A stretch of 64,000 nt of DNA from Candidatus Oxydemutatoraceae bacterium. GTDB taxonomy: Bacteria > Pseudomonadota > Gammaproteobacteria > Poriferisulfidales > Oxydemutatoraceae. The notes beneath the pieces are model-generated. The model did not search any database. It was not told the origin of the DNA and saw nothing but the letters and a program-made list of their open reading frames with translations. The position numbers were made by a program, and so were the translations under genes. The stretch lies in assembly GCA_965218975.1 (NCBI GenBank), contig OZ244717.1:594347-658346 (forward strand). The letters run 5' to 3'. Positions within the stretch are counted from its first letter, which is position 1, and each line of letters starts with the position of its first letter. This document shows positions 1 through 64,000 of the stretch, piece after piece.

Positions 1-486
1 TTGTTCGGCACGTTTCAATGTGCGGTTTGCAATAGTAATGCTTTGTAAACCGGTCTTAAGCAAGTCATATAAAATGCCGCGGCAAGCTCCGCCAGCACCG
101 ATGATGAGTAGTCTATATCCCTCCGGAGACAGTTGTAATCTCTGCAAGTCGCGAATTAAACCGACCCCGTCGGTATTATCGGCAAGGATAACTTGTCCCT
201 GATTCATAACCAGTGTGTTTGCGGCATTTGCAATTCGTGCTCGCGATGTCGCCTCTTCCGCCAGATTTAGTGTTTGTTCTTTAAACGGTAGTGTTACGTT
301 CGCACCGCAACCGCCCGCTTGCGCGAAATCGGCAACGGCTTTCGCGAAGCCGTCTACCGGAGCCTCAATAATCTCATACCGAATCGCCTCGTCGGTTTGT
401 TCACCGAATATAGTATGGATCTTCGGCGATAAGCTATGTATCGCAGGATTCCCCAAGATGGCATAGCGATCGAACTTACGCATCAT
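1..486 (-). CDS. aroE: Shikimate dehydrogenase, N-terminal ~160 aa (gene runs off the window start)
   Basis: Minus-strand translation from ATG at 484-486/481-483 gives [24 protein letters not shown]...LPFKEQ...ADNTDGVGL...LIIGAGGACRGILYDL. The substrate-binding NTDG motif and Gly-rich Rossmann motif are typical of AroE. Not in the ORF track because it has no stop inside the window. Its start codon overlaps the hemB stop. Confidence 0.75.
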   Translation of the reverse strand, partial: MMRKFDRYAILGNPAIHSLSPKIHTIFGEQTDEAIRYEIIEAPVDGFAKAVADFAQAGGCGANVTLPFKEQTLNLAEEATSRARIANAANTLVMNQGQVILADNTDGVGLIRDLQRLQLSPEGYRLLIIGAGGACRGILYDLLKTGLQSITIANRTLKRAEQ

Positions 487-1483
487 CCTTTAGCCATTCG
501 GCGGTTGCAAGCGCGTAATAAGTCATAATTGCACTTGCACCGGCACGTTTGATTCCGCTCAATGTTTCCAACACGCAGGGTTTCTCCGCCAACAAGTTTT
601 TCTGTACTGCCGCCTTCAACATTGCATATTCTCCGCTGACGTGATAGGCGAATACCGGAATGTCAAAACGTCTATGAATTTGATGAATCACATCCAGATA
701 CGGTGTTGCAGGTTTAACCATAATAATATCAGCACCTTCTTTAATATCCAATTCTGCTTCGGCAAGTGCTTCGCGTGAGTTGGCATAGTCCATTTGATAA
801 TTGTCTTTTCCCGTATCGCCGAGCGCGGCGCTAGATCGCACTGCGTCGCGAAACGGCGCATAAAAATTTGACGCATATTTTGCTGTGTAAGCGAGGATAC
901 GTGTGTTGTGGAAGCGTTGTGCTTCAAGCGCTTGGCGTATGGCTCCGATCCGTCCGTCCATCATGTCGGAAGGCGCAACGATGTCGGCGCCGGCTTCGGC
1001 GTGAGTCAAAGCTTGGCGGCACAGTATTGCGACTGTTTCATCATTTAGTACGTAGCCGTCGTTGTCTACTATTCCATCTTGTCCGTGTGTCGTGTAAGGG
1101 TCCAATGCGACATCGGTAATAACACCGAGTTCAGGCAGCTCTCGTTTCAAAAGGCGCACTATTGACGGAATCAGTCCGTCGGAGTTATAGGCTTCTGCGG
1201 CGCAAGCGCTTTTTTTGTCGGCGGCAATTACCGGAAAGATCGCAATGGCCGAAATGTTTAGTTGGTGTACCGTTTGAGCTTCTTTTAGCAGTAAGTCGGG
1301 AGTCAGACGTAAGCTGCCCGGCATTGAGTGAATTGCTTCCGACCGATTTTTCCCTTCCATCACAAACATCGGATAGATTAAATCACTCACATTGAGTGTG
1401 TGTTCGCGCATCAGGCGCCGACTAAAATTGTTACGGCGCATTCTGCGCATTCGAGTCGTCGGGTAATTACGGTGCATCAACAT
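476..1483 (-). CDS. hemB: Porphobilinogen synthase (delta-aminolevulinate dehydratase)
   Basis: 335-aa ORF; length and sequence character match ALAD/HemB; located in a heme-biosynthesis neighbourhood next to hemF. Confidence 0.88.
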
Positions 1484-2411
1484 TTTCCGTTTTTAGCCAA
1501 TCGCGAGGCTGTAAATAGTTTAAGTATAAGCTTTCTTCGGCGCTTCCCGGCGCCGGCTTCCAATCATAGTGCCAAATCGCTTGCGGTGGTAGAGACATCA
1601 ACATCGATTCGCTGCGCCCGCCGGATTGTAATCCGAACAAAGTGCCCCGATCATAAATGAGGTTAAATTCGACATATCTGCCGCGACGGTATCGCTGGAA
1701 CCATCGTTCGTGTTCGGTGTAGGGATGTGCTATGTGCCGTTTGACGATGGCAAGATAGGCTGGAAGAAAACTGCCGCCTACGCTTTGTATAAACTTAAAA
1801 CAAACAGGAAAGCCCCATGCATTGAGTTCGTCAAAAAATAATCCGCCGATACCGCGGGTTTCGTTGCGGTGCTTCAAAAAGAAATAATCGTCGCACCATT
1901 TTTTATAGCGCGGATACACTTCCGTGCCGAACGGCTGACATGCTGCATATGCGGCACGATGCCAAGTAATCGCATCTTCAAAAAACGGGTAGTAGGGTGT
2001 CAAATCGTAACCGCCGCCGAACCACCAAACCGGCGGGTCGGTTTGTGTAAGAAAAAATCGGATATTGCAATGCGTTGTCGGCACATAAGGATTAAGCGGG
2101 TGTGCAACAACCGACACACCCAATGCTTCAAAACCGCAATTGCGCTCGGCAATGTTAATATGCCGGCCCCTTGCAGCCGGCGGTAATTGATTGCCGTAGA
2201 TATGCGAAAAATTAACTCCCGCTTTCTCAAACACATTGCCGTCCGACAAAGTACGGGTGATGCCGCCGCCACCTTCCGTTCTTTGCCAGCGGTCGGTCGC
2301 AAAGTTTTGTTTGCCGTCGCTTTCGGATAAGGCGGCGCATAAATGTTTTTGCAGTTTGAGCAAGTACGTTTTCACTTCATCAATGCGAGGTATGATATTA
2401 CGTGTATTCAC
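1467..2411 (-). CDS. hemF: Oxygen-dependent coproporphyrinogen III oxidase
   Basis: 314-aa ORF with TEGGGG and the conserved C-terminal half typical of HemF; its stop overlaps the hemB start by 17 nt. Confidence 0.88.
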
Positions 2412-2464
2412 GACAATATTCTACAGTGTTATATTTTCGGTGAGCGTCTCGCTTCAGGCTAAAC

Positions 2465-3013
2465 TCAGGTGCGGATATATGTACCGCTAATCGCATCGGC
2501 GATCGGCGTCGGTTTGCTTGCGCCGGCAACTTTACCGGTAACGATGCCGTCGATTCCTAACGGAAAAATGCGCGCAACTTCTGCAGCGGTAGTCGCCGGC
2601 GGTTCGCCGTGCCGATTAGCGCTAGTAGACACCAATGCACACCCGGCGCTACGACACAAAGCGGCGGCAATAGGGTGGGCGGTTACTCGCACGGCAATAC
2701 TATCGTGCCCGCCGGTTAGCCATTTCGGACAACTGTCGGTTATCGGAAACAACCAAGTATGTGCTCCCGGCCAACTTGCGGCAACTATCTGTCTGCGATT
2801 CTCCGGAATCGCTTTGCAGTAGGAAGTGATTTGGTCGATATTCTCTGCAATTAAAATCATGCCGCAATGATGCGGACGTTTTTTTAGCCGATATATGCGT
2901 TTGACCGCAGCCTCAATATTCGGATCGCAACCAAGCCCAAATACCGCTTCGGTCGGATAAGCAACAATACCTCCGCGGCGGATGATGTTTGCCGCCTCGC
3001 TAATCTTTAGCAT
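2465..3013 (-). CDS. tsaC: L-threonylcarbamoyladenylate synthase (YrdC/TsaC family)
   Basis: 182-aa ORF with a YrdC-fold N-terminus (IVAYPTEAVFGLGCDP), the usual size and motif of TsaC/RimN; overlaps topA by 14 nt, the common tsaC-topA linkage. Confidence 0.8.
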   Translation of the reverse strand: MLKISEAANIIRRGGIVAYPTEAVFGLGCDPNIEAAVKRIYRLKKRPHHCGMILIAENIDQITSYCKAIPENRRQIVAASWPGAHTWLFPITDSCPKWLTGGHDSIAVRVTAHPIAAALCRSAGCALVSTSANRHGEPPATTAAEVARIFPLGIDGIVTGKVAGASKPTPIADAISGTYIRT

Positions 3014-5351
3014 TACCGAATTTCTTCTTCGCCGGTACGGCGCGTTTCTTTTTCAGAGGCGCTGCCTCCAGCAGGCTTTGACATTCTTCCAAACTTAATG
3101 TCGCAGCATCGGTGTCTTTGCCTATGCGCACGTTGTTACTGCCGTCGGTGATAAACGGTCCCCATCGCCCTTTGAGGATTCGAACATTGCAGCCGGGGAA
3201 ATCTCTAATGACTTTTTTGGCATCCGCTTGTTTCTTTGCTGCAATCACTTCCAACGCGCGTTCCAAAGTAATGGTGTACGGGTCGTCTTCTTTGAGCGAG
3301 GCAAACTTGTTCCCGTATCTGAGATAAGGACCATATTTGCCGATATTCGCTTGCACCGGTTCTCCTTCATGTGTTTCGCCGATTTCTCGCGGTAGATTAA
3401 ACAATTCCAGCGCCTCTTCCAATATGATTTGACTGATCTTTTGGTGGGGACGCAATGATGAAAATTGCGGTTTCTCGTCGTCTTCACGAGTGCCGATTTG
3501 CGCGTAAGGACCGTATCGTCCGAGCCGAACACTGACTGTTCTGCCGCTTTTCGGATCAGTACCCAATTCGCGTATCGGACTGGCGTCGGCGCGGGTAACG
3601 TTTTTCTCCGTCGAGTCGACCATTTGCTTAAAAGGTTTCCAGAATTCACGCATTACCGGAATCCAATCGCGTTCACCGCGCGAGATATTATCCAACTCGT
3701 CCTCCAAATCGGCGGTAAATTCGTAGTCGACATAGCGATTAAAATATTTGGTTAGGAAACAGTTTACAGTACGTCCGGTGTCGGTCGGGTGAAAACGTTT
3801 TTTTAGCAACTCGGCATAGCCGCGATTCTGTAATGTTGCAATAATTGACGCATAAGTTGACGGACGACCGATACCGTGCCCTTCAAGCGCTTTGACCAAG
3901 CTGGCTTCCGAATAGCGCGGCGGTGGTTCGGTGAAGTGCTGTTCGGCATTAATTTTCTCTAAAGCGACACGTTCCTTTTCGCTTAAAGGCGGTAATTTTT
4001 GTTCGTCCGAGTTTCCCTCTTTCTTTATTCTGCAACTGCTTGATTCCCTTTCTTCATGCGCTTCGGTATAGGCTAGCATAAAACCGGGTTCTATGACGGT
4101 CGAGCCGGTCGCGCGCAATGTGTAATCGCCACATTGAAAATCGACGCTTACCGTATCTAAGGTTGCATGAATCATCTGACATGCAACGGTACGTTTCCAA
4201 ATTAATTCGTACAAACGGTACTGGTCGGCCTGCAAATAATTTTTAGTCGATCGGGGAGTGTGCATCATTGAAGTCGGGCGTATGGCTTCGTGCGCTTCTT
4301 GAGCATTTTTAGATTTGGTTTTATACAAACGCGGTTTGTCGGGGACACGTTCCTTTCCATACTCCCGCCCTATGTAATTACGGATTTCTTTGATTGCGTC
4401 ATTGGCAAGTGTGACCGAATCGGTCCGCATGTAAGTGATCAAGCCGACCGGGCCGGAACCCAAATCAATTCCTTCGTACAATTGTTGTGCAATGCGCATC
4501 GCTTTGCTTGCTGAGAACCCGAGCTTACGTACCGCATCTTGTTGTAAGGTTGATGTGGTGAACGGCGGCTGAGGATGACGCTTACGTTGTTTCTTTTCAA
4601 TTTTTGCGACAGACACTCCGTCTGCGGCAACAGTTCGGATTGCATCACGTATTTGAAAAGCGTGCTTTTCATCAGCGATATCAAACTGATTGACTTTTTT
4701 CCCATTGATCGCATACAGACGCGCAGGGAATCGGCTTTCCTCTTTGTTTAGCAAAGCATCAATCGTCCAGTATTCGCGCGGTTTGAATGCTTCGATTTCG
4801 AGTTCTCTTTCGACGATCATGCGCAATGCCGGACTCTGCACGCGCCCCGCTGATAACCCACTTTTGATTTTGCGCCATAATAACGGCGACAGATTAAATC
4901 CGACCAGATGATCCAATGCTCGACGCGCTTGTTGCGCATTAATTAAATCGTTCGATAAGTTGCGCGGATTTTCAAATGCTTTGAGAATTGCGCTTTCGGT
5001 TATTTCGTGAAAGACGATGCGGTAGATGTTTTTTTTGCCCAAGAGTTTCTTTTCTTTAAGCAGTTCGCACAGATGCCATGAGATCGCTTCACCCTCACGA
5101 TCGGGGTCGGTGGCAAGATACAGGTTGTCCGCTTTTTTCAAGGAGGTAACAATTTGCCCGATTTGTTTTCCGCTGTTTTTTAATGCCTCGTACTTCATTT
5201 CAAAATCATTGTCAGGATCAACCGCGCCTTTTTTCGGAATGAGGTCGCGGATATGTCCGTACGAGGCAAGGATATCATAATCCTCACCTAGAAATTTCTT
5301 GAGCGTTCTAGATTTTGCCGGTGACTCGACGACAACTAAATTCATGAGCAA
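3000..5351 (-). CDS. topA: DNA topoisomerase I
   Basis: 783-aa ORF; N-terminal TOPRIM (VVVESPAKSRTLKKFLG), central Topo IA core and C-terminal Zn-ribbon/Lys-rich tail. Confidence 0.92.
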   Translation of the reverse strand: MLMNLVVVESPAKSRTLKKFLGEDYDILASYGHIRDLIPKKGAVDPDNDFEMKYEALKNSGKQIGQIVTSLKKADNLYLATDPDREGEAISWHLCELLKEKKLLGKKNIYRIVFHEITESAILKAFENPRNLSNDLINAQQARRALDHLVGFNLSPLLWRKIKSGLSAGRVQSPALRMIVERELEIEAFKPREYWTIDALLNKEESRFPARLYAINGKKVNQFDIADEKHAFQIRDAIRTVAADGVSVAKIEKKQRKRHPQPPFTTSTLQQDAVRKLGFSASKAMRIAQQLYEGIDLGSGPVGLITYMRTDSVTLANDAIKEIRNYIGREYGKERVPDKPRLYKTKSKNAQEAHEAIRPTSMMHTPRSTKNYLQADQYRLYELIWKRTVACQMIHATLDTVSVDFQCGDYTLRATGSTVIEPGFMLAYTEAHEERESSSCRIKKEGNSDEQKLPPLSEKERVALEKINAEQHFTEPPPRYSEASLVKALEGHGIGRPSTYASIIATLQNRGYAELLKKRFHPTDTGRTVNCFLTKYFNRYVDYEFTADLEDELDNISRGERDWIPVMREFWKPFKQMVDSTEKNVTRADASPIRELGTDPKSGRTVSVRLGRYGPYAQIGTREDDEKPQFSSLRPHQKISQIILEEALELFNLPREIGETHEGEPVQANIGKYGPYLRYGNKFASLKEDDPYTITLERALEVIAAKKQADAKKVIRDFPGCNVRILKGRWGPFITDGSNNVRIGKDTDAATLSLEECQSLLEAAPLKKKRAVPAKKKFGNAKD

Positions 5352-5381
5352 ACCTCTTTCAAAATAATGAATCGATATAGT

Positions 5382-6494
5382 TTATAACAAACGGATGTAA
5401 ACGCTATTTTGTACGCTAATATACCCTTTTAATTCCAATGCGGATAAGGTGGATAAAATTTCAGAAATAGGTAAATTACACCGCGTTACAAGATCATCCG
5501 CCGTTGTGGGCGAATCATACTCCATCTTTATCAACACTTCTTGTTGGTGAGGATTTAAGTCTGCTTCGGGTGTCGCAACCGTTGTTGCGGAATCCATCTG
5601 CGATGTTGCTGATATATCAAGCATCGGTGCCAATTCGGCAATGATATCTTCCGGGGTATGTACTAATTTTGCGCCCTGTTGAATCAAACGATGACAACCA
5701 GCAACCATCGGATTGCTCACCGAACCCGGGAGAGCCAAAACTTCGCGATTTTGTTCGCATGCAAAACTTGCAGTAATTAACGAGCCGCTGCGTCGTGCGG
5801 CTTCCACCACTAAAACACCGAGAGATAATCCGCTGATAAGCCGATTACGCTGTGGGAAGTGCTGTGACTTTGCTCGTATGCCGCAGGAAAATTCCGACAC
5901 GATCACACCATCTTCCGCAATACGTTCGGCAAGTTTCTTATTTTGTGTCGGATACACCAAATCAGATCCGGTTGCAATGACTGCAACAGTGGGTGCGTTG
6001 TAATCTAAGGCAGCCCGATGTGCGGCTGTATCGATACCCAATGCAAGACCGCTGGTAATTGTCAAGCCGTAGTTTACAAGTGCGCCGACAAAGTTATGTG
6101 TATGACGTAATCCGGCAGCAGTCGGACGACGGGAGCCGACGACAGCAATTTGAGGCAGTTTCAATAAATCGATGACACCGGTAGCAAATAATACGACCGG
6201 CGCGGCGCTAATTTCACGTAATTGCGGTGGGTATGCCGCATCGGTATAAATGAGAATATGATGGTCGGTTTGTTGTCCCCATGCCAAGTCACGCTCAATT
6301 AATGGCTCGCATGGCTGCTGTAAAAATTGGATGGTTACTTGATGCATGCCGTTAGCTTTAAGCTCCGCTGCCGACGTCGAACGCAGTGTGACAATATCGC
6401 CATAGTGCTGTAAATATTTTAATGCACGGCGCGCGCCCAACTTAGGCGCATGATGTAAAGTCAGCCAATCGTGTAGCGATATTGATCCGTGCAT
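5382..6494 (-). CDS. dprA: DNA processing protein DprA (Smf)
   Basis: 370-aa ORF with the DprA Rossmann-like core; canonical position divergent from def-fmt. Confidence 0.85.
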   Translation of the reverse strand: MHGSISLHDWLTLHHAPKLGARRALKYLQHYGDIVTLRSTSAAELKANGMHQVTIQFLQQPCEPLIERDLAWGQQTDHHILIYTDAAYPPQLREISAAPVVLFATGVIDLLKLPQIAVVGSRRPTAAGLRHTHNFVGALVNYGLTITSGLALGIDTAAHRAALDYNAPTVAVIATGSDLVYPTQNKKLAERIAEDGVIVSEFSCGIRAKSQHFPQRNRLISGLSLGVLVVEAARRSGSLITASFACEQNREVLALPGSVSNPMVAGCHRLIQQGAKLVHTPEDIIAELAPMLDISATSQMDSATTVATPEADLNPHQQEVLIKMEYDSPTTADDLVTRCNLPISEILSTLSALELKGYISVQNSVYIRLL

Positions 6495-6762
6495 CCGTCT
6501 ATTGAAAGAGACCTTTTGCGCTCGCTGAAAGACTTCCCGATGAATGGCAGTGTTTGAGAGATAGATGGTTGTGGTCTAAAGTTTGTAAAAACCCTTTCCG
6601 TCCCGCAGTTATAGGATCTTCTTGAAGAGAAGCTCAAGGATAATGCTATTGCCGAATGCTTCCCTTGAAGATCTTCAAGAATCCCATTTAGGGTGGCATC
6701 GTACAACTGAGGCGTAAATTTGCTATAATATCCATTATAGCGATGACCGAAGCGGTGATGAG

Positions 6763-7281
6763 ATGGCGATATTAAATATTCTAAAATTTCCTGATAAACG
6801 CCTTAGGAATAAAGCGGAGTCTGTTTTGCAAGTGGATAATAAAGTGCGTCAGATAGTGGATGATATGTTGGAGACCATGTACGAAGCGGCAGGTATCGGC
6901 TTGGCGGCAATTCAAGTTGACATCAAACAGAAAATTATTGTGATTGATATTTCCGAAGATCGCGATATACCTCTGTGTTTGATCAATCCTGAAATTCTCG
7001 AACAAGAAGGCCGCGCTGAAATTGAGGAAGGATGCCTATCGGTACCGGATTATTCGGCGAAAGTACAACGTGCCACGAAGTTAAAAGCGCATGCGCTCAA
7101 CCGTGACGGCAAGTCGTTCGAGCTTAACGCGGACGGATTGTTGGCAATCTGTATTCAACATGAAATGGATCATTTGGACGGTAAATTATTTATCGATTAT
7201 TTGTCGCCGCTGAAACGTGAGTATCTGACGCGCCGGATTAGGAAAAAGCATACGAGCAAAATTCAAGCCGTCGCCATTTAG
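6763..7281 (+). CDS. def: Peptide deformylase
   Basis: 172 aa with the three PDF motifs [14 protein letters not shown] and HEMDHLDG. Confidence 0.93.
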
Positions 7282-7320
7282 CAATATCTCTTTCTCTTTG
7301 TTTCTTTACTACTGCGGTGA

Positions 7321-8295
7321 TTGACTATGCGTGTTGTCTTTGCCGGCACGCTGGCTTCTACCATCCCTATCATCGAGACGATTGCACGAAACACACAGAA
7401 ATGTTCACTTGTTGCAATCTACACCCAACCCGATCGTAAAGCCGGACGCGGGCGCAAACCGAGAGCAAGCGCGGTCAAGCAATGGGCGTTGGCGCGCGGG
7501 TATTCATTGGAGCAACCCGCGCAGTGGGATGAAGCGGCAATAGTGCAGTTGCGGCAATATCGGCCGGATTTACTGATTGTCGCTGCGTATGGTGTGCTGC
7601 TTCCGCAAGCGGTTATCAATTTGCCGTCACTTGCGTGCATGAATATTCACACATCTTTATTGCCTAGGTGGCGCGGCGCCGCGCCGGTGGTACGTGCCAT
7701 TCAACACGGCGATACGGTTACCGGCGTGAGCTTGATGCGGATGCGTTTGGCGCTTGATACCGGGGAGATTATTAGTCAGAATAAATGCCCGATTTCTGAG
7801 GTTGACACTGCCGGTACATTGTGTCAAAAACTCATGGCATCGGTGAGTACGATGCTTGAGGATTTTCTAAAGGATGCCGCAAGTAAAATTGCTGAAGCTA
7901 AGCCGCAATCTGATGCGGGAGTATGCTATGCGCAAAAAATCACTAAACAGGAGGCGTGGATTGACTGGAATCAATCGGCACGGCAGATTGTTCGACAAGT
8001 TCGCGCATTCAATCCGATACCGGTTGCTCAGACGTACTGTCAAGACAGTAGTTTAAGGGTGTGGCGTGCTGCGGTTTTTGATTCGGTATCCGCCGCAACT
8101 CCGAGTGCAGAAAATGTGCCGGGAGAGATTATTGCAGTTCAACCTGCAGGCATCGCCGTTCGCTGCGGTAAAGGGATAGTGTCTTTGACCGAAGTGCAGC
8201 TTGCCGGGAGAAAAGTTTTGCCGGCATTTTCTTTTGCTCAAGGGTATGATTTGGCTGGGGTTGTGCTAGGCAAGTCGCTGCAAGACGAAGAATAG
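7321..8295 (+). CDS. fmt: Methionyl-tRNA formyltransferase
   Basis: 324 aa with the formyltransferase motif HTSLLPRWRGAAPV; immediately downstream of def. Confidence 0.92.
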   Translation: MTMRVVFAGTLASTIPIIETIARNTQKCSLVAIYTQPDRKAGRGRKPRASAVKQWALARGYSLEQPAQWDEAAIVQLRQYRPDLLIVAAYGVLLPQAVINLPSLACMNIHTSLLPRWRGAAPVVRAIQHGDTVTGVSLMRMRLALDTGEIISQNKCPISEVDTAGTLCQKLMASVSTMLEDFLKDAASKIAEAKPQSDAGVCYAQKITKQEAWIDWNQSARQIVRQVRAFNPIPVAQTYCQDSSLRVWRAAVFDSVSAATPSAENVPGEIIAVQPAGIAVRCGKGIVSLTEVQLAGRKVLPAFSFAQGYDLAGVVLGKSLQDEE

Positions 8296-8782
8296 TAAAG
8301 GGCCGGGCACATACCGTGAAATACTTCTCAATCAGTGGCGAAAAGCCCCGGCATGGCCTCTAGGTATTGAAGTAGAAAAGGGTATTTTCCGCAGAGGAAA
8401 TGATGAAGAAATCCGGACCGGAAGGTTGACATGCGCGACATAGAAACGAAGCTTGCGAGCGGATAACGTAGTAGAATCAAGGATTACAAAGCAATCGTTC
8501 GAGACTCCGATAACAAAGTACTGGGGTTGTGGGTACAAACCGGAAGCCTGCGCAGAACGGGCAGGTATTTAAGTTCCTAGATCCGTTTGTTAATGCGGGC
8601 AGCATTTAGCTTGAAACAGCAGGCAGCCTAAAGGACGGACGTAACGTCTGGGTGCTTGCAAGTCTAGGCTCCGGTTTTACCCCGGCAAAGGGTGATGAAA
8701 TGAGGTTGATTTTTCAGCAGGCGAAAGCGCGTCCGTAGCAATGGCAAATGCGCTAATGTGTGTAAATACAAAACTGTGCATA

Positions 8783-10861
8783 TCAGGCCCAGAGCCAATC
8801 CAGTTCCGAGAACGCGAGCTTGCGGTCAAAGTTCTCGATGTTGTCTCGGACATTCAGGATCAGGCAGCGGTCGCCGCCGCCATTCTTCGGTCCCCGCAAG
8901 CCCCTGCCGATCATTTGGAAGTAAAGGTTCGGGCTATACACCGGCCGTGCCACGATGATGGCGCGGGTCTTGGGCGCGTCGAATCCCTCCCGGAACACGG
9001 CGTAGTTCACGAGCGCTTTGATCTCGCCGCGACGGAACTCCTCGACCACGCGGCGGCGGGTCGCCGTTTCCGTCTCTGCACTCACGGCGCGCGACCGGAT
9101 GCCCCTCCGATTGAGGAGAGCCGCCACCGTCTGCGCATGCTCGACGGATGTCGCGAAGATGAGGGTGGGCCAATCCGGATCGACATGCTGTCCATAGGCT
9201 TCGATAATGCGCCTCGTCTGTTCGGCGCTCCGGGCGATCCGGTCCTCGACACTCGGCGGCAACCAAGGCAGCGACAGCCACTTTTCCAGTTCCCGCTCCC
9301 GATCATCGGAGTCGAGGGAGTTTTCCAAGATATCGTCGAGCGAGAATGTTTCGCCCTCGATGGTTTTGTGATCCGCTTGGGCCAGCACATCCTTAGCCTG
9401 TAGCTCCTGAATAACGTCTTGGGCGTTGTCGCTCTCGAATGCTCCGGCATCGAGCCGGTTGCCACCGTAACGATTGGCCAGCCACTTTGTTTCTTCCTCG
9501 TTGTATCCACGATAGGGAGTAGCGGTGAGGCCGAGCATGAATGGCTCGTCGGCCCTTTGGAAGCGCGTCAAGCCGATTTCGTCCATAACCGAAGTGAAGG
9601 TCGGGGCAATCGACCGATGCGCCTCGTCGAAGACGACCAGCTTGAAATTGGCCAGAAATTCGTATTCGCCGGGCTGCTTGGATAGCTTGGCATTGAGCGT
9701 CTGGATCGTCGCGACGACGACATGAAGGTCGCTTGTGGGGAGCGGTTTCGGTTGTCCGTCCCACATTCTGGAAACGCGAAGATGCGATTCATGAGGACCG
9801 ATACTCGACCAGACTTGGCGCCAAGCCTCCATAGCCTGCTCGCAAAGCTCGCTCCGGTCAGCGACCCATAGGATGCCACCTTTGAAGCCGCCATCGCGCA
9901 TCGCTTCGACGATCGCCTGAACGGCAACCCGCGTTTTACCCGATCCGGTCGGCATGCTGATCATCCCGCGTCGTTCGGCACCGCCCCCGTGCTCGTTATC
10001 CAGCATGTTTCGGACGTTATCGGCGATAGTCTTCTGGTAGTCATGGAGGAGCGAAAGGGAGCAGGGACCTTCGACTTCCAAGAAGGGATCACGTTTCTTC
10101 TTTCGCTCTCCGGCCCATTCAGTGGAGAACCCGAGCGAATGCACGAACTCGATGGCCCGAGGCGACCCGGCCCATTGCGACGGCGGATCGAGACGGTCCA
10201 GCGCTTGCTTGTATCGCTTGAGCGCATCGGTGTGATACATCGCGATGGCCGCTCCCGTGATCTTGACGCCCGTCAGCGTGATGCTGTCCTTCTCGAGCTT
10301 GAGCACGTCCAAAAGCGAAGCAGGAAGTTCTGTGTGTAGCTGTTGTTCTCCCACCGCAGCCAAGAGACGTTCGGCATCGGTCAAGTGCTGCCGTATTGCG
10401 GCGCGTTGTTCCTCGATCTCCTGCGGCGTCTTGCGCTGCACAATTGCCAAAATCTGCGTGGGACTCAGTTTAAGTTCCAATTCGCCTGCAACGACCTTCA
10501 GTTTACGTTGCTCGTCATCGTCAACAGTGCCTTCGAGATAGATGTCGGGGGAGAGAAAGACACACTCGCGTGATTCATCCATGACCAGGATTCGTTCGCA
10601 GGGGACGATACGGCATCGCTTCTGATGATCCTGAAGGTGTTCCTCCAATCCGGGCCAAACATCGGTCAGTGGGATTGGGTCTCCTTCGCTGAATAACTTC
10701 GGGGTTGGTTCGGTCAGATCGAACGCCGCCTTGATTTCTTCGGCTTTCGGATGGTTCAGTAGCACGTGCAGAGCTTCCGGGTTCGCCGGGTGAGGCCCAA
10801 GTGCGTCCTTCAGCGACACAATGCCAGTGGACGTTCGGATTCGTCCGTGCTCGTGGAGCAT
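8783..10861 (-). CDS. SF2 DEAH-box helicase (restriction-enzyme-Res-like) with a ~300-aa uncharacterised N-terminal domain
   Basis: Walker A MPTGSGKT, DEAH box VVFDEAHRS, LGLTATPYR and helicase-C QMIGRGLRG motifs. The ORF is open to 11023, but ATG at 10861 lies 16 nt after the upstream gene stop and avoids a 145-nt out-of-frame overlap. Confidence 0.7.
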   Translation of the reverse strand: MLHEHGRIRTSTGIVSLKDALGPHPANPEALHVLLNHPKAEEIKAAFDLTEPTPKLFSEGDPIPLTDVWPGLEEHLQDHQKRCRIVPCERILVMDESRECVFLSPDIYLEGTVDDDEQRKLKVVAGELELKLSPTQILAIVQRKTPQEIEEQRAAIRQHLTDAERLLAAVGEQQLHTELPASLLDVLKLEKDSITLTGVKITGAAIAMYHTDALKRYKQALDRLDPPSQWAGSPRAIEFVHSLGFSTEWAGERKKKRDPFLEVEGPCSLSLLHDYQKTIADNVRNMLDNEHGGGAERRGMISMPTGSGKTRVAVQAIVEAMRDGGFKGGILWVADRSELCEQAMEAWRQVWSSIGPHESHLRVSRMWDGQPKPLPTSDLHVVVATIQTLNAKLSKQPGEYEFLANFKLVVFDEAHRSIAPTFTSVMDEIGLTRFQRADEPFMLGLTATPYRGYNEEETKWLANRYGGNRLDAGAFESDNAQDVIQELQAKDVLAQADHKTIEGETFSLDDILENSLDSDDRERELEKWLSLPWLPPSVEDRIARSAEQTRRIIEAYGQHVDPDWPTLIFATSVEHAQTVAALLNRRGIRSRAVSAETETATRRRVVEEFRRGEIKALVNYAVFREGFDAPKTRAIIVARPVYSPNLYFQMIGRGLRGPKNGGGDRCLILNVRDNIENFDRKLAFSELDWLWA

Positions 10862-10877
10862 CCAGACTGCTGGCGAT

Positions 10878-11318
10878 TTACACTCTAACGGTAGGTAGGT
10901 ACAGGTCAGATCCCTTGTGCCGCATCGTCCATGGGCCGTACACGGCATTGTTTGACAATAGAGCATTCGTAAATTGTGCACGACCTTCATCGGAGAGATG
11001 ACGAAGAACTTCCAATGGTCCACAACCGACGCTCGTCTCGAAACCTAGAAGATAGGAATGTGGATTCTTTTCTAAAGAGCGACTAGCGAACCGCTTGCGC
11101 CAGTAGCCCAGGAACTCTTCAAACGACGGCTCCGCCGACAGATCGCAGTCGTCGTGTGGCACTTCCGTCGCATCAAGAGCGCGCAGCAACTTTTTGTCCG
11201 GTTCGTGGAAGTGCATATCCACAGTCGCATCATCGTCCCGACTTCCATCGCCCGGCACGATGTCGCCCGGCAGCAGCACGGAGTGCAAAGGCTGCCAAGT
11301 ACCCGCACGCATCCGCAC
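10878..11318 (-). CDS. Hypothetical 146-aa protein, middle gene of the island operon
   Basis: ORF packed between the ATPase gene (stop 11319) and the helicase gene with a GTG/ATG start immediately after the upstream stop; acidic N-terminus; no recognisable motif. Confidence 0.4.
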   Translation of the reverse strand: MRMRAGTWQPLHSVLLPGDIVPGDGSRDDDATVDMHFHEPDKKLLRALDATEVPHDDCDLSAEPSFEEFLGYWRKRFASRSLEKNPHSYLLGFETSVGCGPLEVLRHLSDEGRAQFTNALLSNNAVYGPWTMRHKGSDLYLPTVRV

Positions 11319-13247
11319 TCAGAGTTTCATGGGCCATAGTTCTCGCCCTTTCTGATCCTTTGGCCCCCGAACAATGGCATCAGCGTCTTCCACCGACAGC
11401 TTGCGCGAAGCGGTCCAGAACTCCTGATGAAGGTTCTCGCTTGCTTCTTGACCGGCGCCGCTTCCGAGGATGTGTTTTGCTACAACGTTGAACCTGTTCT
11501 CTGGCGACGGCAGCTTGAGGCCCAGCTTCTTCAACGCCGAAAGTGTGTCGGGGTCCGACGCCAGTTTCGGATGGACGCAAGACTTCGGGTCCGCGGGATC
11601 GTCTCCGTTCAGCGCATTGTCAGGCAGGAAGAGGCGTTCGGAATCGGGCGACCGCCAATCGCTGTTTGCTGTCAGGACGATATCGCCAAGTCCTTCGTCC
11701 GACCTTGCTTCGGACGGTATCGCTGCAGCCGTCTGTATCGCCGCCATGGACGCCCGAATCGCCTCGTCTCCTTCCTTGCCCTCCACGAGCGCCCGCAGCC
11801 ACACCGCGATCGGGGCCCTGGGCGCGGGCTCGCTATCGTGGGATCCATAATCTGACCGCTTCCGTTTCGGAGGAAACAACCGGTCAATGGTAGCAAGCCG
11901 ATTGCGTGTGAGTGCTTTATGATGAAGCCAATTGCGCGGACGGTCCGGGTATGCCGCCCAGCGCTCAAGCGGCTCTAGCTTTGAGGTTAACTCTTTCGGT
12001 GGGTACAAGAGGTTATTGTAAACACATAAGTTCCTACCTTGATCGGGGATAATTTCGCATTTGTGAAGATTAGTGAACAGGAGATCGCGAAGAAGATCGA
12101 CCTGTTTGGAATCGCCTCCCCCGTGTCGGCGCGGCAACGCATCCAAATGCTGGGCAGGGTCGTCATGAGTCGTGAGTTCCGGGAGCGCTTCGGCAATCAT
12201 CGCCGCCGCCGCTTTGATCAGCTCCTCATTGTACGCTCCCGGCAACAGATTCTGTCGATCCTCGTTGGTCTTCCATGGCGCATTAAGGATACCTGCGACG
12301 AGGCTCGCGGTGTCGGTCGGAAAGAATGCCCAGAATTGGCCCGGATCGGGCAACCTATTGAGCGGTACTGCCCACTGGATGCGCACCTTCTTGTCGCTGC
12401 CGTCCCCGGATCGCTGGTTGTCGTCGTCACGAGCATCACTCGACAGCGGGTGGGTGCACTCGAACAGTTTCCATTCATTGATCGTATCCTTGTTAGCTAG
12501 CGTATCCTTGTCAGCTAGGAGGTACTTGTCGTTGTCCCTCTCTAGCTCCAGCACGCGGTTCAACTTCTTTGAATTGTCGGTGAGCGTGATCTTCTTGACG
12601 TGTGCAACGAAAAGGAGAAACATCGGCGGGAAGCCCTGAATCTGCTGGGCAAGCTCCCCGTGCGCTCCCATCCTGAGGGGCAGGCGAACAATGTTCGTCG
12701 CCCAACTCATCAGTTCCCGCAATTCTTCATCCGTTTTCTTTGCGTCCTCGGGATCAACGGGCTCGGGTAGACGCAGCACCGGGTAGTGATCGGCCGGTGC
12801 GACCTTTGCTATGCGCTCCGCCGCGCGCCTCTTGTCGAAACGGAACGAACCTGAGCGGCTGTAGAACTCGGGCGCGTCGGTCACGCGCAAGACAGACTTG
12901 AAGCCGCGCCCGAATCTGCCGATCGCGGCGGTGTTCCGCTTGCTCGACATTCGGTCGAACATCAGCCCCTTAACACCGTCTTTATCTATGGGAGTTCCGT
13001 CATCGGCGCAGTAGAGGAATCCTTTCGTCAGGCAGATCAGGATGCGCTTCCCTTTCGGCGCATCAAGCAAGGCATCGGCACTGTTCTGGACGAGTTCGAA
13101 CAATTGGCGGTGGGCATATCCGCCCTGAGCTGTATCTTGTTCCAACCGGGCGTGTTCCGTTATCAGATTCGGTTGCTCGCGGTATACATTGAAGCTCTTT
13201 TTCGCTTCCTTGACGATGAACGCGCCCAACGGATCTTCAAGGACCAA
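11319..13247 (-). CDS. Sacsin/Hsp90-like GHKL (Bergerat-fold) ATPase with a ~400-aa unknown C-terminal region
   Basis: N-box ELVQNSADA, D.G.GM element (CADDGTPIDKDGVKGLM) and G-box IGRFGRGFKSVL align to Hsp90/sacsin/MORC motifs ELISNASDA and IGQFGVGFYS. The remainder does not resemble HtpG. Confidence 0.65.
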   Translation of the reverse strand: MVLEDPLGAFIVKEAKKSFNVYREQPNLITEHARLEQDTAQGGYAHRQLFELVQNSADALLDAPKGKRILICLTKGFLYCADDGTPIDKDGVKGLMFDRMSSKRNTAAIGRFGRGFKSVLRVTDAPEFYSRSGSFRFDKRRAAERIAKVAPADHYPVLRLPEPVDPEDAKKTDEELRELMSWATNIVRLPLRMGAHGELAQQIQGFPPMFLLFVAHVKKITLTDNSKKLNRVLELERDNDKYLLADKDTLANKDTINEWKLFECTHPLSSDARDDDNQRSGDGSDKKVRIQWAVPLNRLPDPGQFWAFFPTDTASLVAGILNAPWKTNEDRQNLLPGAYNEELIKAAAAMIAEALPELTTHDDPAQHLDALPRRHGGGDSKQVDLLRDLLFTNLHKCEIIPDQGRNLCVYNNLLYPPKELTSKLEPLERWAAYPDRPRNWLHHKALTRNRLATIDRLFPPKRKRSDYGSHDSEPAPRAPIAVWLRALVEGKEGDEAIRASMAAIQTAAAIPSEARSDEGLGDIVLTANSDWRSPDSERLFLPDNALNGDDPADPKSCVHPKLASDPDTLSALKKLGLKLPSPENRFNVVAKHILGSGAGQEASENLHQEFWTASRKLSVEDADAIVRGPKDQKGRELWPMKL

Positions 13248-13775
13248 CCCAATCCGATTTTCTGCCGGAAGCGGAATCGTATGCGCGCTTCATTCGCCTG
13301 ATCCGTATTGACGTTGATCAGAGTCATGCGCACGATACCAAAATAAGTCGGGGCATCTCAGCACTGCAGGATGTCTGAGTCTCATGGATGGCTTACGCAT
13401 ACTTAATCCTATCATAGCCCGACATGCTTTCGGAATGATGTGTACGGGGTCATCGCATAATTGCACAATTTGTGGCGGGCTTACACATGCTATTGCTTAT
13501 TCGAAAGAAGGAGATACACTGAATGGAGAAGGAGAATTGTAACTAACATAAAAGCATTGTAGAGGGCCGTGTGTGCGCTATTGCAGATGTATGATGCGTT
13601 TGGATGCCTTGCCGAATGTGCCGTTGATACGGCGGCATATACGCCTGTCGTTACCGACAAAATGAAATTTGCAGGGAAATTCGTGATGCATGTCGACTGT
13701 AAGGGCAGCGATTAATCCGGGAAGTTTGCTCACGGCTTTTTCAACTCTCCTGTTACGATACCAGGAATTTTTCAT

Positions 13776-14480
13776 TTGACTCAAGCTTTTAACTACACGC
13801 GTATTTCCGCAATCTGCCGGCCGCAAGCAGCATTGATTCTACTACATGGCCTTGGCGCCAATGCCGAAGATTTAAGAGAAGTGGTTGATGCGCTTGAGCT
13901 TCCGGCTAAGGATGCAACTGAGTTTATTTTGCCGCATGCCACTTTGCGTCCGGTTACTATTGCCGACGGGATGAACCTTTCGGCATGGTTTGACATTTAT
14001 GATAGACATCGAAATTCACCGGAGGATACAGTAGGTATCAACCAAAGCGTGCGGAAACTTGCCTGCGTCATTGATGAAACCCGGCAACGCGGCATTTCAG
14101 CCCAAAGAATTTTTATCGGCGGTTTTTCGCAAGGCGGCGCACTTGCTCTGCGTTATGCCTATTGTAGCGCTATACCTTTGGGCGGAGTTATCGGTCTGTC
14201 TTGCTACTTACCGTTACGCCACACCCGACCGGCGTTAGCCGATACGGATACCGGCAGAAACAACCCCCCGGTTTTCTTGTCCCATGGTGTCGCAGACGAT
14301 GTGATTCCCCTTGATTTCGCCGAAACCGCGCGTGATATTCTGCGCCGGCATCACTTTGACGTAACGTGGCGAACTTATCCTGTCGGACATCACTTGTATG
14401 CTCAAGTTATCAGCGATCTTAGCCGGTGGCTAGCAAAGAGATACAAAGTATTAGACACGTCTTTAACAAATACCGTTTAA
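13776..14480 (+). CDS. Carboxylesterase/phospholipase family alpha/beta hydrolase
   Basis: 234 aa; LLHGLGANAEDL, nucleophile elbow GFSQGG, later Asp (SHGVADDVIPL) and His (GHHL) forming the triad. Confidence 0.75.
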   Translation: MTQAFNYTRISAICRPQAALILLHGLGANAEDLREVVDALELPAKDATEFILPHATLRPVTIADGMNLSAWFDIYDRHRNSPEDTVGINQSVRKLACVIDETRQRGISAQRIFIGGFSQGGALALRYAYCSAIPLGGVIGLSCYLPLRHTRPALADTDTGRNNPPVFLSHGVADDVIPLDFAETARDILRRHHFDVTWRTYPVGHHLYAQVISDLSRWLAKRYKVLDTSLTNTV

Positions 14481-14553
14481 TGGAGAAATTTTTCGTCCTT
14501 GGGAGTAGTTTTCAAAGTGGCTTGCCTCTCTTGCGGCAGGATGCCCTCGCCAT

Positions 14554-15966
14554 TTAGTGCGGCGAAGACTCCAAATACTCTCGCGCACGTGCTAACTGAA
14601 TGCGCACTTGCTTCGGTGACGTTCCCCCATAACTATTGCGTGCGTCAAGCGCATGGCGTTCCGACAGCACCGTGAAGACATCGTCGGTAATCGCGGGACA
14701 AATCTTTTGCATGGCAGCAAGGTCTAATTCAACCAGTGCGCATTTCTTTTCAATCGCCAGCCGCACTAGCCGCCCAGCCGCAGTATGGGCGTCCCGAAAC
14801 GGGACTGATTTGCCAACCAGATAGTCGGCCAGATCGGTCGCTGTTGTGTAGCCGGACTTGACCGCCCAAGCCATCCGCTTAGGGTGAATTTGTAGCCCGC
14901 CGATGATTGCATCCAACATTAATACACAGCTGTGCACCGTGTCCGCCGCATCAAAAACCGGTTCCTTGTCCTCCTGATTGTCACGGTTATATGCTAACGG
15001 CTGCGCTTTCATAATTGTTAGCAGGGAAATCAAGCTGCCGTAGACTCTGCCGCTTTTGCCGCGAATTAGTTCCGCACTATCCGGGTTCTTTTTCTGCGGC
15101 ATAATAGATGACCCAGTGCAATGCGCATCGGACATTTCTATAAAATCAAAAGGTTGTGAACTCCATAAAACCAACTCTTCGCCTATCCGCGATAAATGCA
15201 TCATCAAAATTGCACCTGCGGCGCAAAACTCTATCGCAAAATCGCGATCGCTGACCGCATCCAACGAATTATCGCTCACTTCATCAAATCCCAATAGAGC
15301 GGCGGTATATTCGCGATCCGGCGCAAAGCCGGTTCCTGCCAATGCTGCTGACCCCAAAGGTAGAATATTTGTTCGCTGACGGACATCTGCCAGCCGTGCC
15401 CGGTCGCGTTTCAACATCTCAAACCATGCCAGCAAATGATGCCCGAAACTTACCGGTTGTGCCGCTTGCAGGTGAGTATAGCCCGGTAGCATTGTTTCAA
15501 TCTGCCGATCGGCGAGTGCAATAATACTACTTTGTAAATTCATTAACGCCACTTGTAGCCTGTCGATCACCTCGCGCAAGTAAAGCCGTAAGTCGGTTGC
15601 GACCTGATCGTTTCTTGAGCGTGCGGTATGTAGCTTTTTCCCTGTATCACCGATTAACGCGATTAATCTCGCCTCAATATTCATATGAATGTCTTCCAAT
15701 GCCGTTGACCACCGGAATTTCCCTCGTTCAATTTCCTCGCGGATTTGCTCCAAACCGCGCACGATTTGCGTCGCTTCCTCGTTGTTTAAAACCATCGCTT
15801 TTTCCAGTGTCCGGGCGTGTGCGATGGATACTTCAATATCCTGACGGTACAGCCTCCTATCAAATTGTACCGATGCGGAAAAAGTTTCCAGCACGGCACT
15901 GCTGTCTGCGTTGAAACGACCCTGCCATGGTTTTATCGGTTGGTTTGCTTTCTTTTTACTTTTCAT
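14554..15966 (-). CDS. argH: Argininosuccinate lyase
   Basis: 470 aa; fumarate-lyase signature region and SRNDQVATDLRL motif. Confidence 0.92.
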   Translation of the reverse strand: MKSKKKANQPIKPWQGRFNADSSAVLETFSASVQFDRRLYRQDIEVSIAHARTLEKAMVLNNEEATQIVRGLEQIREEIERGKFRWSTALEDIHMNIEARLIALIGDTGKKLHTARSRNDQVATDLRLYLREVIDRLQVALMNLQSSIIALADRQIETMLPGYTHLQAAQPVSFGHHLLAWFEMLKRDRARLADVRQRTNILPLGSAALAGTGFAPDREYTAALLGFDEVSDNSLDAVSDRDFAIEFCAAGAILMMHLSRIGEELVLWSSQPFDFIEMSDAHCTGSSIMPQKKNPDSAELIRGKSGRVYGSLISLLTIMKAQPLAYNRDNQEDKEPVFDAADTVHSCVLMLDAIIGGLQIHPKRMAWAVKSGYTTATDLADYLVGKSVPFRDAHTAAGRLVRLAIEKKCALVELDLAAMQKICPAITDDVFTVLSERHALDARNSYGGTSPKQVRIQLARAREYLESSPH

Positions 15967-16270
15967 AGATTATTATTATATCGTTAGCATATAAGCGGGC
16001 ATCTTCTGTTTGGAAACCATGTGCGCAGCAACAAAAAAGTTACATCGCGCCGGGCACATACCAGACCGACAATTCCCAATAAAAAAAGTGACCAGCATGC
16101 AATATCGGCATATCAGGCACCTTTTACTAGTCAGGCATTTATCCCGTATGTATCCGGTACTATACACCTATGCGCAAAGTTAGCATTGTAGGTATAATGC
16201 AAGAAGTGGTGCGGGGTGGAGGGCTAAGCTTGTTCTGCGTTGCTTCGGCAGGCGCGGGCGCAAAATAATT

Positions 16271-17179
16271 ATGCCTACAATGGATGCTATTAGCGAAGTT
16301 ACGGTTGCTTCAAAACCAGCCAGAAAAGGTATCCGCGAAGGCCGGGGTTGGCGTTTCTATTGCCAGTCTTCGGAGAAAATGCGGCAGGTCGGCGATGGCA
16401 GTATTGCTCTGACCATTACTTCGCCGCCCTATTGGAATGCCATAGACTACGACCTACACACGAGCGGCGGCGATGAAATATGGCACAGGCAAAGGGAGTA
16501 TTCGCAGTTCGGTAAGACCTACGGGGAATGGCTGGAGCGAGTGCGTCAAGTCTTTCAGGAAGTTCATAGGGCGACAATGGATGGCGGCTTTTGTGCCGTG
16601 GTCATCGGCACGATCCTCAAAGACCGGAAACATTATCCCGCCCCCTTTGATTTCACAGATCGGATGTTGAAAATCGGTTGGAAATTCCACCAGGACATAA
16701 TCTGGAATAAGGTAACGGGCGGCGTAAAACGAGCCGGCGTGTTTATCCAACATCCCCAACCGGGGTACTACTACCCAAACATCATGACCGAATACATACT
16801 GATTTTCCGCAAAAGCGAAACAATGCGCAGAGGTGCGGAACAAGCATTGCCGATAGATGAAGTCTTTAAGCGAGATATTGCCAACAATATTTGGCACGTT
16901 GCGCCGGTGCCACCGCGCACGATAGCGCACCCATGCCCCTACCCCGACGAGATCGTGCGTCGGCTTACCCTGCTCTACTCGCAACCTGGGGATGAAATAC
17001 TAGACCCATTCTTAGGCAGCGGTCAGACTGCAAAAGTAGCCCTCCGAAATAAGCGGCGTGTCGTGGGTTATGATATCGAGCAGCGATACATAGACTTGTC
17101 TGCCGCTCGTCTGAACGATACTAGTAGGCGAGAGTATCAGTTACTGCCGTCTTTTGAAAAGGTGAAGGCTGCGGTTTGA
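16271..17179 (+). CDS. Beta-class DNA amino-methyltransferase (N4-cytosine type suggested by the SPPY motif)
   Basis: Motif IV TSPPY near residue 50 precedes motif I DPFLGSGQT near residue 245, the circularly permuted beta-class order; SPPY rather than DPPY/NPPY favours N4C. Confidence 0.85.
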   Translation: MPTMDAISEVTVASKPARKGIREGRGWRFYCQSSEKMRQVGDGSIALTITSPPYWNAIDYDLHTSGGDEIWHRQREYSQFGKTYGEWLERVRQVFQEVHRATMDGGFCAVVIGTILKDRKHYPAPFDFTDRMLKIGWKFHQDIIWNKVTGGVKRAGVFIQHPQPGYYYPNIMTEYILIFRKSETMRRGAEQALPIDEVFKRDIANNIWHVAPVPPRTIAHPCPYPDEIVRRLTLLYSQPGDEILDPFLGSGQTAKVALRNKRRVVGYDIEQRYIDLSAARLNDTSRREYQLLPSFEKVKAAV

Positions 17180-17841
17180 TGGCGATGCCGGATGGCGGGA
17201 GAGGGCGCCCCGCGAGCTATAACAAGGAACGAGGTTATTTCCGTAGCCTCAAAGAAAATGTCTCGTGGCAGGCATTAGCGAAATATGAGCAGGCAATCAA
17301 AACCCTTTTAGAGAGATACAACACCACCATATACGAAAATCGCTTTATCGCCGGCGGGGCAGTAGAAGTCTTTACGCTGATGCTACTGTGTTCTGCGGGT
17401 ATTCCGGCGCAGAGCTACGGCGATGAAACTGCTGCCGGTGACGTTATCCTGCCTAATAAGCGGATGCTGTCCATAAAGGGAAGCTTTACGGGTTCGAAGG
17501 ATAGTATCCGACTAATTAACACAATGGGCGAAACGAAAGCGGTATGGTGCACTGCAACGTTATTCATAATCACAGGCTTGGGCATTGTGTATGGCGACCC
17601 TGTTATGTTGGAAGATGGTGATTTGTCCCGTGCCAAAGATGCTCTAATGCTTCGGCGGGCAGCGATAGATAGGTTCGCGTCAGATCCGGCTAATTTGATT
17701 GCGATAGATATTGCCCAAAAGCCGTCCAAGCAAATGACACGTTTTAGCCATAAGGCAAGCACTGCGGTTGCTCGTCAGATCATGTATGAGCAGCAGCTGA
17801 AGACGCTATTGTCGCAAGTCAATGGGCAACATAGTATGTAG
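17176..17841 (+). CDS. Putative cognate Type II restriction endonuclease (221 aa)
   Basis: Start ATGA overlaps the MTase stop (translational coupling); no family assignment possible by eye; the role is inferred from position only. Confidence 0.4.
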   Translation: MMAMPDGGRGRPASYNKERGYFRSLKENVSWQALAKYEQAIKTLLERYNTTIYENRFIAGGAVEVFTLMLLCSAGIPAQSYGDETAAGDVILPNKRMLSIKGSFTGSKDSIRLINTMGETKAVWCTATLFIITGLGIVYGDPVMLEDGDLSRAKDALMLRRAAIDRFASDPANLIAIDIAQKPSKQMTRFSHKASTAVARQIMYEQQLKTLLSQVNGQHSM

Positions 17842-17904
17842 GTCCCTTCTGTTTCTATGCCCCTTGTGTCGGATATATAATAACCGGGGCAGATAAGATA
17901 ATAC

Positions 17905-18909
17905 TTGCTCTTCCATTACCTCTTGACAGATATGAAGTCATTACGCTTGGAATTGCTCGCCGTAAAATATTGGCTCCTTGCCTGCTTGTGGGTCACAGCG
18001 ATGGCACTAGGATTCGGTTTGGCAACAACTTCCTCGCTTGCGCTTGAAGCCTACTGGTCCAACACTCTCGGGTTTTTTCTATTATTCCTAAGCGGATTGG
18101 GTGTTTGCTACGGTTGCTGTATAGCATATCGCCATCTGATGCAGGCCTCATCGCATTTCCTCCTCCTGGTCAGCGTATCTCTGATATTGCTGACGATTAT
18201 TGCTTACAATTTCGGGCACCTCTTGCCAGGAGTCCCCAGTCGTTACCCGCCCATCATCTTGGTTATCCTGACAAGCATTAGCGGAATACCATTATTGGGG
18301 ATAATGGCATATTATCATTGCCTTATCGAAACCACTCAAATCAGCGCGTTATATCATCAAATCCGTCTACATTTTCTGTTTAATACTCTAAATACTGCCG
18401 TTTGTCTGATTTCTTCACATCCGCGGGACGCAGAAAATACACTACTCGGTTTGACAAGTTTGTACCGCTTAATGCTAAGACAGGAGCCTTTTGTAAAACT
18501 CTACGAGGAAATTAACGTTGCTAAAGACTATATCCGAATAGAACGGATCCGTCTTGGCGCCCGTTTGGGAGTAAAGTGGAAAATACCCGCTCTATCGACT
18601 CTTCAGACGCAAGTCCCCGTTTTGCTCCTTCAACCGCTGGTTGAAAATGCGATTTATCATGGAATCGAAACAAATGCGCAGGGCGGCATTGTAACCATTA
18701 CTATCACCGAAGAGGAACGCTTCATCTTTTTCGAGATAAGCAACTCCGTTGATGCATCAGCCGGTCAATCAAAAGGCGGCCATATTGCCCAAGACAACAT
18801 CCGCCGCAGACTACTTCATGTCTATGGATCGGAATGTGGCTTTAGTTCAAACCATAACTCGAGTCAATACTGTGTGAAATTCTCAGTACCTCGGAGGAGG
18901 AATAGATGA
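17905..18909 (+). CDS. algZ: LytS/YehU-family sensor histidine kinase (AlgZ/FimS-like)
   Basis: Multi-TM N-terminus, His_kinase motif HFLFNTLN, C-terminal HATPase region (VENAIYHGIE); overlaps the downstream LytTR regulator by 4 nt. Confidence 0.7.
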   Translation: MLFHYLLTDMKSLRLELLAVKYWLLACLWVTAMALGFGLATTSSLALEAYWSNTLGFFLLFLSGLGVCYGCCIAYRHLMQASSHFLLLVSVSLILLTIIAYNFGHLLPGVPSRYPPIILVILTSISGIPLLGIMAYYHCLIETTQISALYHQIRLHFLFNTLNTAVCLISSHPRDAENTLLGLTSLYRLMLRQEPFVKLYEEINVAKDYIRIERIRLGARLGVKWKIPALSTLQTQVPVLLLQPLVENAIYHGIETNAQGGIVTITITEEERFIFFEISNSVDASAGQSKGGHIAQDNIRRRLLHVYGSECGFSSNHNSSQYCVKFSVPRRRNR

Positions 18910-19685
18910 TGAATATTTTAATTGTCGACGATGAACCATTGGCCGTGAAACGCCTGCATCAATTTATTGACAATACACCTGGCTACAATTGTGCCGGATG
19001 TGCTTTTGATGGAGTTGAGGCAGTACAAAAAGCGCATCAATTAAATGTTGACATTGTATTGATGGATATACGCATGCCGAAGATGGACGGTTTAACTGCC
19101 GCCCGACACATTCGCGATATGGAAAATCCGCCGGCGATTATTTTCACTACTGCGTTTGCCGAATATTCGCTTCATGCTTTTTCAATTCCCGCATCGGGCT
19201 ATTTACTTAAACCCATCATTCAACCCAAGTTGATCGCGGCAATTGAAAACATTAAAAGCATGACCCCACGCGCTATCAGCGAATCTCTACAGATTCCGCA
19301 TGAAAAAGAGGAGTATATTTGCTGTCGGCACTACGGAGAATTTTTGCTGATTGCATTTCGTCGCATCTACTACCTAAAATCCTCAACGAAGTATACACAG
19401 ATATACTACCATAACAGTTCGTCTTTAACGGAAAGGTCACTCAAGTCGTTTCTTGAGTACTATCCCGACAGACTGATCCGGATCAATCGGGGAATAGCCG
19501 TCAATCGAGCTTATTTGAGAGGATTACGACGAATAAACAATGATCAGTATGAAGCCATACTTTCGAAAGTGGGGAAGGGATTATTGGTTAGCCGGCGCAA
19601 TTTGCCGCATATACGCGCTCACTTGAATCAGATTGGGCACTCATTTCCGTTAGTGACCGAGTTGCCGGACGAGACCGATAGATAA
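18906..19685 (+). CDS. algR: LytTR-family response regulator (AlgR-like)
   Basis: Receiver domain (ILIVDDEPLA...DIVLMDIRMP) plus C-terminal LytTR DNA-binding domain; followed by hemC-hemD as in the Pseudomonas algR-hemC-hemD arrangement. Confidence 0.75.
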   Translation: MMNILIVDDEPLAVKRLHQFIDNTPGYNCAGCAFDGVEAVQKAHQLNVDIVLMDIRMPKMDGLTAARHIRDMENPPAIIFTTAFAEYSLHAFSIPASGYLLKPIIQPKLIAAIENIKSMTPRAISESLQIPHEKEEYICCRHYGEFLLIAFRRIYYLKSSTKYTQIYYHNSSSLTERSLKSFLEYYPDRLIRINRGIAVNRAYLRGLRRINNDQYEAILSKVGKGLLVSRRNLPHIRAHLNQIGHSFPLVTELPDETDR

Positions 19686-19718
19686 ACAAACACGGCTGAC
19701 GGATGTGGGTATCGTTTT

Positions 19719-20645
19719 ATGACTCTTGCAGTTTTACGTATCGCATCGCGTAAAAGCCCGCTTGCATTATGGCAAGCACGTTATGTTGCTTCGGTACTTT
19801 GCCGGCACTATCCCGAATGGAGTGTCGAAGTCATTCCTTTACTTACCAGCGGCGATACTCTGCTTGATCAACCGCTATCACAAAGCGGTGGGAAGGGTTT
19901 GTTTATTAAAGAGTTAGAGCAAGCATTGCTCGATCGTCGTGCGGATATTGCAGTACACTCCATGAAAGATGTACCGGTAACATTACCGATGGATTTGATT
20001 ATTACCGCGACCATGCAACGTGAAGACCCTGCCGACGCGTTTGTCTCGAATCGCTTCGTCGGATTGGAACAATTACCTGCCGGCACGACAGTCGGGACTT
20101 CAAGCCTCAGACGGCATTGTCAATTAGCGCACCGCTACCCCAATTTGATGATTCAGCCTTTGCGCGGTAATATCAATACACGACTTAAGCGATTGGATGA
20201 AGGGAAGTTTGACGCCGTTATATTGGCATGTGCGGGACTGAAACGACTGGGTTACGTGCATCGTATCAGTGAAAGAATTACTTTTGAAACTTGTTTGCCG
20301 GCAATCGGACAAGGAGCGCTCGGTATTGAGTGTTGTGCCGAAAATGTTAGCCTGCGCAAACGGCTGGAAGTTTTACACGACCAAACAACCGGGAATTGTG
20401 TAGCGGCCGAACGCGCAGTCAGTCAAGCGCTTAACGGGGATTGTCGTCTGCCGATTGCAGCGTATGCCGAACAACGCGAAACTCGGTTGCATTTGCAGGC
20501 GTGTGTCGGAAACCTGAATGGCACCATATTGCTTACGGCGCAGGCCATGGGCAACGACCCGCATATCACCGGAACTGAAGTTGCGCAAAATCTAATCGCG
20601 CAGGGTGCCGACCGGATACTTGCAGCGTGCCGTCATCAAACATAA
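19719..20645 (+). CDS. hemC: Hydroxymethylbilane synthase (porphobilinogen deaminase)
   Basis: 308 aa; LRIASRKSPLALWQA N-terminus and a conserved core. Confidence 0.92.
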   Translation: MTLAVLRIASRKSPLALWQARYVASVLCRHYPEWSVEVIPLLTSGDTLLDQPLSQSGGKGLFIKELEQALLDRRADIAVHSMKDVPVTLPMDLIITATMQREDPADAFVSNRFVGLEQLPAGTTVGTSSLRRHCQLAHRYPNLMIQPLRGNINTRLKRLDEGKFDAVILACAGLKRLGYVHRISERITFETCLPAIGQGALGIECCAENVSLRKRLEVLHDQTTGNCVAAERAVSQALNGDCRLPIAAYAEQRETRLHLQACVGNLNGTILLTAQAMGNDPHITGTEVAQNLIAQGADRILAACRHQT

Positions 20646-21450
20646 AATTCGTCCGTTGACACAACCATTAACCGGTGCCTGTATTCTAGTTACTCGCCCG
20701 CGGGGGCAAAGTGACGCATTGCTGGTAAAACTGCGTTCTGCCGGAGCACAAGTACTGCACTGCCCGGTGATAGAGATTCTTGACCAACATCAGACTCGAG
20801 AAAATTTAGCAAAAGCAACACAGCTATCACGCTACCAAGCAGTTATTTTCATCAGTCGGAATGCCGTTAAGTACGGATTACATTTGATGTATGCCGCCGA
20901 TACTGCCGCTGCTGATCTGCCTCCGGTTGGCGCCATCGGACGCAGTACCGCCGCTTTATTGCAGCAGCATCAAGTCCGGGTCGCAGCATGCCCAAACGTC
21001 CCCGATAGCGCTGCATTGGCGGAAACTCCGGTGATGCGAGGGTTAAATGCCGGAAGTCGCGTGCTAATTTTTCGTGGGAAAGGTGGTAGAGAAACACTTG
21101 CTAAGATATTTGCCGCGCGCAGAATTGAAACCGATTATGCGGAAGTGTATCAACGCATCCGACCCACCAATCAAACAGTACCCGTTACAACACCTGCCGG
21201 TAGAAAGATTGATCTGATTATGCTCAGCAGCCGCGATAGCCTACAAAACCTGCATATAATGACACCGCTAAAAGACCGTCGCAAGTTACTCGAAACACCG
21301 CTGCTGCTTGGCAGTCCAACAATGCTTGATCTGGTTGATAAACTGGGTTTTCAGTCTCCTCCCATTATTGCACCTAGCCCTCTTGACGACGATATGCTGG
21401 CCCAAGCAATTGATTGGTGGCAACACCAAAATTCATTGTCCGCACAATGA
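20605..21450 (+). CDS. hemD: Uroporphyrinogen-III synthase
   Basis: HemD-like ORF directly after hemC. ATG at 20605 would overlap hemC by 41 nt; an in-frame TTG at 20656 after the hemC stop is an alternative start. Confidence 0.75.
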   Translation: MPTGYLQRAVIKHKIRPLTQPLTGACILVTRPRGQSDALLVKLRSAGAQVLHCPVIEILDQHQTRENLAKATQLSRYQAVIFISRNAVKYGLHLMYAADTAAADLPPVGAIGRSTAALLQQHQVRVAACPNVPDSAALAETPVMRGLNAGSRVLIFRGKGGRETLAKIFAARRIETDYAEVYQRIRPTNQTVPVTTPAGRKIDLIMLSSRDSLQNLHIMTPLKDRRKLLETPLLLGSPTMLDLVDKLGFQSPPIIAPSPLDDDMLAQAIDWWQHQNSLSAQ

Positions 21451-21539
21451 TAAGAAAATAAAAATTGCGTAAGCAACGCATGTAAATAAGCCGCGAATGC
21501 ATCATTTTGTTATGATACGGATAAACACAAGGAGCGATT

Positions 21540-22169
21540 TTGATTCTAAAACTTGAACTGGCAATTTTGCTCATCGGCGGACTAATAATTGTCGGCTTGA
21601 TAACAATTGATTCGCCGGACTGGCATATATTCGGCGTGAACATCGCAGTGCTTGGCGCCATTCTGATATTTATCATCAAGGTTTTGTATTGGGTAGGGCA
21701 AATCAGCCGACTGCCGGCAAAGCCTTTGCACCATTGGCAAAGACGTAAAGACGCACAAGCGCACGCGGCGTTTCACCGTGGGATTGCACTCTTTCTTGAC
21801 AACCAGTCTAAATCGGCGCGAACCGCACTGCGCACATCTGCCGATCATCCGGCTTATTCCCGTTCGGCAAACCTATTGATTGCAAAGTGCGCGCTTGATG
21901 AAAAGCGATTTCGTGCCGCGCATGAAGCGTTAGAAAAAGCCCGGGAAGCCGGCGCTGAAACATTGACAACTGATTTACTCGAGGCGCAAGCGCATGGCGA
22001 TGAAGGGCAACATCAGCGAGCACGGGCGTGTTTGAAGAGGCTGCGTTTGGCGCACCCGCACCATCCGAAAGTAACGGCATTATATAAAAAATATTTCGAT
22101 TCAATCGTTGCGACATCATCCTCGATGACGTTCGGTAATGCAACGAATCATACTAAATTGGGAACATGA
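21540..22169 (+). CDS. HemY N-terminal-domain-like membrane/TPR protein (short, possibly truncated); no hemX present
   Basis: Two N-terminal TM helices then TPR-like helices, matching HemY_N architecture, but only 209 aa (HemY ~400 aa). Confidence 0.45.
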   Translation: MILKLELAILLIGGLIIVGLITIDSPDWHIFGVNIAVLGAILIFIIKVLYWVGQISRLPAKPLHHWQRRKDAQAHAAFHRGIALFLDNQSKSARTALRTSADHPAYSRSANLLIAKCALDEKRFRAAHEALEKAREAGAETLTTDLLEAQAHGDEGQHQRARACLKRLRLAHPHHPKVTALYKKYFDSIVATSSSMTFGNATNHTKLGT

Positions 22170-22343
22170 ACAAACCGACGTCCTAGCTAAGCACACCGAA
22201 ACATAACACATGCCTTTCTGCGCATTAAGATTTTCACGCGCGAACCTGTTTGCAATAAAAAATGAGATTGCTTGTGGAAATTCTGTTGCAGCTAATAAAT
22301 ATAGTTTAATTGACTTATAATCCGATTTTCTCGGAGACAAATA

Positions 22344-22826
22344 TTGTTTGTAATTTTTGCTGTGATCCTATTGGGTGTTTGGCTGCAGCTGTCAGGACAC
22401 TACGACACCTTTACTATATTGCTCGGCATGATAAGTATTGCTACGGTTATTTTTTTGGCGAAACGCATGGGCTTATTGAAGCAAGGACAGCATACATTGC
22501 ATTTTTATAGCCACCTCCCCGCTTACGGTATCTGGCTATTGCCGCGTATTATCGTGGCAAACTTTGATGTGGCGTGGCGCATTTTGCATCCGAAATTGCC
22601 AATCAATCCGGGCTTTATTCGCACGCCGATGACACAAAAAAAAGAGTTGGCAAAACTCACCCACGCAAATTCAATCACTTTGACGCCTGGGACAATTAGC
22701 ACTGACATAGATACGGATAGTATCGAAGTACATGTGCTAACACGTTGCCCGACCGACGAAATATCCTTGCTCGAATTTGACCGGCGCGCATCCATGCTTG
22801 AAGGAGATAAGAAAAGTAATGCTTGA
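22344..22826 (+). CDS. mrpE: Na+/H+ antiporter subunit E (MrpE/MnhE)
   Basis: 160 aa, two N-terminal TM helices and MnhE-like core. Confidence 0.8.
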   Translation: MFVIFAVILLGVWLQLSGHYDTFTILLGMISIATVIFLAKRMGLLKQGQHTLHFYSHLPAYGIWLLPRIIVANFDVAWRILHPKLPINPGFIRTPMTQKKELAKLTHANSITLTPGTISTDIDTDSIEVHVLTRCPTDEISLLEFDRRASMLEGDKKSNA

Positions 22827-23127
22827 ATTCCTTCTCGCCGCATTGGCGATTACCATGACTCTGGCGTTGGTCCGCGCCGCTATAGGTCCTGGTTGGTTTG
22901 ATCGTGTGTTGGCGCTAAATGTGCTCGGCACTTTAACCATTATACTGTTAGTGCTCATCAGCACTTTTACCGAGCTGTACGCGCTGATTGACATCGCGCT
23001 GCTTTATGGGTTGATTAACTTTGTGAGCACCATCGCCATCTTGCGTTTTTTTAACGATCGCCTCTTACCGCTGCCGCGGTTTAAGCTTCATTTGAAGCGA
23101 ATGAAAAAAGAGGAGGCCGATGATTGA
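22819..23127 (+). CDS. mrpF: Antiporter subunit F (MrpF/MnhF)
   Basis: ATG at 22819 overlaps the mrpE stop (ATGCTTGA); ~100-aa 3-TM protein; the track ORF starts 42 nt earlier at 22777. Confidence 0.75.
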   Translation: MLEFLLAALAITMTLALVRAAIGPGWFDRVLALNVLGTLTIILLVLISTFTELYALIDIALLYGLINFVSTIAILRFFNDRLLPLPRFKLHLKRMKKEEADD

Positions 23128-23437
23128 CTTACTGACTACGTCACTCACCTGGATTCTTCTGTTTGTAGGCAGTTTCTTTCTAGTTACCGGCGGCTTTGGC
23201 TTGCTCCGAATGCCCGACTTTTTTACTCGGATACACGCAGCGGGGCTGATCGATACACTCGGTGCGATACTTGTCCTAAGCGGGTTAATGTTTTATATAG
23301 GATGGGAGAAAGAGCTCTTTAAAATTATCTTGATTATCATTTTATTGTTGGTAACAGGTCCGGCGACCATGCACGCGATGTGCAAAACCATCCGCGATCA
23401 AGAGAAAAGATATAACCAAGAAAAGCTGTCGGATTGA
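23120..23437 (+). CDS. mrpG: Antiporter subunit G (MrpG/MnhG)
   Basis: 105-aa 3-TM protein, start overlaps the mrpF stop. Confidence 0.75.
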   Translation: MIDLLTTSLTWILLFVGSFFLVTGGFGLLRMPDFFTRIHAAGLIDTLGAILVLSGLMFYIGWEKELFKIILIIILLLVTGPATMHAMCKTIRDQEKRYNQEKLSD

Positions 23438-23955
23438 TGGAACTACAACTTGAATTGCTGCTACTGGCAATGCTTGCTGCAACCGCTGTATTGGTCGCCT
23501 TGAGCACCAATCTGTTTGTTGCAACAATGTTGGCAGGCATTTTTAGCTTGCTGATTGCGCTGTTATTTGCAATCTTAGACGCCCCTGATGTTGCCTTTAC
23601 CGAAGCCGCTGTAGGCGCCGGCGCTTCAACACTTTTATTTCTCGCAACACTGTCAAATACCGGACATTTCCATTCATACCGCAAACAGAGACATTTACCG
23701 GCAATCATTCTTGCGCTGACACTCGGGGCGCTGTTTATTTATTCAACCGTCGGATTGCCGCCGTATGCCGATCCGTCGGCTCCCGCCCACCAGCATTTGG
23801 CACAGTATTTTTTAACTTGGACACCGGCGGAAATTGGCGTATCAAATGTCGTTACCGCAGTGCTTGCCAGCTATCGCGGCTTTGATACGCTCGGTGAACT
23901 ATTTATTATCTTCACTGCCGGTATCGCCACAATCGGTGTTTTTAGCGCACGATGA
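23434..23955 (+). CDS. MrpA-C-terminal-like / MnhB-related DUF4040 membrane protein
   Basis: 173-aa polytopic protein placed before mrpB, as MbhD is in Mbh-type clusters. Confidence 0.6.
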   Translation: MMELQLELLLLAMLAATAVLVALSTNLFVATMLAGIFSLLIALLFAILDAPDVAFTEAAVGAGASTLLFLATLSNTGHFHSYRKQRHLPAIILALTLGALFIYSTVGLPPYADPSAPAHQHLAQYFLTWTPAEIGVSNVVTAVLASYRGFDTLGELFIIFTAGIATIGVFSAR

Positions 23956-23965
23956 AAAGACTAAT

Positions 23966-24388
23966 ATGATTATTCAAAAAAACCCTGTCCTGCGTGAAAC
24001 CGCACATGCGCTTATCCCTCTGATCTTACTGTATGCGTTTTATGTGCAGTTTCATGGTCACTTCGGACCGGGCGGCGGATTTCAGGCAGGTGTAATCTTT
24101 TCTGTCGGGTTGATCATTTACAAATTGATTTATGGTTTCGACCACACTCATTCAATTGTCACTCCGCGCATTGCCGAAATTCTTGCCTGCGCAGGCGTTT
24201 TGTTATATTGCGGTGTTGGTTTTATCACCATGTTGCTGGGCGGAAGTTTCCTAGACTATAACCTGCTTGCCTTCCAACCTTTGCTCGGTCAACACATCGG
24301 TATTTTTCTAGTTGAATTGGGTGTCGGCATCACCATCGTCGGTACTATTGTCGGTGTATTTCTTCTTGTTACCGAAACGCAATCATGA
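23966..24388 (+). CDS. mrpB: Antiporter subunit B (MrpB/MnhB)
   Basis: GHFGPGGGFQAG motif; ATG at 23966 follows the upstream stop (23953-23955); the track ORF 23834 start would overlap by 122 nt. Confidence 0.75.
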   Translation: MIIQKNPVLRETAHALIPLILLYAFYVQFHGHFGPGGGFQAGVIFSVGLIIYKLIYGFDHTHSIVTPRIAEILACAGVLLYCGVGFITMLLGGSFLDYNLLAFQPLLGQHIGIFLVELGVGITIVGTIVGVFLLVTETQS

Positions 24389-24735
24389 GTATGCATGAAT
24401 GGTTTGAGAGTTACTACAGTTATTGGCTAACCATGCTACTGATGGTGATCGGTTTGTATATTGTGATTGCGTACGGCAATTTGGCAAAAAAATTGATCGG
24501 GTTGAATTTATTTCAAGGATCCGTCTTCGTTTTATTTATATTACTCGGCAAAATTGACAACGGCAGCGCGCCGATTCTAACCGAAACAGCCGAAGCGTAC
24601 GCCAACCCTCTACCGCATGTGTTGATACTGACCGCTATTGTCGTCGCTATTTCATCAACTGCTTTGGGTCTGGCATTGATCATCCGCATTCATCGCGCAT
24701 GGCACACTTTAGAGGAGAAAGACTTAGGTCGTTAA
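24385..24735 (+). CDS. mrpC: Antiporter subunit C (MrpC/MnhC, NuoK-like)
   Basis: 116-aa 3-TM NuoK-like protein. Confidence 0.8.
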   Translation: MSMHEWFESYYSYWLTMLLMVIGLYIVIAYGNLAKKLIGLNLFQGSVFVLFILLGKIDNGSAPILTETAEAYANPLPHVLILTAIVVAISSTALGLALIIRIHRAWHTLEEKDLGR

Positions 24736-24746
24736 TCGTACTGCCT

Positions 24747-26219
24747 ATGTTTGCTTATCTTCCGATACTGATCGTTGCTGTGCCGCTGTTTGCCGCACCG
24801 CTTTGTATATTGGCTCGTCGCACTGTTCTCGCCTGGATACTGGCGGTCGGTTGTGCAATCTTTACGCTGACCGCAGCCACGCAGATGCTAGCCGTCAGTT
24901 TGGATGGCACGGTTCTAATTCATCACTTAGGCGGCTGGGAGCCTCCGTGGGGAATTGCTTATCGGGTTGCCACGAGCAACGCATTCATTGCATTGCTAAT
25001 CGCATTCGTATTTAGCATCGTTCTGCTCTATGCAAAATGCAGTGTTTTGCAAGAGTTACGCGGCGGGCGGCCGGATATTTTCTTTGCAATCTGTCTGTTA
25101 TTGCTAAGCGGATTGATGGGCGTGGTAATATCGCATGATTTATTTAACATTTTCATTTTTCTTGAAATCGCCTCGTTATCGGGATATGCCTTAGTTGCAT
25201 TTAAACCCGGCGGGCGCGCACCGCTTGCAGCATTTCGCTATCTGGTGATCGGCACCCTTGGGGCAACATTGTTTTTAATCGGAATCGGCTACATCTACGC
25301 TTTGACCGGCACTTTAAATTTAAGCGATATCGCCCAGCGATTAACTGACGTTGCCGAAACCCGCCCGGCATTGGCGGCATTTGCGTTTATCGGGGTCGGG
25401 CTGATGCTGAAAATGGCATTATTTCCACTACACCAATGGTTGCCGGATGTTTATACTCAGGCCCCGGCGACGATATCCGCATTACTTAGTGCTGTTTCGG
25501 CAAAGGTTTCGTTGTATTTATTTATGACGTTATTCTTTCAGGTGTTTCAAATTCATACTTCCGAAGGAGCCGGGCATTTTGATACCATCCTGTTATCACT
25601 TTCGATGGCGGCAATTCTATTCGGCGCAATCGCCGCAATCGGACAAACCAATGTGAAGCGGATGATGGCATACTCAAGCGTGTCACAAATTGGCTATCTA
25701 ACTCTGAGCTTAGGGCTTGCTTCGATTGCCGGAATGACCGCATCTTTAATTCACATGTTCAATCATGCTTTCATCAAAGGCGGGTTATTTCTTGCGTTGG
25801 GAGGAGTCATTTATCGTTGTGGCAATGCGGACTTGTCCTCGTTTGCCGGGTTAGGCAAACGAATGCCGTATACTGCGGCGGCAATTGTCGTCGGTGGCCT
25901 GAGCCTGATCGGTATTCCTTTGACAAACGGCTTTATTAGCAAATGGTTTTTAATCAGCGCACTATGGGAACAAGGCTTTTGGTTTTTTATCGCGCTAGTA
26001 TTGCTTGGTTCTCTGCTAAGCGTCGTCTATGTTTGGCAGGTAATCGAACAAATGTACGCCCGCCCGCCCGCTGATAGGGCAAGCGATACAATTGAAGCGC
26101 CGTTTATATTGCTCGGCCCCATCTGGGTTTTCGCCGGACTCAATGTGTATCTTGGAATACATGCGAGCGGCTTGGTGCAAGTTGCTCAAATCTCCGCCCG
26201 AATACTGTTGAAGCAATAG
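24747..26219 (+). CDS. mrpD: Antiporter subunit D-like proton-conducting membrane transporter (NuoM/N-like)
   Basis: ~490 aa, 14-TM antiporter-like subunit; ATG 24747 chosen after the mrpC stop (track ORF starts at 24699). Confidence 0.75.
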   Translation: MFAYLPILIVAVPLFAAPLCILARRTVLAWILAVGCAIFTLTAATQMLAVSLDGTVLIHHLGGWEPPWGIAYRVATSNAFIALLIAFVFSIVLLYAKCSVLQELRGGRPDIFFAICLLLLSGLMGVVISHDLFNIFIFLEIASLSGYALVAFKPGGRAPLAAFRYLVIGTLGATLFLIGIGYIYALTGTLNLSDIAQRLTDVAETRPALAAFAFIGVGLMLKMALFPLHQWLPDVYTQAPATISALLSAVSAKVSLYLFMTLFFQVFQIHTSEGAGHFDTILLSLSMAAILFGAIAAIGQTNVKRMMAYSSVSQIGYLTLSLGLASIAGMTASLIHMFNHAFIKGGLFLALGGVIYRCGNADLSSFAGLGKRMPYTAAAIVVGGLSLIGIPLTNGFISKWFLISALWEQGFWFFIALVLLGSLLSVVYVWQVIEQMYARPPADRASDTIEAPFILLGPIWVFAGLNVYLGIHASGLVQVAQISARILLKQ

Positions 26220-26226
26220 TATAGCG

Positions 26227-27663
26227 ATGAGCACTCTCCAGAATCTATTATTATGGACAATTGCGTTGCCATTTATCGGGGCTTTGTCAATTGCATTTGC
26301 CGGACGCCGTCGTGATGTACCGGCGCTGACGATTCCTTTTGCCACACTGATTCTCCTTCTTTTGCTGGCGTATTCGTTTATGCAGGTATCTACCGAGCAA
26401 ACAGTCGGTTTTGTACTTGGCGAACTGGCGCCGGGTTTGCCAATCAGCTTTGCGATTGAACCCCTCGGCATGATTTTTGCCTGCGTCGTCGGTATTTTGT
26501 GGACGGTTAGTATGCTGTATTCGCTTGATTACCTATATGCAAATGGCCTGCAAAGCAAAACCCGATTTTGTGTTTGTTTTTTTCTCGCCATCGGCAGTAC
26601 TTTAGGAATCGCATTTGCCGGTGATTTGTTAACACTGCTAATTTTTTACGAACTGCTGACTTTGGTGACATATCCTTTGGTAACACATAGTGGAAGCGAT
26701 GCGGCCAAACGTGCCGGGCGGATTTATCTTGCCTTCTTGCTTGGTTCTTCATTTTTGTTGTTCTTGCCGGGCATTGTCTGGCTCTGGCTAAATTACGGCA
26801 CTTTAACATTTACTTCCGGGGGGATTGTTGGCGCGCAACCGCCGCATGCGATATGGTTATTGATACTTGCTTTTGGCGTTGGCAAAGCGGCATTGATGCC
26901 ATTTCACCGCTGGTTACCCGAAGCGATGGTCGCACCGGCGCCGGTAAGCGCACTCCTGCATGCTGTTGCCGTTGTTAAAGCCGGTGTGTTTACAATCGCA
27001 AAAATTGTTATTTATATCTTCGGGCCGGATTTTCTAGCGGCAAACGGCGGAAACTGGTTAGTTTATATTGCCGGCATTAGTATCTTAATCGCATCGTTGC
27101 TCGCACTGCATCAAGACAGCTTAAAGAAACGGCTTGCTTATTCAACCGTCAGTCAACTGTCCTACATTACGATGGGCGCAGCGCTGCTAAATCCGGCGGT
27201 CAGCGGAGCAGTTTTTCATTTGGCAGCGCACGCTTTTGCAAAGATCACGCTGTTTTTTGTTGCCGGAGCTATTCAAACCGTGACCGGGAAAGAAAAGATC
27301 AGCGAGCTTCGCGGCATCGGACAGGCAATGCCGTGGACAATGACATGCTTTACGATAGCCGCTGTCTCTTTAATTGGTTTGCCCCCCACCGCCGGCTTTG
27401 TCAGCAAATGGTACTTACTTGACGGCGCAATTCATTCGGCACATTATTTTGCCATCGGTGTATGGATCGTCAGCACTTTGCTGAACATTGCATATTTCGC
27501 ACCGATCATTTGTCGCGCATTTACCCCCGACTCACAAATCAACCCCTATGATTCACGCGAGGCGCCGTTCGGAATGTTGATTGCAATGCTTCTAACCACA
27601 TTGGCTGTTTTATTGTTATTCCTTTTCCCCGAATGGGTACTGAATCCGGCGCGGAAGATTTGA
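26227..27663 (+). CDS. Second MrpD/NuoM-like antiporter subunit
   Basis: 478-aa polytopic protein with the conserved WLPEAM...APVSALLHA and TVSQLSYI blocks of NuoL/M/N-MrpA/D. Confidence 0.75.
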   Translation: MSTLQNLLLWTIALPFIGALSIAFAGRRRDVPALTIPFATLILLLLLAYSFMQVSTEQTVGFVLGELAPGLPISFAIEPLGMIFACVVGILWTVSMLYSLDYLYANGLQSKTRFCVCFFLAIGSTLGIAFAGDLLTLLIFYELLTLVTYPLVTHSGSDAAKRAGRIYLAFLLGSSFLLFLPGIVWLWLNYGTLTFTSGGIVGAQPPHAIWLLILAFGVGKAALMPFHRWLPEAMVAPAPVSALLHAVAVVKAGVFTIAKIVIYIFGPDFLAANGGNWLVYIAGISILIASLLALHQDSLKKRLAYSTVSQLSYITMGAALLNPAVSGAVFHLAAHAFAKITLFFVAGAIQTVTGKEKISELRGIGQAMPWTMTCFTIAAVSLIGLPPTAGFVSKWYLLDGAIHSAHYFAIGVWIVSTLLNIAYFAPIICRAFTPDSQINPYDSREAPFGMLIAMLLTTLAVLLLFLFPEWVLNPARKI

Positions 27664-27896
27664 TGCGGAAAATACATTTTGGGGTCTATTTGGCAATAAT
27701 GCTATTTGCCTCAGTGTTGGCAGAAACCTTGATTGTACGTAAAGAGTATTTTGCTTCGGACAGCCTTGGCTTTTTTGCTTGGTACGGATTTTTAAGTTCT
27801 CTGGGATTAATTGGTGTGACAAAGCTCTTCGCATCATTGATTAAACGCGATGACAGCTACTACTTGAATCGGGAACGAGATGCCGATAATGATTGA
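27663..27896 (+). CDS. Small 2-TM membrane protein inside the mrp operon
   Basis: ATG overlaps the upstream stop (TGATG at 27661-27665); ~77 aa; hydrophobic. Confidence 0.4.
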   Translation: MRKIHFGVYLAIMLFASVLAETLIVRKEYFASDSLGFFAWYGFLSSLGLIGVTKLFASLIKRDDSYYLNRERDADND

Positions 27897-29568
27897 AACT
27901 GCCTTCAATCCCGGATGGCTGCCGATTGCCGTAGCGTTCTTGATCCCAATATTGAGTAGACCCGCACGTGGTCTAGTGTTGCTGGTTACACCGCTTATAG
28001 TCTTAGCACTCGTTTGGTTAACTGTTACCGCACCCTCCGGCAGCGGGTTTCTCAAGCTAACGCCGCATGCGTCTGTGGCACACGCTTTCGGGCATTTCTT
28101 TGCGATCGTTTTCGCCATCGCATTATTTGCCGGAAATCTGTTTGCTTTGAAGCAAGCAAACACGCTGGAATTAAGCGCTGCGTCTTTTTATGCCGGCAGT
28201 GCTATTTATGCTGTGCTATGTAACGACCTTTTGTCATTCGTCATTTTTTGGGAATTGATGATGTTGGGGTCGGCCGGGATTATTTTTGCGGCGGGAACCT
28301 CAACGGCTCGACAAGCGGGTATTCGTTATTTATTAGTCCACGGTTTATCCGGTGTGCTGTTGTTGATAGGGGTGCTGGGGGTCATCGGTCACACCGATGA
28401 TGCGGCTTTGCGCACTTTGTCATTGGAACATTGGTATCACTGGTTGATTTTGTTTGGCTTATTAATCAATGCAGGCGCACCGCCATTGTCCGCATGGGTG
28501 AGCGATGCCTATCCCGAAGCGAGTCCTAGCGGCAGCGTTTACTTATCAGCTTTTACAACCAAAACCGCAGTGTTCGGACTGCTGATCTTATTCCCCGGCG
28601 AGGCGGTCTTGATTCCTGTCGGATTGTATATGGTTTTCTACGGCATCATTTATGCGCTAGGTGAAAACGACATGCGGCGGATTCTTTCTTACAGCATCGT
28701 TAATCAAGTCGGCTTCATGATAGCCGGCATCGGTATCGGTACGACATTAGCGTTAAACGGCGCGGCGATGCATGCTTTTACACACATTATTTATAAAGCG
28801 CTGTTGATGATGTCTGCCGGTAGTGTTTTGTTGATGACCCAGCAACGAAAGTGCACGCAACTCGGCGGACTTTATCACAGTATGCGGCTGACAACCGTTT
28901 GCGGCATCATCGGGGCATTGGCAATTTCCGCTTTCCCGCTCACTTCCGGTTTCGTATCAAAACCTATGATAGGGCAAGCAGCGCTAGATCAACACCTGCT
29001 GTGGTTATGGTTGGCGCTGACCGCCGGTTCTGCCGGTGTGTTTCTTCATGCCGGAATTAAATTCCCATGGTTCGTATTTTTTCAGAAAGATTCCGGGCTG
29101 AGACCAAAGGACCCGCCGACTAATATGTGTAGTGCGATGGTTTTATCTGCACTGCTATGTATATTTCTAGGTGTTTTCCCAACGGTTTTATATAGTATCC
29201 AACCCTTAGCAGTTGCATACGTTCCATACACCGCCGAGCACCTAGTTACAAAATTTCAATTGCTGCTGTTTGCTGGGACGGCATTCTTTATTTGTTTACC
29301 ATGGCTAAAACGCGAGCAGGTCATTAGTTTGGATACCGACTGGTTATACCGCAGAGCTTTGCCGGTCGTCGCGCGGCAGATCAGTTTATGGCTTGTAATC
29401 GGTTCAAAAATATTAGATAAACCCGGCTGTCAAATCGTGCAACAGACACTGCAGCAAATCCGGAAATATCAAACAAGTGATCCGTTACTTGCTCAAAACG
29501 CCCAATCTGCCGTCATGGTCATTTGGTTAGCGACGTTACTTGCGCTGGTGCTATTTATTTATTACTAA
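27880..29568 (+). CDS. Third antiporter-like subunit (MrpA/NuoL-like, 562 aa)
   Basis: Large polytopic NuoL/MrpA-family protein (WVSDAYPEA...SAFTTKTAVFG, SIVNQVGFM blocks), last gene of the cluster. Confidence 0.7.
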   Translation: MPIMIETAFNPGWLPIAVAFLIPILSRPARGLVLLVTPLIVLALVWLTVTAPSGSGFLKLTPHASVAHAFGHFFAIVFAIALFAGNLFALKQANTLELSAASFYAGSAIYAVLCNDLLSFVIFWELMMLGSAGIIFAAGTSTARQAGIRYLLVHGLSGVLLLIGVLGVIGHTDDAALRTLSLEHWYHWLILFGLLINAGAPPLSAWVSDAYPEASPSGSVYLSAFTTKTAVFGLLILFPGEAVLIPVGLYMVFYGIIYALGENDMRRILSYSIVNQVGFMIAGIGIGTTLALNGAAMHAFTHIIYKALLMMSAGSVLLMTQQRKCTQLGGLYHSMRLTTVCGIIGALAISAFPLTSGFVSKPMIGQAALDQHLLWLWLALTAGSAGVFLHAGIKFPWFVFFQKDSGLRPKDPPTNMCSAMVLSALLCIFLGVFPTVLYSIQPLAVAYVPYTAEHLVTKFQLLLFAGTAFFICLPWLKREQVISLDTDWLYRRALPVVARQISLWLVIGSKILDKPGCQIVQQTLQQIRKYQTSDPLLAQNAQSAVMVIWLATLLALVLFIYY

Positions 29569-29755
29569 GTATGATTGGCTGAGGCTTTTATTTTTTCTTT
29601 ACTGCCGAAAAAAGCAGCGGGCAAATAAGCGCTCCGCGCATAGGCAAATTTCAGTTTGAACCTGCAATATCCCGTGAATAGAAGTAATAAATAGTCGATA
29701 GGCTCTATTTAGTTTCGTAAATCCACGTTATATGGTGAGAAAAGCGAGTATAAAT

Positions 29756-30613
29756 TTACCTTCCCGGAAAATTTCCAATGGCGATAGAAGAACGCCAAAG
29801 TCCGAATAAAAGGATGCTGATCCAAACAGTGGCGACCCAACCGCCCAAGACATCGGTACCGAGCCACGCGGATGCCGAATCGCCCGGAGACGTGAGATAC
29901 TGAAACAGCTTGAGGCTGAACACCATGGCTGCATGTGCGCCGATGCAAAGTGCCAAACAATTAAAACGCAGCCGCAACATACCGAGGCCGAGACCGACTA
30001 AAAACAACAGACAAAGGCGCGGCATCTGCTCAGCCCACTGAGTAGGCATTTCAAGCACAGCATCAATCAGCAGTACCCATCCTCCGTCCCATTGGCCGTT
30101 CAACATCGGCCCGGGCGCGGGGTTGAGGAAATGTATCCCCGCGTAGAACAGAGCCGAAGCCACCAGCGGCGCCCGGGACCGGGATGTCCGGGACAGTAGC
30201 AGACCACGAAAATATAGTTCCTCCACTGCGGCCACAATCATTGCGCTCGTCAGGTATGTCGCGATTCGGTAGCCTAGTTCGGAATTCCGTTCCCACGGAT
30301 CAACCATCATGCGCGCATCCAGTATCAGCAAAAAAATCCACCAGGGTGTCAACAGTGCAACCGTAACCGCAAAGGTCGATAGTGTTTGCACCAGAAAAGA
30401 TCCGACATTGGTTTGCAGACCGAGGGCACTACGGCTGACCCGCCGGCGTGCCCAGAATGCGAGGACTATTACAGCGGTCAGTAATGCGCCGTATCTGACG
30501 AATTTATGATGCGGAACCGGCGGCAGCCACAACGCGTATATTAAACCCCATAGAAAGGCCCCGCCTGCCAACGCAACGAGAAAGAGCAAAGAGTAAACCC
30601 AAAAATTGCGCAT
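29756..30613 (-). CDS. CPBP-family (CAAX-protease-like) intramembrane metalloprotease
   Basis: Motif 1 EELYFRG, motif 2 FxxxH (ALFYAGIHF), motif 3 HAAMVF within an 8-TM protein. Confidence 0.7.
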   Translation of the reverse strand: MRNFWVYSLLFLVALAGGAFLWGLIYALWLPPVPHHKFVRYGALLTAVIVLAFWARRRVSRSALGLQTNVGSFLVQTLSTFAVTVALLTPWWIFLLILDARMMVDPWERNSELGYRIATYLTSAMIVAAVEELYFRGLLLSRTSRSRAPLVASALFYAGIHFLNPAPGPMLNGQWDGGWVLLIDAVLEMPTQWAEQMPRLCLLFLVGLGLGMLRLRFNCLALCIGAHAAMVFSLKLFQYLTSPGDSASAWLGTDVLGGWVATVWISILLFGLWRSSIAIGNFPGR

Positions 30614-31124
30614 GAGCGGCTAACTCACTTTATTCTATCCGGGCATGCAACAGCGAAAAGCAATAGAGTTGATAGAGCATGCCGGTTTAAATGTCAATGA
30701 GATCATCTTGCGCAAGTTTGAGTTTCTTTGCTCGCGCTTAAAGATATTAGAAGGGCACACTCTTTGTCGACCCGGTAGCTGTTTGTGATGATGCGCCATA
30801 GATAAGTTTCTGTTATACGTGCCCGGATACCATACCGGATTTTGGACCTAAGAAAGTAACATTAATAATCTAGTCTACTCCAAAGACGGCAGACGTCACA
30901 TTCTATTTGATGCGAGCCGTATGGAAGCAAAAGCCGGAGGTGATGTCTTGGATGGGAAACCAATCTTGTCAGGCAACACAACATTAAGCGAGCTTAAATT
31001 ACTTGCGCTAGAAACTGTACGATGCCACCCTAAATGGGATTTTTGAAGGGCTTCGGGGGAAGCGTTCGGCAGTAACATTCGGATCGGTGCTTTCTGTCCG
31101 TTGCCGGCATGAGGACGGTGCAGG

Positions 31125-32563
31125 GTGAGACGCGCCCGGAAAACCAATTGGTTTTCAGCGGTGAACGACCCGACAAGGATGTCGGGGCTGGGGCTTGTTG
31201 ACAGAACCCAGTCGCGTCATGGGTGAGACGCGCCCGGAAAACCAATTGGTTTTCAGCGGTGAACGACCCGACAAGGATGTCGGGGCTGGGGCTTGTTGAC
31301 AGAACCCAGTCGCGTCATGGATGACAGGCACTTTGCCGACAATCCGGCACAATCCGCCGAAAATCCACCAACAAACACAAAACGGTTTCATCAGCTCAAA
31401 GATTTTATTGCTGCCGAGATTCGGATAAGCTTGGCGCAGGGTGAGACGCGCCCGGAAAACCGATCGGTTTTCAGCGGCGAACGACCCGACAAGGACGTCG
31501 GGGCTGGCGTTCATTAACAGAACCAAGTCTCGTCATGGGTGAGACGCGCCCGGAAAACCAATTGGTTTTCAGCGGTGAACGACCCGACAAGGATGTCGGG
31601 GCTGGGGCTTGTTGACAGAACCCAGTCGCGTCATGGATGACAGGCACTTTGCCGACAATCCGGCACAATCCGCCGAAAATCCGCCAACAAACACAAAACG
31701 GTTTCATCAGCTCAAAGATTTTATTGCTGCCGAGATTCGGATAAGCCTGGCGCAGGGTGAGACGCGCCCGGAAAACCAATTGGTTTTCAGCGGTGAACGA
31801 CCCGACACGGACGTCGGGGCTGGGGCTTGTTGACAGAACCCAGTCGCGTCATGGGTGAGACGCGCCCGGAAAACCAATTGGTTTTCAGCGGTGAACGACC
31901 CGACAAGGACGTCGGGGCTGGGGCTTGTTGACAGAACCCAGTCGCGTCATGGATGACAGGCACTTTGCCGACAATCCGGCACAATCCGCCGAAAATCCGG
32001 CAACAAACACAAAACGGTTTCATCAGCTCAAAGATTTTATTGCTGCCGAGATTCGGATAAGCCTGGCGCAGGGTGAGACGCGCCTGGAAAACCGATCGGT
32101 TTTCAGCGGCGAACGACCCGACAAGGACGTCGGGGCTGGCGTTCATTAACAGAACCAAGTCTCGTCATGGGTGAGACGCGCCCGGAAAACCAATTGGTTT
32201 TCAGCGGTGAACGACCCGACAAGGACGTCGGGGCTGGGGCTTGTTGACAGAACCCAGTCGCGTCATGGGTGAGACGCGCCCGGAAAACCGATCGGTTTTC
32301 AGCGGTGAACGACCCGACAAGGACGTCGGGGCTGGGGCTTGTTGACAGAACCCAGTCGCGTCATGGACGACAGGCACTTTGCTGAAAATCCACCAACAAA
32401 CACAAAACGGTTTCATCAGCTCAAAGATTTTATTGCTGCCGAGATTCGGATAAGCCTGGCGCAGGGTGAGACGCGCCTGGAAAACCGATCGGTTTTCAGC
32501 GGCGAACGACCCGACACGGACGTCGGGGCTGGCACTCATTAATAGAACCAAGTTTCGTCATGG
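31125..32563. repeat. Higher-order tandem repeat array: ten 98-bp R units and four ~120-bp S units arranged [R R S]x3 [R R R S'] [R ...], period 316 bp
   Basis: Variant a of R is GTGAGACGCGCCCGGAAAACCAATTGGTTTTCAGCGGTGAACGACCCGACAAGGATGTCGGGGCTGGGGCTTGTTGACAGAACCCAGTCGCGTCATGG. Variant b has GAAAACCGATCGGTTTTC, a compensatory change that keeps a perfect 18-bp palindrome. S is ATGACAGGCACTTTGCCGACAATCCGGCACAATCCGCC...GATTCGGATAAGCCTGGCGCAGG. Not coding, since 316 is not a multiple of 3 and stops occur in all frames. Confidence 0.9.
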
Positions 32564-32694
32564 ACGACAGGCACTTTGCTGACAACCCGCTGGCGCCTCT
32601 TACGCGGCGCTTTGCCGCGATCATGTAAGGCGCTGAGGCCAATGCGGCGATAACGCCGACGCCAGCGGTACAAAGTACTGCGACCGATCTTAAA

Positions 32695-32732
32695 TGCGTT
32701 CGGGAGTTACAACCCTCCCAAAATAATAGGGC
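32695..32732 (+). repeat. Left copy of a 36-38-bp imperfect direct repeat bracketing the IS1595-cargo unit
   Basis: AGTTACAACCCTCCCAAAATAATAGGGCATCATATTTC here versus AGTTACAACCCTGCCAAAATGAGGGCATCATATTTC at 35117-35152. Confidence 0.8.
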
Positions 32733-32792
32733 ATCATATTTCTGTTGAGCCGTTGTGTTCATAATAGCCTCTATTTTTGAAGCAAAATTGGC

Positions 32793-32890
32793 TCATATAG
32801 AAACCTTTGATGCGGTGGCCGATGTGCTGATATTGCATATCGGTTACCTTTTCGAGTCGTGCCGTGAGTCCCATATGTATCTGGCACTAT
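32793..32890 (+). repeat. ~100-bp element directly upstream of the transposase gene, repeated at 40545-40660
   Basis: ATAGAAACCTTT...GATGCGGTGGCCGATGTGCTGATATTGCATATCGG...GAGTCGTGCCGTGAGTCC...ATGTATCTGGCAC here, versus GATGCGATGACCGATGTGCTGATATTGCATGTCGG...GAGTCGTGCCATAAGTCCTGTATGTATCCGGACAC at 40545-40660. Confidence 0.7.
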
Positions 32891-32922
32891 ACATGATACG
32901 CTTGTAAAATGGAGGTGTTTTT

Positions 32923-33867
32923 ATGAAAAAAAGCAAATACAGTAACACGTTGAGCCTGTTTAATGCTATGAAAAAGTTTCCAACAAATGAGCAGGCTACC
33001 AAACATTTGGAAATAGTGCGTTGGGGAGGCAAGGCAAAGTGCCTATATTGTTTAACGCGCAATAAAATATCAGCGCGTAAAACCATAGGTCGCACGGCTG
33101 GACAATATCGTTGTAATTGTTGCCACAAAGAATTTACGGTGCGGACTGGCACTATCTTTGAAAAATCTCATTTACCATTGAATAAATGGATGTTTGCTAT
33201 TTACTTAGTACAAACTGCACGCAAGGGCATATCATCGTTACAATTAAGTAAAGAATTAGGCATTACTCAAAAGACAGCGTGGTTTATGCTTCACCGTATC
33301 CGCGAGGCGTGTAAAGGTGATTTGACCAAACTAACCGGCATTGTAGAGATAGACGAAACCTATATTGGCGGGAAAGAAAAAAACAAACATAAAAACAAGC
33401 GATTAAAGGCTGCCCGTGGAGCAGTTGGTAAAACTGCTATAGATGGTATGCGTGAACGCAAAGGCAAGGTTGAAGCAATGCTGATTGATAACACAGACCA
33501 ACATACACTACAAACGGCGATTCACCGCAATATCAATGTCGGTAGTCAGTTATACACCGATGATCATCGCGGTTATGCTGGATTGGATGGCGTGCTATAT
33601 CAGCATAAAAGTGTTAAGCATTCCGCTAACGAATATGTAAATGGTATGGCGCATACCAACGGCATAGAAAGTGTGTGGGCGGTGTTAAAGCGCGGCGTTA
33701 ATGGGACCTATCACAACATTACCACCAAACATTTACAGCGTTATGTTGGTGAATTTACGTTTCGGTTGAATGAGGGCAACGTTGAGCGACACACAAAACG
33801 ACGCATAGACAGTGTGCTTGCGGGGGCGATAGACAAACGATTAACATACAAAAGGCTAATATCATAA
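32923..33867 (+). CDS. IS1595-family (ISXO2-like) DDE transposase
   Basis: 314 aa; N-terminal zinc ribbon CLYCLTRNK...YRCNCCHKEF; DDE residues in IVEIDETYIGG, LYTDDHRGY and HTNGIESVWAVLKR. Confidence 0.8.
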   Translation: MKKSKYSNTLSLFNAMKKFPTNEQATKHLEIVRWGGKAKCLYCLTRNKISARKTIGRTAGQYRCNCCHKEFTVRTGTIFEKSHLPLNKWMFAIYLVQTARKGISSLQLSKELGITQKTAWFMLHRIREACKGDLTKLTGIVEIDETYIGGKEKNKHKNKRLKAARGAVGKTAIDGMRERKGKVEAMLIDNTDQHTLQTAIHRNINVGSQLYTDDHRGYAGLDGVLYQHKSVKHSANEYVNGMAHTNGIESVWAVLKRGVNGTYHNITTKHLQRYVGEFTFRLNEGNVERHTKRRIDSVLAGAIDKRLTYKRLIS

Positions 33868-34508
33868 TGCCTTCTATTACCGCACAACAGTTTAATACTG
33901 CATTGCAGATTATATTGGATGTAAAACCTATTACCCCGATAGGGCGTATCGCTAATTATATGAAAGAAACCAAGTATCCCAATGGGTTACATGCAGGTGA
34001 TGATGGCCGGATACTTGGTATATGGGTTATGGGCAATAACTATAAAGTTAAATCAGACTATTATGGTGGTTATCCTGCTGGTTATCTGAGGCGCATTAAA
34101 GCATTATTCCCTGACAAGCATAATCCCTTGCATTTATTTTCCGGTAAAGTTGAGTTGGATATTTTGGGGGGGGATACAGTAGATATGGATGAGGAATTAG
34201 AGCCAACATTTATTGATGATGCGCAAACATTAGTAAATGTACCGATAGAAGAATACGATTTGATATTGGCTGATCCGCCATACTCGGTTGAAGACGCAGA
34301 CCATTATAAACCGACAATGGTTAAGCGAAATAAAGTTATGAGTTCATTGGGCAAACGGGCAGTAAAAGGAACTCATGTGGTATGGTTAGACCAAGTGTTA
34401 CCGATGTATCGTAAAGATCAATGGGATATGATTGGACTGATAGGAATGGTTAAAAGCACTAATCACAGATTTAGAGTTATAAGCATTTTTGAGAAATGCG
34501 CAAGTTAG
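33867..34508 (+). CDS. Small SAM-dependent amino-methyltransferase with a DPPY catalytic motif
   Basis: 213 aa; putative motif I HLFSGKV ~50 aa before ILADPPY, spacing like RsmD and small gamma-class N6A MTases; start ATG overlaps the transposase stop (TAATG). Confidence 0.5.
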   Translation: MPSITAQQFNTALQIILDVKPITPIGRIANYMKETKYPNGLHAGDDGRILGIWVMGNNYKVKSDYYGGYPAGYLRRIKALFPDKHNPLHLFSGKVELDILGGDTVDMDEELEPTFIDDAQTLVNVPIEEYDLILADPPYSVEDADHYKPTMVKRNKVMSSLGKRAVKGTHVVWLDQVLPMYRKDQWDMIGLIGMVKSTNHRFRVISIFEKCAS

Positions 34509-34966
34509 AGTTAGAGCATAAATACGTGCTTGATTTAACCGATAAAATTCAGTTGGGGCCGATAAAAAGGCAGGTATTATATGAGCGTTTAACAGACGCA
34601 CGCATATCTGGTTTGTTAGTTGAGGATTTGGCTGATGCTATCTATAACAACGTTACCAAATCACCATCCCCAGCGTCCTCGTATGATCTAATGGATGATG
34701 ATGGCAATAAGTACGAAAGCAGGATTGTAAATATGAGGGGTGCTTCTTTAATCCCTGCAAATCAGGTCGGGAGTGGTCGCCGCTATAATCGCGAAAATCA
34801 TTTAGCGAAATTGGCAAGTTTATACGCATATTTGTTTGTAGATGTAAGAAGTTCGCCAGTGTTTAGTATAGTGGCATTCCCCGTAGGGATTTTGGGGGAG
34901 CGTAAAAGAATAACGACTATCCGGTTTGATGAACTAGTGAAGCCTATTCCAGTTACTAATATATGA
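34496..34966 (+). CDS. Hypothetical 156-aa protein, third gene of the IS-associated cassette
   Basis: Overlaps the MTase gene by 13 nt; no recognisable motif; a restriction-endonuclease partner role is a guess. Confidence 0.35.
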   Translation: MRKLELEHKYVLDLTDKIQLGPIKRQVLYERLTDARISGLLVEDLADAIYNNVTKSPSPASSYDLMDDDGNKYESRIVNMRGASLIPANQVGSGRRYNRENHLAKLASLYAYLFVDVRSSPVFSIVAFPVGILGERKRITTIRFDELVKPIPVTNI

Positions 34967-35116
34967 ATAGGAGTAAAGTATATAATTCCCATTTAAATCA
35001 ACCCGATTTTTAAGGTCTTTATAGCCGCGTTCTTTACTAAAAATTGCGGCAAACATCAATTTCCCCATTGGCCAATCTCAAATCTCAAGAGTATCATACT
35101 TACTTTCATTTTCTTC

Positions 35117-35152
35117 AGTTACAACCCTGCCAAAATGAGGGCATCATATTTC
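35117..35152 (+). repeat. Right copy of the 36-38-bp direct repeat, abutting the stop codon of the ABC ATPase gene
   Basis: See feature 32695-32732; ~90% identity with a 2-nt indel. Confidence 0.8.
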
Positions 35153-35900
35153 AGCCGAGCACATCGGGAAACTTTTGCAGTATTTCCTTATGCAGGGACT
35201 CAATTGCATCTGAAGTACGTTTCTCCTCAGTGAAAAGCGGCAAGTCGGCAACGAGCGTTGCCGGCCGTTGCGCCACAATCAACAAGCGATTGCCAAGGAG
35301 TAAGGCTTCGCGCAGATTATGTGTGACAAATAACACTTTGCGCGGTGCAATTTCCAGTTGCGATTGCAACAGTTTGCGCAATTGCATTGCGGTGAGCTCG
35401 TCAATGGATGAGAAAGGCTCGTCCATCAACAGCAAAGGGGCATTCACGGCGAATGCACGCGCTAAAGCAACGCGACGACACATCCCTAGAGACAGGGTTG
35501 CGGGATACTGATCAACCGCGTGTTGCAGCTTCATTCTTTCAAGCAGCCAGTCGACGTTATCTTGTTGCTGCGGGTTTTGTAATACCAGAGTGATATTTTC
35601 TCTGACCGTGCGCCACGGCAATAAACGGGATTCCTGAAATACATAGGATAGCGGCAGACTGTCTTTATCGAACGGCGGCAAAGTGATGTTGCCGCAATAG
35701 TCACGATCAAGATTGGCAACGAGGTTAAGCAGAGTTGTTTTGCCGCAGCCTGACGGGCCTGTGATCATCACCACTTCGGTATTGCGAACCTGAAATTCTA
35801 TATCACGCAGGATGGTCGTCTGTTCACCGTTGTAGCCAATAAATTTCTTATGCTTGATATTGACACGTAGAGGCGAGAAATGAATGTCTAAATCCGCCAT
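35151..35900 (-). CDS. ABC transporter ATP-binding protein (nitrate/sulfonate/taurine NrtC-SsuB-TauB type)
   Basis: Walker A GPSGCGKTT, signature LSLGMCRR, Walker B LLLMDEPFSSID. Confidence 0.85.
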   Translation of the reverse strand: MADLDIHFSPLRVNIKHKKFIGYNGEQTTILRDIEFQVRNTEVVMITGPSGCGKTTLLNLVANLDRDYCGNITLPPFDKDSLPLSYVFQESRLLPWRTVRENITLVLQNPQQQDNVDWLLERMKLQHAVDQYPATLSLGMCRRVALARAFAVNAPLLLMDEPFSSIDELTAMQLRKLLQSQLEIAPRKVLFVTHNLREALLLGNRLLIVAQRPATLVADLPLFTEEKRTSDAIESLHKEILQKFPDVLG

Positions 35901-36664
35901 CTATTAACATGCCTCTCGAAAGGCTGAATGAATAACAATTCAACAACCTGCATAATAATAATGAATGTCAATCCCCATGCCATGATCGCGGCAATATCGA
36001 ATAGCTGAAAATATAGGTACAGCTGGAACCCGACACCGTCGCTGCGCCCCAATAGTTCGACCACTAGTACGATCTTCCAGATCAGCGCAATGCCGGAACG
36101 GGTTGCGACAGCGATATACGGTGCTAGCTCAGGCAATATGAGGTGACGCAACTTTTTCTGCCACCCAAAGCGAAAGATCGTTGCCATTTGTTGTAAATTA
36201 GAGTCCATCGCCCTGACCCCCTCACGTATAGTAACCACGACATTCGGTATCTTATTGACCGCGACCGCGGTGACTGCCGCAACCTCGGTCAGTCCCATCC
36301 AGATATAAGCTAGGATGATAACGATCAAGGCCGGTAAATTCAGGAAAAATAGCAACCAGGGATCCAATATGTTATTGGTCTTTTTGTTTCTCCCCATTAA
36401 AAAGCCGATGATGATACCGATCACCATCGACAGGATAAAACTTGCGATAACGCGCCATAAGGTAATCCCCGTATGCACAAACAACTCTCCGTTTTCCGCT
36501 TCACGGGCGATGATATTGAAAACAGTCAGCGGTGAGGGCAGTAGTTTTTCGCCTACGAACAGCGCCCCGGTCCACCACAACAGAATAAGTACACCAAGCG
36601 ATGCGATAGGTGTAATGCGCAGTCGCTTTCCTACGGGATTGCTTTCAAAGTATCTAATCCGCAT
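35888..36664 (-). CDS. ABC transporter permease (SsuC/TauC/NrtB-like)
   Basis: 258-aa 6-TM protein with the BPD_transp_1 EAA-like loop region; overlaps the ATPase gene by 13 nt. Confidence 0.8.
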   Translation of the reverse strand: MRIRYFESNPVGKRLRITPIASLGVLILLWWTGALFVGEKLLPSPLTVFNIIAREAENGELFVHTGITLWRVIASFILSMVIGIIIGFLMGRNKKTNNILDPWLLFFLNLPALIVIILAYIWMGLTEVAAVTAVAVNKIPNVVVTIREGVRAMDSNLQQMATIFRFGWQKKLRHLILPELAPYIAVATRSGIALIWKIVLVVELLGRSDGVGFQLYLYFQLFDIAAIMAWGLTFIIIMQVVELLFIQPFERHVNRWRI

Positions 36665-36761
36665 CTCTCATACAGGATTGCTCGTTTATCTCCACACTGA
36701 TTGGGCAGTATTGATCCGGCATATCTCAGGCGTCGCCTACCTTTGGGCATTTATTATGTAA

Positions 36762-37727
36762 CTAGAAACGGACCCCGTCCCAGAAAGTTCCGTCGGCAAG
36801 ATTTTTGTGCATTCCGACCATGGTTTTGCCGGCAAGAGACGCGAGCACATTGAACAACTGTGTTGCCCCGATGCGTTCTGAATCGCCCCAGCGTTGCGGG
36901 ACACCGGCGCGATAGCGGTTGCGTAACGTGCGGAAGCCAGCTTCGTCCTTGGCCTGCATTAACGGGCGCAGCCTTTCCCATTCGGCATCGCTGGTGAGCA
37001 ATATCTGTCGCGCTTTACGCACTGCCGCATTGAATTTTTCGATGGCGCCGTTACGTGCCCATGTCGTCCTGAAAATATAACCGACCATCGGCAATGTTGT
37101 ATTCTGTGTGAATTCTTTGACTATATCCTGCATTTCTACCAGCCTGCGGTAGCCTTGCGCTTCAAGACGCGCGCAATAATGCCAGAAGTTAAGCACGGCA
37201 TCCAGATTGCCGTGTTCAATCTGACCGTTTAATAGCGGAGGCGCTGCATATTGTGTATCAAACATACTTAACGGATCAAAGTTGTAATGTTTTTGTGCCC
37301 AAGCGCGCAACAGTAGCCATGATTTGTCATAAGCTCCGCCCGCAATGCCAACACGCTGCCCGCGCAAATCCGCGAGCTGTTGCGCTTTGGACCCGGGAGG
37401 CACCATTATTGCGCCGAGTGCACCGGAGTAAGGAATAAAACTGAAATCTTCTCCATTATGGCGTTCGCGCGATACCCACAACCAATCACCGACAATGAGG
37501 TCCGCTTGCTTGCTCTGGAAGGCTATTTTTGTCGCTTGACTGTTTGAAAATGGAATTATTTCAAGCGCGATACCCTGCGCGCGGTCCAGCTTATGATGGC
37601 GAACTACATCCAGCTCCCAGTTGACGGTGCCGAATTTTAATGTTCCGGCCCGTATCAATTCAATCGCCTGTACCGAACCGACGAGTAGACCAAGCAGTAT
37701 GAACAATCCTGTTTTTATCAATGTCAT
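36762..37727 (-). CDS. Periplasmic substrate-binding protein of the NMT1/SsuA/NrtA family
   Basis: 321 aa, N-terminal signal peptide (MTLIKTGLFILLGLLVGSVQA), SBP-like two-lobe sequence. Confidence 0.7.
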   Translation of the reverse strand: MTLIKTGLFILLGLLVGSVQAIELIRAGTLKFGTVNWELDVVRHHKLDRAQGIALEIIPFSNSQATKIAFQSKQADLIVGDWLWVSRERHNGEDFSFIPYSGALGAIMVPPGSKAQQLADLRGQRVGIAGGAYDKSWLLLRAWAQKHYNFDPLSMFDTQYAAPPLLNGQIEHGNLDAVLNFWHYCARLEAQGYRRLVEMQDIVKEFTQNTTLPMVGYIFRTTWARNGAIEKFNAAVRKARQILLTSDAEWERLRPLMQAKDEAGFRTLRNRYRAGVPQRWGDSERIGATQLFNVLASLAGKTMVGMHKNLADGTFWDGVRF

Positions 37728-37773
37728 TGCAATACCGATTAGTTAAAAAGCAGGACTTTGCAAATCTGCTATT

Positions 37774-38136
37774 TCAGTGGCGGAAACCATACTCAAGAAC
37801 AAAGAACTGAGGTTTCAAATGGGCGAGCGGCTGCCGAAGTTTTTCCAGCTCTTCTTTCACGCCATGGATTTCCAAACGGCTGAGATCGGAGATTTTGAGG
37901 ATTTCATCAAGCAGCGAAGCAATGTTTTCAAGATGCGCCAATACACCTGAAGCATCCGCATAGCCTTCCCGACAATACGCCAGCTCGCCGTTAAAGCTGA
38001 AACCATAATAAAGACATTTTGGTTCGTCGTTGGTTTTTGCCACGAGCTTTTGGCATAACTGCTTAAAATTTTCCATCTCGCCGGGCGCAATTTTGAAGTA
38101 GGGTACGAGCGTACAACATTTGTCTTGAGTTGCCAC
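37774..38136 (-). CDS. ABM-domain (antibiotic-biosynthesis-monooxygenase-like) small protein
   Basis: 120 aa with ferredoxin-like ABM character (YYGFSF...). Confidence 0.4.
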   Translation of the reverse strand: MATQDKCCTLVPYFKIAPGEMENFKQLCQKLVAKTNDEPKCLYYGFSFNGELAYCREGYADASGVLAHLENIASLLDEILKISDLSRLEIHGVKEELEKLRQPLAHLKPQFFVLEYGFRH

Positions 38137-38385
38137 AATATTCTCCTTTAGTCTAGACTAAACTATACCGCATAAACGCACTCTATGCACATTGGTTTTA
38201 GCGACGCAATGGGGCAATCCCTCAAGTGCCCTTACGGGTTCGGGGGGATTCGAAATTCGTGTGTGCCGTAATGATCTATGAAAATATGTTGGAATTTGAG
38301 GATTTTTCTGGTAGGTTAAATACCTAATTTCCTAATGTCGGATGTATGCTGAATATTGGGAGATGGTTTTCAGATTGATGTATAG

Positions 38386-39027
38386 ATGTGTAGAGCAAAC
38401 GCAATTATTTTTATCGTAGCGCTTATGGTGTGCATGAACGGGCCCGCCCAAGCGCAGTATCCGGGGGCTGCGCCCGAGTGGTGGCCCTGTGCCCAACGTT
38501 ATGTGCCCGAGCTTTCTGCCGGTGTGTTTTGGACCGGAGCATTGCCCAAAGACGGTGCATGGCAGAGCTATCAAAACATTGTAGAATTAGCCGCTGTAGT
38601 AACCGATCGCAATTTACCGCTCGCGCAAGCAGTGGCAATGCTCAAAGAATTTTTCGGCGAACGGAACGGCGCTAAACCCGAGGCGGCGCAACTGCTTGCC
38701 GGCGCAATGACCGAAGCCGCCAATATGCGACGTGACCGAGTGATGGCAGGGATTCGGCGTTTCGGCGAACGACAGCAGATGATGGTCATGCGCATAGAAA
38801 AGCAGGCTAATAAAATTGGCGATATTGAACAAGGCAAGGAACCGGCGGCGACGCTTAACGATCTGCGAGCACGCCAAAAGTGGGATATTCGGGTGTTTGA
38901 GGAGCGTGAAAAGCTGACTGCTGCTTTATGCGAGCAGCCTGTGCTTTTAGAGCAGCGGCTTTTTAGCTTGGGCAGGAATCTCGCAACGTATTCGGAAAAC
39001 GCGGTTCAATCTTCTCCTTCCGAGTAA
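38386..39027 (+). CDS. Secreted hypothetical protein
   Basis: 213 aa with N-terminal signal peptide ending AQAQ; helical, charged remainder. Confidence 0.4.
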   Translation: MCRANAIIFIVALMVCMNGPAQAQYPGAAPEWWPCAQRYVPELSAGVFWTGALPKDGAWQSYQNIVELAAVVTDRNLPLAQAVAMLKEFFGERNGAKPEAAQLLAGAMTEAANMRRDRVMAGIRRFGERQQMMVMRIEKQANKIGDIEQGKEPAATLNDLRARQKWDIRVFEEREKLTAALCEQPVLLEQRLFSLGRNLATYSENAVQSSPSE

Positions 39028-39055
39028 GATTCGGGGAATGAAGTTTGGGGCCTTG

Positions 39056-39493
39056 TTAGCAACGTATGCTGTCAAAATTGACCAACGGCAGATTAAACAT
39101 TGGGGTTTTGACCCGCACATGGTTTTCATACAGCCATTGAAATTGGATTTTATGCGCTTCTATCTCGCGCGCTTTCCAGGTTGAACAGGCGTTCCCAAGT
39201 TGCGGCAAACGTATCTGTTCCTGCACGTAATGGACAATTTCATGCAGCAAAATACTACGCGCGTGCATATCGGACCGGATATCCCGGTCGTCTCTTAGAT
39301 AAATGACTTTGTCTTGATACGAGAACCATGCCTCAACATCGCATTGAGGGATATCACAGGCTTTTGCCGCGATATTTTCTTGTGTGGTGAAACGGACTTC
39401 GGGAGGCGGAAAAGGGACTTCAATTAGGTGCATTGCTTGTTGAGTGTACAGTAACAGCGCAGATATGATTCCGGTTATGGCTGCTGTTTCCAT
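39056..39493 (-). CDS. Putative HExxH zinc metallopeptidase-like protein (DUF4157-like)
   Basis: 145 aa with LLHEIVHYVQEQ resembling the HELxHVVQQ zincin motif. Confidence 0.4.
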   Translation of the reverse strand: METAAITGIISALLLYTQQAMHLIEVPFPPPEVRFTTQENIAAKACDIPQCDVEAWFSYQDKVIYLRDDRDIRSDMHARSILLHEIVHYVQEQIRLPQLGNACSTWKAREIEAHKIQFQWLYENHVRVKTPMFNLPLVNFDSIRC

Positions 39494-39539
39494 GTACGGG
39501 CTATCCGGGCTTATCGCGCAAAATTACGTGTCGATATAT

Positions 39540-40358
39540 TCAGCTTTGTGTCAAAGGCCACTGCGACGCGAATATTTTCTTGCGCGAGTCAACGACTTGA
39601 ACCGATAGCGCTTGAGTTTTATCGGTCGGCATATATGCGAAGTCAAAACTGGGATTTTCGCTGAACGAAATATCTCCCTTGACCGCAAAGATTACATCAC
39701 CGACCTCGTTCTTAACCTCAACGGTTTCTATATAGTGCGGAGGAATAAAGTAAGTTGTGATCTGATCCTTTTGCAGACCCGAATAATTCGGATGCATGAT
39801 TGAGAGGTGGAAACTGTAAGCGTTGCCAGGTGCAACAGGTTTCTCCTGCGTTAAGCTGGTTTTGCCCATCATCAGTTTGGCCATGGCATCATCACCCATA
39901 GGCGGCGCCGAACATCCGCCTGAAGCCTTAACAAAAACGGTGCTCATATACAGTTCGCCTTTGTTGGTTTGCGCGATAGCGCGCACGGTGCTGTACTCGT
40001 TGACTCGAATGCGCGTGCCGATGCTTGCCGACGTTTGCGGCGATAAGCTAAAATGGGCTGCTATAGGCGAAGGGTTTTTATCGACAACTAGATAGTGGTC
40101 GGTAATAAACTCTGTGCCGTTTTGCGGGTAAGAGGAAAGAATCTTGACGGTGACGTCACCGCCGTTGGCCGGACGGGCGGGCACATCCAAACTAATCACT
40201 CCGGCGCCGTCTCGGACCGGCCGGTCCTTAAACAGGTAATGCCGGATGTCTTTCCAGGCGCGCTCATCTTTTTGTTCTACGGACCAGACCGTTCCGATCG
40301 CCAGTGTTGTGCCTGCCGCCACAGTTGAGATTAGAAATTTACGTCGAGCTAATTCCAT
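39540..40358 (-). CDS. Tat-secreted fused SoxY-SoxZ-like sulfur carrier protein
   Basis: Twin-arginine signal RRKFLISTVAAG; mid-protein Cys motif KASGGCSAPP where stand-alone SoxY ends in GGCGG; followed by a SoxZ-sized domain. Confidence 0.5.
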   Translation of the reverse strand: MELARRKFLISTVAAGTTLAIGTVWSVEQKDERAWKDIRHYLFKDRPVRDGAGVISLDVPARPANGGDVTVKILSSYPQNGTEFITDHYLVVDKNPSPIAAHFSLSPQTSASIGTRIRVNEYSTVRAIAQTNKGELYMSTVFVKASGGCSAPPMGDDAMAKLMMGKTSLTQEKPVAPGNAYSFHLSIMHPNYSGLQKDQITTYFIPPHYIETVEVKNEVGDVIFAVKGDISFSENPSFDFAYMPTDKTQALSVQVVDSRKKIFASQWPLTQS

Positions 40359-40440
40359 GACAACCCCCTGTTTTTTTTTTAGCCTGTCGGGATTATATCA
40401 TCGGATGGGCGTTACATAGTGAAATTGTTATGCACTAACT

Positions 40441-40500
40441 TAAGAGGGTGTAAGCGGACACGCGAAATGAGGGAAAGGGACACAACTTGAGGGGAAATTA
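40441..40500 (+). repeat. Putative prophage terminus with tandem ~20-bp transposase-binding-like repeats (cluster C1)
   Basis: TGTAAGCGGACACGCGAAATGAGGGAAAGGGACACAACTTGAGGGGAAATTAG; the TGAGGGAAAGGG.CACAA and CTTGAGGG.AAA half-sites recur at 42250-42285. Confidence 0.45.
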
Positions 40501-40544
40501 GTCCGGATGCAGGATTACCAGGGCTCTGATCGTTCAATTTACAA

Positions 40545-40660
40545 TAGAAACCTTTCTGCCTATGCGTTCCACGCAGACAGGTGATGCGATGACCGATGTG
40601 CTGATATTGCATGTCGGACACTTTTTTGAGTCGTGCCATAAGTCCTGTATGTATCCGGAC
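40545..40660 (+). repeat. Second copy of the ~100-bp element found upstream of the IS1595 transposase
   Basis: See feature 32793-32890. Confidence 0.7.
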
Positions 40661-40677
40661 ACGCACAAGTTAATGCC

Positions 40678-41334
40678 CTAGGCAATACTTCCATTCAAAT
40701 CATACAGTTCACACATTTGCGCTAAAAATTGCGTTTGTCCACCATAACTAGGATGACGTACTTGAATAACTTTGTCTCGTTTATCTCGAGCGCATAAGCG
40801 GAGCGCTGTTTGCATTGCATCATTGCCTATTGCAATCAACCGACCCGGCTTCAACAGCCGAATAAGTTGGGAGAGAAATTCCTCACCGGATCGTTGCTCG
40901 AAAGAATTATGAGGGCGGTTACTGAAAGGGCTGTGAGGCTCGTGAGGGTGTAGTGGAAAAACATTCCAAAGAAAGACAGATGCGTCAACTCGTGAAAGAA
41001 CCTGCCAGATGACAGCCGCAGTTCGCTCAATAACCACTTTCCCCCTCGTTGGCCGATTTATAGATAAACCCCACCGCTGAGCGTGAGCATGAATATGAAC
41101 ATCATCTGTTAAGGCAAGCCCTGTTCTCCTGCCGCCACGATAGCCCAGATCGCGTCCAATCCAGAGAGAATCAATTTCCTGTTCTGTTGCTACCTCAAGC
41201 ATGGATTGCAACATCTGTGCTCTACTACGCGGTGCGTCATCCAAGTCGTGAACAGCACAACGGTTTGAATAAGGATTAAACGTATTTTCAAAATTCAACC
41301 CACACAATTCTCCCACATATTGGGCCGGCCTCAT
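40678..41334 (-). CDS. Divergent uracil-DNA-glycosylase-superfamily protein (family-4-like; catalytic motif A altered)
   Basis: 218 aa; WIGRDLGYRGGRRTGLALTDD aligns to motif A GE(A/G)PG...G.PF.G.AG with Glu and Pro replaced; C-terminal HPS motif (VRHPSYGG). Confidence 0.55.
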   Translation of the reverse strand: MRPAQYVGELCGLNFENTFNPYSNRCAVHDLDDAPRSRAQMLQSMLEVATEQEIDSLWIGRDLGYRGGRRTGLALTDDVHIHAHAQRWGLSINRPTRGKVVIERTAAVIWQVLSRVDASVFLWNVFPLHPHEPHSPFSNRPHNSFEQRSGEEFLSQLIRLLKPGRLIAIGNDAMQTALRLCARDKRDKVIQVRHPSYGGQTQFLAQMCELYDLNGSIA

Positions 41335-41351
41335 GTCTTACCCTTTCTCAT

Positions 41352-42107
41352 CTATTGACTTGTACTTAATAGTACGGGTTCCTCTCTGTTTGTTTTTGGC
41401 CCTGCCGGAATTTCATCGTATGTGCGATTATTAAGTATTCGACCATTTCGGTGCTTTTGAACGCCACCCCATTGTTTGAAAAAGAACGATGCGCCAAACG
41501 TTCTGCACTGATCCTTGATTGACAGAACCCAATCTTCTTTCATTGGTCTTGCGCCGGGCCCGGACTCTCCGCCGACAATAACCCAGTGAATACCTCTTAA
41601 CGGCAGATCATCGACAGGACCAATCAGTGGTTCACAAGAGAGAAAACGTGTATGAGAAGGAACTTCCCGCAAATCATGGATACGCTGATAAACCCGATCG
41701 TCTTCTACACTAACACCCATCCAGATATTTGGTGTCCACTTGAGCTTGTTCGCCAGGGATTTCAGGCGCCCGCTGCGTTTGGTGAGAATCTGGAAAATGT
41801 GTTGGGAACAATCGTTCATCGTTTTGAATGCTTGCTCGATAAATCCGGTTGGTACGTTTTGGTGGAAAATATCGCTCATGGAGTTGACGAATATCATGCG
41901 GGGTGAGCGCCATTTGCGGGGCGCATCCAATAAATCTTCGTGCAACGTTAGTTTGAAACCGTTTCGGTAGCGCTTATTTCCCATCAATTTGAGGCGACGG
42001 GACATACGTTCCGCATAGCAGTGCTTGCAGCCGGCACTGACCTTCGTGCAGCCCGTGACGGGGTTCCAAGTCATTTCAGTCCATTCAATTTTGGAGCGGG
42101 ATGTCAT
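41352..42107 (-). CDS. Phage Gp37/Gp68-family (DUF5131) protein with N-terminal CxxxxxxCxxC cluster
   Basis: 251 aa; the N-terminus TWNPVTGCTKVSAGCKHCYAERM is characteristic of the Gp37Gp68 family; 17 nt upstream of the UDG-like gene (co-operonic). Confidence 0.6.
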   Translation of the reverse strand: MTSRSKIEWTEMTWNPVTGCTKVSAGCKHCYAERMSRRLKLMGNKRYRNGFKLTLHEDLLDAPRKWRSPRMIFVNSMSDIFHQNVPTGFIEQAFKTMNDCSQHIFQILTKRSGRLKSLANKLKWTPNIWMGVSVEDDRVYQRIHDLREVPSHTRFLSCEPLIGPVDDLPLRGIHWVIVGGESGPGARPMKEDWVLSIKDQCRTFGASFFFKQWGGVQKHRNGRILNNRTYDEIPAGPKTNREEPVLLSTSQ

Positions 42108-42249
42108 CTTAATTATCTACTCGCGTTTAGAATATAGCCGGCACACTTCTTTGCCAAAGCGATTGCGTTTGGTGAATCATTTCCAACACAGAATATGAAC
42201 TCATAGAGCGGCGACTTTCTCGAGTTTACCAATGTCTTTGATTTTTCCA

Positions 42250-42285
42250 TTAATCTTGAGGGAAAGGGGCACAACTTGAGGGAAA
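42250..42285 (+). repeat. Internal copy of the terminus-like repeat cluster (C2), lacking the TGTAAGCGG terminal portion
   Basis: CTTGAGGGAAAGGGGCACAACTTGAGGGAAAAATTA versus C1 at 40466-40500. Confidence 0.6.
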
Positions 42286-42304
42286 AATTAAAGCCGATTA
42301 CCCA

Positions 42305-43006
42305 TTACAACGCAATGCCTGTCTCATATACGTGCACCTCTAGCGCAGTGCGACGTCCAGGTACCTGCTGTGTTCCTAGGAGTGTTTCGGTCGCGAGAGT
42401 GATGAGTTCGCCGCCCAGGAAAGAATAATTATGTACTATTCGGTAAGAAAATGAATCTTGCCCTACACTCGGGAGCACCTCCCATTGTGTCGTCCCCCTG
42501 TTATGGGTCTGCAAACGGTATAGGAACCATTGATGCAGCCTGTTTACGTCATTGACTTCTGGGCGGCTGTCCGGCTCAAATTCGGCGAAAGCGCCAAAGA
42601 ATAAAGACAATTTCCCCCTTTGGCCGGCAAGTGATCTTGGAACTTCGAGCACAAAATATTCGGTGTATTCCGTAGTGCCCGCGGATGACCTAGCACCATT
42701 AGGGGCGGGGGCTATTGTGGTACTGAACCCATAGCGCGGATTGGAAAACTGTAATTCTCCATCCCAAATCATACTGGGGAGATCGGGGTCATACTCGCCT
42801 ACTGAAATCTCTGATGCAGTGTGGATAGCGGCGAGAGCCAAATAGGTTGTTTTGGCGGCATCGGAACTGACGATGTTTTCTAGCGCGTTGACTCGCCGCG
42901 TAAGCTCCTCCACCCGCTCATCTTGAGTGAACACCGACACTGACCGCGCGATACTCAAGCTGATAGGCTTCTGAGGTGTAATTTTAAGCGAGATAGATTG
43001 CGTCAT
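42305..43006 (-). CDS. Phage tail-fibre-region protein (233 aa)
   Basis: Last structural ORF distal to the J-like gene; no motif assigned. Confidence 0.45.
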   Translation of the reverse strand: MTQSISLKITPQKPISLSIARSVSVFTQDERVEELTRRVNALENIVSSDAAKTTYLALAAIHTASEISVGEYDPDLPSMIWDGELQFSNPRYGFSTTIAPAPNGARSSAGTTEYTEYFVLEVPRSLAGQRGKLSLFFGAFAEFEPDSRPEVNDVNRLHQWFLYRLQTHNRGTTQWEVLPSVGQDSFSYRIVHNYSFLGGELITLATETLLGTQQVPGRRTALEVHVYETGIAL

Positions 43007-43009
43007 GAT

Positions 43010-43429
43010 CTACTGAGTAATATCTCCAACCACCTCAAACACCAACGGCGGTTCATCTGCTCCGGGCACTGTATACGGTCCGTCGTCGGCGATTCTAACT
43101 TCTATATCCGCCAAGAATCGACCCGCTGGCCACTGGCGCGTCTCCTCCGCGGCGGCGGCAATGATCAGGTTGTTGCCAGCGGCGTCAAGCTCCGACAACC
43201 GTGTGATTATGCCATCTGCCGAGAAGTCAAAAATCAAGTCTTTGTTGACCCCCTTACGCACCTGCATCCGAATCTCGTATGTTTCGTCCAGCACTGCGAC
43301 CTCGCCACTCAACCCTGACAGTTTAACACGTAGCTCGAACTTGTCGCCCCGCTTGACGCGGATCACCGGATTACTCATCTTGCTCATCCGTTGGCTCCGC
43401 GAACTCAAAACTGCCGTCGGCATACTCAT
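43010..43429 (-). CDS. Phage hypothetical protein (139 aa)
   Basis: ORF in the distal tail gene block, tightly spaced. Confidence 0.4.
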   Translation of the reverse strand: MSMPTAVLSSRSQRMSKMSNPVIRVKRGDKFELRVKLSGLSGEVAVLDETYEIRMQVRKGVNKDLIFDFSADGIITRLSELDAAGNNLIIAAAAEETRQWPAGRFLADIEVRIADDGPYTVPGADEPPLVFEVVGDITQ

Positions 43430-43628
43430 GCAGATAATAGCCTCGCCGTGCTAGTTCTCCCTCCGCCCACGGAAAAGGCGCAGGCAATCGCGCAATCGCC
43501 TGAATAACATCTTCTTTGCGCAGATTCACCAACCGTGCGGCGCCAACTTGCTCTGCTGTCAAAATAGGCTTCTTGGCTTGGTCGCGGCAAATCGCGCCGT
43601 CAGCGTGGAGATAAAGGTAAATTTTCAT
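43371..43628 (-). CDS. Phage hypothetical protein (85 aa; start uncertain)
   Basis: Small ORF overlapping its neighbour by 58 nt. Confidence 0.3.
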   Translation of the reverse strand: MKIYLYLHADGAICRDQAKKPILTAEQVGAARLVNLRKEDVIQAIARLPAPFPWAEGELARRGYYLHEYADGSFEFAEPTDEQDE

Positions 43629-44266
43629 GTTACTAAGTAGTAAATGAGCCGTCCCTCAAATGCCGCTAATTCGGTGTCGCTGGCGCCGGTGATGCTGTCA
43701 GGTTGATTGCGTGTCTCTACATTACCCAATGCGTTAGTCGGTAGACTGTACTTCAATGTCAGATAGTCATCGGTCTCCAGTACTGTCGTCACACTTCTGT
43801 AGTCGGTATTGGCCGGACGCCCGAAAGCAAAATAGGCATCGTCGCCAGTGAATCGGCGCGCGTATAACTGCACCCAGCGAGTATAAAAAGGTCCCTCTAA
43901 TTGTGATATCGCGCCTTTCGAGACTCTCCGCACATGTCCTTTGCTGTCAACCTCCACATGCGTAATCGCCTCCCCGGTCGCTGCCACAACGTTGGCAGGT
44001 GTCAGCAGTTGATTCGTGTGCTCCAATGTTCGCTCGCCGGCGCTATTGCTAAAAAGACGCAACGCGGCATCCAAGCCGAACAATTGATCTGCTTTGATTT
44101 TGGCGTCGGCATTTAGCGTAGGTATCCCGCTTGCTTGATTCAGCGCCTCAAGCAACTCAATGAATCGGTTGGCTAAGTTGAGGAGTTCCGCTCTCGCCAA
44201 AGACGGATTATCGCTGGCGGCGTCTAGGTGCCGCTTGAGTATGTCCGCTGGATTAGGTATCGGCAT
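43625..44266 (-). CDS. Phage tail protein (213 aa)
   Basis: Immediately downstream of the J-like gene. Confidence 0.45.
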   Translation of the reverse strand: MPIPNPADILKRHLDAASDNPSLARAELLNLANRFIELLEALNQASGIPTLNADAKIKADQLFGLDAALRLFSNSAGERTLEHTNQLLTPANVVAATGEAITHVEVDSKGHVRRVSKGAISQLEGPFYTRWVQLYARRFTGDDAYFAFGRPANTDYRSVTTVLETDDYLTLKYSLPTNALGNVETRNQPDSITGASDTELAAFEGRLIYYLVT

Positions 44267-47200
44267 CTATGCTTCCTCTTCCAATAGGATAATTTGCAAC
44301 GACGATAGTACGGCGGGCGATATTCCGTTCGTCATAATTCTCACTTGGAATTGGAATAGCCGTCCGGTAATTCGTTGATCTTCAGGTATCAATGTCCATT
44401 GATTGAAACCGCCCGAGTCGGGGTCAATCACACTGTACTCTAACGTGTAGCCGGATTCGCCCGTGATACCGGCCGACAGCAATGCTCTCACTGTTTTCTC
44501 AGTGAATACATCAATTAAATTTGTTTCGTATGTAGCTTCTTGCACCGGACTCTGTCCCCATATTGTCCAGTCAGCCCACGTCTGCGGCGCGGTGCTCCAC
44601 GTTAGAGATGAGGCGGTATGCAGATCACTGCCGCTGCGCACCAAGTTACCTATGAAGCCCGGCCATCTCTGCAAATGCTCGTTCGCGAAATAGATCGCCT
44701 GCCCGGGCGCGTTTACATTGAGATTAACTGTCTTATAAACGGCGTTTAATGATTCATTACCCGCGCGATTAACAGCTTTGACTCCAGCCGTATATGTGCC
44801 CGGAGGCAGGTGAAATGTTTCATGAGGGCTGGCGGTAATGAGCCCTTGATGCAGCGGCGTCATTGATTCCCACACACCGTCCAAGCCGATGGCCAACCGT
44901 ATCTGATAGCCTGCAACATCACCATCGTCTACCTCTCGCCATGAAATTGACGTGAGTCCTCCCGGGTCTTGGGTGATCATCAGCCCGAACACGTCATCGG
45001 GCACAATATCGTTATCTCGGAGCGTAATATTCTGACGCCACGCATGACCTGTATTTACGCCTCGTGCCCCCGGTATGATAATAACTGGATATCTACCGGT
45101 CTCTTGCGCCGGCACGGTCCACGAGGCACGTGTCGAATTCTCGATGTAGGTGACTTGCTCATGAGGGTCACCAACGAACACAGCGGCGGAAAAATAATCG
45201 CCACTCACGTCGAAAGCCAACGACAATACACGTTCATACACTCCATTACGGTATCGCCATAATTGCGTAACCGAGGTGCCGGTGATTATCGGCGCCTCAA
45301 ACCGCCGCCGCGCCTGTGCCACAACTGCCGGATTATTTTCTGCCTCATAGTATTCCGGCAGATAGTCAATACCGGTTAAAGTCGCTTGTCGCTCCTGCGT
45401 CCATTGCACACCGGTGATTTTGACTTGTCGGTGCCGGCCGCCCAGCCCAAAGTGAAAGTGTATATCGTCCGTCTGCCAATCATCGCTGATGCCGACATCA
45501 GCCGTATCACCATCTGTAGCGGAGACGGCGGGGGTAATCAGGATCACCTTCGCCGCATCGCTGCCGGGTCTGGCTTTAAACACCTTGACCGCGCCATTCG
45601 GATAAAACAGCGTGAGATACGCTTCTGCTCTGCCGCGAAAATCAACTGTCGCAGGTAGGCCGACCACGTTGTCCTCGCTGTCCCAACTCTTGATTCGACC
45701 CGCCGCATCAATGCGCGGAATTGCCATCGCAACGACATCGCCGCGGCTCAGCAATAACGCCTCCATGCCCATCTGCCAACTCTGCCCTCGTCGCAGCAAT
45801 TGGTTTGCCGACCACTGCAAATTCGCCTCCTTTTCCGCTTGCTTGCGCGTAGTCACGCCGACCAATTCGACGTTCGCTTGATTCGCGATAGCGCCTGTCG
45901 CAGTCGCGACGTTCGGCACGCGGATCGTGGAGTGCTCCCAGTGGTTCTCGGGATCAATATAGCGGGCGACGACTTGCTCCGCCAACGCATGCCCGCCGGC
46001 CCACTCGAGCGTGTGCGATCCCGCAATAATGTTAGCCGGTGACACAAGCATTGCTGACGGTTTGTGCGGCGCATCATACGATACGGATAATCTGCCGGCC
46101 GGCCAACCCCACGCCGCTCGCCCGCACCGTGCGATGACGTCTAGCACTCCCGCATGACTGTGCCCGCGTACGACATAGTCGCAATGGAGTTCGTTGTCCT
46201 GGCAAAACTCTGCCCAGTCGTTAAGATTGCCGATCATCTCGTCAGGCAATCCGATGCCGCCGGCGAGTACGTTGTCCGGGCGACGGAAACCGCGCGCATA
46301 CGCACGGAATATGGCTGCCGGATTACGCATTCGGTTGTCCCAGCTTTCCGGCGCTTTGACCCATGCCTCGTTATCGCTATCATAATAAGGAATCATCTGC
46401 CGGCAGAGCGACGACCATGTATTGATCTGGCCGGAGAGTTGCCCCGTAGCACGAATCACAACAGCCTCGCGCACTTGCCCGACGTAATCCGCAGTGTCCG
46501 GTTGATAGGCTTTGAGCTGCACCCACTCAAATGTATTCGTCTGCCCGAAACTGCCGGCCGAATCGTGATCTTCGGTCAACTTAGTAACGGCGACATCGTA
46601 TTCGCCGGCGGCATCAAGCCGGTAGCGGTAAGTTTTGCGCACCGGTTTCGTATTGTCGTTGCTGATATTGATCGTGTCGAGCCGCTGCCAATTATCCATG
46701 CCGACCAGACGCGTATCCACCGTGACCTCAATTGATGCAGTGCGCACTCCCTTCTTCGTCAGATCAAACAATATGCCGGTCAAATCCACTGCAATCTCGT
46801 CCACGTTGTCCGGCGTCGTACGCTCAACCGCATTATCGTGAGTTAGTTCGGCACCGGTGATAATAGCCACGTCGCCCGAATAACTCTGCAGCGCACCGGT
46901 AACTGCATGCGACTGCTCCGTCTCCACATCGTCGTATTGATCAATGCCGATGGTGCCGATGCGTGTGTCGCTGATTGCCACATTTCCGACCCCGTAATGA
47001 AACACTTGCTGTAAGTATTGCTTGTCGCCCTCAAAGTAAGTGACCGGTGCCGCCGCATTGTCTGGCTGCACGCGGTGTTCGCCGAGCACGAGCATAAACG
47101 GTTCCCACAGGCGCGTCTGGTTGCGCGCCGCGCTCAACGAGTAGATCGGCTCTTGTTCCTGTTGTCGCCGATTGCTTGGTTGCGGCACGGACGGCGCGAA

Positions 47201-47623
47201 TGCGCCGGCAATGAGCAGCCCGCCGACTGTGGTAATAGCCTGCGCGAATTTTGCGCCGATGGTGAAGCCGCCGATCTTCGTGCCTTCGATAGCGCCGGCG
47301 ACCACCGGCCCGACATAAAAAGCGGCAAACGCGAATGCGACTATCGCGATGATACTCCCGATGTTAAGGTCGCCTCGCACGACTGCGTGCACCTCAACGA
47401 TGTCGCGAGGACCGAGCCGATAGGAAAATGCACGGTCGTTGTCTATCTGCACACCGTTTACTCGGATGACCGGTGTGCCGGCGACCGTCGGCACGCGCAG
47501 ACGCTCAACATAACTAATGAGTGTCTCACCGTCTCGCGGTGGCATAAACAATACCTTGCGCTCGCCCGGCTGTAGCGGATGCGGCGAGATAATGAGCGAC
47601 GGCGGGATTAAGGCTTGTTCCAC
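44267..47623 (-). CDS. Host-specificity protein J-like central tail fibre/tip protein
   Basis: 1118 aa; the giant ORF after the K-like gene is typical of gpJ. Confidence 0.7.
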   Translation of the reverse strand: MEQALIPPSLIISPHPLQPGERKVLFMPPRDGETLISYVERLRVPTVAGTPVIRVNGVQIDNDRAFSYRLGPRDIVEVHAVVRGDLNIGSIIAIVAFAFAAFYVGPVVAGAIEGTKIGGFTIGAKFAQAITTVGGLLIAGAFAPSVPQPSNRRQQEQEPIYSLSAARNQTRLWEPFMLVLGEHRVQPDNAAAPVTYFEGDKQYLQQVFHYGVGNVAISDTRIGTIGIDQYDDVETEQSHAVTGALQSYSGDVAIITGAELTHDNAVERTTPDNVDEIAVDLTGILFDLTKKGVRTASIEVTVDTRLVGMDNWQRLDTINISNDNTKPVRKTYRYRLDAAGEYDVAVTKLTEDHDSAGSFGQTNTFEWVQLKAYQPDTADYVGQVREAVVIRATGQLSGQINTWSSLCRQMIPYYDSDNEAWVKAPESWDNRMRNPAAIFRAYARGFRRPDNVLAGGIGLPDEMIGNLNDWAEFCQDNELHCDYVVRGHSHAGVLDVIARCGRAAWGWPAGRLSVSYDAPHKPSAMLVSPANIIAGSHTLEWAGGHALAEQVVARYIDPENHWEHSTIRVPNVATATGAIANQANVELVGVTTRKQAEKEANLQWSANQLLRRGQSWQMGMEALLLSRGDVVAMAIPRIDAAGRIKSWDSEDNVVGLPATVDFRGRAEAYLTLFYPNGAVKVFKARPGSDAAKVILITPAVSATDGDTADVGISDDWQTDDIHFHFGLGGRHRQVKITGVQWTQERQATLTGIDYLPEYYEAENNPAVVAQARRRFEAPIITGTSVTQLWRYRNGVYERVLSLAFDVSGDYFSAAVFVGDPHEQVTYIENSTRASWTVPAQETGRYPVIIIPGARGVNTGHAWRQNITLRDNDIVPDDVFGLMITQDPGGLTSISWREVDDGDVAGYQIRLAIGLDGVWESMTPLHQGLITASPHETFHLPPGTYTAGVKAVNRAGNESLNAVYKTVNLNVNAPGQAIYFANEHLQRWPGFIGNLVRSGSDLHTASSLTWSTAPQTWADWTIWGQSPVQEATYETNLIDVFTEKTVRALLSAGITGESGYTLEYSVIDPDSGGFNQWTLIPEDQRITGRLFQFQVRIMTNGISPAVLSSLQIILLEEEA

Positions 47624-47982
47624 CGGTAGTACCCCTCAACGGCCAGCATCTGTTTTGCTAATATCGGTAGCGTGCTCAAGAATACACCGCCTGCCATCTG
47701 CGAATTATGTACCACGACGAGGTGCTTGAGCACCTTTGCTGCAACGCCCAAATGATAGCCTTTTACTCCCTTCATCAATACTGCATCGCCGTCTTTCGGA
47801 TCGTCGGTCTTTGCCCACCTTGGTGGCCAATGTCGACGAATGAAGGCAGGTGTCAATGCTTCATCCTGCGGTAAGACTAGGTCGCGCCCAAATTCTTGCC
47901 GCTGCACGTCGGCGAAAAATGCCGCGCAATCGTACTCATCGCTGTAGCGTGCACCTAACCAATTCGTAAACCAGTACGACAT
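47608..47982 (-). CDS. Tail assembly protein K-like NlpC/P60 (C40) peptidase-fold protein
   Basis: 124 aa with Cys motif YDCAAFFADV and downstream His residues. Confidence 0.5.
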   Translation of the reverse strand: MSYWFTNWLGARYSDEYDCAAFFADVQRQEFGRDLVLPQDEALTPAFIRRHWPPRWAKTDDPKDGDAVLMKGVKGYHLGVAAKVLKHLVVVHNSQMAGGVFLSTLPILAKQMLAVEGYYRWNKP

Positions 47983-48473
47983 CAGAAAAATAACCCCGGC
48001 GCTGTTGCCGGTTCAAACCGCTGCCGGACCGCCGGCCGGTTTAATGTGTTTGGCAGCCCCAACCGGAAAACAATCTCGCGCGCGGTCGCCTGAATGCCGA
48101 CGACCTCAAGCCCGCGAAAGGCAAACTTAACGTCGTCCGGTTCGCTACGTGCGACCTCAAGTAAATTGACTGTGGCGCCGTCGGCGCCGTTCGTCTGATC
48201 AATCACGTCAACCAGCGCATCAATGCGGTCGAATGCGATGGAGGCAGAGGGTTGTTGCCCCTCTTGTTCAGACGGTTTGCGGGCAACGAAACGTGCGCGA
48301 TGATAAGTGTATCCGTTCGACACAAAATCCTCCACGTCATTTGCCAACCGAAACGGCTCAACCAAATCAGGATGCACGAACTCAAGCAGCGTCACGGTTG
48401 CCGGTAAGTCACCGCGCAGTAGTTGCTCCGCCAATGTCATGCGAAAAACTCCAGCGTTAAATACGCCTGCCAC
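47982..48473 (-). CDS. Minor tail protein L-like
   Basis: 163-aa ORF between the M-like and K-like genes in lambda-type order. Confidence 0.5.
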   Translation of the reverse strand: MAGVFNAGVFRMTLAEQLLRGDLPATVTLLEFVHPDLVEPFRLANDVEDFVSNGYTYHRARFVARKPSEQEGQQPSASIAFDRIDALVDVIDQTNGADGATVNLLEVARSEPDDVKFAFRGLEVVGIQATAREIVFRLGLPNTLNRPAVRQRFEPATAPGLFF

Positions 48474-48793
48474 GGCCGCTCTGCTTGCGGGTCGCCAAGC
48501 ACATAGCGCACTCTGCCTGCGACGATTTGCGCTTGCACGTTCTCTGACGACCCATACAGCGGGAAACTAAATTGGTTTGCGCCGGTATTTAGATCATCGC
48601 GTACCCACGCCGCGAATAATGTTTTGTCGTCTTGCGTCAACGGCACCACGACAGTCAACGTATGCCGCGCCGCGCTGTAAATCCGTTTCTGCCGGGTGTA
48701 CCCGTCGTCGTAAGGCGTGCGCGCAAGCCCCGGATCAACATCCACTTGATGAGGGGTCACTTGCGGGTTGGCGTAGGCCGGCCAATCTGCCAT
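48437..48793 (-). CDS. Minor tail protein M-like
   Basis: 118-aa ORF directly after the tape measure gene. Confidence 0.45.
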   Translation of the reverse strand: MADWPAYANPQVTPHQVDVDPGLARTPYDDGYTRQKRIYSAARHTLTVVVPLTQDDKTLFAAWVRDDLNTGANQFSFPLYGSSENVQAQIVAGRVRYVLGDPQAERPWQAYLTLEFFA

Positions 48794-51003
48794 CAGTAAT
48801 CCCGGCGTTTAATGCCGAACGTGCGCGTGATGCTCTGCGCGACTTCCCCGTTTTTCTCTAAGTCGTCCACGACGACTTTGACCACAATACCATCCGCTGT
48901 GGTTGACGCTGAGGCCTCTTTGACCGTTTGAGGCGCACCTTGATTCACGATTTGCACATTGACCGGTGCGGCGCCGGATTGATTGTTGCGATGTCTCGGG
49001 TCGGTACGAGGCAATACTTCTTCACCGCGTTTCAGAATCGCCGGCACTTCACCTCCTACCAACCCGCCGAGATGATAACGCGGCGCGGTAGCGAAAACCG
49101 AGTATGCATAAGCGCCGGGCAGACGTCGGCGGGGCAGGTTGTCCTGTCCGATGACGCCGCCGCCGTGCACGACAAAGGGCCCCGGCACGCCGAGTGATGC
49201 GCCTGCCGCGCTCGCCGCGTTGTGGCTGCCGGGTCCACCGGAAAATCCACCTACCAATGCCTCGAACAACGGTTTCGTGATGGTTTGCCGGATCGCGATA
49301 CGCGCAAGGTCGGCGAGGATGCTGCGCACAAACGAGCCGAACTGAAGCTTGCCGGTCGTGACAAACTCCACCAATGAATCCTCCATACTCCGGAACGCAT
49401 TACCGAACCCGTCGGCAATCTGCTGCGCACGCGACTGCGCATCCTCATCAAGACGCGCCATCGCCAAACGGAATCCGTCGGTAAATTGATTCGACTGCTC
49501 AAGTCTTTCACGCGCCGCTTTGCGTTGCCGCTCCGCGTCCTCCTCGTACAGACGCGCCAACTCTACCGAGAATATATGCTCAACATCATCGCGGTATTTG
49601 ACATAGCCCTTGGCGGACTTGTTTAAACTAGTGAGTGTCGCGCGACGCCACATCGCAAGCTTCGCAATGTTGCGATCTAGTGTCGGCAACAAACTTAACT
49701 GCCGATCAATGATGCCGGCAATTGCTTTTTTGTGTGCCGCTTCGATCGCCTTGAGCGCCTCTTCGCTAAATCCCGTTCCTGTGCTTTTTCTTGTTCCGCC
49801 ACCCGCGTCGCCGAGATGCATCTGCGCCACCGCTTGCAGGCGATCAGGGTCGCGGTCGTCGGCTAAGGTAGGTTTTTCGCCTTGAGTCAGTGCTAGCCCG
49901 GCGGCGAGTCCACCGGCGGCCCCAAAATATTTTGCGTACAGCCTAAATGTTTCGTTGCCAGCCCGTCCAATAAATTTTCCGAGAGCGCCACCAGCCAAAG
50001 CGGTTGCAACGGGAATCAGCACGTCGGCATGTTCAACCATGAATTTGAGCGTACTCCCGAGCGTCTGCCCAAACAGCCTCATACCTTCTTGCACTTTAGG
50101 ATCGGCGAGCACATCGCCCACCTCGTTAAAAGCGCTTGCCATCTCGTCTAAGAATCCGGACTCGCCGAATGTGCGAGATAGTTTCGCGAGGCTGTTGTGA
50201 AAACGATTGATTTGCGCCGTGGATTCATTGCCCGCTGCGATTGCCTCGCTGGAGTAGAGTTGATGAAATTCTCGAGCCATTGCCGGCAACAAGTCTTCGG
50301 CAAGGATTTTGCCTAAAGCTAATTGTTTACCTAGTTCTTTCGTCGTCAATCCTGCCGCCCGTGCCGCAACCTGGAATGCCCCAGGGACCCGCTCACCCAA
50401 TTGACCGCGCAATTCCTCCGCGCTGACTACACCCTTGGAGATAATTTGTTCAATGGCCGTCAATGCGCCGGAGGTTTGCTCCGATGTCAGCGACAAGGCG
50501 GTCGCAGCCTCGTTGATGCCGATAAAGATTCGGCGGATGGGTTCGCCTTCTAAAGCGGTCCCTTTTGCTGCGGCAGCGAGTTTCGCGTAGTCGCGTGCGG
50601 TTGTTTGCAGCCGCAGGCCTAAGCGTTCTGCCTCGTGTTCAATGAAAGTAAACTCACGCTGCGCTGCCTCAGTTGACCCGAATACCGCCTTCAGCGTCCG
50701 ATCAACACGCTGGAACTCAATCGCAGTCTGCGCCAGATATTTGAGTGTCGCGGCGGAGATTACAGCCGCTGCCGCGCGGCGGAATGCTCGCATGCCGGAT
50801 GATGCCACAGTTGATTGCTTGCCGACATCGCCTATTCGCCGACCGAAGCGGGTGAACGCACGCCCTTGCTTGTTCGCCTCGCGCCCGGACTCTTTGACCT
50901 CTTTGGATAACTTCGCGATCTCTTTTTCGCTACGCCGGACCGCGCCGACCAACTCTTTGCCGTCAGCGCGCAAGGTAATGCCGATCTGAATGTCATTTGG
51001 CAT
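48793..51003 (-). CDS. Tail tape measure protein
   Basis: 736 aa, Ala/Gly-rich helical protein immediately after the G/GT chaperone pair. Confidence 0.75.
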   Translation of the reverse strand: MPNDIQIGITLRADGKELVGAVRRSEKEIAKLSKEVKESGREANKQGRAFTRFGRRIGDVGKQSTVASSGMRAFRRAAAAVISAATLKYLAQTAIEFQRVDRTLKAVFGSTEAAQREFTFIEHEAERLGLRLQTTARDYAKLAAAAKGTALEGEPIRRIFIGINEAATALSLTSEQTSGALTAIEQIISKGVVSAEELRGQLGERVPGAFQVAARAAGLTTKELGKQLALGKILAEDLLPAMAREFHQLYSSEAIAAGNESTAQINRFHNSLAKLSRTFGESGFLDEMASAFNEVGDVLADPKVQEGMRLFGQTLGSTLKFMVEHADVLIPVATALAGGALGKFIGRAGNETFRLYAKYFGAAGGLAAGLALTQGEKPTLADDRDPDRLQAVAQMHLGDAGGGTRKSTGTGFSEEALKAIEAAHKKAIAGIIDRQLSLLPTLDRNIAKLAMWRRATLTSLNKSAKGYVKYRDDVEHIFSVELARLYEEDAERQRKAARERLEQSNQFTDGFRLAMARLDEDAQSRAQQIADGFGNAFRSMEDSLVEFVTTGKLQFGSFVRSILADLARIAIRQTITKPLFEALVGGFSGGPGSHNAASAAGASLGVPGPFVVHGGGVIGQDNLPRRRLPGAYAYSVFATAPRYHLGGLVGGEVPAILKRGEEVLPRTDPRHRNNQSGAAPVNVQIVNQGAPQTVKEASASTTADGIVVKVVVDDLEKNGEVAQSITRTFGIKRRDY

Positions 51004-51205
51004 TGTTTTGCTCCCGGTGAGTTAACTCAACGATGCGTTGCTCCATTACGCGCAGTCCTGTGAATACGGATTTAAACGGGATATGAAGCGCCCTTAAAGT
51101 GTGCTTAACCGCCCCGTAATCCAACGCATAAATCCCCCCGAACCCGACGCGCCATTGTGTGCTGACCAGTAAAAATGCTCGCATTATTTCCACAGCCTCC
51201 GGCAA
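50993..51205 (-). CDS. T-like extension frame of the tail assembly chaperone (expressed as a G-T fusion by -1 frameshift)
   Basis: The -1 frame after the A-AAA-AAC heptamer reads LVGAAEHWFSGAKGDYELLPEAVEIM... into this ORF. Confidence 0.5.
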   Translation of the reverse strand: MPEAVEIMRAFLLVSTQWRVGFGGIYALDYGAVKHTLRALHIPFKSVFTGLRVMEQRIVELTHREQNNAK

Positions 51206-51255
51206 TAATTCATAATCACCCTTTGCGCCGCTAAACCAATGTTCCGCGGCGCCGA

Positions 51256-51621
51256 CTAGTTTTTTGCCAGGCTCGATGCAATCATGGCAGGGTTGTGTAT
51301 CGCAGTGGTTAGCTCGGCTAGCAACGCGGATACGACGGCGCTATAAACATAAGGAATATCGATCAGGTCTTTAAATGCCTGCTCGCTGAATGTGATGTCG
51401 TCGCCGCCTTCATCGCGCACGTGTTTCCACCCTTTGACGATAGATAGTATTGTATCCGCATCATCGTCATCATTATTAGCGCATCGGCGCACAAAAGCAT
51501 CACGCTCGCGCATGGATAGGTACTTGATCTTGATCTGGAAAGTCTGGCTTTTGCCCGCCCCCGGCACCTTAACATCCACATCAAGGTCAACAGTTTCCGG
51601 TCGCACAACGACGAACCCCAT
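51256..51621 (-). CDS. Tail assembly chaperone (G-like)
   Basis: 121-aa acidic ORF between the major tail and tape measure genes; ends ...GCA AAA AAC TAG. Confidence 0.6.
   Translation of the reverse strand: MGFVVVRPETVDLDVDVKVPGAGKSQTFQIKIKYLSMRERDAFVRRCANNDDDDADTILSIVKGWKHVRDEGGDDITFSEQAFKDLIDIPYVYSAVVSALLAELTTAIHNPAMIASSLAKN
51259..51265 (-). other. Programmed -1 ribosomal frameshift slippery heptamer A-AAA-AAC
   Basis: Minus-strand AAAAAAC (plus GTTTTTT), last two sense codons of the G-like ORF; an X-XXY-YYZ pattern at the canonical position. Confidence 0.55.
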
Positions 51622-52397
51622 CAGTCAGGTCTCCCATTGATGTAGAGCGCAGGCTGACCACCTCGCGCCAGAAACTCTGCGCTGAAAGATATCTGCATCG
51701 GTGTCTCGCGCGATTGCAGCGCGCTTTCGCCGCTCGGTGCCAGTTCCGCATACGGGGCATACAAGTCTTTGTTTGCACCTTCGGCGTTGTCGGCGATCCA
51801 CCGTAACGCACCGGTCAAGCTGGCATTTGCCGTTGTCTCCACTTGGTCGTATTTAAGGTGCGGCGCCAGCGTCATGTAGCTGAACTCAACGATAGCATCA
51901 TCGGCAATGCTCCCATCCGGTTTGATGTAGATTCTCCCCATATCGGCGTCTAATATGTAATCATCGTCGACGGCGTAAACTACCTCCTCATCCGCAAGGC
52001 CGACCTTCTTTTCCACGCTCACACCTTTGACTTCCTTAAGATTTTTGCCGACCTGATACCACCGTCCTTTTTTCACCTTGCGTTCTTCGTGAGCCACCGC
52101 TTGGGACGGCTGTGCGACCTCCTTTGATCGCCCGCCGACAAACATTGCGAGATTCTCCGCTGAGATGTGCTCACACGTAATATTCGCGGTTCGCGTGATG
52201 CTCCTGACTACGCTGCTGATTTTCTCCGCCGTCGGTGTGTCCGACGAATACACGTCTGTCTTCTCGACCGCGACAGACAGGCCGAACCCTGGGGTCTCAC
52301 CCAAATATATTTCGCCGGTCTTTTCGCCGGCGTCGTCGAACGGGTCGAAGTACAGCCGCCCGGCGCCGAGAACGATGTTTCTTTTTTCTTCTAACAT
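51621..52397 (-). CDS. Major tail (tube) protein
   Basis: 258-aa ORF immediately upstream of the chaperone pair. Confidence 0.55.
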   Translation of the reverse strand: MLEEKRNIVLGAGRLYFDPFDDAGEKTGEIYLGETPGFGLSVAVEKTDVYSSDTPTAEKISSVVRSITRTANITCEHISAENLAMFVGGRSKEVAQPSQAVAHEERKVKKGRWYQVGKNLKEVKGVSVEKKVGLADEEVVYAVDDDYILDADMGRIYIKPDGSIADDAIVEFSYMTLAPHLKYDQVETTANASLTGALRWIADNAEGANKDLYAPYAELAPSGESALQSRETPMQISFSAEFLARGGQPALYINGRPD

Positions 52398-52619
52398 TTA
52401 TTTAGCCTCCTCTGCTGTCTGCTGTTTACTGCCTGCTATCGGCTCGAAAAAACTTTCGCCGAATCGCTCGATTTGGTCGGTGCGCAACTCGACGGTCTCG
52501 CCGGGCGCATAGTCTTTGCCGGCTTTGGTCAGCGGCTTGGCTAATACGCGTTTGTGCGTTTGCGTCGCACTTGTTTTGATAGGTTTGTTTTGTTTCATGG
52601 CACTCCTAAAAAGTTGCAT
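52398..52619 (-). CDS. Phage hypothetical protein (73 aa)
   Basis: Small basic ORF in the head-tail joining region. Confidence 0.35.
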   Translation of the reverse strand: MQLFRSAMKQNKPIKTSATQTHKRVLAKPLTKAGKDYAPGETVELRTDQIERFGESFFEPIAGSKQQTAEEAK

Positions 52620-53031
52620 TCGTTGAAAATACCAACGGTAATAAAAAGTAACCGTCGATTAACACCGGCGCTTCCACGCCGGTCAAAATCAGACGGCTGA
52701 ATCCGTCGTCGAGACCACAGTGATGCAACGCAGCGATCACTGCCGCGGCCAGCGGTCCGGCATCGTCGCGTGCCGCGGAACCTCCGCGCACGTCACTGAC
52801 GTTGCGTACCGCCACAACGGCGACGAAGCGCAGGCGGACGATCGCCGCCGTCGAATTGTCCGGCGTGCGTGCAGAGCCGCCGGCAAACAGCACGTAAATT
52901 GTATTTCCTTGCGGCTTGTGTTTGTCCGTCAACGTGCGCAAATCGCCCGCACGTTTAATCGCCACGTGATGGATGTGTGACTCAAGTTGTTGCACTATCA
53001 TTCGCTCCGGCGCCAAAAGGTCAGTTAACAT
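52606..53031 (-). CDS. Phage head-tail joining region protein (start at ATG 53029-53031, MLTDLLAPER...)
   Basis: The track ORF 52606..53127 begins with GTG inside the duplicated small-peptide gene in another frame; ATG at 53031 overlaps the small-peptide stop (TAATG). Confidence 0.45.
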   Translation of the reverse strand: MLTDLLAPERMIVQQLESHIHHVAIKRAGDLRTLTDKHKPQGNTIYVLFAGGSARTPDNSTAAIVRLRFVAVVAVRNVSDVRGGSAARDDAGPLAAAVIAALHHCGLDDGFSRLILTGVEAPVLIDGYFLLPLVFSTNATF

Positions 53032-53252
53032 TATTGTACGTTGATTGTCTTGACTACCCACACCAAAAAGCCGATAACCAGTGCGGCGGCTAATACGCCT
53101 CCCAATATCCATTCCATTTTCCATCACCTCCTATAAGGTCAGTTAACATTATTGTACGTTGATTGTCTTGACTACCCACACCAAAAAGCCGATAACCAGT
53201 GCGGCGGCTAATACGCCTCCCAATATCCATTCCATTTTCCATCACCTCCTAT
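53017..53252. repeat. Perfect 118-bp tandem duplication (2 copies: 53017-53134, 53135-53252)
   Basis: Unit AAGGTCAGTTAACATTATTGTACGTTGATTGTCTTGACTACCCACACCAAAAAGCCGATAACCAGTGCGGCGGCTAATACGCCTCCCAATATCCATTCCATTTTCCATCACCTCCTAT. Confidence 0.9.
53031..53117 (-). CDS. 28-aa single-TM peptide MEWILGGVLAAALVIGFLVWVVKTINVQ with strong RBS (AGGAGGTGATGGAAA-ATG); second identical copy at 53149-53235
   Basis: Located inside a 118-bp perfect tandem duplication. Confidence 0.35.
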   Translation of the reverse strand: MEWILGGVLAAALVIGFLVWVVKTINVQ

Positions 53253-53685
53253 AATGTCCGTGGTACCCATCAACATAACCGTCCAATATGTCGGTACCGA
53301 GCGGCGATTCGTCGACTTTGATTTTCGGGGTGCCGACGCTGCGCACTTGCGTGCCAGTGTCGAGCACTACCTTGCCTGCGGCAATGTCGCGCAAGCGATT
53401 GATCGCCGTGTTGTAGCGCTGCGAGACTGTTTCGGTCGGTTCAAGGTAGAGACGATAGCGCGTGACGTTGAGCATAATCTCGGCGATGACCGGCGGTATC
53501 GCGTCATCGTCGAACGGCACATCAACACGCCCGCGCAGGTATCCGTCAACCTCCGATTGTGCCGTTGCAATCTTCTGTTCCGCCAAGTCGGTATCGATCA
53601 CACCGTTGTTGCCGCGGTCCGTGAGTTCTCGCATCTCTTGTTCGCCGAACTCGCGGATCAAATCGTCTGCGCTAATGTATGCCAT
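53242..53685 (-). CDS. Phage head-tail adaptor-like protein (Mu gp36/DUF1320-like)
   Basis: 147 aa; position downstream of major capsid and accessory head genes. Confidence 0.4.
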   Translation of the reverse strand: MAYISADDLIREFGEQEMRELTDRGNNGVIDTDLAEQKIATAQSEVDGYLRGRVDVPFDDDAIPPVIAEIMLNVTRYRLYLEPTETVSQRYNTAINRLRDIAAGKVVLDTGTQVRSVGTPKIKVDESPLGTDILDGYVDGYHGHYRR

Positions 53686-53688
53686 GTG

Positions 53689-54057
53689 TTAGCCGTCCCG
53701 CTGCGCTTGATATTGTTCCCAAGCTGCATCGCGCAGCGCCGCCGACACCGATTGTCCGAGGCGTTCGCTCAACACATTGCTGTGCGGTTTGCCCGATTTA
53801 GTGTAAGCGTCTTCTTTGTTTATTTCGCCGGCGCCGACCGCTCGGACGAGATCGTCAATCGCTGCTATGACTGTCTTGATCGACAATTGATCGTCGGTTG
53901 CTTTATCCGATTCAATCGCTGCAAGTATGCCTTTTTCGATTAGCGGTCCGGCATCGCGGTCCGGCATTGAGACTGTAATCGCAACACCGGGTCGCGGCCG
54001 ATATACGGTACCGTTGTAGCGCACCGGCTCAAGCACAATGTAGTTCCGTTCGGACAT
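53689..54057 (-). CDS. Phage head-associated hypothetical protein (start at ATG 54055-54057, overlapping the capsid gene stop)
   Basis: The track ORF extends to 54147 with a 90-nt overlap; the internal ATG forms a TAATG coupling with the capsid gene. Confidence 0.4.
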   Translation of the reverse strand: MSERNYIVLEPVRYNGTVYRPRPGVAITVSMPDRDAGPLIEKGILAAIESDKATDDQLSIKTVIAAIDDLVRAVGAGEINKEDAYTKSGKPHSNVLSERLGQSVSAALRDAAWEQYQAQRDG

Positions 54058-54995
54058 TACAGCGTGTCCTGAATCAGATACGCTGCGTCCTTGCCGACGA
54101 TCGCATTCGCGTACGCCTTTGTTGTCGGGTACATCCACGATCGACACGCATGGTCAAAGTACGGCATCTCCACCGCCGGCATCCCGCGTAGGCGATAGCA
54201 ATACCCGTAAGTCGGCAGTGCGGAATCAAACGATCCGACCCTGGTATAGGCGACCAGCGCAATGTCGCCCCAAATATCTTCCGTGGTGCCGTCGTCTTTG
54301 ACCGACACCGCATCGCCGACCAATATCATTTCGACGTCGAACAACAACTGCAGATCCTCGCGTGTCGCGATGCCGATTTTGCTGTCGCGGATCTCTGCGC
54401 GGATCTTCGGATGTCGGCGCAGACGTGAAAATACCTTGCCGGAGACGACGAGTGTATTCGCCCGAAAGCCGGTGTTGGCGCGTACGACCTCAGTCGCCTC
54501 GACGACTTCGTTGATCGGGTCGGATGCATCATTGCTCCACTTGCTGTTGCCGGCTAAAGTTTCCTTGTTTGTTGCAGCATAGTTATCGGCCTTGGCCGCG
54601 ATGGCGGCAGCCTCGCGCTCTTTCTCAAGTTCTAAAATATGCATCGCGCCTCTGACGGCACGTTGACCGAGATCGATGCCGGGCGACATGGCCGCATCCT
54701 GCAAATGCTCAATCGGCACTTTACCGGCGATTGAGTGATCAACCAAAGCAAAGTCCTTGCCCTCGTGGCCGAACTGCACTTGTTTGACTGCGCCCCCGGG
54801 CGCACGTGCCGTATTAAACTTTTTCCAATCGGTGCGATCAAACTCAATCAACTTGCCGCCGCGGGTGGGGACGTCCACCTCGGGGAAGAGTCGATCCGCG
54901 ATCAGACCTGTGAGACTGTAACCCCGTGCTACAGTCGTCAACACCGGATCAATGACCCGTTGCTGCGCGGTGGATTGTGGGGTACCTCCTGGCAT
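54057..54995 (-). CDS. Major capsid protein (Mu gpT-like)
   Basis: 312 aa; placed after protease/scaffold and DUF2190 genes as in Mu-like head modules. Confidence 0.6.
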   Translation of the reverse strand: MPGGTPQSTAQQRVIDPVLTTVARGYSLTGLIADRLFPEVDVPTRGGKLIEFDRTDWKKFNTARAPGGAVKQVQFGHEGKDFALVDHSIAGKVPIEHLQDAAMSPGIDLGQRAVRGAMHILELEKEREAAAIAAKADNYAATNKETLAGNSKWSNDASDPINEVVEATEVVRANTGFRANTLVVSGKVFSRLRRHPKIRAEIRDSKIGIATREDLQLLFDVEMILVGDAVSVKDDGTTEDIWGDIALVAYTRVGSFDSALPTYGYCYRLRGMPAVEMPYFDHACRSWMYPTTKAYANAIVGKDAAYLIQDTL

Positions 54996-55015
54996 AATAA
55001 TTTCTCCTTTGTGAA

Positions 55016-55354
55016 TTAGTTGGTGATTAAAAGGACTTCGACTTTGGCACCGGATGTGGCGGCGGACAGTGCTCGGGCGACAATCTTATGGGTGCCGCTA
55101 TGCTTGATCGCTTTACCGTTCGCGTCCGTTCTCAGTGCGTCTCCTTTGGCAAATGTGCCGCCGGCCTCAACCACTTCGGTACCGAGTGCGCTGACTGCGA
55201 TGTCTGCACCGCTCTTGGCTGCATGTTGCGCGACGCCCAATACATTGCCTCCGGCGGATGGCGCACCACCGGTCGGCGACACAAATCTATGCGCCGCGAC
55301 GTCTGCGGATAGGGTAACCGTCAGTGCGAAAATAGGGGTGGATGCTGCTGCCAT
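55016..55354 (-). CDS. DUF2190-like small head protein (Ala/Gly-rich, 112 aa)
   Basis: Typical small gene between scaffold and capsid genes in Mu-like and other phages. Confidence 0.45.
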   Translation of the reverse strand: MAAASTPIFALTVTLSADVAAHRFVSPTGGAPSAGGNVLGVAQHAAKSGADIAVSALGTEVVEAGGTFAKGDALRTDANGKAIKHSGTHKIVARALSAATSGAKVEVLLITN

Positions 55355-55369
55355 AATGTTCTCCTATGT

Positions 55370-56557
55370 TTAATGTTGTTGAACCGCTTGCGCGGCGGTC
55401 AAATAATCCGTTTTATCCGCACCGCCGTGTTGCTCCTGAAAAGACACGGCCGCCGCGTGCATTGATGCGCGCGTCGGGTCAATGCTGTACCCGTCCGGCG
55501 CGACAAATCCGGCCGTTGCCGCCGACTGTTTCTCCGGTGTCGCGACCTCACCGAAATGCACTTGGACCGGTAAACTGCCGAGGAGCGCTTTGACCGCGTC
55601 TTTTGCATTCTTGGTCACCGTGTTGCCGTCTTCGGAATACACGATCGTATCGGTTGTCTTAATGCGCTCCAGCAAATTGATTACCGTCTCTTTGTGTGCC
55701 GGTAAAACTTTGCCGGCCTTAATCAACCCTTCAACACACTCTTCCGACGAAGCGCGCGCGGCTTTTGTCTCACGTTCCTCAAGCGCTTGTTCGCGCCGCT
55801 TCAATTCTTCTTCGCGCTCACTCATATCTTTGCTCTCTATGTTTGTGGCCGGTTTTTCTGTCGTGACACGGAACGCTTTTGCAAGTTCCTCAAGCGCTTG
55901 TTCGCGCCGCTTCAATTCTTCTTCGCGCTCACTCATATCTTTGCTCTCTATGTTTGTGGCCGGTTTTTCTGTCGTGACACGGAACGCTTTTGCAAGTTCC
56001 TCAAGCGCTTTGGATACGCCCTGATTGGTTGTTAATTCATTCTCGGCAAAGTGGTCTGTTTTGCCGGTAACTTTTCGGACTGCATCGATTATTGCGTGCC
56101 CAATTCGTTCTGCAAGGTTCATGGTTTTGTCTCCTTCGGTTAATAATTCGGCAGATAGATATTCGTCCGGGCTGTCATCGAATACGACCGGTTGCATGCC
56201 TTTGACTGCCGGCACCTCGGCGCCGAGGAAGCCGACATGCCGAAGCGCATACGATGCCGGCGACGGGTTCGCTTTCGCGCCGGGCTTGTAAAAACTAGCT
56301 GAGATTTTTTTGTACCGCCCGGCATGAACTTCATCGGCAAATTTGCCGTCTATCTGTCGGGGGATGGCGAACAAGGAATTACCCTTACGGTACACATCCG
56401 CGATCCAGCCATACGCCGGCGCGTTGTCTTGCGGATGGCCCTTTGTAATCGGCGCCTCGTGTTTTCGTGCGTCGTAGTTTTGCGCGATCGCATCCAGCTG
56501 CGCGATGCCGATCTCCGATGCGTGCCGGCCTGCGCGGAATATCTCTATCGGTTTCAT
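55370..56557 (-). CDS. Mu gpI-like prohead protease with C-terminal scaffold (Z-like) region containing an in-frame duplication
   Basis: 395 aa; the N-terminal half resembles Mu-like prophage I protein; the C-terminal coiled-coil scaffold region carries the 37-aa repeat. Confidence 0.6.
   Translation of the reverse strand: MKPIEIFRAGRHASEIGIAQLDAIAQNYDARKHEAPITKGHPQDNAPAYGWIADVYRKGNSLFAIPRQIDGKFADEVHAGRYKKISASFYKPGAKANPSPASYALRHVGFLGAEVPAVKGMQPVVFDDSPDEYLSAELLTEGDKTMNLAERIGHAIIDAVRKVTGKTDHFAENELTTNQGVSKALEELAKAFRVTTEKPATNIESKDMSEREEELKRREQALEELAKAFRVTTEKPATNIESKDMSEREEELKRREQALEERETKAARASSEECVEGLIKAGKVLPAHKETVINLLERIKTTDTIVYSEDGNTVTKNAKDAVKALLGSLPVQVHFGEVATPEKQSAATAGFVAPDGYSIDPTRASMHAAAVSFQEQHGGADKTDYLTAAQAVQQH
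55780..56010. repeat. 111-bp in-frame tandem duplication (2 copies plus a partial third) inside the scaffold region
   Basis: Protein repeat EELAKAFRVTTEKPATNIESKDMSEREEELKRREQAL occurs twice; DNA copies start at 55780 and 55891. Confidence 0.85.
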
Positions 56558-56589
56558 GCGGGCAATTATTGCCGCCGCCGGTTGATATG

Positions 56590-56612
56590 TTCAGTAAAAA
56601 TATTTTCCTGTT
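56590..56612 (-). promoter_or_regulatory. Conserved palindrome-containing element ~33 nt upstream of the protease/scaffold start codon (candidate late promoter/activator site)
   Basis: Minus-strand AACAGGAAAATATTTTTACTGAA. The ~60-bp upstream cassette (through CATGCGGGCAATTATTGCCGCC) is shared with the lysozyme gene upstream region. Confidence 0.35.
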
Positions 56613-56741
56613 AGAGGAGATAGTAAACCCTATCCGCCGCCTCGTTCGGCGCTGTACGGGCGTCAATTTAAGCCGTTTTTCCGCAGATTCGGCTAGATTT
56701 GATAAAAAAGCGCCGGAAACAGTCAGAGGTGTATTGCGCAA

Positions 56742-56786
56742 CCCCTATTAAAACCCTATTAAGACCCCTATTAAGCTTATTAAATT
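56742..56786. repeat. Iterated CCCTATTAA motif (3-4 copies): CCCCTATTAAAACCCTATTAAGACCCCTATTAAGCTTATTAAA
   Basis: In the intergenic region between the gpG-like and protease genes. Confidence 0.7.
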
Positions 56787-56891
56787 TTTTTAAATGTGGT
56801 TATACACGTCTGCACTCCGAAACGGCGCAAAATGCGCCTTATTTTGGCTCGGCGGTCGGCCCCGGGGCGCGGGTCCTCGCAAGTCATGCCT

Positions 56892-57377
56892 CTAGCTGAT
56901 GCCGGGTGTGAGGTGCGCCGTCAGAATCTCAATAATCTCATCGCGTCCTTCGTCGGACAGTCCGAGGAAAGAACGGGCCGGAATGTCGCCCCACGGAATC
57001 GGCGCGCCGCGTTTGGTAGTGCCGAATTGACCTTTCTTCGCGCCGAACTGATGGGTGGCCGCATAAATGACATTCGTGCCGGCCTGCGCAAAGTCCGATC
57101 CATGCGCAGCCACAATACTTTGTGCCAATCTGCCGGTCTGTTGCAATATTTTGCCCGTGCCGCGGCCGCTCTTTTGTCGTCGGGCGATTGTGACTGAACT
57201 TAACTTCGCCCAAGCCGTGCCGTCGGGTGCTTGCTCTTTGTCGAAAGACTCCTCAACCACATCCGCCAGCACGCCGGAGATCGCATCCATTGCCGGTGAT
57301 AGATCATCACCGCGCTTGACCAATCGATTCAACAGCCGGCGTAACTGTTGATCTTGCAATTTAATTTTGATGTCCAT
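56892..57377 (-). CDS. Mu gpG-like virion morphogenesis protein
   Basis: 161-aa ORF between gpF-like and protease genes, the Mu order F-G-I. Confidence 0.55.
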   Translation of the reverse strand: MDIKIKLQDQQLRRLLNRLVKRGDDLSPAMDAISGVLADVVEESFDKEQAPDGTAWAKLSSVTIARRQKSGRGTGKILQQTGRLAQSIVAAHGSDFAQAGTNVIYAATHQFGAKKGQFGTTKRGAPIPWGDIPARSFLGLSDEGRDEIIEILTAHLTPGIS

Positions 57378-57492
57378 TTATGGTATTATTTTAAGCGGGT
57401 GATGTGGCGCTTGGTTGGTTTTGCCCCAGGGCTGATAACCATCCAAGCCGGAAGTATCCTATCCTGGGCGTAGCAAGGCTGGTTCGATCGCA

Positions 57493-58848
57493 TCACCCAC
57501 CTGCTTTCTTATAGAGTAGAGCCCCACGCCGATGACGATCAAAGTATCGGGCAGAGCTCGGAAACGTTGTCCAAAGTAAAGTGCCGTCGGTGTTCTCGCG
57601 CACGATTGCTAAAAAGTTTTTCCCTTTGTCCGACCGAAACATTTTAAAGTAGCGTTTACGGAAATATCCGTTCTGATATTCGCTTAGCCAGATTTCATCG
57701 GGTGTTCGCAATGTTAGTGATATAAACTTGCTAAACTGCTCTCTTCTAACACTACGATCTTCAATAATATGGCTGAGTAAATCCTCGTGTATTTCTACCA
57801 CCTCAATCGGCGTGGTAACCACACGATGATCTTGCTCACCGAGCAACTCGCGTTTGAGCGTTCTGCGCGCATCTGCGACCGACTTATCTTTAGGCAGCAT
57901 CGCCGGTGCCGGCGGCAAGTCTGTGCGTTCGGCAAGGTCTCTAGCAGACGGTAAACCGTAATCCTTAAATGTCTTTTGATCGGGCTTCAGCAACGCAACC
58001 TTCCTGCCGCCGGCGCTGCCGATCGCATCCGGCAGCTGTCCTTCGAGGTCGTAGATCGGTCTCGCCCGGCCCGGGTTGTAACCGAAGCCCGCATCCGGCG
58101 CAAACATCACTTGCCTGCCGGTTGCATCTTTGCCGACATAGCGTACCGCCGGCTCGGTGATGACTTCACCGGTCGTCTTATCAACCGCAGCTTGTTGCTC
58201 AAACTTTTTCAGTTTCCCTTTGCTGCTCTCAACTTTCAGGCCGCGCCTGTTTAATGCGTTGTCGCTCAACGTGCGCACCCGGCAACGACAGTTCCAGCCG
58301 TTCGGCGGGTAGATCGTATCCCAGATCGGATCGTCGTGGCGAAATACCTTGCCGTGCAACGCGCGGTGGTGGTCGCGCGTGCGCCCGTCCAGCACCGCGA
58401 CATACTGCCAGTAGGGCCGTGCGCCGATTGCAAGCTTTGCTTGCCGCGCCTGTTCGCGGTAACGCCCGGCGTTATATGCCGATGCCAGATTCTGCCGAAA
58501 GATCGTTTTCAAACGGTGGTGCGAACCTAACTGCACGAGTTGCGCCGTGCCGTCCGGGCCTTCTTTGACGTGCTTACCCCACCAGCCTAACTTGCGCAGA
58601 CGCGGTTCAAGTTCATCGGCAAATTGTTTGAGTGTGATGCCTTCGGTGATTGCACGGTCCGCCGATTGGCGGATCGTGCGCAGCACTTCAAGTTTGGTCG
58701 CCTTCGCGACAGTGAAAGCCTGCGCGTGTGATTGCTGCCACACATCATGCCAATCCCAGCTGATCGCATAGCCTTTGCTCCTGAAATACGCAATCGCTTG
58801 CGCCGGCGGCTGCCGGACCGCAAACCCGAGGTCAACCGCCTCGGGCAT
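57493..58848 (-). CDS. Mu gpF-like head morphogenesis protein (minor head protein)
   Basis: 451 aa directly downstream of, and overlapping, the portal gene as in Mu gp29-gp30. Confidence 0.6.
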   Translation of the reverse strand: MPEAVDLGFAVRQPPAQAIAYFRSKGYAISWDWHDVWQQSHAQAFTVAKATKLEVLRTIRQSADRAITEGITLKQFADELEPRLRKLGWWGKHVKEGPDGTAQLVQLGSHHRLKTIFRQNLASAYNAGRYREQARQAKLAIGARPYWQYVAVLDGRTRDHHRALHGKVFRHDDPIWDTIYPPNGWNCRCRVRTLSDNALNRRGLKVESSKGKLKKFEQQAAVDKTTGEVITEPAVRYVGKDATGRQVMFAPDAGFGYNPGRARPIYDLEGQLPDAIGSAGGRKVALLKPDQKTFKDYGLPSARDLAERTDLPPAPAMLPKDKSVADARRTLKRELLGEQDHRVVTTPIEVVEIHEDLLSHIIEDRSVRREQFSKFISLTLRTPDEIWLSEYQNGYFRKRYFKMFRSDKGKNFLAIVRENTDGTLLWTTFPSSARYFDRHRRGALLYKKAGG

Positions 58849-60262
58849 TCAGCCGCCCCCATGTCTCGGCGACAAAGATGATCCGCGCAAGCGTGTCTTG
58901 CAGTACCGTTTCGTCCATGTCCGGGTAACGTTCGGCGATCGCGCCGAGAAGGACCGTCGGGTCATGCTCTATTTGAGCGATCAGCGATCGCATCAATTGT
59001 TCGGATATGTTTTGCAGATTGCCCTCATTAATCGAATCCAAAATCTGCTCAAATTCGGCAAAGTGTAATGATGGATTATCATCCGGCGCGTTGTCAGCTA
59101 ACGGCGGTGTGCCTATATCCTCGACCTCAACCCCGTAATTATCTTCGATGTATTGCCGGGTCGGACGATAGCCCATATCGAACAAAATCTTGTCGCGTTC
59201 GGCGCGCTCTTTCGCTGTGCCGGCCTCAAACACACGCATGACTTTCGGTATTGCCGCGCCGGGAAAATTCCACTCTGTCAGCCAACGTGCCACCGAGCGC
59301 GTGAACGAGTCGTCAATCAAGTGTGCGTCGGCCGTCACTTTCTCCTCGCGCACTGCATAATGCACTTCCGCCTGACTTCGGCTTGAGCCCGCGTCGGTCG
59401 TCATCGTTTGACCGACGACTACTTTGGCGATCGCTGCATCAATGACTTGATGGAAGCCGCCGTACTCCGGTCGCCCGGGCCGTGACGCCTCCAACAACTC
59501 CAGGCTCATACCTTCGGGGATAATCACCGCGCTGTCGCTGCGTAATCTGCCGGCAGCTTCAAGCAGCTTGTTTTGGTCGGCTTCGGGAGTCCCGGCCGGG
59601 TACCTGCCGACCGCCGAAGGCCCGCCGAACTTATCCAAAAACTTCAGCCAAAACCGCATGCCGTTGCGCTTGAAGAATACCGGCCAATATAAATAGTGTC
59701 CAAGTCCGATCCCGTACGGTTCGTCGTCGTGTGTCGCGCCGGTCGCAATGTGCCAAAATTTTTTCTCCGGCAGCGCTTCGCCGTCCGGTTTGTGCGTAGT
59801 TAATAACTTGAGATTAAACTGCGGGTCAAAACCGAACCGTGCGTGATTGCGCACCCTGATCTCATCCAAGACGATGGTGCGACCGTCTCTTTGCCACAGG
59901 CATTCCGCAACCGCATAGCCGTAGAAGATCGCATACCACATGCGCTCGCATACCGTGTCCCAGCGCACATGCCGCAATATCTCGCGGATAAAATCGGCCG
60001 CGGCCTTGTCGCGGCGCATCTTACCGCCCGGCGTCACTTCCCAGGCGCGCGCAATCAATGCGAGACGTCGTTGCGTGGCGGTGGAATACACTTGGTCGTC
60101 CGAGAGTAAATCACGATATGCCTCGTGTCCGAACCACGTGCCATACCGATACCGCAACACCGGGTCGGTCGGCGGCAACAACGGTAGATAATCCACATAA
60201 CCGCGTGTGATGTCGCGCCCGTCAAGCGTCGTTGCGATGACCTCAAATGCACGCTTGTCCAT
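58832..60262 (-). CDS. Portal protein (Mu gp29-like, DUF935)
   Basis: 476 aa, immediately after the large terminase gene. Confidence 0.65.
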   Translation of the reverse strand: MDKRAFEVIATTLDGRDITRGYVDYLPLLPPTDPVLRYRYGTWFGHEAYRDLLSDDQVYSTATQRRLALIARAWEVTPGGKMRRDKAAADFIREILRHVRWDTVCERMWYAIFYGYAVAECLWQRDGRTIVLDEIRVRNHARFGFDPQFNLKLLTTHKPDGEALPEKKFWHIATGATHDDEPYGIGLGHYLYWPVFFKRNGMRFWLKFLDKFGGPSAVGRYPAGTPEADQNKLLEAAGRLRSDSAVIIPEGMSLELLEASRPGRPEYGGFHQVIDAAIAKVVVGQTMTTDAGSSRSQAEVHYAVREEKVTADAHLIDDSFTRSVARWLTEWNFPGAAIPKVMRVFEAGTAKERAERDKILFDMGYRPTRQYIEDNYGVEVEDIGTPPLADNAPDDNPSLHFAEFEQILDSINEGNLQNISEQLMRSLIAQIEHDPTVLLGAIAERYPDMDETVLQDTLARIIFVAETWGRLNARGG

Positions 60263-61632
60263 TACATGTATCCGCTGTAGTCTTGCCCTGCGCCGAAGCC
60301 GATCAAGCCGCTATCGACATTCGCCGGGACCGACTTAAACTCAATCGGCACGACTGGATTGCTCGCCGCATGAATCGCCAGTGCATGCGCCCAGAACTCG
60401 TCGGCGTGTCCGGTCTCGGAGCGGTCGGCATCAAAGCGTGGATTGCCGGCGCTCGTCATCACACGCTTGACCGCATGATGGCTGTTGCGAATGTCGGTGT
60501 CGGCGGGCAGGCGAATTAAATCGTCTTCAAATGCCGTTTTAATTCCGGTTGCAAGGTCTAACTTTGTCGGGCCGGAAAACAATACGCCTTCCACGCGATA
60601 GGCGCCGAAACGTGTTTGCAAGTCCTCAGCTAATGCCTCGCCCATGCCGGTCTGGTCAACGCAAGCACGCGCAACTTTATATCGCTTCATTACCCGCTCA
60701 AACTCCGCTCTTTGATAAGCGAACCGTGCACGCTTCAGCCTCACCACTTCGCGCGTCCATAGCTTGCCTGCATGATTTTCCAACACCCATATCACGGTCA
60801 GGTCACGCCGGCGCGCAATGTCCATTCCGACCCAGCAGGTATTGCCGCGGTACAACTCCGGCCTACCGGCATCGTCCGCCTCGCAGCCGCTGATCAGATT
60901 CCAGGTGAGCCACGCGCTCGCCGCATCTATCGGCACACACATATATTCTTGTCGGAATAAATCTTCATCGCCAGCCGTCTCGCGACATTGCGCGACGAAC
61001 GCCTCACGCCCGGCAGCGGGTAATTTTTTCCCGGCAATCTTGTCGGCCAGCCCGTCGGCGACCGCCTGCGTGATCGGTGTGCTGTGTAACGACCATCCGC
61101 TTTTGGCGCGCTTGGCATCTTCCACCAACCGATAATAACGATTGCCTTTCCCGTTGTAGGTGCTTAATACCCGAATCGGGTAACCCCAAGTGATGACCGG
61201 TACCGCCGCTCGCCACAACTCATCGGCATTGTCATGAAAAGCAAATTCATCCAACACGACTTTGCCGCCTTTGGATCGAAAGCCGCGCGGATTAGAAGAT
61301 AAACCATGTATGCGCTTGCCGTTGGCAAGTTCGATTACCAATGCTTTAATGTCTTTGTCCCGGTCTAACACCACCTCTCCTAACTCATGTGCTGCAATGT
61401 TCAATAGGCGCGCCCACTGTGCGCAGTACAAAATGTACTCTTTGGCGGCGCTCGCATCGGCAGACGAAAACCACACATCCATGCCCTTGTTGGTAGCCGC
61501 GTCGCGCACGTCCTCATAGGCTTGTACGTAGGTCGCACCGATGCGCCGCGACTTCTCCCATATTTTCATTCGCGAGCGGTCCTTGAGCCAATGCTCTTGG
61601 TAGGGTAGAAAATACTTTGCCTCTCTCTTCAC
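60262..61632 (-). CDS. Terminase large subunit (Mu gp28-like)
   Basis: 456 aa; N-terminus LPYQEHWLKD...EKSRRIGATY is typical of Mu-like TerL. Confidence 0.7.
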   Translation of the reverse strand: MKREAKYFLPYQEHWLKDRSRMKIWEKSRRIGATYVQAYEDVRDAATNKGMDVWFSSADASAAKEYILYCAQWARLLNIAAHELGEVVLDRDKDIKALVIELANGKRIHGLSSNPRGFRSKGGKVVLDEFAFHDNADELWRAAVPVITWGYPIRVLSTYNGKGNRYYRLVEDAKRAKSGWSLHSTPITQAVADGLADKIAGKKLPAAGREAFVAQCRETAGDEDLFRQEYMCVPIDAASAWLTWNLISGCEADDAGRPELYRGNTCWVGMDIARRRDLTVIWVLENHAGKLWTREVVRLKRARFAYQRAEFERVMKRYKVARACVDQTGMGEALAEDLQTRFGAYRVEGVLFSGPTKLDLATGIKTAFEDDLIRLPADTDIRNSHHAVKRVMTSAGNPRFDADRSETGHADEFWAHALAIHAASNPVVPIEFKSVPANVDSGLIGFGAGQDYSGYM

Positions 61633-62177
61633 GACAGCCCCAACACCTGTTGCTCGATCGTCTTTAACGTCTGCTCGCTGACGCCTGCTTTGCGACCGCT
61701 GTCCTTGACTGCATCCGCTGCTTCTTTTTTCACTAGGTCGCGAATCTCTTGCTCCCGCCTAAGACTAATCGTCGAGGCCTGCTCCAATCGATGGATCGCG
61801 GTGGCAATCTCGCGCAGCGCCTTCGGTGCCGGCGGCTGACTATCCGCCCCGATCTTCGTTGCGACCTCAAATGCCAACATGCGCACGATCTCATTCAGCA
61901 GATGCCCGATTTCTCCCTCCGGCACCGCCCCCAACTTGTCCAACCACATCTTCGCTAGTTCGCGCGACTCGCGTAATTTCTTGCCGACCGTTTCCATCCG
62001 CGCCGCATGTCGTTGCACTGCGGATTTGCTGACGCGAATATCCAGCCCTGCCTGCTCGAGCAACCGGTTCAGCTGATCGGTCACCTGTTGTTGCGTTGTC
62101 GTACGATCGCGCAGCCACGCATTCAATTGGTCGCGTAGGTTCTCCGGTAATTGTTTGATCGACGACGGGTAGGGCAC
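61629..62177 (-). CDS. Mu gp27-like DUF3486 protein (terminase small subunit candidate)
   Basis: 182 aa, overlaps the TerL start by 4 nt. Confidence 0.55.
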   Translation of the reverse strand: MPYPSSIKQLPENLRDQLNAWLRDRTTTQQQVTDQLNRLLEQAGLDIRVSKSAVQRHAARMETVGKKLRESRELAKMWLDKLGAVPEGEIGHLLNEIVRMLAFEVATKIGADSQPPAPKALREIATAIHRLEQASTISLRREQEIRDLVKKEAADAVKDSGRKAGVSEQTLKTIEQQVLGLS

Positions 62178-62179
62178 AC

Positions 62180-62476
62180 TTAATTCGGTCGTGGTTGCGC
62201 GATACCCGGAATACTCACCGCGCCTCCGGCAACATCCATACCGCGCCGCGTAATTTGCGCGACATATAAATCGCCGTGCTTAATCAGGCGCACCATCCCT
62301 TGTTCCGCAAGCCAAGTCAATTCGGTGCGCAGTTTGTCCGCGCTGATCGTGTGTCCGGCTTCGACGAGCACGAGGAGCAGCACGTCCTCGTTGTGGCTAT
62401 ATGCGGAATCGGCTTGCAGTGCGGATAAAATTCTTAACCTTTGGTCTTCGGTGACCAATGCGGGGTAGTCATTCAT
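62180..62476 (-). CDS. Phage hypothetical protein (Mu gp26-position)
   Basis: 98-aa ORF between lysis genes and gp27-like. Confidence 0.4.
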   Translation of the reverse strand: MNDYPALVTEDQRLRILSALQADSAYSHNEDVLLLVLVEAGHTISADKLRTELTWLAEQGMVRLIKHGDLYVAQITRRGMDVAGGAVSIPGIAQPRPN

Positions 62477-62798
62477 TGAGTTCTTTGTGATGCAGTAAGT
62501 TGGTGATGTTTTGATTGCCTTGGAACTGCCCCTCGAGCCGTTTAAGCTCGGCGAGCACGTCGGTGATGCGTGAGTGCAAAGTCTCGATGTCTTTCTTTGT
62601 CGGCGCCGTGGCCGCTTGCACTTCTATACGCTTCTCTAGGTTGCCGTGGGCGCGGCGCAGTGTCTGAATCTCCTCACGGTTCGCCGTGGTGCGCCGCGCG
62701 ACGAACGCATAAACAATCCCGACGACCAGCACGACCGATTGAGTCACATCCAGCCCGAATTTCCACCACGACGGGTTATGCAGAAACTCCAACTCCAT
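62469..62798 (-). CDS. Putative spanin-like lysis protein (N-terminal TM plus coiled coil)
   Basis: 109 aa; hydrophobic segment VVLVVGIVYAFV followed by a charged helical region; lies in the lysis cassette. Confidence 0.4.
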   Translation of the reverse strand: MELEFLHNPSWWKFGLDVTQSVVLVVGIVYAFVARRTTANREEIQTLRRAHGNLEKRIEVQAATAPTKKDIETLHSRITDVLAELKRLEGQFQGNQNITNLLHHKELNE

Positions 62799-63235
62799 CA
62801 GTCTTTTGTGCCTTTACACAACTGCTTGATCCCGTTCATCAGGGCGTTAGGCGTGGCGCCCATATCTTTCAATGTCGCAATCCCCCAAATGCCACCGGTG
62901 ATCGCATAGTAGATGCGCATCCAACCCTCAGGCACCGCATTAAAATTCTTCCACATCAGCGCGACCGCCTCATTGCCGCCGAAAAAGGGCGCGGCGACGG
63001 TGAAAATAATCGGCAGTGCAAACAGCGAAAACGACGCCCATTTCAACCCGATGCTTGATTGACGCAATGCAGCCATCTCCCACTCGTGGTTTGCTTCGGA
63101 TTGACTCTGCATCAGACGCGCCCGATTGTTGATTTCGGACATCTGTAAATTGTGCTTGGCTTTGGACTTCTCGGCTTTGTTGTGTAGCCACTGTTTGCCC
63201 ACGCCGCTGACGGCGCTGATTATTGTCCCGATCAT
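62798..63235 (-). CDS. Putative holin-like membrane protein
   Basis: 145 aa with 2-3 predicted TM segments, directly downstream of lysozyme. Confidence 0.4.
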   Translation of the reverse strand: MIGTIISAVSGVGKQWLHNKAEKSKAKHNLQMSEINNRARLMQSQSEANHEWEMAALRQSSIGLKWASFSLFALPIIFTVAAPFFGGNEAVALMWKNFNAVPEGWMRIYYAITGGIWGIATLKDMGATPNALMNGIKQLCKGTKD

Positions 63236-63252
63236 ATTACCTCTTTAACTCG

Positions 63253-63687
63253 TTAAGATTGATACAATTCCGCTTCTGCCGCCCGACGCTTTACCAACCC
63301 AGACAGTCGTTTGCCGCCGGCATTCACCCAACGGCCGAACTCGGCAGTCGCTTCATCATGCTTGCCTGCTAATACCCTCTGCCTCAGTGTTGAACGCCGC
63401 AAGGCTCCGCGCCCGAGATTGAACGTGAAACTGACCAGCGCATCAAATTGCCCGTCGGTCAACTCACCCGGAATCAGATCGCAGACGGCGCGCTCCGCAT
63501 CTGCGACGTCGCGACGCAGGATTTCCTCCGCTTCATCCTCGCTGATGCTACTGCCGAAATCTTCGCCGCCCAAAACCACATGTCCGTAGCCGATTGTCGG
63601 TTTGCCGGCGGGACATATATATATGGTGTCGGAATAACCCTCGAACCGTTTGATTAAGTCTAATCCTTGTTGGGTGATATGGCGCAT
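63253..63687 (-). CDS. Phage lysozyme (GH24 endolysin)
   Basis: 144 aa; LIKRFEGY...GYGH core and a typical C-terminal region ...AEFGRWVNAGGKRLSGLVKRR. Confidence 0.8.
   Translation of the reverse strand: MRHITQQGLDLIKRFEGYSDTIYICPAGKPTIGYGHVVLGGEDFGSSISEDEAEEILRRDVADAERAVCDLIPGELTDGQFDALVSFTFNLGRGALRRSTLRQRVLAGKHDEATAEFGRWVNAGGKRLSGLVKRRAAEAELYQS
63271..63435. repeat. ~165-bp direct repeat (copy 1) of lysozyme 3-prime coding sequence; copy 2 at 63836-64000, 565 bp away, one mismatch
   Basis: CGCTTCTGCCGCCCGACGCTTTACC(A/G)ACCCAGACAGTCG... identical to the window end. Confidence 0.85.
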
Positions 63688-63715
63688 GCGGGTAATTTAT
63701 CCGCAGGGCAGGGAA

Positions 63716-64000
63716 TTATTCAGTAAAAATATTTTTCTGTTGGGTGGTGTCTAAAATATGCCGGATGGTCACGCCGGACAAGCCGAACTCGTCAATGAGT
63801 TCGGCGATTGATTTACCGTTGCGGTACGCCCGCCGCACCGCTTCTGCCGCCCGACGCTTTACCGACCCAGACAGTCGTTTGCCGCCGGCATTCACCCAAC
63901 GGCCGAACTCGGCAGTCGCTTCATCATGCTTGCCTGCTAATACCCTCTGCCTCAGTGTTGAACGCCGCAAGGCTCCGCGCCCGAGATTGAACGTGAAACT
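63716..64000 (-). CDS. Partial ORF (open to the window end): lysozyme-C-terminal-like segment fused to an HTH-like tail
   Basis: Encodes ...SFTFNLGRGALRRSTLRQRVLAGKHDEATAEFGRWVNAGGKRLSGSVKRRAAEA then VRRAYRNGKSIAELIDEFGLSGVTIRHILD (classic HTH); shares a >=165-bp duplicate with lysozyme. Confidence 0.35.
   Translation of the reverse strand, partial: SFTFNLGRGALRRSTLRQRVLAGKHDEATAEFGRWVNAGGKRLSGSVKRRAAEAVRRAYRNGKSIAELIDEFGLSGVTIRHILDTTQQKNIFTE
63719..63742 (-). promoter_or_regulatory. Second copy of the late-gene upstream element, ~33 nt upstream of the lysozyme start
   Basis: Minus-strand AACAGAAAAATATTTTTACTGAA; surrounding CATGCGGGTAATTTATCCGC resembles the protease-upstream cassette. Confidence 0.35.

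Follow-up and report, generated by a model that had tools for sequence, protein, structure and literature searches.

What does a pair of neighbouring genes at the edge of a Mu-like prophage represent: cargo that the phage carries and uses, or genes that lie outside it? The pair is found in the 64-kb stretch of DNA that we analysed as a whole (the window), and a first-pass annotation had proposed that it is terminal cargo of the prophage, in the slot where Mu holds the DNA-modification gene mom, and a candidate DNA-modification or anti-restriction module. If true, this would define a new phage DNA-modification module. The gene calls and positions were borne out by the open reading frames and by Pfam. 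Both genes lie on the minus strand: a divergent UDG-superfamily gene of 218 aa at 40678-41334 (UDG-like) and an intact DUF5131 (Gp37-Gp68) gene of 251 aa at 41352-42107, the latter identified with Pfam and PADLOC. The 17-nt gap between them, also as annotated, occupies 41335-41351 and reads ATGAGAAAGGGTAAGAC on the minus strand, taken directly from the sequence. It contains a ribosome-binding-like site, AAGGG, which together with the short spacing allows the two genes to be co-transcribed; in scans of their surroundings for Rfam families, tRNAs, promoters and terminators nothing exceeded chance. The explanation that we consider probable is that this locus is no two-gene module but the junction at which a B3-like transposable prophage adjoins a small group of defence-type genes. 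The prophage would have transposed into tcmP, leaving DUF5131 as an intact, orphaned ORF that lies, with the UDG-like gene, outside the present prophage. This is an ordinary picture, in which defence-type genes gather at a transposable prophage and are interrupted by it.

The Mu-like character of the prophage, already recognized in the first-pass annotation, was confirmed by Mu-type head genes. Between 42.3 and 64 kb we found Portal_Mu (E 3e-101), Phage_Mu_F and Mu Gp27, plus a lambda-type tape measure and gpJ, a combination of Mu-type head and lambda-type tail that is shared with phage B3. The closest known relatives are the B3-like transposable siphoviruses, and the portals of B3 and its relatives show ~50% identity. 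The late-gene part of this siphovirus prophage extends over 42257-64000 on the minus strand and runs past the end of the window; the right end is the one terminus visible, the left part, with the left end and the transposase genes, lying past position 64000. The last prophage ORF, in the tail-fibre region (42305-43006, minus strand, 233 aa), is an orphan with no homologues in IMG/VR and only itself as a match in a 5.8-billion-protein database. At 15-48 nt past its stop codon lies the inner of two repeat copies (42257-42290, plus strand), which starts with TG and which we interpret as the right terminus of the present B3-like prophage; this terminus begins TGAGGGAAAGGG... The right end of phage B3 is similarly built: its terminus, 87 nt past the last small ORF, has TG and short sub-repeats, and the terminus in the window likewise has TG and short direct sub-repeats close behind the last tail gene.

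On its other side the inner repeat abuts a relic of tcmP, consisting of the last 47 codons of the gene (42116-42256, minus strand, with the stop codon at 42113-42115) and truncated on its 5' side by the repeat. An exhaustive phmmer search of 1.84 billion proteins with the 47-aa relic peptide returned 28 proteins at E <= 1e-3 (best 1.7e-10, 64% identity), and the match was nearly always at or near the C-terminus of the target. All seven matches tested, including five of nearly full length (259-300 aa), were TcmP. The relic resembles the C-terminus of short-type TcmP (PDC-M41A type), against which it scored 40.8 and 28.5 bits by BLAST, above the 26.2-bit maximum of 200 shuffles. BLAST and phmmer alone detected it; neither the NCBIfam profile nor an HMM made from TcmP sequences of viruses picked it up. 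The TcmP homology starts at codon RLME, at nt 42256, which is the base before the inner repeat (42257). Since the tcmP homology ends exactly at a repeat that starts with TG, the end of the prophage is placed at 42257 and both genes outside it. From this one junction, at the right end only, we infer that the prophage probably inserted into tcmP and that neither the UDG-like nor the DUF5131 gene is part of the present prophage; on this reading the two genes lose their proposed status as terminal cargo. A GC step at the junction was considered and dropped, the finer profile being a gradient with no clean step at 42257.

The first-pass annotation had reported that two repeat copies resembling transposase-binding ends bracket the gene pair. 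Both copies are present, but the second coordinate had been given ~7 nt too low, and the resemblance to such ends held: each copy starts with TG and is made of two 20-nt units, both beginning TGAGGG. The outer copy (40468-40501, plus strand, two 20-nt TGAGGGrAA units) is solitary, lies 1789 nt further out than its inner counterpart and is separated by 109 nt from the start of the host gene SoxYZ. With the consensus TGAGGGAAAGGGrCACAACTTGAGGGrAAA (40468-40497 and 42257-42286), the two copies are in direct orientation and 93% identical. The outer repeat would be a second right-end copy, and its simplest interpretation is the terminus of a related, older element which may have carried tcmP-DUF5131-UDG-like beside it. 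As a tentative addition to the junction of prophage and defence-type genes, a second Mu-like element may have ended at the outer repeat, carrying the 1.79-kb segment as its right-terminal cargo, and later received the present prophage as an insertion. It would be an older prophage or else a small, non-autonomous derivative. The units, the orientation and the TG start that the outer repeat shares with the inner one speak for such an element, as does the occurrence of TcmP-DUF5131 pairs in prophages, where they are common, often close to contig ends and with repressor and integrase genes alongside. The additional DUF5131 and UDG-like genes of the same genome, described below, also suggest mobility. 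However, no second phage body is visible in the window, there is no inverted copy of the end repeat within its 64 kb, and the likeness between the two copies stops after ~34 nt. Furthermore, Mu-type target immunity would disfavour insertion close to a related end. On balance a second element is possible but less likely than not.

The UDG-like protein matches the Pfam UDG profile PF03167 with 32.5 bits (cut-off 24.3, E 1.1e-7) over residues 108-198 only, a score above the gathering threshold that places it in the UDG superfamily; the Pfam scan gave it no other match. We aligned the family with 22 homologues of 67-92% identity. The motifs GRDLGY (residues 60-65) and HPS (194-196), which the first-pass annotation had pointed out correctly, are both invariant in this alignment, and WIGRDLGYRGGRRTG, FLWNVFPLHPH and RHPSYGG are invariant across the family. 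Asp62, Asn124 and His194 are invariant too, and were assigned to catalytic positions by motif comparison and not by structure. Asp62 occupies position 3 of a G-x-x-x-G motif, which we take to be the catalytic position of UDG families 1 to 3 (Asp or Asn), and the Asn of the FLWN strand motif and the HPS of motif B presumably correspond to the UDG family motifs. Judged by its motifs, the protein has the catalytic-residue pattern of a competent UDG-fold glycosylase, with a polar residue in motif A, the Asn and the His of motif B. GRDLGY had been taken for a rewritten motif A that suggested altered chemistry, such as binding or flipping a base. With Asp62, Asn124 and His194 all invariant, that suggestion is not supported, and the protein more probably excises bases in the ordinary way than simply binds them. 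The protein would be an active monofunctional glycosylase, flipping out and excising a uracil-like or modified pyrimidine.

Compared with UDG families 1-4 (UNG, MUG, SMUG1 and the family 4 Fe-S UDG), the UDG-like protein shares the G-x-x-x-G motif A (GRDLG) with a polar residue at position 3, but it differs from them in several respects. Its scores are below the family-4 cut-offs (12.9 vs 125.3 for TIGR00758 and 15.5 vs 250 for NF040953), and it carries a conserved extra N-terminal extension of ~55 residues, with FNPY and Cys26. Since Cys26 is the only invariant cysteine in the family alignment, no 4Fe-4S cluster is expected. Sequence searches gave no match to any solved UDG. The AlphaFold model is poor (pLDDT 53) and its fold matches, headed by SMUG1, are not significant.

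We surveyed the genomic company of the UDG-like and DUF5131 genes with tblastn and profile HMM searches. The UDG-like gene is a member of a distinct family, strongly conserved and usually found as the last gene of an Nmad2-MazG-MazG_C operon or alone in defence islands. MazG_C lies upstream of it in 42 of the 81 genome loci, 74 of the 80 metagenome loci and both viral loci; for Nmad2, the literature searched yielded no functional study. In the defence islands its neighbours include restriction, TIR, Fic, toxin-antitoxin and PsyrTA genes, among them type I restriction HsdM/HsdS-like, HigA-like and PIN-like ones, labels assigned by eye from the sequences. The closest relative outside the source genome (82% identity) is solitary. 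Relatives are 58-78% identical across unrelated phyla, which points to horizontal spread of the gene. The family thus represents a very strongly conserved, uncharacterised branch of the UDG superfamily, tied to the Nmad2-MazG-MazG_C operon across many phyla. The source genome itself holds a second UDG-like gene (90% identity) and a second DUF5131 gene (99% identity), which suggests mobility. If these second copies are adjacent, the two genes travel together at least locally.

It is unlikely that the UDG-like protein is an ordinary housekeeping uracil-DNA glycosylase of host repair that merely adjoins the prophage. The Pfam UDG match over the cut-off, the conserved residues at the catalytic positions and some database records that call its relatives 'uracil-DNA glycosylase' would agree with a repair enzyme. 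A housekeeping role sits badly, however, with scores so far below the curated family-4 cut-offs, with the lack of a sequence match among solved UDGs, with the horizontal spread indicated by the identity across unrelated phyla, with the setting of the gene inside defence islands or the Nmad2-MazG operon, and with the presence of two copies in one genome.

Defence glycosylases of the UDG superfamily are an already established kind, represented by Brig1 and Brig2 (PMC11078745; bioRxiv 10.1101/2025.10.29.685425). Like them, the UDG-like protein is a single-gene, horizontally spread protein of the superfamily, found in defence islands and beside mobile elements. Unlike them, its family ends an Nmad2-MazG-MazG_C operon in at least half of the loci surveyed, and we liken the two by superfamily and context only; the portions of PMC11078745 and bioRxiv 10.1101/2025.10.29.685425 available describe no operon of this type for Brig1 or Brig2. 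From its genomic context we infer a possible Brig-like antiviral role, in which the solitary UDG-like protein would act as Brig1 and Brig2 do, producing abasic sites in modified phage DNA.

The DUF5131 protein matches Pfam PF07505 with 327.7 bits (E 5.9e-98) over profile positions 2-243 of 243, and PADLOC PDC-M41B with E 3.4e-119. These profile matches show that it corresponds to component B of TcmP-DUF5131, a candidate defence system of two genes (PADLOC PDC-M41). In 56 of 80 viral loci a protein with a median length of 372 aa directly adjoins DUF5131, usually upstream and on the same strand. This neighbour scores above the curated cut-off of TIGR04474 (TcmP, three-Cys-motif partner protein) and also matches PDC-M41A or PDC-M30A, which confirms TcmP as the regular partner of DUF5131 and the pair as the PADLOC candidate systems PDC-M41 and PDC-M30. 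Of the DUF5131 relatives that were examined, the closest (77-78%) belong to TcmP-DUF5131 pairs located among DarTG, GmrSD, restriction and reverse-transcriptase genes. The locus in the window keeps the canonical gene order and the near-abutting spacing of the PDC-M41/PDC-M30 pair (TIGR04474 plus PF07505), but it differs from a PDC-M41 pair in that tcmP is reduced to 47 codons and the system is incomplete: no intact TcmP lies beside DUF5131, and the window has no TcmP match beyond the relic. In the literature searched for DUF5131 and TcmP we found no experimental function for the pair.

TcmP faintly resembles RsmD-like methyltransferases, below threshold, and the DUF5131 protein, which may be radical-SAM-related, matches rSAM_mob_pairA weakly (76 bits vs a cut-off of 355). 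The model of the DUF5131 protein (pLDDT 75) gave weak TIM-barrel matches, the best being spore photoproduct lyase (TM-score 0.49, E 0.02). The cysteine cluster noted at first pass is indeed N-terminal, although its spacing is C20-x6-C27-x2-C30 and not C-x7-C-x2-C, to be compared with C-x3-C-x2-C in the radical SAM motif. DUF5131 is listed as a radical SAM subgroup at RadicalSAM.org (PMC9477430), and a Pfam scan of the protein found DUF5131 and a sub-threshold GP88 only. One might imagine the 1.79-kb segment as terminal cargo of a second Mu-like element, possibly a small non-autonomous one moved by the phage transposase, with tcmP-DUF5131-UDG-like working in this lineage as a three-gene unit: DNA would be marked or damaged by TcmP (methyltransferase-like) and DUF5131 (radical-SAM-like), and the resulting product would be processed by the glycosylase. 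The second genomic copies would be another such unit. We regard this as an improbable scheme.

A functional DNA-modification or anti-restriction module made of the UDG-like and DUF5131 genes and carried, like mom, as terminal cargo of the present prophage is very unlikely. The two genes do share a strand with 17 nt between them, are flanked by the last tail-region gene and an end-like repeat, and each have a second copy in the same genome. However, DUF5131 was present in none of the 161 UDG-like loci (81 genome and 80 metagenome), and the reverse search found the UDG-like gene in none of 84 DUF5131 loci, including 0 of 80 viral ones. Among the closest relatives of either gene the two were adjacent in 0 of 5 loci. 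The first-pass annotation had itself made the module depend on co-conservation, and the pair is not co-conserved. DUF5131 has a conserved partner of its own in TcmP, and members of the UDG-like family are very rare on viral contigs, with 2 loci among the 2.9 million contigs of IMG/VR vs 508 matches for DUF5131. The comparison with the com-mom cassette of Mu fails as well: the Pfam scan found no Mom domain and no Mom or Com homologue in either protein, and the genes would lie beyond the phage end at the cut tcmP relic and not inside it, with a second end copy 1789 nt out. For experiments, the Nmad2-MazG-MazG_C-UDG operon is a better target than the UDG-like/DUF5131 pair.

It is scarcely credible that the repeats are chance similarities, operators or repetitive elements of the host and that an unrelated deletion truncated tcmP. 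Such a reading would agree with the presence of only two copies and with a 10-nt sub-motif that, taken by itself, shows no enrichment in the window (8 matches vs 6.7 expected), but the 25-nt core has 2 matches in the window vs 0 in 100 shuffles, both copies show their TG exactly where their mutual similarity begins, the inner one meets the end of the tcmP homology to the base and 15 nt past the last phage ORF, phage B3 shares the end layout, and the repeat is absent from IMG/VR and from 171 other loci. The junction, resolved at base level, supplies the sequence at the right end of an uncultured B3-like phage, including its two 20-nt TGAGGGrAA sites.

Both genes lie on the minus strand, the UDG-like ORF at 40678-41334 (218 aa) and the DUF5131 (Gp37/Gp68) ORF at 41352-42107 (251 aa), separated by 17 nt, as the first-pass annotation had placed them, and the family identities that it gave them also stand. 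The UDG-like ORF matches Pfam UDG at 32.5 bits (curated cut-off 24.3, E 1.1e-7), a match limited to residues 108-198; it scores far below the cut-offs of curated family-4 UDG models, and a comparison with solved structures gave no sequence match. The DUF5131 protein matches its Pfam family over its full length (327.7 bits), and its N-terminal cysteine cluster, formerly read as C-x7-C-x2-C, is spaced C20-x6-C27-x2-C30. Both genes are a fresh instance of already known kinds. With these small corrections the original observation holds, but its interpretation, a DNA-modification or anti-restriction module carried as terminal cargo of a Mu-like prophage, is only partly supported.

We surveyed co-occurrence in both directions by tblastn and profile HMMs, using fetched flanks of 5-10 kb. 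DUF5131 was found in none of 81 UDG-like loci from species-representative genomes and in none of 80 from metagenomes, while the UDG-like gene was found in none of 80 DUF5131 loci from viral contigs. Close relatives gave the same result. Three close relatives of DUF5131 (77-78% identity), surveyed at four loci, had no UDG-like gene nearby, and the UDG-like relative most similar outside the source genome (82% identity, one locus) had no DUF5131 nearby and is solitary in metabolic-gene surroundings. Zero adjacency in every surveyed set, in both directions, is an outcome that the first-pass annotation had itself named as refuting, and the proposal of a co-conserved two-gene module does not stand. 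The source contig (2.08 Mb) encodes a second DUF5131 (P0121, 99% identical, with a different, shorter C-terminal tail) and a second UDG-like protein (P0002, 90% identical), the latter with Y65H in motif A and a one-residue insertion.

The end-like repeats reported beside these genes are real. The sequence TGAGGGAAAGGGrCACAACTTGAGGGrAAA occurs as a direct repeat, 93% identical, at 40468 (outer copy) and 42257 (inner copy); 100 shuffles produced no match to its 25-nt core, and each copy consists of two 20-nt units. A short reading frame, situated between the inner repeat and the DUF5131 gene, ends 5 nt ahead of the DUF5131 start codon. The peptide of its final 47 codons (42116-42256) matched 28 proteins at E <= 1e-3 in a search of 1.84 billion (best match E 1.7e-10, 64% identity), and in nearly every case the aligned stretch lay at the C-terminal end of the matched protein or close to it. 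All seven matches tested, including five nearly full-length ones (259-300 aa), are TcmP (three-Cys-motif partner protein) above the curated cut-off, and the sole match checked in PADLOC (P0264) is of the PDC-M41A type. BLAST of this tcmP relic against viral TcmP gave scores of 40.8 and 28.5 bits, both above the best of 200 shuffles (26.2 bits). In the alignment, TcmP homology begins at codon RLME (nt 42256), and the repeat-encoded residues did not align with TcmP, so that, judged from sequence, tcmP breaks off exactly at the first base of the inner repeat, a TG-initiated sequence that resembles a phage end.

The last phage ORF has its stop codon 15 nt beyond the end of this phage-end-like sequence. 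Phage B3 resembles this prophage end in its TG start, its short sub-repeats and its position near the last ORF, the B3 end lying 87 nt past the last small ORF. Most simply, the present prophage would be inserted in tcmP with its right limit at 42257, which would leave DUF5131 and the UDG-like gene outside it rather than as its terminal cargo, with DUF5131 orphaned from its partner in a two-gene system. This base-precise phage-host junction is one of the two most interesting by-products of the analysis. The outer repeat agrees with the inner one in orientation, in its two units and in starting with TG; similarity begins exactly at that TG and is lost after ~34 nt, and no inverted copy was found anywhere in the 64-kb window. 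We take the outer repeat as a putative solitary second right end, most likely belonging to an older related element, itself putative, that would have carried tcmP-DUF5131-UDG-like beside its terminus and served as the target for insertion of the present prophage. A GC-content argument for the junction fails at fine scale. The host gene adjoining the outer repeat encodes a fused SoxY-SoxZ sulfur-oxidation carrier (39540-40358, minus strand), its start codon only 109 nt from the repeat.

The Mu-like identity of the phage is borne out: its late region, from 42.3 kb to the window end, encodes a Mu-type portal, Mu F and Mu gp27 together with a lambda-type tape measure and gpJ, and its nearest known relatives are B3-like transposable siphoviruses. 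The last ORF (42305-43006, minus strand, 233 aa) is an orphan, matching only itself among 5.8 billion proteins and having no relatives in IMG/VR. The Mu F-like head protein (57493-58848, minus strand) has a PBECR2 nuclease-like domain (Pfam E 9.8e-20) at its C-terminus. The prophage also holds three perfect or near-perfect duplications, two in tandem (2 x 118 nt at 53017-53252; about 2.2 x 111 nt at 55771-56010) and one of 163 nt with copies 568 nt apart (63270-63432 and 63838-64000), reaching the window end; these could be artefacts of assembly, or true duplications that keep the reading frame of head genes.

One protein family directly adjoins DUF5131 in 56 of 80 viral loci (median 372 aa), mostly upstream and on the same strand. 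This family is TcmP (TIGR04474, above the curated cut-off); its short form corresponds in PADLOC to PDC-M41A, its long form, which has a wHTH domain, to PDC-M30A. The DUF5131 of the window matches PADLOC PDC-M41B at E 3.4e-119, and its closest relatives examined are TcmP-DUF5131 pairs, neighboured by DarT-Macro, GmrSD, Eco57I-type restriction and reverse-transcriptase genes. Because TcmP is missing, the DUF5131 of the window is probably inactive as a system. DUF5131 is listed as a radical-SAM subgroup at RadicalSAM.org (PMC9477430); its predicted structure (pLDDT 75) has a TIM-barrel-like fold with weak fold matches, the best by TM-score, likewise weak, being spore photoproduct lyase (0.49, E 0.02). 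TcmP resembles RsmD-like methyltransferases faintly and below threshold, and the pair may act on nucleic acid.

The UDG-like family (6102 matches) is 57-78% identical across Gammaproteobacteria, Latescibacterota, Acidobacteriota, Chloroflexi, Nitrospira and Spirochaetia and near-absent from viral contigs (2 loci, versus 508 DUF5131 matches). Its usual position is last in an Nmad2 - MazG-like - MazG_C - UDG operon. MazG_C lies upstream in 42/81 genome loci, 74/80 metagenome loci (54/55 of those that have 700 nt or more of upstream sequence) and 2/2 viral loci. The four-gene operon occurs in at least six phyla (for example at the surveyed loci L048:4239-6633, L001:6822-10648, L162 and L163), often directly downstream of TIR-domain genes; PADLOC gave zero matches for its Nmad2, MazG and MazG_C proteins, and our literature search found no functional study of it. 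This widespread, uncharacterised operon is the other most interesting by-product. Other UDG-like copies, including the nearest relatives of that in the window, are solitary beside defence-type genes (TIR, Fic, PsyrT/PsyrA and, labelled by eye, type I restriction HsdM/HsdS, HigA and PIN). The PsyrT/PsyrA toxin-antitoxin pair (PADLOC E 1e-275 and 1e-131) lies immediately 3' of the UDG-like gene at L001:10663-14051, and also in L002, L013 and L019.

Three residues are invariant in the family, D62 (GRDLG), N124 (FLWN) and H194 (HPS). In UNG (GQDPY) the catalytic Asp occupies position 3 of the G-x-x-x-G motif A, as does the catalytic Asn in MUG and SMUG1 (GINPG, GMNPG), and we take the Asn and His of the UDG-like protein to be the base-recognition and leaving-group residues. 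Their invariance at these positions argues for ordinary base excision, probably of a uracil-like or modified pyrimidine, and against the altered, binding-only chemistry suggested earlier. Only one Cys is invariant, so an Fe-S cluster is not expected from the sequence. Defence against phages with modified bases by UDG-superfamily enzymes is established for Brig1 (PMC11078745) and Brig2 (bioRxiv 10.1101/2025.10.29.685425). By analogy with this precedent, and given the defence-island context, we favour the UDG-like protein as a candidate antiviral glycosylase. We speculate that in the canonical operon the MazG-type pyrophosphohydrolase might clear the dNTP pool of the same unusual nucleotide.

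Elsewhere in the window, a high-GC stretch (0.56-0.60) at 8783-13247 (minus strand) holds a ResIII/SNF2-type helicase gene, adjoined by the gene of a protein (642 aa) that weakly matches a Sacsin domain, and may be another defence-type islet. An IS1595-family transposase (32923-33867, plus strand) lies within a low-GC patch at 33-35 kb (0.39-0.42 versus ~0.48 around it).
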